A stretch of 27,234 nucleotides of DNA, counting the filler, from an uncultured virus (IMG/VR IMGVR_UViG_2049941000_000284) (lineage: Duplodnaviria; Heunggongvirae; Uroviricota; Caudoviricetes). It is 13 parts of one record of this genome, joined end to end, with 100 filler letters (N's around TTAATTAATTAA, not from the genome) between each part and the next. Parts side by side here need not be neighbours in the genome. Positions count along the whole stretch, not along the records: positions 1,159 to 3,710 come from IMGVR_UViG_2049941000_000284; 12 more parts are not named here. One strand, written 5' to 3'. Within the stretch, counting starts at the first letter, position 1; every line of letters begins with the position of its first letter. Under the pieces are notes generated by a model. The model made no database searches and had not been told where the DNA came from. It saw only the letters and a list, made by a program, of their open reading frames with translations. This document shows positions 1 to 27,234 of this stretch, piece after piece. The translations under genes and the position numbers were made by a program.

Positions 1-316
1 CTTCTTTTATTTCATCTTTGGAATATTCTGTCGGGAAATATGTAGGATCATATTTTTCAAGAATTTCTTTTGCTGCTTCAAAATTAGATAAGCCGTTTAA
101 TTTTGCATATAATGTTACAGCGTCACGACCTACCATGTCGTCGTCTGCATAATCATTGAATGCGCCTGTTGTAAGATTGATTTTGAAACTGCCTTTCTGT
201 TTGTCGTTTCTTAATGGATTTATTGCGCTCCATTGTCCGTTTTCTTCTTCACCGTCTGGAAGCCATAACTTTATATAATTGAGCCCAACTGAAGAAGCTC
301 TCTCGAATAAGTTCAC
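1..316 (-). CDS. DNA primase N-terminal domain (P4-alpha/CHC2-like, Cys-less); 3'-partial
   Basis: My translation from GTG at 316 (RBS GGGAGGA at 324-330): MNLFERASSVGLNYIKLWLPDGEEENGQWSAINPLRNDKQKGSFKINLTTGAFNDYADDDMVGRDAVTLYAKLNG. The W..NP.R.D...GSFKINL.TG...D...G.D...L pattern is typical of phage primase N-termini. Not in the ORF track. Confidence 0.75.
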   Translation of the reverse strand, partial: MNLFERASSVGLNYIKLWLPDGEEENGQWSAINPLRNDKQKGSFKINLTTGAFNDYADDDMVGRDAVTLYAKLNGLSNFEAAKEILEKYDPTYFPTEYSKDEIKE

Positions 317-323
317 GAATTAT

Positions 324-425
324 TCCTCCCATGAATTAAAAATAATATGCTCGTCTTTCCGAGCCGTCAAGTAGTCTTTCCTACTAGCCAATCATTTTAA
401 CCTTACGGGAGGAGCGGTTAAAATG
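324..425 (-). promoter_or_regulatory. Candidate structured 5' leader RNA of the primase gene
   Basis: 10-bp hairpin at 393-425 whose loop (UCCUCCCGU) is complementary to the RBS; two 5-bp hairpins with identical GAAAGA loops at 370-385 and 349-364. Confidence 0.55.
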
Positions 426-479
426 GAATGTCCTCNNNNNNNNNNNNNNNNNNNNNNNNNNNNNNNNNNNNNNNNNNNN

Positions 480-491
480 TTAATTAATTAA
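480..491. other. Artificial scaffold linker TTAATTAATTAA (first of 12 copies; others at 1103, 3755, 16804, 18450, 19453, 20907, 21527, 22625, 24314, 26029, 27020)
   Basis: Identical 12-mer with stop codons in all six frames, always flanked by about 44 N on each side. Confidence 0.97.
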
Positions 492-535
492 NNNNNNNNN
501 NNNNNNNNNNNNNNNNNNNNNNNNNNNNNNNNNNN

Positions 536-749
536 CAAATGGAACGCCAAAAACTGTTCCTTTATGCACTCTTTCAATCGGAGTGTCAACTTCTGTCCTA
601 ATTAGTGAAAACTTGTTTTTTGAAACTAAATCTCGAAAAGAGGCTATACTTAATTCAATTTCAACCCTATATCCTCTAATGTCCAAACCACTTGAACTAA
701 GTTCAAATTGTGCTTTTCTTATTTTTTCCAAAAGTTCTTCAAATGTCAT
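536..749 (-). CDS. Hypothetical phage protein, 3'-partial
   Basis: ORF MTFEELLEKIRKAQ... with GAGGAG RBS; overlaps the stop of the upstream gene. Confidence 0.65.
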
Positions 750-912
750 TTTCTTTTATCTCCTCAACCGTCACTTCAAAATAATCAATCGAATACTCTC
801 TAGGATATTCTTTATAAAAAGTTCTGACACTCACACTATATCTTCCTTCAACAAGTAAAGGTTTTATAAACTCCAAAACTCTGTCTATTGATGTAAACTT
901 GTATACCGTCAT
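739..912 (-). CDS. Hypothetical phage protein (MTVYKFTSIDRV...)
   Basis: AGGAG RBS before the ATG at 912 makes this start more likely than 960. Confidence 0.65.
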   Translation of the reverse strand: MTVYKFTSIDRVLEFIKPLLVEGRYSVSVRTFYKEYPREYSIDYFEVTVEEIKENDI

Positions 913-1159
913 TTTTCTTTTATCTCCTGTTCTTGGTATTCTTCTCCACAAACGTGCCATTCTTCCCCTTCGTTATAAGGCACTTCAATTTCTATCGATT
1001 TGAAAAAGTGTGTATAATCTTCATAAGATGTTTGTTTGTAACAAGTCAAAATTACTTTNNNNNNNNNNNNNNNNNNNNNNNNNNNNNNNNNNNNNNNNNN
1101 NNTTAATTAATTAANNNNNNNNNNNNNNNNNNNNNNNNNNNNNNNNNNNNNNNNNNNNG

Positions 1160-1627
1160 CAATTAATTCCAGTTACTCAGCTTTCCGAAGAAGAAAAAAA
1201 ACAGCGTTCAAGAAATGGCGGTGTAAAATCTGGTATCGCTAAACGAAAAATAAAAGCTGCTAAAATTACTCTAAATGACGTTATGGGACAATTTCTCACT
1301 GAACAGTTCCCACTTGAAGACAAAGACGGCCTTGTTGAGCGTATCGACGGTAAGGAACTTATCTTGCGTTTAATGCGCCAGGAACTAGCCAAAGGCGGTG
1401 ACACGGCTGTAAAACTTCTTAGAGTTATGAATGACATAATGCAGGGACAACCTAAAGTTATGCAGCAGATTAATATTTCTGCTCACGAACATAATTATCT
1501 TGACGCTGACAGAATGAAGCTCTTTGATGAAATTATGGGAAATAAACCGCAGGACGCAGAGCCTGAATCGAACGTTGTCGATGTCGAGTATGAAGTTAAG
1601 GACGTTGACGGCTCTAGTAATCAGTAA
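1160..1627 (+). CDS. Probable terminase small subunit, 5'-partial
   Basis: Frame is open from the gap: QLIPVTQLSEEEKKQRSRNGGVKSGIAKRK. The LIP...SEEE.K....GG.KSG..RR motif is common in phage TerS-like proteins; same strand as TerL. Confidence 0.6.
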   Translation, partial: QLIPVTQLSEEEKKQRSRNGGVKSGIAKRKIKAAKITLNDVMGQFLTEQFPLEDKDGLVERIDGKELILRLMRQELAKGGDTAVKLLRVMNDIMQGQPKVMQQINISAHEHNYLDADRMKLFDEIMGNKPQDAEPESNVVDVEYEVKDVDGSSNQ

Positions 1628-1633
1628 TATAAT
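1605..1633 (+). promoter_or_regulatory. Sigma70-type promoter
   Basis: TTGACG-17 bp-TATAAT. Confidence 0.7.
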
Positions 1634-1640
1634 AATGGGT

Positions 1641-1725
1641 AAAGGCAAGCCCGACGGGGTTGCGGTTATACTCGCAGTAACCGCACGCCTTTTCTTTATT
1701 TATGCGAGAAATAATTTGCGAGGTT
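1641..1725 (+). ncRNA. Candidate three-way-junction leader RNA with loop complementary to two downstream TGCGAG sites
   Basis: Outer stem AAAGGC/GCCTTT, hairpin AGCCC-GACG-GGGTT, hairpin TGCGGTTA-loop-TAACCGCA, then a U-tract. Loop CTCGCA is complementary to TGCGAG at 1703 and 1717 (the RBS). Confidence 0.55.
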
Positions 1726-1729
1726 ATTT

Positions 1730-1799
1730 ATGACTAAGATTTGCAGTAAATGTGGTGTTGAAAAAGAATTAAGTGAGTTTAATAAAAAACCGAGTTGTA
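1730..1799 (+). CDS. N-terminus of a Zn-finger protein, probably an HNH/EndoVII-type homing endonuclease; partial
   Basis: MTKICSKCGVEKELSEFNKKPSC matches the K.C.KC..EK.LSEF motif of phage endonuclease N-termini; GAGG RBS. Confidence 0.55.
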
Positions 1800-1810
1800 N
1801 NNNNNNNNNT

Positions 1811-2009
1811 ATTTTATCTCCCCTATCCTCTTCCCGCAGCAAGGACAATAATTTATCGGAAGCCATGTGTAATGCGTTGTTTTTCCTCTTGCATCACCGT
1901 TGACTTTTACTTCATCAACATACGCTGCCGTATATTCATAAGTTACTTTACAGCCGTCCTCGACTCTTTCTTTTTGAATGCTTTTAAGAAAATTATAGTT
2001 ATCGCAAAA
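1811..2009 (-). CDS. Small phage protein with C-terminal INYCPxCG Zn-ribbon, partial
   Basis: My translation: FCDNYNFLKSIQKERVEDG...WLPINYCPCCGKRIGEIK. Confidence 0.6.
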
Positions 2010-2020
2010 TNNNNNNNNNN

Positions 2021-2157
2021 TTCTTTATCAAGATTTCAATGATGATACTGATAAGATACATACTTCTAAACCCTGCGTCAGTCTTGTTGTCCTTCCTGAT
2101 TTCATTCATAAGTTTAAGCATACTTTCGCCAAACTCTTTGTCAGTTTCCTTATTCAT
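2021..2157 (-). CDS. Hypothetical protein, 3'-partial (MNKETDKEFGESMLKLM...)
   Basis: GGGGAG RBS; ATG overlaps the upstream stop; frame open to the gap. Confidence 0.5.
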
Positions 2158-2550
2158 CTTTCTCCCCCTTTACTAAGTCATACAAATAATTTCCTACATC
2201 GCGGGCAAGCTGTTCTATACAGTCACTTTCTGCTGTTCCNNNNNNNNNNNNNNNNNNNNNNNNNNNNNNNNNNNNNNNNNNNNNNNNNNNNNNNNNNNNN
2301 NNNNNNNNNNNNNNNNNNNNNNNNNNNNNNNNNNNNNNNNNNNNNNNNNNNNNNNNNNNNNNNNNNNNNNNNNNNNNNNNNNNNNNNNNNNNNNNNNNNN
2401 NNNNNNNNNNNNNNNNNNNNNNNNNNNNNNNNNNNNNNNNNNNNNNNNNNNNNNNNNNNNNNNNNNNNNNNNNNNNNNNNNNNNNNNNNNNNNNNNNNNN
2501 NNNNNNNNNNNGCCGTTCGGCGCTGTCCATTTACATTTTTTACCGCTCAT
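2150..2550 (-). CDS. Hypothetical protein, mostly in gap
   Basis: N-terminus MSGKKCKWTAPNG with AAGGAG RBS; C-terminus ...GNYLYDLVKGEKDE. Confidence 0.45.
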
Positions 2551-2586
2551 ATTTTTACGCTCCTTTATGTGTTATTTTAACATGTG

Positions 2587-3456
2587 TTATTTACGGCCAG
2601 TTGAACCCCAACCGNNNNNNNNNNNNNNNNNNNNNNNNNNNNNNNNNNNNNNNNNNNNNNNNNNNNNNNNNNNNNNNNNNNNNNNNNNNNNNNNNNNNNN
2701 NNNNNNNNNNNNNNNNNNNNNNNNNNNNNNNNNNNNNNNNNNNNNNNNNNNNNNNNNNNNNNNNNNNNNNNNNNNNNNNNNNNNNNNNNNNNNNNNNNNN
2801 NNNNNNNNNNNNNNNNNNNNNNNNNNNNNNNNNNNNNNNNNNNNNNNNNNNNNNNNNNNNNNNNNNNNNNNNNNNNNNNNNNNNNNNNNNNNNNNNNNNN
2901 NNNNNNNNNNNNNNNNNNNNNNNNNNNNNNNNNNNNNNNNNNNNNNNNNNNNNNNNNNNNNNNNNNNNNNNNNNNNNNNNNNNNNNNNNNNNNNNNNNNN
3001 NNNNNNNNNNNNNNNNNNNNNNNNNNNNNNNNNNNNNNNNNNNNNNNNNNNNNNNNNNNNNNNNNNNNNNNNNNNNNNNNNNNTATCACGCACTGCATAC
3101 ACATCTGCAAGCCATTCGTCATTATCGCCGTTATAACTATGGTCTATTATGCCGACGCTGTTTGTCAATAATATACCGTACTTTTTGAACGTCGAGCTTC
3201 TTGGTGCAATATGCGCTTCATATCCGTCAGGGAGTATCATTCCGACACCCAGTTTAATAATCGCGTCCTCGCCCGCTTTAATCGTTACCCCTCCAGGTAC
3301 CGCGCAACGGAGATCAATCCAGTCGCCTTTTTCAATTTTCTGTAACTTTTCAATGTCCTTATTAAAATATTTTATTTTAATTACCATACCTTCAGTCTCC
3401 TTCTGTTCCCAGTCGCCTGGAACTATACTTACTCCCTTGCCGTTTATCATTGTCAT
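2587..3456 (-). CDS. dut: Trimeric dUTPase (gapped)
   Basis: Motifs GDWIDL, APRSS, NSVGIIDHSYNG and C-terminal GWGSTG; GGAGG RBS. Confidence 0.92.
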   Translation of the reverse strand: MTMINGKGVSIVPGDWEQKETEGMVIKIKYFNKDIEKLQKIEKGDWIDLRCAVPGGVTIKAGEDAIIKLGVGMILPDGYEAHIAPRSSTFKKYGILLTNSVGIIDHSYNGDNDEWLADVYAVRDXXXXXXXXXXXXXXXXXXXXXXXXXXXXXXXXXXXXXXXXXXXXXXXXXXXXXXXXXXXXXXXXXXXXXXXXXXXXXXXXXXXXXXXXXXXXXXXXXXXXXXXXXXXXXXXXXXXXXXXXXXXXXXXXXXXXXXXXXXXXXXXXXXXXXXXXXXXXXGWGSTGRK

Positions 3457-3596
3457 TTTAATACCTCCTGTTTTATATAATAAGCGATTCCTTTTACACC
3501 AGCTTTATCACGAAGTTTTTCTACTTCCTGATTTGTAAAATATACGCTTATTGTCAATCCGGTTTTTCTGAATGTATCGTTTTTATGTACCTGCAT
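3453..3596 (-). CDS. Small basic protein, possibly a ribbon-helix-helix DNA binder; start uncertain
   Basis: MQVHKNDTFRKTGLTISVYFTNQEVEKLRDKAGVKGIAYYIKQEVLK shows an alternating beta strand then two helices; ATGA overlap with dut. Confidence 0.45.
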   Translation of the reverse strand: MQVHKNDTFRKTGLTISVYFTNQEVEKLRDKAGVKGIAYYIKQEVLK

Positions 3597-3812
3597 AAAA
3601 TTATACATATAATATTGCAATATTACATCAATCAAAGATGATGATGTAACTCTTTCGATCTCCTTAAAATCTTTTACTTCTCCCTTGATATTTACAAGTA
3701 TCTTTTCTTCNNNNNNNNNNNNNNNNNNNNNNNNNNNNNNNNNNNNNNNNNNNNTTAATTAATTAANNNNNNNNNNNNNNNNNNNNNNNNNNNNNNNNNN
3801 NNNNNNNNNNGC

Positions 3813-4897
3813 TATGAAATTGCAAAACCAGTTATTCCTCAAATATCGCGCGAACAATTCGCAAGCATGAGCCGTGAGCAACAGGATAAATACTTGTGGC
3901 TTTATAAGTCGCAAGTTGCACCTAAACTTGAAGTATTTCGGGAACATCACGCATATAAATTGGCTTTTGGCGGCCGCGGAGGAGCGAAGAGTTGGGGCTT
4001 TGCAAGTCTTTTAGCACAGAAGTTAAGTAAAGAAAAAAGGCTTTTGCTTTGTTGCCGAGAAGTACAGAACTCTATTGCAGATAGTTCAAAAAAAGTTCTT
4101 GAAGATACTATTACCCGATTAGGCTTACCTGGTTGGGTTTTTAAGCATGAAACACTTGAAAATACTATTACAGGCTCAACGGTAATTTTTAAGGGCTTGT
4201 TTAATATGCGTGCTGCAAACAGCTTGAAATCTTTGGAAGGTATAACGGACTGCTGGTGTGAAGAAGCTCAGTCTTTAAGTGCTGACAGTTTGAAATTATT
4301 ACTTCCTACTATCCGCCGTGACGGTGCGGAAATATGGGCATCATGGAATAGCGTTTCCCCTGATGATCCAATTGAAAAATTAAAAACACGAAAAGACGCT
4401 GTTATTGTTAAAATTAATTTTTATNNNNNNNNNNTCGTAAAGGCTTACAGGTATTGTCGCAAAAAGAATATAAACATTTAGACGGTGTACACCTTGCAGA
4501 TGAGTACGAAAAATTAGTTGAATACAGAAAAGATGTACATACAAAAATAGACGGTGGTGGTTGTGGTGCCAGTGTTATAGATGTCTTAAAATCTCGCGGT
4601 TATAGAAATATTACTGAAGTCAATTTTGGTGAAAAGGCTATGGACTCGAATAAATACGATAGCGCAGCAAGTGAGATGTGGTTCAGTCTTGATATAGCGA
4701 ATATCGGTATTCCTGACGACGACGAGCTTCTGCAACAGTTGTCAGACCGCAGATATTCATATAATAATAAAACGCAGAAAGTAGTCGAAAAGAAAGACGA
4801 CTATAAAAAAAGGCATGGCGGAAAATCACCGGATAAAGCCGACAGTCTTTTATTGTGTTTCTACGAGAAGCACAGACCGAAAATTGCACTTTATTAA
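3813..4897 (+). CDS. terL: Terminase large subunit (PBSX/Sf6-like), 5'-partial and gapped
   Basis: Walker A GGRGGAKS, CCREVQNSIADS, KSLEG..CWCEEAQ, PTIRR; nuclease domain ending KSPDKADSL. Confidence 0.93.
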
Positions 4898-4916
4898 ACA
4901 AAAGGAGTATACAAAA

Positions 4917-5163
4917 ATGAAAAGAATCAGAAACAAAGGTGAAGATTTAGCAGAAATGCTAGCTGAAATNNNNNNNNNNGAAAATCGGTGATGAGCCGAT
5001 ATTTGACGCAGTGAACAGTTACGAGATCACTCGTTGCCCGGGCGGTTTTATTTACAAGAACGAATATGCAGGCTTGTGTTTTGTTCCGGAAGCAAATACT
5101 GGTGTAGGTGTGATTAAGCACAGTGTCGCAAAGACTGAACCTAAAAAAATGGTGACAAAATAA
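4917..5163 (+). CDS. Hypothetical protein (gapped)
   Basis: AAGGAG RBS, MKRIRNKGEDLAEMLAE..., frame open after the gap to a TAATG overlap with the methyltransferase. Confidence 0.55.
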
Positions 5164-6362
5164 TGAGGTATGGGCTCGGATACTGTGGAAGTAAAAACGG
5201 CATAGCGGAATGGGTTTGTGATTATATTCCGAACAGCCGTAATTTTTACGATTTATTTGCCGGCGGTTGCGCTATAACCCATTGCTCGATGTTACACAAG
5301 AAGTCGGAAAATTATCTGATAAATGACATAAGCGATGTAGTAGAATTGTTCTATGACGCTGTTATGGGAAAATATAAAAATGAAACCCGGTGGATAAGTC
5401 GGGAAGATTTTTATAATTTTAAAGATAAAGACCCATATATTCGTTATTGCTGGAGTTTTGGTAACCGTGGCCTAGAATATATGTACAGCCTTGAGGTTGN
5501 NNNNNNNNNNNNNNNNNNNNNNNNNNNNNNNNNNNNNNNNNNNNNNNNNNNNNNNNNNNNNNNNNNNNNNNNNNNNNNNNNNNNNNNNNNNNNNNNNNNN
5601 NNNNNNNNNNNNNNNNNNNNNNNNNNNNNNNNNNNNNNNNNNNNNNNNNNNNNNNNNNNNNNNNNNNNNNNNNNNNNNNNNNNNNNNNNNNNNNNNNNNN
5701 NNNNNNNNNNNNNNNNNNNNNNNNNNNNNNNNNNNNNNNNNNNNNNNNNNNNNNNNNNNNNNNNNNNNNNNNNNNNNNNNNNNNNNNNNNNNNNNNNNNN
5801 NNNNNNNNNNNNNNNNNNNNNNNNNNNNNNNNNNNNNNNNNNNNNNNNNNNNNNNNNNNNNNNNNNNGCTTGCAGGATCTTCTACAAAATCTAGAAAGTC
5901 TAGAAAGGCTACAAAGTCTAGAAAGGCTAGAAAGGCTAGAAAAGCTAGAAAAGCTAGAAAAGCTAGAAAGGCTTACACTTTCCGTTGGCTCATACAAAGA
6001 CGTGAAGATAAAACCTGACTCGGTGATTTATTGTGATATTCCTTATCGCGGTACGGCTGAATATATCGGCGGGGTTTATTATGATGAGGTTNNNNNNNNN
6101 NTACTGCAAAGAAATCCTGCATAGTTCGCTTGATGTGTTAGAGTTGCAGAAGAACCTGACTGAACGAATTGAGCGTAATTCTGAAGAACTTCGTAACTAT
6201 TTACTTACGGGGCTTAAAAACGCGGGTAAACGGTCGAGTGAAGTTGATAAATACCTAGGTACTAACGGCATGGCCGGTCATTACTTCGGTAAAAGTCAGT
6301 GGGAGTTCCCGACTCGTGAGGTGTATATAAAGCTTCAGAGTTTCCTTGACTTACCGATTGAA
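5163..6362 (+). CDS. DNA adenine methyltransferase, D12/Dam class (gapped; 6102-6362 is probably an internal piece)
   Basis: Y.GSK, motif I DLFAGG, INDI, catalytic motif IV VIYCDIPY; fragment MAGHYFGKSQWEFPT resembles an insert seen in phage MTases. Confidence 0.85.
5882..5971 (+). repeat. Ten tandem 9-bp units CTA(G/C)AAA(A/G)(G/T) encoding L(E/Q)(S/R/K/N)
   Basis: ctacaaaat ctagaaagt ctagaaagg ctacaaagt ctagaaagg ctagaaagg ctagaaaag x3 ctagaaagg. Confidence 0.95.
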
Positions 6363-6398
6363 NNNNNNNNNNGGAGCAATTAACTTTATTTTAAGGCG

Positions 6399-6602
6399 GT
6401 GACTATTTTGACCTATAAGTTTAGATGTACAGCTTGCAACGGCACTTGTGAAAAGGACATACCGCTTGCAGAATACGACAAGCAGAAAGACAAGCAGATT
6501 TGTATTTGTGGCGGTAAATTAGCGCGTGTTATTGAATGGACCGGGATAGCAACTTGTGACGGCTCAGGCTGGTGCGGTAAGTCAACCGGCTCAACGATAT
6601 AA
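6399..6602 (+). CDS. FmdB-like zinc-ribbon protein
   Basis: TYKFRCTACN...ICICGGKLARVI...GSGW fits the Y.Y.C..C...C..CG..L.R pattern. Confidence 0.75.
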   Translation: MTILTYKFRCTACNGTCEKDIPLAEYDKQKDKQICICGGKLARVIEWTGIATCDGSGWCGKSTGSTI

Positions 6603-6675
6603 AAAAAAGCACGGCTACGGGAAGAGAGAGAAACCGTAACCGTGCTAAGTAACTATATCATTATTGGGAGGTTAC
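6600..6675 (-). ncRNA. Candidate ~75-nt small RNA with anti-SD loop and intrinsic terminator
   Basis: Own promoter; hairpin GUAAC-CUCCCAAUAAUGAUAUA-GUUAC; 13-bp terminator stem at 6608-6646 followed by a U run; no ORF. Confidence 0.55.
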
Positions 6676-6679
6676 ACTT

Positions 6680-6708
6680 ATAGTACAAGATTTTTGACAA
6701 ATAAGCAA
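6680..6708 (-). promoter_or_regulatory. Sigma70-type promoter for the candidate sRNA
   Basis: TTGCTT-17 bp-TACTAT on the minus strand. Confidence 0.5.
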
Positions 6709-6722
6709 CAATAAATTATTAT
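6694..6722 (+). promoter_or_regulatory. Sigma70-type promoter upstream of the portal gene
   Basis: TTGACA-17 bp-TATTAT. Confidence 0.65.
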
Positions 6723-6770
6723 GTATACAAAAATAGACAGTTTATACTGTTCGTACATGAGGAAGAAACC

Positions 6771-7596
6771 ATGTCAAAAATCACAGATAAAATCAAAAAT
6801 GCAATCAGGAAGAACTGGAGTTATGCGCCGAGTTTAGCAACAAGTGAACTTCTTGCATTGTACCACAAAAACCCACGTCTTGACGGCGCGCGTATTATTG
6901 CAACAAAATGCGCAAGCGTTGACTTGTATCTTTATGACAAGAAAGAATTAAGACAGAATAAGAACAATGCAGAAATTATTGAAGAACATGAGATTTACAA
7001 TCTTTTTGAAAATCCATGCCCTACTTACAGGGATTTAACCGGGTGGAATATCCGTTATTTTGTTTTTGCCTGCTATAAACTTGTCGGTGAAGCATACCTT
7101 TTGAAAGTTCGTGATGATAAAGGACACCCTGTTGCACTTCTTCCAGTTTCACCTTCTTGGGTTGTTACTACTCCTACTGTACACAATCAATTCTGGGAAA
7201 TCTACCCATACGGAAGCGCAGGCGGTAACGCAATTAAAGTGCCTGTAAATGATGTAATCAGTTTTAAAGATATAGATTTACTTGATCCTTACGGCCGTGG
7301 TCACGGTGTAGCCGAAGCAATCGGTGATGAAGTACAGAGTGACGAGTTTGCTGCAAAGTATGCAAAAAATCTTTTTTATAATGACGCTACTCCTAGTGCT
7401 ATTATTTATGCGCCTAACGGTGACAAAGACACAGCAGACCAGATTAAACAGACCTGGAAAGAAAAGATGTCGGGGTTGTTCCATAGTCACGATATTATGG
7501 TAATGACGGGCGAAAATACAAAGTTTGAAAAAATCGCAGAAAGTCCTAGAGAACTGGACTTTGTCGAGAGCCGTCGTTATTTGCGTGATAGTGCAT
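6771..7596 (+). CDS. Portal protein, HK97 family; 3' part in gap
   Basis: NPCP, GEAYLLKVRD..G.PVALLPVSPSWV, DPYGRGHG, FYNDATPSAII, SPRELDFVESR; position after TerL. Confidence 0.92.
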
Positions 7597-8552
7597 NNNN
7601 NNNNNNNNNNNNNNNNNNNNNNNNNNNNNNNNNNNNNNNNNNNNNNNNNNNNNNNNNNNNNNNNNNNNNNNNNNNNNNNNNNNNNNNNNNNNNNNNNNNN
7701 NNNNNNNNNNNNNNNNNNNNNNNNNNNNNNNNNNNNNNNNNNNNNNNNNNNNNNNNNNNNNNNNNNNNNNNNNNNNNNNNNNNNNNNNNNNNNNNNNNNN
7801 NNNNNNNNNNNNNNNNNNNNNNNNNNNNNNNNNNNNNNNNNNNNNNNNNNNNNNNNNNNNNNNNNNNNNNNNNNNNNNNNNNNNNNNNNNNNNNNNNNNN
7901 NNNNNNNNNNNNNNNNNNNNNNNNNNNNNNNNNNNNNNNNNNNNNNNNNNNNNNNNNNNNNNNNNNNNNNNNNNNNNNNNNNNNNNNNNNNNNNNNNNNN
8001 NNNNNNNNNNNNNNNNNNNNNNNNNNNNNNNNNNNNNNNNNNNNNNNNNNNNNNNNNNNNNNNNNNNNNNNNNNNNNNNNNNNNNNNNNNNNNNNNNNNN
8101 NNNNNNNNNNNNNNNNNNNNNNNNNNNNNNNNNNNNNNNNNNNNNNNNNNNNNNNNNNNNNNNNNNNNNNNNNNNNNNNNNNNNNNNNNNNNNNNNNNNN
8201 NNNNNNNNNNNNNNNNNNNNNNNNNNNNNNNNNNNNNNNNNNNNNNNNNNNNNNNNNNNNNNNNNNNNNNNNNNNNNNNNNNNNNNNNNNNNNNNNNNNN
8301 NNNNNNNNNNNNNNNNNNNNNNNNNNNNNNNNNNNNNNNNNNNNNNNNNNNNNNNNNNNNNNNNNNNNNNNNNNNNNNNNNNNNNNNNNNNNNNNNNNNN
8401 NNNNNNNNNNNNNNNNNNNNNNNNNNNNNNNNNNNNNNNNNNNNNNNNNNNNNNNNNNNNNNNNNNNNNNNNNNNNNNNNNNNNNNNNNNNNNNNNNNNN
8501 NNNNNNNNNNNNNNNNNNNNNNNNNNNNNNNNNNNNNNNNNNNNNNNNNNNA

Positions 8553-8634
8553 CGAACCGGAAGAGCCTCAGGATGATGACAAGTCGTTTGAGCTTCCTGA
8601 TGTTCCGATGATTGAACTTCCTGACTTGCAGTAA
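8553..8634 (+). CDS. Acidic C-terminal fragment of an unassigned protein
   Basis: EPEEPQDDDKSFELPDVPMIELPDLQ*; cannot be tied to the portal across the gap. Confidence 0.4.
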
Positions 8635-8656
8635 AGGTGGTTATTTTTTACCAATT

Positions 8657-8684
8657 TTGACAACAAAAAAAATATGTGTATAAT
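8657..8684 (+). promoter_or_regulatory. Sigma70-type promoter
   Basis: TTGACA-16 bp-TATAAT. Confidence 0.7.
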
Positions 8685-8707
8685 AATGTATACAAGGAGA
8701 TTAAAAG

Positions 8708-8881
8708 ATGTCTAAGAAAGTATACAATCTTGTTACAGGCATTATCGGTGGAGTAGAAGTAATTGCTATTGCAATCGTTACATTTGCACAGCCTTCTTAC
8801 GCTGTTGCAATCAACGCTTCTATCGGAATTGTTGGAACTGCAGCAATCGAAGTTTGCGGACAGTTTGTAAAGGCTGAATAA
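8708..8881 (+). CDS. 57-aa two-transmembrane-helix protein in a stand-alone transcription unit
   Basis: MSKKVYNLVTGIIGGVEVIAIAIVTFAQPSYAVAINASIGIVGTAAIEVCGQFVKAE; AAGGAG RBS; codon usage like the capsid genes; below the ORF-track cutoff. Confidence 0.8.
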   Translation: MSKKVYNLVTGIIGGVEVIAIAIVTFAQPSYAVAINASIGIVGTAAIEVCGQFVKAE

Positions 8882-8887
8882 AGCCTA

Positions 8888-8917
8888 AAGCCCCGGAATA
8901 TTTCGGGGCTTATATTG
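8888..8917 (+). terminator. Probable intrinsic terminator
   Basis: AAGCCCCG-GAATATTT-CGGGGCTT followed by an AT-rich tail, 6 bp after the stop. Confidence 0.65.
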
Positions 8918-8973
8918 TTACCTAAAAGGTCGCATTGAAGAAATATCAATGCTTATATTGTTACCTAAAAGGT
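8908..8973. repeat. 23-bp direct repeat GCTTATATTGTTACCTAAAAGGT x2 separated by a hairpin
   Basis: Copies at 8908-8930 and 8951-8973; spacer folds as GCATTGA/TCAATGC; may be a contig-end artefact. Confidence 0.6.
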
Positions 8974-8983
8974 NNNNNNNNNN

Positions 8984-9521
8984 CTTGAAAACTTGAATAA
9001 AAAAGATAACGAGCCTGAACTCCCTAAAATCTTGCAGAGAATCTTTAATAACTGGATTGATACAAAAGGCCTTGAGTTGTGCCGTGATATGGACGAAGTG
9101 ACAGTAAAAGAACTCCGTCGTGTGCTTGGTGCTTCTATTGCAGAAGGTGACGGCTTACAGGTGCAGATTAAAAAAATGATTGCTGCAAGTGATGAATTAT
9201 TCTTTGATATGAGCAAGACAAGAGCCGAACTTATCGCAAGGACTGAAAGCTGTACAACAATCAACGCGGGAAGTACAGAACTTTATAAAGCAGAAGGAAT
9301 AACTATGAAAGAATGGATTTCTGTACAGGACGACAGAACCCGTGACGCTCATTTAGTTATGGACGGCGTAGTTATCCCGATTGAAGATAAGTTTGAAGTA
9401 CCTGCAACAAGTCAGAGTGAAGGTGCATTTATGGACNNNNNNNNNNCCGGGCGACGCAAGCGCACCAGCGGGACAGGTTGTTAACTGCCGTTGTGTTACG
9501 GCCCCGTTTGTTAAATTTTAA
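8984..9521 (+). CDS. Head morphogenesis protein (MuF / SPP1 gp7-like), 5'-partial
   Basis: RAELIARTE, KEWISVQDDRTRDAH..MDG; after the gap PGDASAPAGQVVNCRC. Confidence 0.9.
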
Positions 9522-9541
9522 ATTAATTTAAGGAGATAAAA

Positions 9542-10254
9542 ATGAAAATCGAAAAAGATAAAAAGAGCAATGTAGATTTGCCGATTGAAACAAAAGACCT
9601 GGGCGAGCGCTCAGTTCAGTTTACAATTTCAAAAGAAGTGGTTGACCGTGACGGCGATATTTTGCGTGCCGGTGGTGTAGACTTTGGCAATTACATGAAG
9701 AATCCTGTTTTCTTGCGATTCCATAATCCGCATGACTTCCCGCTTGGTAAGGTTACTAAGTTTTGGGTAGAAGGCGATAGTGTAAAAGCAATCGTTTACT
9801 TCCCTACTCTTGAAGAACTTTCAAGCGATATGAAAAATGTAAGCGAAGAAGCAAAAACTATTGATTTTGTTTATTATGCTTATAAAACAGGGCTTTTGAA
9901 TGCCGTATCAGTTGGTTTTATTCCTCTTGAATGGACTGAAACAAAAACGGGTTACGACATTACAAAATGGGAACTTCTTGAGTTCTCTGCCGTTGCCGTA
10001 CCTGCTAATCAGGATGCTATTGCGGAAGCCGTAAAATCATTTGGACTTGATGAATCAGTTGTCAAAGATTTCTTTACAACTCAAAAAAGCGGTAAGCGTA
10101 TCAGTGCAGAAACAAAAGAAGTCTTGAACAAGATTAAGGCTTGCGGTGATGAAATTGAAAAGTGTCGGGACCAGCTTAAAAACATCGCTAAGAACATGAA
10201 TGAACTTCTTGCAGAACTTGATGAAGCAGAAGAAAATCTGACAGACGGTGATGA
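9542..10254 (+). CDS. Prohead maturation protease, HK97 family
   Basis: DRDGDIL, NPVFLRFHN, LNAVSVGFIP, ELLEFSAVAVPANQDA; AAGGAG RBS. Confidence 0.92.
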
Positions 10255-10264
10255 NNNNNNNNNN

Positions 10265-11539
10265 CGTTCGGCTAAGCAGGTTGAAGCAGTAAAAGCAGAC
10301 TTGCAGAAAGAACTTTCTAACGGCATTTCACAGGCTCAGATTGATGAGGCTGTATCAAAGGCTGTTTCAGAAATCAACGCAAAGGCAGAAAAAGATAAGA
10401 ACGAAAACGTAAAATATCTTGAAGCCTTTAAAGAAGCTGTTTCAAAAGACGAAAAATCATTCGTAAAAGAAACTCCAGTAACAATCGTAAATCAGATGAT
10501 TGCTTCTGCTGCTTCTGCAATGGGAACAAAGGGCGCTCACAATGTTGCTCAGGTTTCTAACGAAGAAATCCTTGCTCAGGCAAAGAAAGACTTCCCTTAT
10601 TCTAAAGCATTGCACAACGTGCTTGCACAGAAAAAGGAACTCAACGCAGGTACACCTTCAGAAGGTGGCTTCACTGTACCACTTGCATTCAGCGGTGAAT
10701 ACATTGACGCATTGACTGCAAACACTCTTATTGACAAGCTCAATATCCGCAAGGTTCCACTTGTACACGGTAACCTTTCTATCCCACGCATGGACACAAC
10801 CTCTGCTGTTTCATGGGTTGGCGAAACTTCAAAGGGTGGCGACACACAGCCTACATTCGGCGAAGTAAATATGCGTGCTAAGAAGCTTAAAGCAATTACA
10901 GCAATTTCAAATACACTCTTGAACGAAAGCGGTGTAAACCTTGAAGGCTGGATTGCAGAAGATCTTATGCGCAAGGCTCGCATTGCTCTTGATGACGCAA
11001 TGCTCAACGGTACAGGTACACTTTACCAGCCACTCGGCTTGAAGAACAACTCTGATGTTCAGGTAACAGGCGGAAGCACAACTGCTCTCGCTCTCACAAC
11101 TCCTAACGACATGGTAGCATTGCTTGAACAGGCTAACGTTCGCATGGAAAATGTACACTGGCTTTTGAACCCTATCGGTGAATCTTGGCTCCGTAACAAG
11201 GCATTTACATCTGGTCCATTCGCTTGGTCTGATGAAATGGCTCGTACTGGAAAACTCCGTGGATTCGACTTCCACTCTTCAAGCACAGTAGGTTACACTG
11301 CTGCTGCAGGTGGCGCTTCTGCTTATGCTGACTTCTGGATTGGTGACTTTGCAGAAATGATGTTCGGTGTTGGCCGTGACATCACAATCGAAATCAGCCG
11401 TGAAGGTTCATTCCAGAGCGGTGGAAACACAATCAGCGCATTTGACCAGGATTTGACACTTATCCGTCTTATCACTGAATGTGACTTCGCTTGTCGTCAG
11501 CCAAAAGCATTTGTTCGCGGTACATTCGCAGAACAGTAA
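10265..11539 (+). CDS. Major capsid protein, HK97 fold; 5'-partial
   Basis: Coiled-coil delta domain, GGFTVP, AVSWVGE, KKLKAITAISNTLL, LNGTG...PLG, GDF, AFDQDLTLIR. Confidence 0.95.
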   Translation, partial: RSAKQVEAVKADLQKELSNGISQAQIDEAVSKAVSEINAKAEKDKNENVKYLEAFKEAVSKDEKSFVKETPVTIVNQMIASAASAMGTKGAHNVAQVSNEEILAQAKKDFPYSKALHNVLAQKKELNAGTPSEGGFTVPLAFSGEYIDALTANTLIDKLNIRKVPLVHGNLSIPRMDTTSAVSWVGETSKGGDTQPTFGEVNMRAKKLKAITAISNTLLNESGVNLEGWIAEDLMRKARIALDDAMLNGTGTLYQPLGLKNNSDVQVTGGSTTALALTTPNDMVALLEQANVRMENVHWLLNPIGESWLRNKAFTSGPFAWSDEMARTGKLRGFDFHSSSTVGYTAAAGGASAYADFWIGDFAEMMFGVGRDITIEISREGSFQSGGNTISAFDQDLTLIRLITECDFACRQPKAFVRGTFAEQ

Positions 11540-11578
11540 TCGTAAGCGGTCGGCTTAAATGGAGCGGNNNNNNNNNNT

Positions 11579-11848
11579 AGATCTAAACTTCTTGAACAGA
11601 TTAGTGTTGTTGCAGACGGAAAAACAGCATTCGCTAAAGGTTCTGCTGCTACTATTGTTGTAGTTGCAGACGGAGCTGGAAAACTTCAGACTTCAGATGC
11701 TTCTGCAGGCACATACACAGACTATGCAACACTTGCAGATGGTGTAAACAACATCGACGTATCAGGTGCTAACGCATATCTCAAGGTAATCACTTCAACT
11801 TCAGCAGTTGCCGTACTTGGTGACTTTGCAAGTGACCCACAGGCATAA
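11579..11848 (+). CDS. Probable capsid decoration/cement protein, 5'-partial
   Basis: Beta-rich Ala/Thr/Val ORF RSKLLEQISVVADGK...AVLGDFASDPQA* directly after the major capsid gene; not in the ORF track. Confidence 0.6.
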   Translation, partial: RSKLLEQISVVADGKTAFAKGSAATIVVVADGAGKLQTSDASAGTYTDYATLADGVNNIDVSGANAYLKVITSTSAVAVLGDFASDPQA

Positions 11849-11867
11849 ATAAAAGGCGGTAATTAAA

Positions 11868-12522
11868 ATGGCATTGTGCAGTTTATCTGATGTAAAAGTA
11901 ATGTTAAATATAAGCGCTAGCGACACATCTCTTGATGATAAGTTGAACTTGTTGATTAAACAGGTATCAGCACAGATAGAGTCGTATTTAGGCTATAAGT
12001 TAGCAAGAAAAGACTACACAGAAGAACTGCACGCCGTTAATTGCCGTCAGTTATTAAGTCTTAATCACTTCCCTATTCAGTCGGTAACAAGTGTTACACA
12101 TAACGGCGAAGAAGTAACAGATTTCTTAATGATTGATGAATATACAAAATGGGGAAGATTGTACCGTACAAAAATAGACANNNNNNNNNNGCTGGGGTGG
12201 TCAGTTAATCACTCAGGGCTTTGAACATGATGTAGTAAGCGGTGCATACGATTATTTAGTAAGTTATACAGCCGGTTATTATCTTCCGGGCGACACTGGA
12301 TATGTAGAGGGCGCTTCTGACAGCCTTCCTTATGATATTTCTTGTGTTTGTTGCGAAATGGTTTGTTTGAAATTCAAACTTGACCAGCAGGGCGCAACCG
12401 GGCTTAAAGCTCATTCAGAAGGAAATATCAGCGACACATATATAGACAGTGCAAGTGATGTAGGGCTTACAGAAAGCGCAAAACTTGCATTAAGAAAATA
12501 CTGTTTCTACGGAGTTGCGTAA
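11868..12522 (+). CDS. Head-tail connector/adaptor (gp6/gp15-like), gapped
   Basis: LSDVKVML...DDKLNLLI...IESYLG, FPIQSVTSV; after the gap VSYTAGY..LPYDI to stop at 12522. Confidence 0.85.
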
Positions 12523-12564
12523 AATAAAAAGCAACAAGGCTTAATATTTTGGAGTTATTTAATT

Positions 12565-12909
12565 ATGGTTAGATACAACAACGCAAGCGTAGAGATACAG
12601 GCGGCAACAGCAACAACCAACGACGAAGGCGACAAGATTATGAGCTGGAGCAAGGTTGATACAGTTGTCGGTGACGTGCAGAGCCATACATTAAGCGAAG
12701 CAGAGTTGAGTCTGTACGGAATAAACGCAAAGAAAGCCGATGTAAAATTATTTTTATATAAAGGCTATAATGCAAATATTAAAGACGGAAACAGAGCGGT
12801 TGTAACAAGTTCATATATGAACGGTGCAACTAAGACATATACAATACAGCCGATAAATGCGTGGGAACGGCACGGCGAGTGTTTACTTGTTCCCGTGGAG
12901 AACGAATAA
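12565..12909 (+). CDS. Head closure / head-tail joining protein
   Basis: 114-aa beta-rich ORF (NDEGDKIMSW) in the canonical position. Confidence 0.65.
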   Translation: MVRYNNASVEIQAATATTNDEGDKIMSWSKVDTVVGDVQSHTLSEAELSLYGINAKKADVKLFLYKGYNANIKDGNRAVVTSSYMNGATKTYTIQPINAWERHGECLLVPVENE

Positions 12910-13856
12910 GTATGAGCGACATAGANNNNNNNNNNNNNNNNNNNNNNNNNNNNNNNNNNNNNNNNNNNNNNNNNNNNNNNNNNNNNNNNNNNNNNNNNNN
13001 NNNNNNNNNNNNNNNNNNNNNNNNNNNNNNNNNNNNNNNNNNNNNNNNNNNNNNNNNNNNNNNNNNNNNNNNNNNNNNNNNNNNNNNNNNNNNNNNNNNN
13101 NNNNNNNNNNNNNNNNNNNNNNNNNNNNNNNNNNNNNNNNNNNNNNNNNNNNNNNNNNNNNNNNNNNNNNNNNNNNNNNNNNNNNNNNNNNNNNNNNNNN
13201 NNNNNNNNNNNNNNNNNNNNNNNNNNNNNNNNNNNNNNNNNNNNNNNNNNNNNNNNNNNNNNNNNNNNNNNNNNNNNNNNNNNNNNNNNNNNNNNNNNNN
13301 NNNNNNNNNNNNNNNNNNNNNNNNNNNNNNNNNNNNNNNNNNNNNNNNNNNNNNNNNNNNNNNNNNNNNNNNNNNNNNNNNNNNNNNNNNNNNNNNNNNN
13401 NNNNNNNNNNNNNNNNNNNNNNNNNNNNNNNNNNNNNNNNNNNNNNNNNNNNNNNNNNNNNNNNNNNNNNNNNNNNNNNNNNNNNNNNNNNNNNNNNNNN
13501 NNNNNNNNNNNNNNNNNNNNNNNNNNNNNNNNNNNNNNNNNNNNNNNNNNNNNNNNNNNNNNNNNNNNNNNNNNNNNNNNNNNNNNNNNNNNNNNNNNNN
13601 NNNNNNNNNNNNNNNNNNNNNNNNNNNNNNNNNNNNNNNNNNNNNNNNNNNNNNNNNNNNNNNNNNNNNNNNNNNNNNNNNNNNNNNNNNNNNNNNNNNN
13701 NNNNNNNNNNNNNNNNNNNNNNNNNNNNNNNNNNNNNNNNNNNNNNNNNNNNNNNNNNNNNNNNNNNNNNNNNNNNNNNNNNNNNNNNNNNNNNNNNNNN
13801 NNNNNNNNNNNNNNNNNNNNNNNNNNNNNNNNNNNNNNNNNNNNNNNNNNNNNNNC

Positions 13857-14658
13857 AACGTTGTAATTGCAGAGTTGCTGAGCGATGATGTAAATGGTGT
13901 AACATACGACACACCGATTGCACTTAAAGGCGCTGTAAACGCAAGTGTAAACCCTAACTCTGACGTAGCAGTAGACTACGCAGATAACGGTCCATTCTTC
14001 GTAATGAACAACCGTGGAAACACAGAGTTGACACTTGAACTTACCAACGTAGACCCTGCAGTTCAGGCAAAAATGCTTGGACAGAAACGAAGTGGCGGAA
14101 TTACCGTTGAAACTNNNNNNNNNNTGACGAAAACGGAAACAAAATCTACGAATATATGTGGCTTGCAAAAGGTAAGTTCTCTGTACCTGAAAGCGGCGCA
14201 GAAACAAAGAAAGAAAGCGTTTCATTCCAGCACAAGAACATGACTGCTCAGTTTGTTGCTACAATCTTCGTTCCTAACGGACAGGATAGCGGTACAATCT
14301 GTACACACTGCCGTTCAGATGTTGATACATCAAGCGCAGTAATTGCTAACTGGTTCAACGCTCCAGTAGTAAGCGTAGCAAGCCAGGCTAACACAATCAC
14401 TGTAACAAGTGCAGCACAGGCTAACGGCAAGCTTACAATCACATTTGCAGCAACAACTGCAACAACAATCGCAGAAGCAACTGCAAACGCTAACAACATC
14501 ACAGTTCTTAACGGTGACGGTGAAGTTATTGACGGTACATTTGCTATCGGCGTAAGCGGAAACGTTGCTCCAACTGTTGTATTCACTCTTGCAGATGATT
14601 CAGAATCAGTTGCAACTGTTGTAATCGGTGCAGGTGTAAAAGACATCTACAACGTAGC
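13857..14658 (+). CDS. Major tail protein (phi13-like) with C-terminal Ig-like domain; partial
   Basis: TYDTPIALKGAV, YADNG, ELTLEL, WLAKGKFSVPE...ETK, WF, then a Thr/Ala-rich beta extension. Confidence 0.9.
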
Positions 14659-14964
14659 NNNNNNNNNNNNNNNNNNNNNNNNNNNNNNNNNNNNNNNNNN
14701 NNNNNNNNNNNNNNNNNNNNNNNNNNNNNNNNNNNNNNNNNNNNNNNNNNNNNNNNNNNNNNNNNNNNNNNNNNNNNNNNNNNNNNNNNNNNNNNNNNNN
14801 NNNNNNNNNNNNNNNNNNNNNNNNNNNNNNNNNNNNNNNNNNNNNNNNNNNNNNNNNNNNNNNNNNNNNNNNNNNNNNNNNNNNNNNNNNNNNNNNNNNN
14901 NNNNNNNNNNNNNNNNNNNNNNNNNNNNNNNNNNNNNNNNNCTTAATTACCTAGCCGGGTTATT

Positions 14965-14993
14965 TTGACGATAAGTTAAAATTATGGTAAACT
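14965..14993 (+). promoter_or_regulatory. Putative promoter upstream of the tail chaperone
   Basis: TTGACG-17 bp-TAAACT with extended -10 TG. Confidence 0.5.
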
Positions 14994-14994
14994 T

Positions 14995-15036
14995 TAGGGC
15001 AAGGCTTGAAATATAGTTCTTGCCCTATTTTATTTT
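14995..15036 (+). terminator. Hairpin with U-tract (terminator/attenuator or 5' stabilising stem)
   Basis: TAGGGCAAG...CTTGCCCTA followed by TTTTATTTT. Confidence 0.55.
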
Positions 15037-15053
15037 AAAGGAGCGTTCTAAAA

Positions 15054-15383
15054 ATGAGCGAATTAGAAAAGGTAAAATCAAGTGATGTAACACTTAAACT
15101 TGGCGGTCGTGACAGAAAAATTAAATATGGTTTTTCTGCATGGGCAAAACTTGAAGAAAAGTACGGTGGAATTAAAAACTTGAATCTTATGGAAAAGGAT
15201 ATGCAGGAAAAACCGTTCCAGACTATCCCGTTTCTTATCTGGATAGGACTTCAGGACAAAGAAGGACTTACAGAAGAAACTGTACTTGATGAATATTCAA
15301 TGCAGGACGTTGAAAAGATTTCCGAAGTTTTGGCAAGTGCGCTTTACGGCTCACTTCCTAAGGCTGAAGAAGAAAAAAAATAA
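15054..15383 (+). CDS. Tail assembly chaperone (gpG-like)
   Basis: 109 aa between major tail and tape measure; ends GAA AAA AAA TAA. Confidence 0.85.
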   Translation: MSELEKVKSSDVTLKLGGRDRKIKYGFSAWAKLEEKYGGIKNLNLMEKDMQEKPFQTIPFLIWIGLQDKEGLTEETVLDEYSMQDVEKISEVLASALYGSLPKAEEEKK

Positions 15384-15589
15384 GCGGAGAGCCGTTAGAA
15401 GAGTTACCTTATACATATCTACTTGCTTATATTGTTACCTNNNNNNNNNNTTCATATATTGCTTGTTGTGTATGGGGAAAGGACCCGTCAGATTTAGACG
15501 GAACAAACGAAGAGCGTAAAAAGAAACAGAAAGTACCAGGTCGTGACATACCGATTGACCCGGACTTATTAAGAGGATTCTATGGCTGA
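15377..15589 (+). CDS. Tail assembly chaperone -1 frameshift extension (gpT-like), gapped
   Basis: -1 frame open from the A8 run (KISGEPLEELPYTYLL...) with no start of its own; ends ...DLLRGFYG* overlapping the tape measure start. Confidence 0.7.
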   Translation, partial: KISGEPLEELPYTYLLAYIVTXXXXSYIACCVWGKDPSDLDGTNEERKKKQKVPGRDIPIDPDLLRGFYG

Positions 15590-16759
15590 TTTTTCTATTA
15601 GTGCAGAATTAAAAGCAAACGCTAGTCAGTTTGTTTCAGAATTAAAAAAAGGTGGAACAAGTGTAAATAATTTTGGCGGTGTAGTTGAAAAGATACTCGG
15701 CCCTAAAGGTAAGTTAGTATCAGCTCTTGCGGCTGCAACCACCGCCGCCGTAAAGTTCNNNNNNNNNNCTTTTGGCGGACTTGCAGAAGGCTTGGAAAGT
15801 TTATTTAAGGGTATTGTAGATGTAATTAAGCGTGCAATACAGATGATAGACCCGATTGTTCGTCCTCTTATGAATATAGTTCGTGATGTATTAAGTTTTG
15901 TGGGTGAACTTGTAGCAGAGATTGCAAACTTAATCGGTGACAGTGTAGAGAACGGCTTAGGGTTCAATATGGTTGCTTCGAGCCTCCAGTCTGCTTATGA
16001 AACTATACATGACATTCTTGCTAATTTGCTTGAAGTATTTAAAAACGCATTCAGTCTTATTTCTCATGTAATGGGCGGACAGTGGGACGTTGTATTGCTT
16101 GATTTTGAAAAGGGATTTTTGCTTTTTGCTAAAACTATTCTTGATTATGTAAGTGACTTACTTAATGGTTTTAAAGGTCAGATAAATGTATTCATTGAAG
16201 GCTGGGGTGGTCAGTTAATCNNNNNNNNNNAAGTTTGCAAAAGTAACAGACACAGACACAAAAACAGCCATTAATCTTACAGCGGACGCAATGGCTAAAT
16301 GGAATATTCAGACAGAAGATACAGATAAGTTACTTGATCAATTAACAAAGGCAAGTCAGGAAAGCGGCGCAAGTGTAACAGAATTATTGAACGGCTTGAA
16401 AAGCGGGCAGGCTGTATTCAGTCAGTTCGGTATGAGTGCAACAGACACGATTGCATTCATGGGCGCATTAAAGCAGAACGGTATAGAATCAAGTCAGGCA
16501 CTTATCGCAATGAAAACAGCACTGGCTAATTTTGCAAACGACGGCATAAACGCTCAGGAAGGATTTGCTCAGGTAAGCGAAGCAATAAAGAATGCAACAA
16601 GTCAGACAGAAGCATTAAGTATAGCAACAGCTACCTTTGGCGCAAGAAACGGTGCTGAAATGGTAAAAGTTCTTCAGTCGGGCGCATTGTCCGCTGATGA
16701 GTTTAAGAATAAATTAATGGAAGCCGGCGGAGCGGTAGAAAGCACTCACAAGGCAGCAA
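15582..16759 (+). CDS. Tape measure protein, N-terminal and internal fragments (order scrambled)
   Basis: ISAELKANASQF N-terminus; helical segments; LDQLTKASQESGASV...ATFGARNGAEM minor-tail domain. Confidence 0.9.
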
Positions 16760-16860
16760 NNNNNNNNNNNNNNNNNNNNNNNNNNNNNNNNNNNNNNNNN
16801 NNNTTAATTAATTAANNNNNNNNNNNNNNNNNNNNNNNNNNNNNNNNNNNNNNNNNNNNT

Positions 16861-17134
16861 GAGTTTAAAGTTAAATTAGATGTTCAGTTAAAACATATTG
16901 CGTATTTTAATGGTTATTATTACGGCACAACACGTACAGGCCTTTATAAATTTAACGTAAATAATCTTGAAGATATTACACTTGTACAAAGTTTACCTTC
17001 GAACGTCAATAATCTTACAGTTATTAATAATAAACTTATAGTTTTTGCTTTGAATTCATTTGTGATTACAAGTGACGGTACAACTTGGAACACTTATTCA
17101 ACCGCAATAGAAAGTAGCGCATCAAATATTGTTT
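16861..17134 (+). CDS. Beta-propeller-like tail protein fragment
   Basis: Open frame EFKVKLDVQLKHIAYFNGYYYG...ITSDGTTWN with an Asp-box-like SxDGxTW; AT-rich; unrelated to the TMP piece after the gap. Confidence 0.55.
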
Positions 17135-17144
17135 NNNNNNNNNN

Positions 17145-17765
17145 AAGTTTTATTGATTCTGTATTTGGTGATATTCAGGAAAATGTAGAATCAGTAATCG
17201 AAAGTGCAGAAGAAATGGGATCTAGTATCGCTGATAGTCTCATTGATGGATTAAGCAATGGTTTAAGTCAGGCAGATTTTCTTGAAACTATGAAAAGTTA
17301 CATCAAGAAATTGGTGGTAACTAGTGTAGTTTACACAGAAAGTTTACAGGCTGAAATTTCTGCAATTGGAGAAGCTATCAGCAATGGAATTAAAGAAGGT
17401 TTTTCGGAAACCGGACTTGAAGAAATTNNNNNNNNNNAGATTTGTCATATATCTGGTATAATGCGAATAATGCGGTAAGTGCAATTGATAGCGTTCTTAA
17501 TAATGTATTCACAGGTTATGCAACCGGAACTGATAACGCAACGGCAGGACTTCACCTTGTCGGTGAAGCTGGACCGGAACTTGTACGTTTCAGAGGCGGA
17601 GAACAGGTATTCAACGCAAACGAAACCAGAAATATGCTTCAGAATGGAAATGGTGGAAATAATTTTAACGTTACATTCAACAATATGCAGGACACATCAG
17701 CTTATGCTATGCTCCAACAGATGAAACAATGGCAAAGAGAGATGGCTATAAATGGTATTATTTAG
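17145..17765 (+). CDS. Tape measure protein C-terminus (gapped)
   Basis: GYATGTDNATAGLHLVGEAGPELVRFRGGEQV motif. Confidence 0.88.
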
Positions 17766-17812
17766 TTCTATTATTATGTGTTATAATAGGTTGCAAAGGA
17801 GAAAAAATTAAT

Positions 17813-17910
17813 ATGCAAAAGTTAAGATTTGTAAACGCAAACGGTGTAGAACTTGATTTGACAAGCGGATATTACGGAATAACAAAATGGAATGGTTTTT
17901 CTAATGCAAA
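17813..17910 (+). CDS. Distal tail protein (Dit) N-terminus
   Basis: MQKLRFVNANGVELDL..YGITKWNGFS; AAGGAG RBS; preceded by TGTTATAAT at 17779-17787. Confidence 0.75.
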
Positions 17911-17921
17911 NNNNNNNNNNA

Positions 17922-18405
17922 AACTTTGTTACCGGCATGAAGTCGGGACTGAAGAAAATTGGCGGTGAATATAACGACATCATAGATAATACAGAAGCAT
18001 TAAATACCGTATTATATAATGTCGGTGAAACTGTTGTAAATGTTGTAGCCGTAGCGTTCGAGGATACATTTACTGCGTTGGGTGAAGAACTTGTTGCAGG
18101 TGGAAACGCTTGGGAGAATATGACAGCGATTGCTCTTGACGGTGTTGCTCAGGTATTACAGGCATTAGGACAGCAGTTACTTGCGTTGAGTGCTGCTCGT
18201 GCCGCAAATTATGATTACGGAACTGCTGCAATGGCTGCTGCAGGTGCAGCGGCCGCATTCGTTGCAAGTGGTGCAATAAGTGCGGTTGCAAGTCAGATGA
18301 AGGAAGCCGCTGATGAAGCTGCAAACGTTGTATCATCAATTAATACATTAAAACAGAAATTGAACGAAATTAAAAATCAGGCTTCATTTGAATCAATGTA
18401 TTCTG
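17922..18405 (+). CDS. Tape measure protein internal fragment (misplaced)
   Basis: Ala/Gly-rich helical ORF AAMAAAGAAAAFVASGAI. Confidence 0.75.
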
Positions 18406-18505
18406 NNNNNNNNNNNNNNNNNNNNNNNNNNNNNNNNNNNNNNNNNNNNTTAATTAATTAANNNNNNNNNNNNNNNNNNNNNNNNNNNNNNNNNNNNNNN
18501 NNNNN

Positions 18506-18589
18506 GGTGAAAATGAAATAGTATTAAATTGTGATAGTGGTTATATTAATGCTATAATGACATATAGACAGTGCTACGCCGGCGTATAA
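18506..18589 (+). CDS. Distal tail protein C-terminus
   Basis: GENEIVLNCDSGYINAIMTYRQCYAGV* fits the typical G.N.I...Y..Y.GV ending. Confidence 0.7.
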   Translation, partial: GENEIVLNCDSGYINAIMTYRQCYAGV

Positions 18590-18634
18590 AAGCACGGGTG
18601 GTTATTCCACCCATTTATTTTGGAGTATAGAAAA

Positions 18635-19080
18635 ATGAAACCAATTATAAAATTATTCGATAAAACATTCACACTTGTTGCAATTATTGATGATTATCAG
18701 GGTGCAAGTTTTGAGCATAATCTTTATCAGGCAGGAACTTTCACAATCACAATTAATTACAATATTCCTAACGCTAAACTATTCGAGCGTGGTTTATTCG
18801 TTCAGTTTGGTGATAATCCTTACGATTTTGGTGAAATTATTTCAGTCAATAATACAATCGGCTCTGACGGCAAGGGTTCTGAGTTTATTAATGTTACAGG
18901 ATATGACGCTAGATACTTATTCAAGCGAAGAGTTATTAAGAATCTTAATAATAATGACACTTGGAGCATGACGGCAAAGGGTGAACTCTGTATGCGTAAT
19001 CTTGTTGCTGACCAGTGCGGAATTAATGCAGAAACAAAACGACAACTTCCGATTATAAATACAATACCGCTTGCAGCCAA
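18635..19080 (+). CDS. Baseplate hub/minor tail protein (ReqiPepy6 Gp37-like), N-terminal part
   Basis: LVAIIDDYQ..SFEHNLYQAGTFTITI, GEII, VTGYD..YLFKRRVI. Confidence 0.8.
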
Positions 19081-19091
19081 NNNNNNNNNNT

Positions 19092-19408
19092 GACAGTCAT
19101 AGTCATGTTTATGAAACTACAGATTTTGAAAGTTATACTGAAATATTAACCGAATATAAAACGGAGAATACAGTTGTTCAGAATATTATTTGTCTTAATA
19201 ATGAATTTTTCTTTAGTACTGCAAATAATAATACTTATGAAGGCAAACTATATAAAGGTTATGCTTCACCGGTTGTAGTTAATGAAGGGTCGAATCTTTA
19301 TCTCACTGGGTGTTATGCTAATAATAAGTACGTTATTAATTATTATGAATTTGATGAAAATCATGTATTGATTCCGAAATCAATAACAACTGATTTTGAA
19401 GAATATAA
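19092..19408 (+). CDS. Beta-propeller-like tail protein fragment
   Basis: VYETTDFESYT ... SITTDFEEY repeated blade-like motif; AT-rich. Confidence 0.5.
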
Positions 19409-19508
19409 NNNNNNNNNNNNNNNNNNNNNNNNNNNNNNNNNNNNNNNNNNNNTTAATTAATTAANNNNNNNNNNNNNNNNNNNNNNNNNNNNNNNNNNNN
19501 NNNNNNNN

Positions 19509-19766
19509 GAAGATTGTACTGTAAAATGGGCAGAAGCTGTGAAATCATTATCCGGCCGTGAACTTACCGCTATTGATTTTGTTGATACAAAAATTATCAG
19601 TAACATTAAAGAACGAACTCCTGTTCGTTTTGATTACAATGGGAAAAGTCACTGGGTAGGCGTTGAAAACGGCAAGGTTTGTTTTAATCCGCTTGTTTAT
19701 TCTAATTGTGTTTCAAACGGACGCCCCGCAAGTAAGCGTGTATTACATATTAAAGGAGTAAATTAA
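19509..19766 (+). CDS. Putative papain-like (C39/DUF261-like) peptidase C-terminus; candidate lysin
   Basis: SHWVGVENGKVCFNPL fits H-W-V...(D/N)P; directly upstream of a holin-like gene with TAATG overlap. Confidence 0.45.
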   Translation, partial: EDCTVKWAEAVKSLSGRELTAIDFVDTKIISNIKERTPVRFDYNGKSHWVGVENGKVCFNPLVYSNCVSNGRPASKRVLHIKGVN

Positions 19767-19990
19767 TGAAGGAAGAAAAAGAAAAATTATCATCTGCAAA
19801 AGTGATGAGTAAAATCTTCAAAGTTATTTCTGTACTCGGAATTATTATCTGTCATGTTTTCAAGTGGTGTGGAAAACTGGAAGCCCCTAGCGGTGAAATC
19901 TGTTTCATGTGGGCTGTTGTCTATGGACTTGGTGCCGGAACAATCGACTTTAATATTATGCTCGATAAGTTTAGAAAATCGGAGGAGTAA
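19766..19990 (+). CDS. Putative holin
   Basis: 74 aa, two hydrophobic segments, charged termini, AAGGAG RBS. Confidence 0.6.
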   Translation: MKEEKEKLSSAKVMSKIFKVISVLGIIICHVFKWCGKLEAPSGEICFMWAVVYGLGAGTIDFNIMLDKFRKSEE

Positions 19991-19993
19991 TAA

Positions 19994-20135
19994 ATGACAG
20001 TTTATTTAATCATCGGCGGAATTATTATAATATTATCTGCGCTTGTGTTTATTCTTGTAGTTGTTATTAAAGATAACTTGAAGCAGATAAAAGAATTAAA
20101 GCATGATAATAAAATCCTTAGTGATAATGTCATGT
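19994..20135 (+). CDS. N-terminal TM plus coiled-coil protein, i-spanin (Rz)-like; partial
   Basis: MTVYLIIGGIIIILSALVFILVVVIKDNLKQIKELKHDNKIL; GGAGGAG RBS. Confidence 0.55.
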
Positions 20136-20145
20136 NNNNNNNNNN

Positions 20146-20862
20146 CAACTGATTTTGAATCTTTGGCGAACGGCAATTATAAAGACAGTTCAGAAAGTTT
20201 TGCAAATAGTATTTATATTGGTGGAAAAGGGACAGGATCAGAGCGGGACATCTACGAAGGTGAAGACGGAACTCCAGAAGGAATAGACAGATTTGAGGCT
20301 TACGATAATCAGTCCAGCATGACAACAGAAGATGAATATGAAGCTGAAGCTCTTTCTATGCTCAACCAGTACGGGCAGACTGTAAGTATGAGCGGGGCGG
20401 GTCTTGCTAAGTGTCCTTATATCTTCCGTGAACAGTATAATATCGGCGACATTATAAAATTAAGTTTTAGCGGAAAATCTGCAAGCGTTCAGATATTAAG
20501 CGTAACTGAAGTTTGGCAGTGGAACAGATACGGCATAACCTTTAATTTCGGAAAGCCTGTAAACACAATTAACGAACAGCTTAATTTAATGCTTAGAAAA
20601 ATTCAGGAAGCAAGTAACAAAAATGAGGCTTGTGAATCTGTAAAATGGTATAATGTTGCAACAGATACGGCACAGAGTGCAAGTGAAGTTATATTCAATA
20701 CAATTGGATTTACAGGTGCAATCCCTAGCGGTGGCAGAACATTCACATTATACCGTGACGATGAAGGAACGGGTGCAAAAAGTTATACGATTTATACGAA
20801 AAATCTCACTGGAAGTGATAATCTTACAATTACAACCGGAGTTGAAGGAGCAACCAACTTCG
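20146..20862 (+). CDS. Gp37-like hub protein, C-terminal part with extension
   Basis: NSIYIGGKGTGSER, GIDRFEAYD, YIFREQYNIGDII, ILSVTEVW, FGKP. Confidence 0.8.
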
Positions 20863-20999
20863 NNNNNNNNNNNNNNNNNNNNNNNNNNNNNNNNNNNNNN
20901 NNNNNNTTAATTAATTAANNNNNNNNNNNNNNNNNNNNNNNNNNNNNNNNNNNNNNNNNNNNAATAAGCGGGATAATAATTCCTAGAAAGTCGATAATA

Positions 21000-21234
21000 T
21001 TATTTAATTTTTTCGGTAATCGCATTTTTTGTAACCTCTACTTCTCCATTTTTTGTTTCGTGCCATATCTCAGAAATACCGCCATGTTCAATAACAAAAT
21101 TATGCCAGGCGATTTGCCCGGGCTTTAATCTGTCATTTACGGTTTTTTCTTCAATACTTGTAAATACGGCAATAGTTTGCCCTATCATGTCGGCCGTTAT
21201 TTCTACAGGTGTAAAACCTATTCTATCTATCTCC
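21000..21234 (-). CDS. VRR-NUC (PD-(D/E)xK) nuclease, 5'-partial
   Basis: D.IGFTPVEITADMIGQTIAVFTSIEEKT..RLKPGQIAW..V..HGG. Confidence 0.8.
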
Positions 21235-21244
21235 NNNNNNNNNN

Positions 21245-21472
21245 TTAATATCAATACTTGTTGCAACTACAAGCTGAACGCCTAAGAAAACCATAAACCA
21301 TACAATAAGCGGAATAATACGGCGCTCTTTAATTGCGTTAGGAATAGCGTTGAAAATATCTTCTGCAGTAAGTGTGTTTTTTGTCGCATTCTGTTCTGTG
21401 TGTTTAAGTCGTGCTTCATAATCGGCTTCTAACTTCTGCAGGCGGTTCTGTTCAAACTGTATCTGTGCATTT
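21245..21472 (-). CDS. Coiled-coil plus C-terminal TM protein fragment
   Basis: Open frame NAQIQFEQNRLQKLEADYEARLK...IIPLIVWFMVFLGVQLVVATS. Confidence 0.5.
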
Positions 21473-21582
21473 TATTCCTGCANNNNNNNNNNNNNNNNNN
21501 NNNNNNNNNNNNNNNNNNNNNNNNNNTTAATTAATTAANNNNNNNNNNNNNNNNNNNNNNNNNNNNNNNNNNNNNNNNNNNN

Positions 21583-22309
21583 GCAAGATTTTACCGATAT
21601 AGAAACAACCGTTTTTAAGCTGTTCAATATTGTAGCCGGTCTGAAGTCCGCAGAGTGTACGAATAACAAGATTTCTTGCCTTAATATTTGCTTTTGCTTC
21701 TGCAAACTTCATTTCTGACGCAAGGTGTGCAAGGCGTTTTGCCTGACTGTCATATTTACAAGCCTGCTGTTTATTGTAAGCAGTATAAAGTTTTATTCCG
21801 TTACTTGATACAGTTACATTCTTGTAGTTGTCTGTTGCACTTTCTTCTTTTGTCCAGAGTTCATTACAGCGTTCAAAAACGTTATAAACTACTACAGCAG
21901 GGTCGCTTATTCGTTCTGTTCCGTCCTCCTGTAATACTGAGCCCTGTTTTACAACTTCGTAACCAACGGGATAGTTTACAAGCTGCGGCGGTGCAGAATA
22001 ATTCAATGTAATACGGTTCCAGTCTACAAGCTGAATAATCTGCTTCTGTGTTCCGTTATCAAGCCCTGATACACCGCGTGCATCTGCAATACGGCTCAAT
22101 AAATTAACAGTCGGCATATACATAACATTTGGATATGTTGCAACTACGCTCCAATCTTCATTACTTTCTTTGCCGTTAGGAACAGAAAAAGGAATAGATA
22201 CAATCGTTGCGGAATAGATTTCTGGCAATGATTCCAATGCTTCAAGGCTTACCAATACACTAGGGTCGCCTGGCTTAGCGCTTTTAATACGCTTCATTAC
22301 TTCTTTGTT
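21583..22309 (-). CDS. Conserved phage protein, possible ssDNA-annealing recombinase; partial
   Basis: Long ORF with a FAEAKANIKARNLVIRTLCGLQTGYNIEQL helix motif reminiscent of annealing proteins; replication-module context. Confidence 0.45.
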
Positions 22310-22319
22310 NNNNNNNNNN

Positions 22320-22535
22320 GTTGCGTGTGCAGTTACAAACTGATAATTACAGTAAGGACAATTTGACGCAATACGAGGAACAGGGCGCTGACAATTAGGG
22401 CAACGCTTTAAGGTTGATTTTTCCTGTATCTTCTTTTTCGCTTTTGGTTTTAGGCTCCATTCCCTTTCATCATCTGGAAGTCCGTGACGTGTATAATTAC
22501 TTGAAAAATCTAATATAATCGCACGTTTTTTGCCG
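22320..22535 (-). CDS. SF2 (RadD/YejH-like) DNA helicase C-terminal fragment
   Basis: GKKRAIILDFSSNYTRHGLPDDEREWSL...CPNC...CPYCNYQF; not in the ORF track. Confidence 0.85.
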
Positions 22536-22680
22536 CCGGCTTGAATTGCTGCAAGTCTGCCTTCACGGTAAAAAATCAGGNNNNNNNNNNNNNNNNNNNN
22601 NNNNNNNNNNNNNNNNNNNNNNNNTTAATTAATTAANNNNNNNNNNNNNNNNNNNNNNNNNNNNNNNNNNNNNNNNNNNN

Positions 22681-23375
22681 TCTGCTTGTCAATACCTGAG
22701 TTTTTCTCTTCTGTAATTAAATTACGAAGATTAAACTTAAAATCTTCTGTTACTGGAGTAAAACGCAATGGTGACATACAAGGCGCAACAATACTAAGAG
22801 CAGGTACATTGCCATTCTGTTCTGCAGGGACATCTTTAAGAATGTGCGTTTCGAGTTCTTCTTTAGTCCAGCCGTCTTTGATTGCGTCGGCTAAGTCCCA
22901 CCCCTGTTCTACATCACTAGGCGGATAAATTAAATGTACTTTAGTGTCAGGAAGTAATTTATTTATTTTTTCGATTGCCTGTCTGCCTGGAGTGTCTGCG
23001 TCAAACGCAAAATAAACTTCACGACCGATTAAACCTGATAAATCAGAGAGTCCGATAGATTTTGCACCACCGTACCAACCGACAACTACCCATTCAGTTA
23101 ATATGTCCTTAATTATTCCCGCTACTTTCTGCCCTTCAACAAGTAATACTCTTGCGTTAGGTTTTTCAATAAGTGAACGTGAATTATAAAGCGGATATTT
23201 AACCCCGTGCAATGCTTTACATCGCCATTCATAATTTTTTGCGTTACTGAATAATGTATAAGGGTAGTCTGTTTTAGAATCGCCCTTCATTATGCGTACT
23301 ACCCACATAACCGGAAGCCAGTTATCGCCATGTTTTAATTCCAACGGCCAGCGTGCTATTTCATTTTTCTGAATG
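22681..23375 (-). CDS. Primase Toprim domain fragment
   Basis: YPLYN, VLLVEGQKVA, WYGGA, FDADTPG, QGWDLADA. Confidence 0.88.
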
Positions 23376-23385
23376 NNNNNNNNNN

Positions 23386-23586
23386 AAACTTTTCGTTTTC
23401 TTCTGCATTTGGTGTATTTTCAAGCCATGCAAGCATATTTACTGCACTGTCTTTTTTGTCGCTTGGTACAAGATTAAATTCAAGATATTTTCCAATCTTT
23501 CGGATAACTGTATCACGATCAAGAACAGTTACGGCTTCAGTCGGTGTTTCAATTAATGTTTCGCTTGGCGTTACATCTTCGGGGAT
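23386..23586 (-). CDS. Hypothetical protein internal fragment
   Basis: Open frame IPEDVTPSETLIETPTEAV...MLAWLENTPNAEENEKF. Confidence 0.45.
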
Positions 23587-23596
23587 NNNNNNNNNN

Positions 23597-24269
23597 TTTT
23601 TCTTAATATTTCTGCATACTTTTCAGGGCGTTCGACTTTTAAGCGCCTTAAATATTCTCTTGCTACTTCCCTTTGATGTTCTTTATATCCCGGGCGTGCT
23701 TTTGCTTTTAGGTAGTGTTCATGCGCTCTTTGCTTGTCGCTTCTATATGTTGCGTATTTATTTACTTTTCCGCATTCTTCCATTTTATCAAGTATTTTTG
23801 ACTTCAAGATTGCTTGTGTAAGCCTTAGTCGTGTAAGTTCTGGCTTTCCGTTTACAGTTCCTCCTAAACTATTAAATACTGAAATAATATTTAAAGGTAC
23901 GCGTGCAATATTATCAGGGTGAAAATTGCGTGTATTTCCATCAAGAAAAATATAATTTGCTCTTGTAGTTGAACATATTTCATATTCTTCCGGGTGTGTT
24001 TCCATGTATACCCATTTCGCTTTACTTACCCATACATTCGGCTGCGCGATCTTGATTCTCACATATCCTTTTTTAATCTGTTCAGAATATAATGGGCGTG
24101 GGGCCCGGCTAAACTTAGGATTATAGCATGGGCCCGCAGCGCCCATGCGTGAGCGCTGGTTACAAAATGCTATGCGTGTAACATCTTTTATATCCGGATA
24201 TGTTTTCAAAAATAATTCGTATGCTTCGCCAGGAGTCATGCCCTTAGTTGTTTTAAGCCATTCGTTTAT
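23597..24269 (-). CDS. HNH-endonuclease-like protein, partial
   Basis: GYVRIKIAQPNVW..K.KWVY...IFLDGNTRNFHPDNI. Confidence 0.75.
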
Positions 24270-24369
24270 NNNNNNNNNNNNNNNNNNNNNNNNNNNNNNN
24301 NNNNNNNNNNNNNTTAATTAATTAANNNNNNNNNNNNNNNNNNNNNNNNNNNNNNNNNNNNNNNNNNNN

Positions 24370-24644
24370 GCAACTGTCCCAACTTTATAAGTGTCCGCTT
24401 CCTTCCACCAGTATAATGGTGCTGTGATACATACCTGTACATGAATCATACGCAAGAACTTACAATGCGGCTCTCCATTTTTTACAAGAGTTTCTGCAAG
24501 CTTTAAGTCTTTTTCTCCAATATAATTTATATTAAAATTACTGTCTGACTTACTGATTGCTTCATTCATATCTTTACACATCGGAAGCCGCATTCCAATA
24601 ATGGCATTTTTTAAGCCTGTTATTTCTGTATTTTCAAACTTCAT
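24370..24644 (-). CDS. Phage ThyX-like (flavin-dependent thymidylate synthase-related) protein, 3'-partial
   Basis: AIIGMR.P, IGEKDL.L, H.KFLRMIHV...ITAPLYWWKEADTYKVGTV. Confidence 0.7.
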
Positions 24645-24805
24645 TCTTCAACCCCTATAATTATATATTTTCCATTTCCGTTACGAATTAATCTAACGTT
24701 TATTATTTCTTTTAGTTTTTCACCCTCTAATATATAACATTTGGATAAACTGCTTCCGTCATGCGCTATATTCTGCAACTTGTCGCCTAATTCCTGTACT
24801 GTCAT
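24641..24805 (-). CDS. 54-aa hypothetical protein (MTVQELGDKLQN...)
   Basis: Translationally coupled to both neighbours (TAATG and ATGA overlaps); GAGG RBS. Confidence 0.65.
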   Translation of the reverse strand: MTVQELGDKLQNIAHDGSSLSKCYILEGEKLKEIINVRLIRNGNGKYIIIGVEE

Positions 24806-25056
24806 TATTCTTCCTCGTCTATATGATTTTTATATTTCTCTTTTGTTTTTTTATACCAGGTCAATGTTGTTCTTTCATTATTCTGCTGATAATAAGAAAA
24901 ATGTGTAAGGTGATATGTTCTACATTTAGTACAATAATAACTTCGTAATGGAATGCGTTTCTTTGCACTTTTTCGTTTTGCCGCGTGCATTGCATTATTC
25001 GCTTCTTTCTTACTGTAACAACGTTTCCCTGTCGCTTCACAATAATTATATTCCAT
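24805..25056 (-). CDS. Small basic zinc-finger protein
   Basis: C..TGK.CYSKKEA...R.YYCTKCRTYHLTH. Confidence 0.7.
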   Translation of the reverse strand: MEYNYCEATGKRCYSKKEANNAMHAAKRKSAKKRIPLRSYYCTKCRTYHLTHFSYYQQNNERTTLTWYKKTKEKYKNHIDEEE

Positions 25057-25102
25057 TAATCCCACCCCTTTAACTCTGCTACAATCTTTTTTNNNNNNNN
25101 NN

Positions 25103-25982
25103 ATAACGCAACTTGCCGTTTTCTACCTTGCTGAGCTGTTTAAGTCCGCAATCTTCCATTGCCCGTAAGCATGACTTTTGACTTATGCGCATTTTATAGC
25201 CATAATCCCAGCACAACTTTTCAACATCTGCCTGAAGTAACTCATCGCCAACACTCGCCGCTGGTCTTGAACTGTCGCCGTAAAGCCACAACTTAATAAC
25301 TTTACAACAAGCTTCATAATCAGAATATGTTATCAAGGCTTCGTTTCTAAGTTCTTCCATAAGTGCTTCAAGTTCTGGACTAAACCTTGTAGCCTCTCGT
25401 ACTTCTGTTGTCGTCATTGTGTCTGCAAGCCGTGTGTAATGAGCATGAAGCCGTCTTATAAAAGTCTGCCCTTCTTCGCTTGAACAGAAGTCCATATCAA
25501 CCGATTTTATTTTAACAGGGTCCCAACGGCGGGTACNNNNNNNNNNTTGGGAACTGTTGTTCAACATACTTAATATCAACGTTTACGCTTGTCTGTGAAA
25601 TAAAAGATTTTACCTGTTCTACATCATCGGCATTTTTCATTACTTTCATTTCACCGATTTCTACAAGCAATTTACCGCGTACCTTTTTTACTGTTTCGGC
25701 TGCTCCGAACTTTGCTTTAAGTCCTGAACCTAAGTCAGTATAAAGGTCGTTATCCATAGCAAGCCAGCGTACAAGGGTAGTTTTACCGATACCCTGTCCA
25801 CCTGCAAGAATAGGTACAATATCGTTTTCCATTAAGCCGTAATATGAGCCGTCCTCGTGACGTCTAGTTCCGTTAATATGACCGTGCATTTTAAGAAAAA
25901 ACTTATGCCATAATTCTTTATAGCATTTAATTGTGTTTTCTTTTCGCTCTTCATAATCTTCTATATCTTCGCCGTCATAACG
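25103..25982 (-). CDS. VapE/VirE-type P-loop helicase domain (primase-helicase), gapped
   Basis: Walker A ILAGGQGIGKTT, Walker B VEIGEM, VKSFISQT, TRRWDPV. Confidence 0.85.
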
Positions 25983-26084
25983 AANNNNNNNNNNNNNNNN
26001 NNNNNNNNNNNNNNNNNNNNNNNNNNNNTTAATTAATTAANNNNNNNNNNNNNNNNNNNNNNNNNNNNNNNNNNNNNNNNNNNN

Positions 26085-26975
26085 TTTAAGGTCGTTCTTT
26101 TCACTTAATTTTTTGTCGTTTTCGTCTTTAAGTGCTTTCTTTGCCTGGAACAGATTATTCTGCTTGTTATATTCAACTTCAGCAAGATCTTTGTCTGTAA
26201 GTGCTTTAACTACTGCATTATGCTTTTCAAGTTCAACGGTTTTAAGCTGTTCAACCTTATCTTTGCCTTCTGATAAGATTTCAATTCTTAACTGTGTATC
26301 TTTAATCTTGCTTTCAAGTTCAGATACTTTATTAAGACAATATTGCTTTTCTTCTTCACGGTTTATGCCCGCAATGTTCTGCACAATATCTCTTACTGTT
26401 GTCTGGCTTGCAGTCATAAGTCCCGATTCAGTCTTACCCTGTAACGGCTGTACGTAAAAACTTGTTGTAATGTAGTCATTTAATGCGCCGTATTCTTTTT
26501 CACATCTTGAGAAAAATTCATCAAAATTAGTTTTTTCAAGTGCAGGACGCCCCGCAATATTTAAGAAACATTCACATTTACCTTTGTTTAATAAAATAAT
26601 ATGTTCGTGTTCTGTCCCGTTTACCGTAATTATTTTATGGATTTTCCCGGTTTCATTTTTGAAAAAATCTTTAATTGCAGAGCTTCTTCCTGATTCTGTA
26701 TCTTTACCAACAAGAACCGGATAAGGAGTGCAGAACGATAGCACCGATGACTTACCGCTTCCGTTTTCGCCGATTATCTGTGTAAGCCCTGTAATATCAC
26801 TTAATTTAATATCAAGTTTTTTATCATGGAATAATACGCAGTTTTCTACTTCTACCGATTCAACGCGCACGGTACGGCTTAATCTGTCGCCCTGAGTGCG
26901 TGCCTTTTCGGCTTCGCTTAATTTTTCTTCCTGTGATTCTGTAATATTTGCGTCAAAAATACTTGCAATGTCAGC
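26085..26975 (-). CDS. SbcC/Rad50-like SMC ATPase with in-frame N-terminal extension; partial at both ends
   Basis: IIGENGSGKSS, Q-loop SFYVQ, then coiled coil; frame open 35 codons upstream of 26870 to the gap. Confidence 0.85.
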
Positions 26976-27075
26976 NNNNNNNNNNNNNNNNNNNNNNNNN
27001 NNNNNNNNNNNNNNNNNNNTTAATTAATTAANNNNNNNNNNNNNNNNNNNNNNNNNNNNNNNNNNNNNNNNNNNN

Positions 27076-27234
27076 ATTGTACGGCTCAAGTCTAAACTTC
27101 GGGTGTAAATATCCCGGACTTTCAAGCCTGATGTATGCTTCGCAGTCTTTTCTGCTTCCGTAAACTTCAAGACCCTTTTTCCATACTCCGTTATCTGTGC
27201 ATGGCCGGACCACCTGAAATAAACCCTCTTCTAC
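27076..27234 (-). CDS. Hypothetical protein fragment
   Basis: Open frame VEEGLFQVVRPCTDNGVWKKG... Confidence 0.4.

Follow-up and report, generated by a model that had tools for sequence, protein, structure and literature searches.

Genes and features at the junction

The window, i.e. the whole stretch of DNA that was analysed (positions 1-27234), consists of 45 short fragments with runs of N between them, and the fragment that carries the junction described here covers positions 1-435. Because the fragments are joined by N runs, ORFs running across these runs are artefacts. Pieces of the primase-helicase were found at 1-316, 22681-23375 and 25103-25984, and the order of the fragments thus differs from the order in the genome. 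A separate region at 5880-5960 (plus strand) contains short tandem 9-nt repeats resembling CTAGAAAAG inside an apparent coding fragment. The sequencing runs containing the stretch are mostly bovine gut metagenomes, and a 68% homologue of the primase-helicase is located in a Treponema MAG, which makes a rumen phage with Treponema as its host likely. In RNA runs, a fraction of 0.04-0.27 of the words of the stretch was present, and the single labelled RNA run that was compared spans positions 200-355 only.

On the minus strand, positions 2-316 encode the N-terminal 105 codons of a primase-helicase with a GTG start at 316. The primase assignment had been made in a first-pass annotation of the sequence and is borne out by homologues, Pfam and PHROGs. 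There are 18 longer homologues, the best of which is 98% identical and 797 aa long (full length is roughly 800 aa), and they carry VapE-like/DUF5906 helicase domains according to Pfam and PHROGs. The Shine-Dalgarno (SD) region of this gene, AUGGGAGGA, was recognized from its sequence at 324-332 (minus strand). The upstream gene is visible in the window only as its 3' end at 435-418 (minus strand), since the fragment stops at 435; the codons read E-D-I-P-F-stop, with the TAA at 420-418, and the gene was assigned as ssb by synteny. In L125 and L126, the closest two loci for which upstream DNA was available (primase 72% identical), a 140-aa SSB (PF00436) ends in EDIPF 95 and 100 nt ahead of the primase start, and the gap between ssb stop and primase in the window is 101 nt. 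From this synteny, the EDIPF end and the similar gap, we conclude that the folded RNA sits at the ssb to primase-helicase junction. It is not in a 5' leader, as had been assumed in the first-pass annotation: the 5' arm of its stem overlaps the last codons and the stop of ssb.

The stem in question belongs to the stop-codon hairpin H1 (393-425, minus strand), which is supported by folding and by related contigs. Its 10-bp stem (arms 425-416 and 402-393) and 13-nt loop were found as originally described; H1 covers the ssb stop and has an energy of about -9 to -10.6 kcal/mol. Its loop contains the anti-SD tract UCCUCCCGU (405-413, minus strand), for which duplex energy and related contigs speak. 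The pairing of this loop with the primase SD was confirmed as well: positions 413-405 can form 9 bp, including one G-U, with positions 332-324. When the sequence upstream was dinucleotide-shuffled 2000 times, the duplex energy of -16.3 kcal/mol was matched in 0.15% of the cases (p about 0.0015), i.e. the complementarity of anti-SD and SD exceeds chance expectation. The tract lies 4 nt past the ssb stop in the window and about 4 and 1 nt past it in two divergent related contigs. A mini-ORF (ATG ATT GGC TAG, 384-395, minus strand), which may be a chance occurrence, starts within the 3' arm of H1; its frame is apparently kept in related contigs, and L126 has another short ATG-started frame.

Between H1 and the SD, the two hairpins of the first-pass annotation were found again on the minus strand. 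Hairpin A (385-370; 370-390 with its UGGCU 5' flank) fits the family consensus described below, and hairpin B (364-349; 348-369 if the 5' flank UGACG and the A on the 3' side are included) is supported by matches to a 17-mer and by changes in a related contig. Both have 5-bp stems and GAAAGA loops, and they are the only two 5-bp GAAAGA hairpins in the window; one 4-bp case at 9307 is due to chance.

Conservation of the junction

Contigs from 4 of 24 listed runs were compared over positions 200-435. One contig spans these positions, and the five of its seven changes that were listed all fall within primase codons. The conservation of H1 and the anti-SD tract was read from two single contigs (depth 2.4 and 6.3) of one run, with 30-letter loose ends compared by eye. 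In the contig of depth 2.4, where single changes could be errors, hairpin B has two compensatory double changes (363/350 and 361/352) and a GACAGA instead of a GAAAGA loop, loop A has a 2-base insertion, and the SD is unchanged. H1 is a perfect 10-bp stem in the by-eye loose end of this contig, with AU/AU replacing CC/GG, and UCCUCCC is present in the loop while the remaining loop bases are different. The contig of depth 6.3 retains 8 bp of H1 together with UCCUCCC; 601 other letters follow hairpin B, and the SD lies beyond the visible part. The compensatory changes in H1 and the constancy of UCCUCCC amid varying flanks support selection on H1 and its pyrimidine tract within the close clade. 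In record 3 of run X13, the primase codons are separated from hairpin B by 601 letters instead of 63; this insert behind the hairpins is probably an additional gene with some 170 codons.

As regards conservation of the loop-SD pairing in homologues, which the first-pass annotation had named as a check, the close contigs keep the anti-SD and a compensated stem, and both the tract and H1 are absent from the two 72% homologues L125 and L126. These two loci retain the twin hairpins, with different stems and the loops GAUAGA, GACAGA or GAAAGA, and share a GGGAGGA SD. In their minimum-energy folds the SD is paired with the final ssb codons, the textbook arrangement, at a level not beyond chance (p 0.11 and 0.46). 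A search for further loci directed at ssb yielded 4 distant ones, and homologues from a genome collection were missing their 5' end. The twin hairpins are not present in the 10 more distant loci examined (45-52% identity). In 8 of these 10 (4 distinct sequences), the primase start overlaps an upstream stop codon; one of the other two has a 14-nt gap, and one is without an upstream ORF in the 172 nt available. Distant loci thus couple primase by stop/start overlap, which supports coupling as the selected outcome.

In viral contigs, a pattern of twin loops with this primase SD downstream gave no matches. The pattern of stop codon and anti-SD resulted in 11 matches, three of which (one sequence) are a gene ending in DDIPF followed by the tract; no twin hairpins occur within the 150 nt shown for these three. 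The other eight are not ssb ends, and in several of them a long opposite-strand ORF begins. In L256, L259 and L261, an unrelated phage gene has a DDIPF-stop directly followed by TCCTCCC, a hint that anti-SD tracts may recur behind stops of this type. A downstream SD is present at 23 other phage loci as well; none of these has a significant anti-SD ahead of its hairpins, and a general association between the hairpin motif and anti-SD pairing was rejected on these grounds.

The twin hairpins as a phage RNA element

The 17-mer of hairpin B has exact matches in at least 118 viral-contig stretches with unrelated contexts. A pattern for the tandem arrangement was found in at least 109 stretches, not all of them true twins, with 72 distinct cores among the matches listed. 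For an analysis of covariation, the window was aligned with 45 twins chosen by their loops. In this alignment, 93.8% of the cells pair, and double changes occur at 5 of the 8 pairs; no shuffled or slid control attains the observed pairing. That the other three pairs are invariant is mostly due to the search pattern, which specified them. Where the search left the stem free, i.e. at three positions, 143 of 165 cells are paired vs 99 +/- 4 in shuffled sequences, and the free stem cells contain G-U 21 times vs A-C 4 times. Additional hairpin copies nearby lie on the same strand in 33 cases and on the opposite strand in none. The internal covariation pointed out in the first-pass annotation does indicate a selected structure; it is not specific to this locus, as the twins belong to a widespread phage motif.

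In the consensus of the hairpin, U-G-R-C-N is followed by a stem of 5 bp with a G-A-N-A-G-A loop in which insertions are tolerated, an A, and a G-poor tail; both hairpins of the window agree with it. The N of the loop is A in 29, C in 14 and G in 12 of 55 cases. Among copies for which the search did not demand the GRC flank, this flank is enriched (18 of 29 and 25 of 35). Enough context was available for 135 distinct loci: a tRNA is found within 40 nt in 27 of them (in 19 of these at 4-7 nt), an ORF led by an SD within 80 nt in 23, and neither in 85. The 62 ORFs neighbouring motif loci include repressors, ssb and replication genes, and also portal, capsid and tail genes. In these alignments, UGRC-N-stem-GANAGA behaves as, and in our judgement is, a widespread, covarying and strand-specific phage RNA element. 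It has no match in Rfam: Rfam 15 gave no gathering-score match in the window, the search with positions 1-435 returned weak hits to miRNA models only (E 0.35-8.3), and 20 twin loci returned tRNAs only. We did not find a description of the hairpin in a literature search aimed at it. It is not described in the main-text passages of PMC5737381, PMC10085705 and PMC10690425, of which the supplements of PMC5737381 and PMC10690425 might list the motif among candidates. The hairpin probably marks boundaries between RNA units and is read by a conserved factor.

A blastn search against cultured phages gave short, non-significant matches only (E 0.4-2). One of these weak matches, upon inspection, is a true twin in Vibrio phage 1.012.O (L262, about 2490-2535), where it precedes a tRNA-like sequence and is not on the strand of the structural genes but on the other one; numerous sister phages have a match in this place too. 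An origin of the twin in the host chromosome was rejected, as it was found in 1 of 301 Treponema-family genomes, which equals the reversed-pattern control. The copy in a Treponema-family genome (L269, 685-726) directly follows a gene for an 80-aa HTH protein, within an early region of prophage-like character. Finally, CGGAAAGAC in hairpin B (353-361, minus strand) occurs unchanged within the 23S rRNA segment 2054-2068 that the abstract of PMC12887398 gives. Since the third loop base of the motif varies, this identity may be coincidental.

Predicted folding, proposed coupling and alternatives

When growing prefixes of the transcript are folded, H1 is the first structure to form. The SD-closed nested fold is predicted at -32.0 kcal/mol vs -24.2 kcal/mol for the SD-free fold, and a rough estimate for an SD-closed pseudoknot is -32 to -39 kcal/mol, depending on the penalty term. 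Occlusion of the SD is predicted to be the default state in either topology, about 7-8 kcal/mol under the SD-free fold. Hairpins A and B are present in the open and closed folds alike.

Based on these predictions, we propose the following sequence of events. H1 would fold over the ssb stop during transcription and expose UCCUCCC, which would then capture the emerging primase SD in a pseudoknot or a nested long-range helix, so that primase would by default not be made. On terminating at the ssb stop, a ribosome would melt H1, cover the start of the anti-SD and free the SD briefly, allowing low-level synthesis of primase-helicase tied to that of SSB. The twin hairpins would serve to fold up the 60 nt that separate anti-SD and SD. 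The ssb stop inside the stem was overlooked in the first-pass annotation, and this stop codon offers a more direct trigger. That long-range SD occlusion couples primase translation to ribosomes finishing ssb is our preferred reading, which we put forward tentatively, as possible but short of probable. The sign of the coupling is not borne out by the energy model. With nested-only folding, opening of the SD costs 5.8 kcal/mol when nothing is blocked, 12.3 and 7.7 kcal/mol when the RNA is blocked up to 5 and 9 nt past the stop, and 5.2 kcal/mol, i.e. barely less than unblocked, at 12 nt past the stop. The higher costs at 5 and 9 nt arise because H1 stops competing, and coupling could thus be negative or absent. 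Positive coupling appears somewhat more likely to us than negative coupling. We infer the ribosome as the trigger, the positive sign and the role of the hairpins as boundaries. The best reading of the junction is one of two separable parts, i.e. widespread twin hairpins and a clade-specific device that would couple translation.

In the first-pass annotation, a protein bound to the twin hairpins was thought to govern sequestration of the SD. The part of this model that stands is the occlusion of the SD, as the predicted ground state; control by the twin hairpins is not supported, as L125 and L126 have twins without an anti-SD hairpin and an upstream anti-SD was significant at none of the 23 other loci. 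The hairpins also stand whether the fold is open or closed, and this speaks against a switch operated by a protein bound to them. A conserved loop and 5' flank over variable stems do resemble a protein site, and a binder could loosen the nested closed fold through its weakly paired flanks (without the lower helix, the energy changes from -32.0 to -27.4 kcal/mol). Taking both sides together, we regard such a protein switch as quite unlikely. Removal of the anti-SD would have a different consequence: primase would be made from RNAs with 5' ends downstream of 405, generated by cleavage near the twins or by an internal promoter, and read-through from ssb would be silent. A sigma70-like promoter match (TTGACG-17-TATTAT, 10/12; 342-370, minus strand), which matters for this reading only, would be kept in similar form in the most divergent related contig (by eye), and the position of hairpins 4-7 nt ahead of tRNA 5' ends in 19 of the 135 loci is what a mark of processing boundaries would look like. 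However, the -10 element was not seen in L125 or L126, and the region is AT-rich. A -10 match of at least 4/6 occurs in only 14 of 152 motif loci, and the motif was rejected as a general promoter on this basis. We consider it unlikely, if less so than the protein switch, that primase is made from such shortened RNAs.

The pyrimidine tract itself might have another meaning, as GGGAGGAG (407-414, plus strand) and the ATG at 423-425 could open a short ORF that runs antisense within ssb; the complementarity to the primase SD would then stem from two SDs facing away from each other. The spacing from SD to ATG would be plausible for such a start in the two related contigs as well as in the window, and most matches to similar patterns are, as mentioned above, not ssb ends and in several cases are starts of long opposite-strand ORFs. 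The equivalent frame in L125 and L126, however, is without ATG or SD and is closed after about 38 codons, and an antisense ORF leaves the non-coding 3' arm of H1 and its compensatory change unexplained. It is the reading to which we give the least credence. Control might also be exerted on transcription, with hairpin B and its A/U tail as a weak terminator or pause site, or the pair as a put/nut-like antitermination element, which would set the ratio of SSB to primase and make the anti-SD secondary. In a simple scan, hairpin B scored as terminator-like with an interrupted A/U tail, a U run follows in L125, at least 5 U are found in the next 9 nt for 28% of the family copies vs 9% of the background, and one Treponema-family copy follows the HTH gene. 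Against this, such a U tract is missing in 72% of the copies, termination does not require a conserved loop, and the motif neighbours portal, capsid and tRNA genes besides early genes. There is also no boxA at the window locus: the best match to an 8-base core is 5/8 in the window and 6/8 in L125 and L126. Matches of at least 7/8 occur in 6 of 152 family loci vs 1.4 expected; this slight surplus may be due to copies that are related to each other. Transcription control as the main function thus seems as improbable to us as the protein switch; alongside the SD occlusion that we prefer, the hairpins could also contribute weak termination or antitermination.

Relation to known systems and significance

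The boxB site of lambda is a stem with a five-base purine loop. The first-pass annotation had compared the twin hairpins with it, an analogy that is not supported as class membership: the hexaloop has a variable position, its sequence is common to unrelated phages, and the best boxA is the partial match given above. By its six-base loop and the missing boxA, the element is not a lambda nut site. As boxB is described in PMC8632103, both are short stems with a purine-rich loop in phage RNA and likely protein-bound, but the present element has a GANAGA hexaloop that tolerates insertions, a 5' UGRC flank and a tandem arrangement, and it is often located before tRNAs. PMC8632103 also deals with the HK022 put RNA, which comprises about 65 nt and has RNA polymerase as its target. 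It is likewise a double-hairpin element in a phage transcript; the unit described here, which can be likened to it by description only, has about 21 nt and is single or paired.

For the junction as a whole, the closest parallels are found in translational coupling. An upstream ribosome that melts a long-range structure is an established class of coupling according to passages of PMC6728339. Like the infC-rpmI-rplT and rplJL systems of E. coli described there, the phage junction has a co-directional gene pair, a predicted long-range helix or pseudoknot over the downstream initiation region, and an element located where the upstream ribosome passes. Unlike in these passages, where the element lies inside the ORF, the phage anti-SD lies just past the stop in a hairpin loop, and the 101-nt gap is bridged by two motif hairpins. 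In its anatomy, the junction resembles UTNI coupling, with an upstream co-directional ORF and a predicted pairing over the initiation region. In repY-repZ of IncI/IncB plasmids, initiation requires a pseudoknot, which an antisense RNA blocks, according to PMC8053102. There, too, a loop pairs with downstream RNA and a replication gene is coupled to an upstream ORF. The partner of the phage loop, however, is the SD itself, so pairing should repress. With the operator of T4 gene 32, as covered in PMC535899 and PMC10690425, the junction shares a predicted pseudoknot beside a phage ssb gene that bears on translation; that operator lies upstream and serves autoregulation, whereas the element described here is found at the ssb stop and is directed at the gene that follows.

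From compensatory changes and conserved complementarity, we conclude that the junction is a real, selected RNA structure. Long-range occlusion of an SD is already known for coupling genes, and what is new is the arrangement, with the anti-SD in a loop over the upstream stop codon. The near-identical 21-nt hairpin in phages of very different hosts is the more surprising part. Its presence within a structure that would control a protein-coding gene provides a simple read-out, and the compensatory natural variants supply controls. It is conceivable, although we think it rather unlikely, that UGRC-stem-GANAGA is a cross-phylum signal that is read by a conserved host factor and cuts or marks phage transcripts as separate units, and that in this clade a tandem pair within an anti-SD/SD pseudoknot, by being recognized or cleaved and together with ssb termination, switches primase-helicase on. 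If this were true, the junction would be a ready-made protein-coding reporter for the function of the hairpin and for its binder.

Follow-up and report, generated by a model that had tools for sequence, protein, structure and literature searches.

To persist between packaging genes that are essential and translationally coupled, a homing-endonuclease gene has to be kept almost silent. To our knowledge, the silencing solutions described for such genes come almost entirely from T4-like phages. One target site of the c4 RNA of phages P1 and P7 lies at a ribosome-binding site (RBS), and the ends of c4 and of the CI RNA of phage P4 are made by RNase P processing. Type III toxin-antitoxin loci of the ToxIN kind consist, in order, of a promoter, a structured RNA, a leaky terminator, and a nuclease-type toxin ORF. 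Phage homing-endonuclease genes have their own promoters, terminators near their 5' ends, and hairpins that sequester the RBS, according to the portion of PMC2988022 that deals with their control. IsrK of the Gifsy-1 prophage is described, in an excerpt of PMC4825925, as the product of a single promoter that gives both a short terminated RNA and a read-through mRNA that is translationally inactive.

Here we describe a locus in a 27,234-nt stretch of DNA from an uncultured phage (the window, to which all coordinates refer). We propose that a free-standing homing-endonuclease cassette of the HNH or endonuclease-VII type is present at the terS-terL junction, that positions 1605 to 1752 are its conserved 5' control region, and that this region is a layered brake. 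The probability that we assign to this reading is about 0.5. The head of the cassette probably keeps the nuclease almost switched off. With its own promoter, 5' terminator, and RBS hairpin, the brake would match the logic of the T4-family homing-endonuclease genes, as far as the cited part of PMC2988022 sets it out, but the layout differs. The features of the locus are as follows.

1160..1627, plus strand: terS-like ORF, of which the C-terminal 155 codons are visible and the N terminus is masked; stop TAA at 1625-1627
1605..1633, plus strand: sigma-70-type promoter TTGACG-17-TATAAT, with a predicted start near 1639-1641
1641..1692, plus strand: three-way-junction (3WJ) RNA, from fold prediction and conservation in four copies
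1641-1646/1687-1692, plus strand: outer stem of the 3WJ
1648-1652/1657-1661, plus strand: hairpin 1 of the 3WJ, with the loop GACG
1662-1669/1677-1684, plus strand: hairpin 2 of the 3WJ, with the 7-nt loop ACUCGCA at 1670-1676
1670..1676, plus strand: the open 7-nt loop ACUCGCA of hairpin 2, which contains CUCG, a YUNR-type motif; invariant in all four copies
1690..1701, plus strand: U-rich tract continuing from the outer stem; possible intrinsic terminator or attenuator
1703..1708, plus strand: UGCGAG site 1, invariant; paired with 1740-1745 by RNAalifold
1709..1729, plus strand: RBS hairpin (1709-1716/1722-1729) with the apical loop UGCGA at 1717-1721, from conserved pairing and RNAalifold
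1717..1722, plus strand: UGCGAG site 2, invariant; overlaps the Shine-Dalgarno (SD) sequence GAGG at 1720-1723
1730..1799, plus strand: start of the Zn-ribbon/nuclease ORF (MTKICSKCG...), first 23 codons, cut by the N-run at 1800-1809
1740..1752, plus strand: ORF codons 4-8, predicted by RNAalifold to pair with 1697-1708 as the 3' side of a long stem around the SD and the AUG

Like I-TevI and segB of T4 and mobE of Aeh1 and T4, as these are treated in part of PMC2988022, the cassette is a selfish nuclease gene between or within essential genes that has its own promoter, a candidate 5' terminator, and an RBS hairpin. In T4, the same partial account places a relieving late promoter inside the hairpin, so that the 5' arm is missing from late transcripts; in the cassette, all other elements come after the promoter. 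Also unlike the T4-type genes, the cassette has a branched 3WJ as its putative terminator at the 5' end of the transcript, and a loop that is complementary to two downstream sites. The two have no sequence relation.

The layout is also like that of P1/P7 c4 and P4 CI, which are small structured leader RNAs with loops complementary to repeated sites on the same transcript (for P4, in the part of PMC4825925 used here). The structured RNA lies upstream on the same strand, and the complementary sites are repeated, with one at the RBS. However, there is one 6-nt loop sequence and not two as in c4, and the RNA end would come from a promoter and a terminator. The controlled gene is a homing nuclease and not an immunity or antirepressor gene as in the c4 and CI systems. 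CI acts by termination at sites that flank it, by the same partial account, whereas both sites here come after the U-tract. The likeness to c4 and CI would be one of principle only. The cassette has the same order of elements as a type III toxin-antitoxin locus. Unlike ToxIN, it has no tandem RNA repeats, its ORF belongs to an HNH-type DNase family and not to the ToxN RNases, and nothing points to RNA-protein neutralization. As IsrK does in the cited part of PMC4825925, the predicted short form would tune a toxic product through its effect on the long form. However, IsrK activates, going by that excerpt, and its sequence, fold, and target gene are unrelated to the 3WJ leader.

The ORF at 1160-1627 (P0001) has 79 metagenome homologues of about 160 aa. 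It has no Pfam match and at most a weak match to phrog_2412, a PHROG of unknown function. We call it terS because of its position, since its stop codon overlaps the terL start in a related locus (L005). A metagenome scan with the terS alignment gave five loci, L001 to L005. In three of these metagenome contigs (L002, L003, and L004), the same promoter, RNA, two sites, and ORF start follow a related terS, whose DNA identity to the window over the whole match is 85%, 76%, and 73%, respectively. The sequence of L001 stops within terS. In L005, no ORF is present between terS and terL, and the two genes overlap as TAATG. Therefore, the cassette, absent from L005 and present in the window and in L002 to L004, is an insertion at a fixed site. 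Free-standing homing endonucleases are marked by this kind of polymorphism, presence or absence at one site between conserved genes. The earlier note had described a unit inserted after TerS, which L005 bears out, and had proposed a search for homologous leaders. That search found the three leaders above, and the cassette head is kept in all four cassette-bearing loci.

The absence of the segment from L005 rules out a cos or pac site and an obligatory packaging HNH protein. An HNH packaging accessory of the HK97 type would be expected always beside the terminase genes of its lineage. This constant presence is not seen here, as L005 lacks an ORF between terS and terL, and the terL here is of the Terminase_3 type.

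Other collections were searched for relatives. Neither blastn of 1159-1799 nor tblastn of terS against GenBank phages gave a match, and IMG/VR scans with terS found no relative. Four leader patterns matched 0, 2, 3, and 0 stretches of IMG/VR, and all five were unrelated coding sequence. The species-representative genomes contained no leader-pattern match and no terS relative. A search of the window and L001 to L005 with a covariance model (R1) gave no second copy, the best other match having an E value of 0.02 over 53 nt, and the model matched nothing upstream of three distant HNH relatives.

The window carries the phage genes for terL (Terminase_3), a D12 methylase, the portal, a prohead protease, and an HK97-type capsid protein, and a dUTPase gene lies on the minus strand. 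Its G+C content is 38.6%, and 4,593 of its bases are N-masked. The 10-N run at 1800-1809 cuts the nuclease ORF, and a minus-strand gene lies past the run. These 10-N runs do not give true lengths; at 4425-4434, the terL alignment with L005 shifts by about 220 nt. L001 is 96-97% identical to the window, and the gene order past the N-run differs between them. Block 2513-3710, which includes the dUTPase gene, is found between the leader and terL in the window and upstream of terS in L001. All 17 sequencing runs listed were assembled contigs, and the phage lineage occurs in runs labelled bovine gut. Contigs from RNA libraries span 1585-1748 and 1651-1786. Because DNA carry-over is possible in these libraries, we draw no expression claim and no habitat ranking from them.

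In L002 to L004, the ORF starts with MTKICSKCG or MTKICSRCK. The ORF fragments of these loci match phrog_1035, 2340, 2255, and 2633, which are annotated as endonuclease VII or HNH, and the E values of the ORF starts against phrog_1035 range from 6e-14 to 3e-10. Two full-length proteins, P0081 (222 aa) and P0082 (239 aa), have the same first ~20 residues and different bodies. P0082 has in common with L003 the first 19 residues that can be read there, and its C-terminal part (residues 91-222) matches phrog_1035 with an E value of 8.7e-25. Relatives of P0082 at less than 60% identity are found in 136 GenBank phage records; among the 25 matches listed, the annotated ones are mostly endonuclease VII or HNH endonuclease. 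Pfam at its thresholds gave no match for the nuclease ORFs. The endonuclease-like nature claimed for the gene fits the homologous ORFs, which fall in the HNH and endonuclease VII families, the window ORF itself being seen for 23 codons. The ORF bodies diverge soon after the start, and contigs from other samples continue in at least four ways after 1748-1797. Therefore, several nuclease bodies share one leader and N terminus.

The promoter is composed of TTGACG at 1605-1610, a 17-nt spacer, and TATAAT at 1628-1633. It matches 11 of the 12 consensus positions, in agreement with the near-consensus promoter that had been reported, and it overlaps the terS stop TAA. Among the 16 promoter-like sites in positions 1-6000, it is the best. 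The whole window has four sites with at least 11 of 12 matches against a mean of 1.1 in 200 shuffles, so the promoter match by itself is within chance. Across the four copies, the -10 element is invariant, the -35 element is TTGACG or TTGATG, and the spacer is always 17 nt long, with a variable sequence. Before the RNA of L003 and L004, 16 nt of the terS 3' end are exactly duplicated, and the second copy carries the -35 and -10 elements. Because the promoter is kept in this non-coding duplicate, it belongs to the cassette.

A compact three-stem RNA and a U-rich tract had been predicted directly after the promoter, and both are found there. The 3WJ has a minimum free energy (MFE) of -24.0 kcal/mol with a z score of -3.1, and an equally good fold arose in 1 of 200 shuffles. 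The homologues, folded singly, give the same junction (z = -3.3, -2.8, and -2.2). Identity to the window within the 3WJ is 52/52 in L002, 48/52 in L003, and 47/53 in L004, and all 19 pairs are kept in all four copies. Pair 1668/1678 changes from A-U to C-G, and the changes at 1679 and 1684 give G-U pairs. The 3WJ and the RBS hairpin together have 27 pairs, and all 108 cells in the four copies are paired. Both partners changed in two of these pairs, and in two others a single partner changed, each time to G-U. The observed pairing score was reached by 21 of 500 shuffles, a control that is weak with four related rows. Sliding the structure along the alignment lowered the paired fraction to 36-54%. 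Of the 13 variable columns in 1641-1729, seven are in junctions or the U-tract. The remaining six belong to stems of the 3WJ or the RBS hairpin, and pairing is kept at all of them. The 3WJ and the RBS hairpin also emerge independently from RNAalifold. In its alignment, the placement of a 1-nt insertion makes two outer-stem pairs of L004 seem broken, and they are paired in alignment A2. The four copies are close relatives, and each compensatory pair may be a single event. Recent recombination, and not selection, could also account for the high identity and its sharp borders.

U-richness after the outer stem is kept in all four copies and extends further in L003. The outer stem (GGC/GCC) runs into UUUUCUUUAUUU, and a terminator scan flags 1661-1685 plus the tail. 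The stem is branched, which is unusual for a terminator. On sequence grounds, the closing stem and the U-tract are a candidate leader terminator or attenuator. A coding reading of the RNA (ORF 1524-1733) is ruled out by the insertions of 1 nt (L004) and 2 nt (L003) within it. No tRNA or tmRNA and no tandem-repeat array was found. The earlier note had suggested a comparison with c4, c4-a1b1, and other motifs in Rfam. We ran cmscan on the whole window at E values up to 10 and obtained four weak matches, none of them in 1605-1799. By this result, the element falls outside the c4 and c4-a1b1 families. The element is real and conserved, and it is a new RNA motif at the head of a mobile nuclease cassette.

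The RBS hairpin is likewise kept in all four copies, and its pair 1710/1728 changes from A-U in the window to U-A in L002 to L004. Both changes are present in all four sequencing runs compared. Identity to the window over 1693-1729 is 35/37 in L002, 32/39 in L003, and 35/37 in L004. The hairpin alone is weak (-2.3 kcal/mol). The long stem predicted by RNAalifold (1697-1708/1740-1752) has 12 pairs; the changes at 1744, 1749, and 1750 keep wobble pairing, and two pairs are broken in L003. The fold of the start region is weak and depends on context, with a z score of -0.95 for a 123-nt fold and MFE shapes that vary between the homologues. As in the T4-type genes, the SD is sequestered in a conserved hairpin. 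In contrast to those genes, no promoter was found inside the hairpin, and the conserved promoter lies 100 nt upstream. The 5' arm of the hairpin has TATAAT in L002 to L004 with no -35 element seen by eye, and AATAAT in the window. A start from the TATAAT in this arm would fall within the SD.

As had been noticed, the loop hexamer CTCGCA (1671-1676) has two exact complements downstream, TGCGAG at 1703-1708 and again at 1717-1722. The second site overlaps the GAGG of the RBS, also as described, with the SD at 1720-1723 located 6 nt before the ATG at 1730. Counting both strands, the hexamer occurs four times in the 27-kb window against 7.5 expected, and three of these copies are within these 52 bases. 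In 200,000 shuffles of 1693-1760, at least one loop complement arose in 1.1% and at least two in 0.3%, by a test chosen post hoc. The loop of hairpin 2 is open, with an unpaired probability of 0.93-1.0 and an opening cost of 0.04 kcal/mol. The predicted 6-bp duplexes have energies of -10.4 kcal/mol with site 2 and -9.7 kcal/mol with site 1, and opening the sites costs 2.4-3.9 kcal/mol. All 18 hexamer positions (the loop and two sites) are invariant in the four copies, and the 13 variable columns of 1641-1729 lie elsewhere. The chance that all 13 would miss these 18 positions is estimated at ~6%, which is not decisive. No extension of the loop-site duplex beyond 6 bp is conserved in the four copies, and inspection of 1693-1799 by eye revealed no complement of the GACG loop that could make a second, c4-like pair. 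The YUNR motif in antisense loops speeds pairing, according to the cited portion of PMC6562991. Because site 2 is in the apical loop of the RBS hairpin, its contact would be loop-loop. However, RNAalifold puts site 1 in a stem with codons 4-8, so that contact there could open the start site and not close it. Both the loop-UGCGAG contact and its repressive sign are what we infer.

We suggest that the layered brake would work as follows. The sigma-70-type promoter over the last terS codons would start an RNA at the foot of the 52-nt 3WJ, and the closing stem leading into the U-tract would stop most transcripts, leaving an RNA of 55-60 nt. Read-through and terS-derived transcripts would carry the AU-rich start region, which is predicted to fold on itself into the RBS hairpin at 1709-1729, possibly inside the longer stem 1697-1708/1740-1752. 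The loop ACUCGCA would form six Watson-Crick pairs with UGCGAG, either in cis or in trans from the short RNA. This contact would be the third layer of the brake and hold translation of the nuclease at a very low level. The earlier note had inferred a self-silencing cassette analogous to c4 and CI. The conserved cassette head, the insertion, the nuclease families, the pairing kept in both hairpins, and the position of site 2 on the SD agree with that idea. Membership of the c4 family falls away, and the structure could equally be a leader terminator. Self-silencing is plausible. We hold more tentatively a further reading, in which the cassette carries its own riboregulator. This would be a new family of ~57-nt 3WJ RNAs with a promoter and a leader terminator, whose YUNR-type loop kisses UGCGAG on the read-through mRNA, and the leader and first codons would be a portable module across HNH bodies.

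Some of these observations also fit a simpler arrangement, namely, a plain terminator for transcripts from terS and from the cassette promoter and an unrelated RBS hairpin, with the nuclease made from rare read-through and hexamers that have no RNA-RNA role. The outer stem runs into the U-tract, the scan flags a terminator-like site, and in two uncultured-phage records the ORF of a distant HNH relative comes directly after a simple terminator hairpin. Terminators are known at the 5' ends of homing-endonuclease genes (in the part of PMC2988022 cited), and the loop and its sites, invariant in the four copies, do not co-vary. However, a conserved promoter directly before the terminator is hard to explain by terS termination alone, and L005-type genomes need no terminator between terS and terL. 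It also has against it that three of the four hexamer copies of the window are found here, with one in each of two hairpin loops, and that a doubled loop complement arose in 0.3% of shuffles. We consider this arrangement rather unlikely. Because site 1 is possibly part of an inhibitory stem, an activating role like that of IsrK is a live rival, if an improbable one. The short RNA, or the loop in cis, would bind site 1, free the start site locked by the stem of 1697-1708 with codons 4-8, and turn the nuclease on. That stem appears in the four-copy RNAalifold alignment with the G-U-keeping changes at 1744, 1749, and 1750. The loop would pair with site 1 by six Watson-Crick pairs, and the competing ORF strand uses three G-U pairs. 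Short IsrK activates its own read-through mRNA, as summarized in the excerpt of PMC4825925. But the overlap of site 2 with the SD, where binding should repress, argues against activation, as do the loss of two long-stem pairs in L003 and the absence of the stem from several single-sequence MFE folds.

The hexamers might instead be protein-binding sites in DNA or RNA, for example for autorepression by the nuclease through its N-terminal Zn-ribbon, with the hairpins incidental. I-TevI represses itself at its operator (in the cited part of PMC2988022), 52 bp contain the same hexamer three times (twice direct, once inverted), and the leader and first ~20 codons travel together across different nuclease bodies. 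Yet all the hexamers come after the promoter, with no overlap, and the direct repeats, at a spacing of 14 bp, are not in helical phase. The bodies, which are likely the specificity domains, differ while the hexamers do not. In addition, the inverted copy is in the loop of a compensated hairpin and one direct copy is in another loop, which points to the RNA level. We regard protein sites as very unlikely. We give as little weight to the view that the leader has no regulatory function and that recent gene conversion or recombination at the edge of a mobile nuclease gene left its near-identity behind, with the folds as by-products. The sharp identity borders on both sides of the leader fit such an event, L003 and L004 show a recombination joint in their repeated terS 3' end, and nuclease genes are reported at phage exchange boundaries in the portion of PMC10448857 consulted. 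Against this, all six stem substitutions keep pairing and the other seven variable columns are outside these stems, the promoter hexamers are kept while the spacer varies, and the fold z scores are -2.2 to -3.3 in all four copies.

The layered brake would thus place in an uncultured phage lineage a layout that differs from the T4-like one. Its promoter is followed by a branched RNA, the putative terminator, and next by a folded start site, and one loop of this RNA is complementary to two sites in the same message. Should the loop-site contact be true, this would be another RNA that acts on its own read-through transcript, IsrK having been reported as the first in the part of PMC4825925 cited here, with c4 and CI acting on the transcript of their own operon. 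It would also be the first such RNA tied to a selfish nuclease, and a compact, portable off-switch. If the contact is not true, the locus would still be a clean example of a conserved regulatory head that is common to swapped nuclease bodies.

The AAATAA segment at 1709-1714, in the leader of the nuclease gene, is predicted to pair either with 1696-1701 or with 1724-1729. The two hairpins would be mutually exclusive, and each would hold one UGCGAG site in its loop. In the three related metagenome contigs that carry the cassette (L002-L004), full pairing is kept only by the 1709-1714/1724-1729 hairpin, and not by the 1696-1701/1709-1714 hairpin. The 9-mer TTATTTATG is present twice, at 1696-1704 and at 1724-1732. 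A short reading frame overlaps the main nuclease start, and its frame is retained in L002-L004:

1702-1737, uORF of 11 codons, first ATG at 1702 and TAA at 1735-1737, without a Shine-Dalgarno sequence

Three further promoter-like sites, matching at 11 to 12 of 12 positions, are found in the window at 6694 (plus strand), 8657 (plus strand), and 18040 (minus strand), and one of them lies just upstream of the portal gene. There is also a promoter-like site that overlaps with a short hairpin resembling a terminator:

342-370, minus strand, TTGACG-17-TATTAT, upstream of the minus-strand ORF 2-316

The covariance model of the leader RNA (R1) matched the window at 299-351 weakly, at chance level. In two uncultured-phage records, L012 and L013, a simple terminator hairpin (about 440-500 in both) stands directly 5' of the ORF for a distant HNH relative.

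The 10-N runs in the window (e.g., 1800-1809 and 4425-4434) do not preserve true length. When terL was aligned with that of L005, a contig without the cassette, we found a shift of about 220 nt and a change of reading frame across the run at 4425-4434. The dUTPase block of the window, on the minus strand at 2513-3710, separates the nuclease leader from terL, whereas in L001, which is 96 to 97% identical to the window, this block is at 146-964, upstream of terS. Either the block has been rearranged, or the join at one of the N-runs is doubtful. In the methylase region, an ORF encodes a low-complexity LERLEKLEK-type repeat (5870-6000), and its start adjoins a masked stretch.

The 3' end of terS carries an exact 16-nt duplicate in L003 (about 675-735) and L004 (about 3443-3503), and the cassette promoter sits in the second copy. 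This promoter-bearing duplicate marks a recombination joint at the left border of the cassette in these two contigs.
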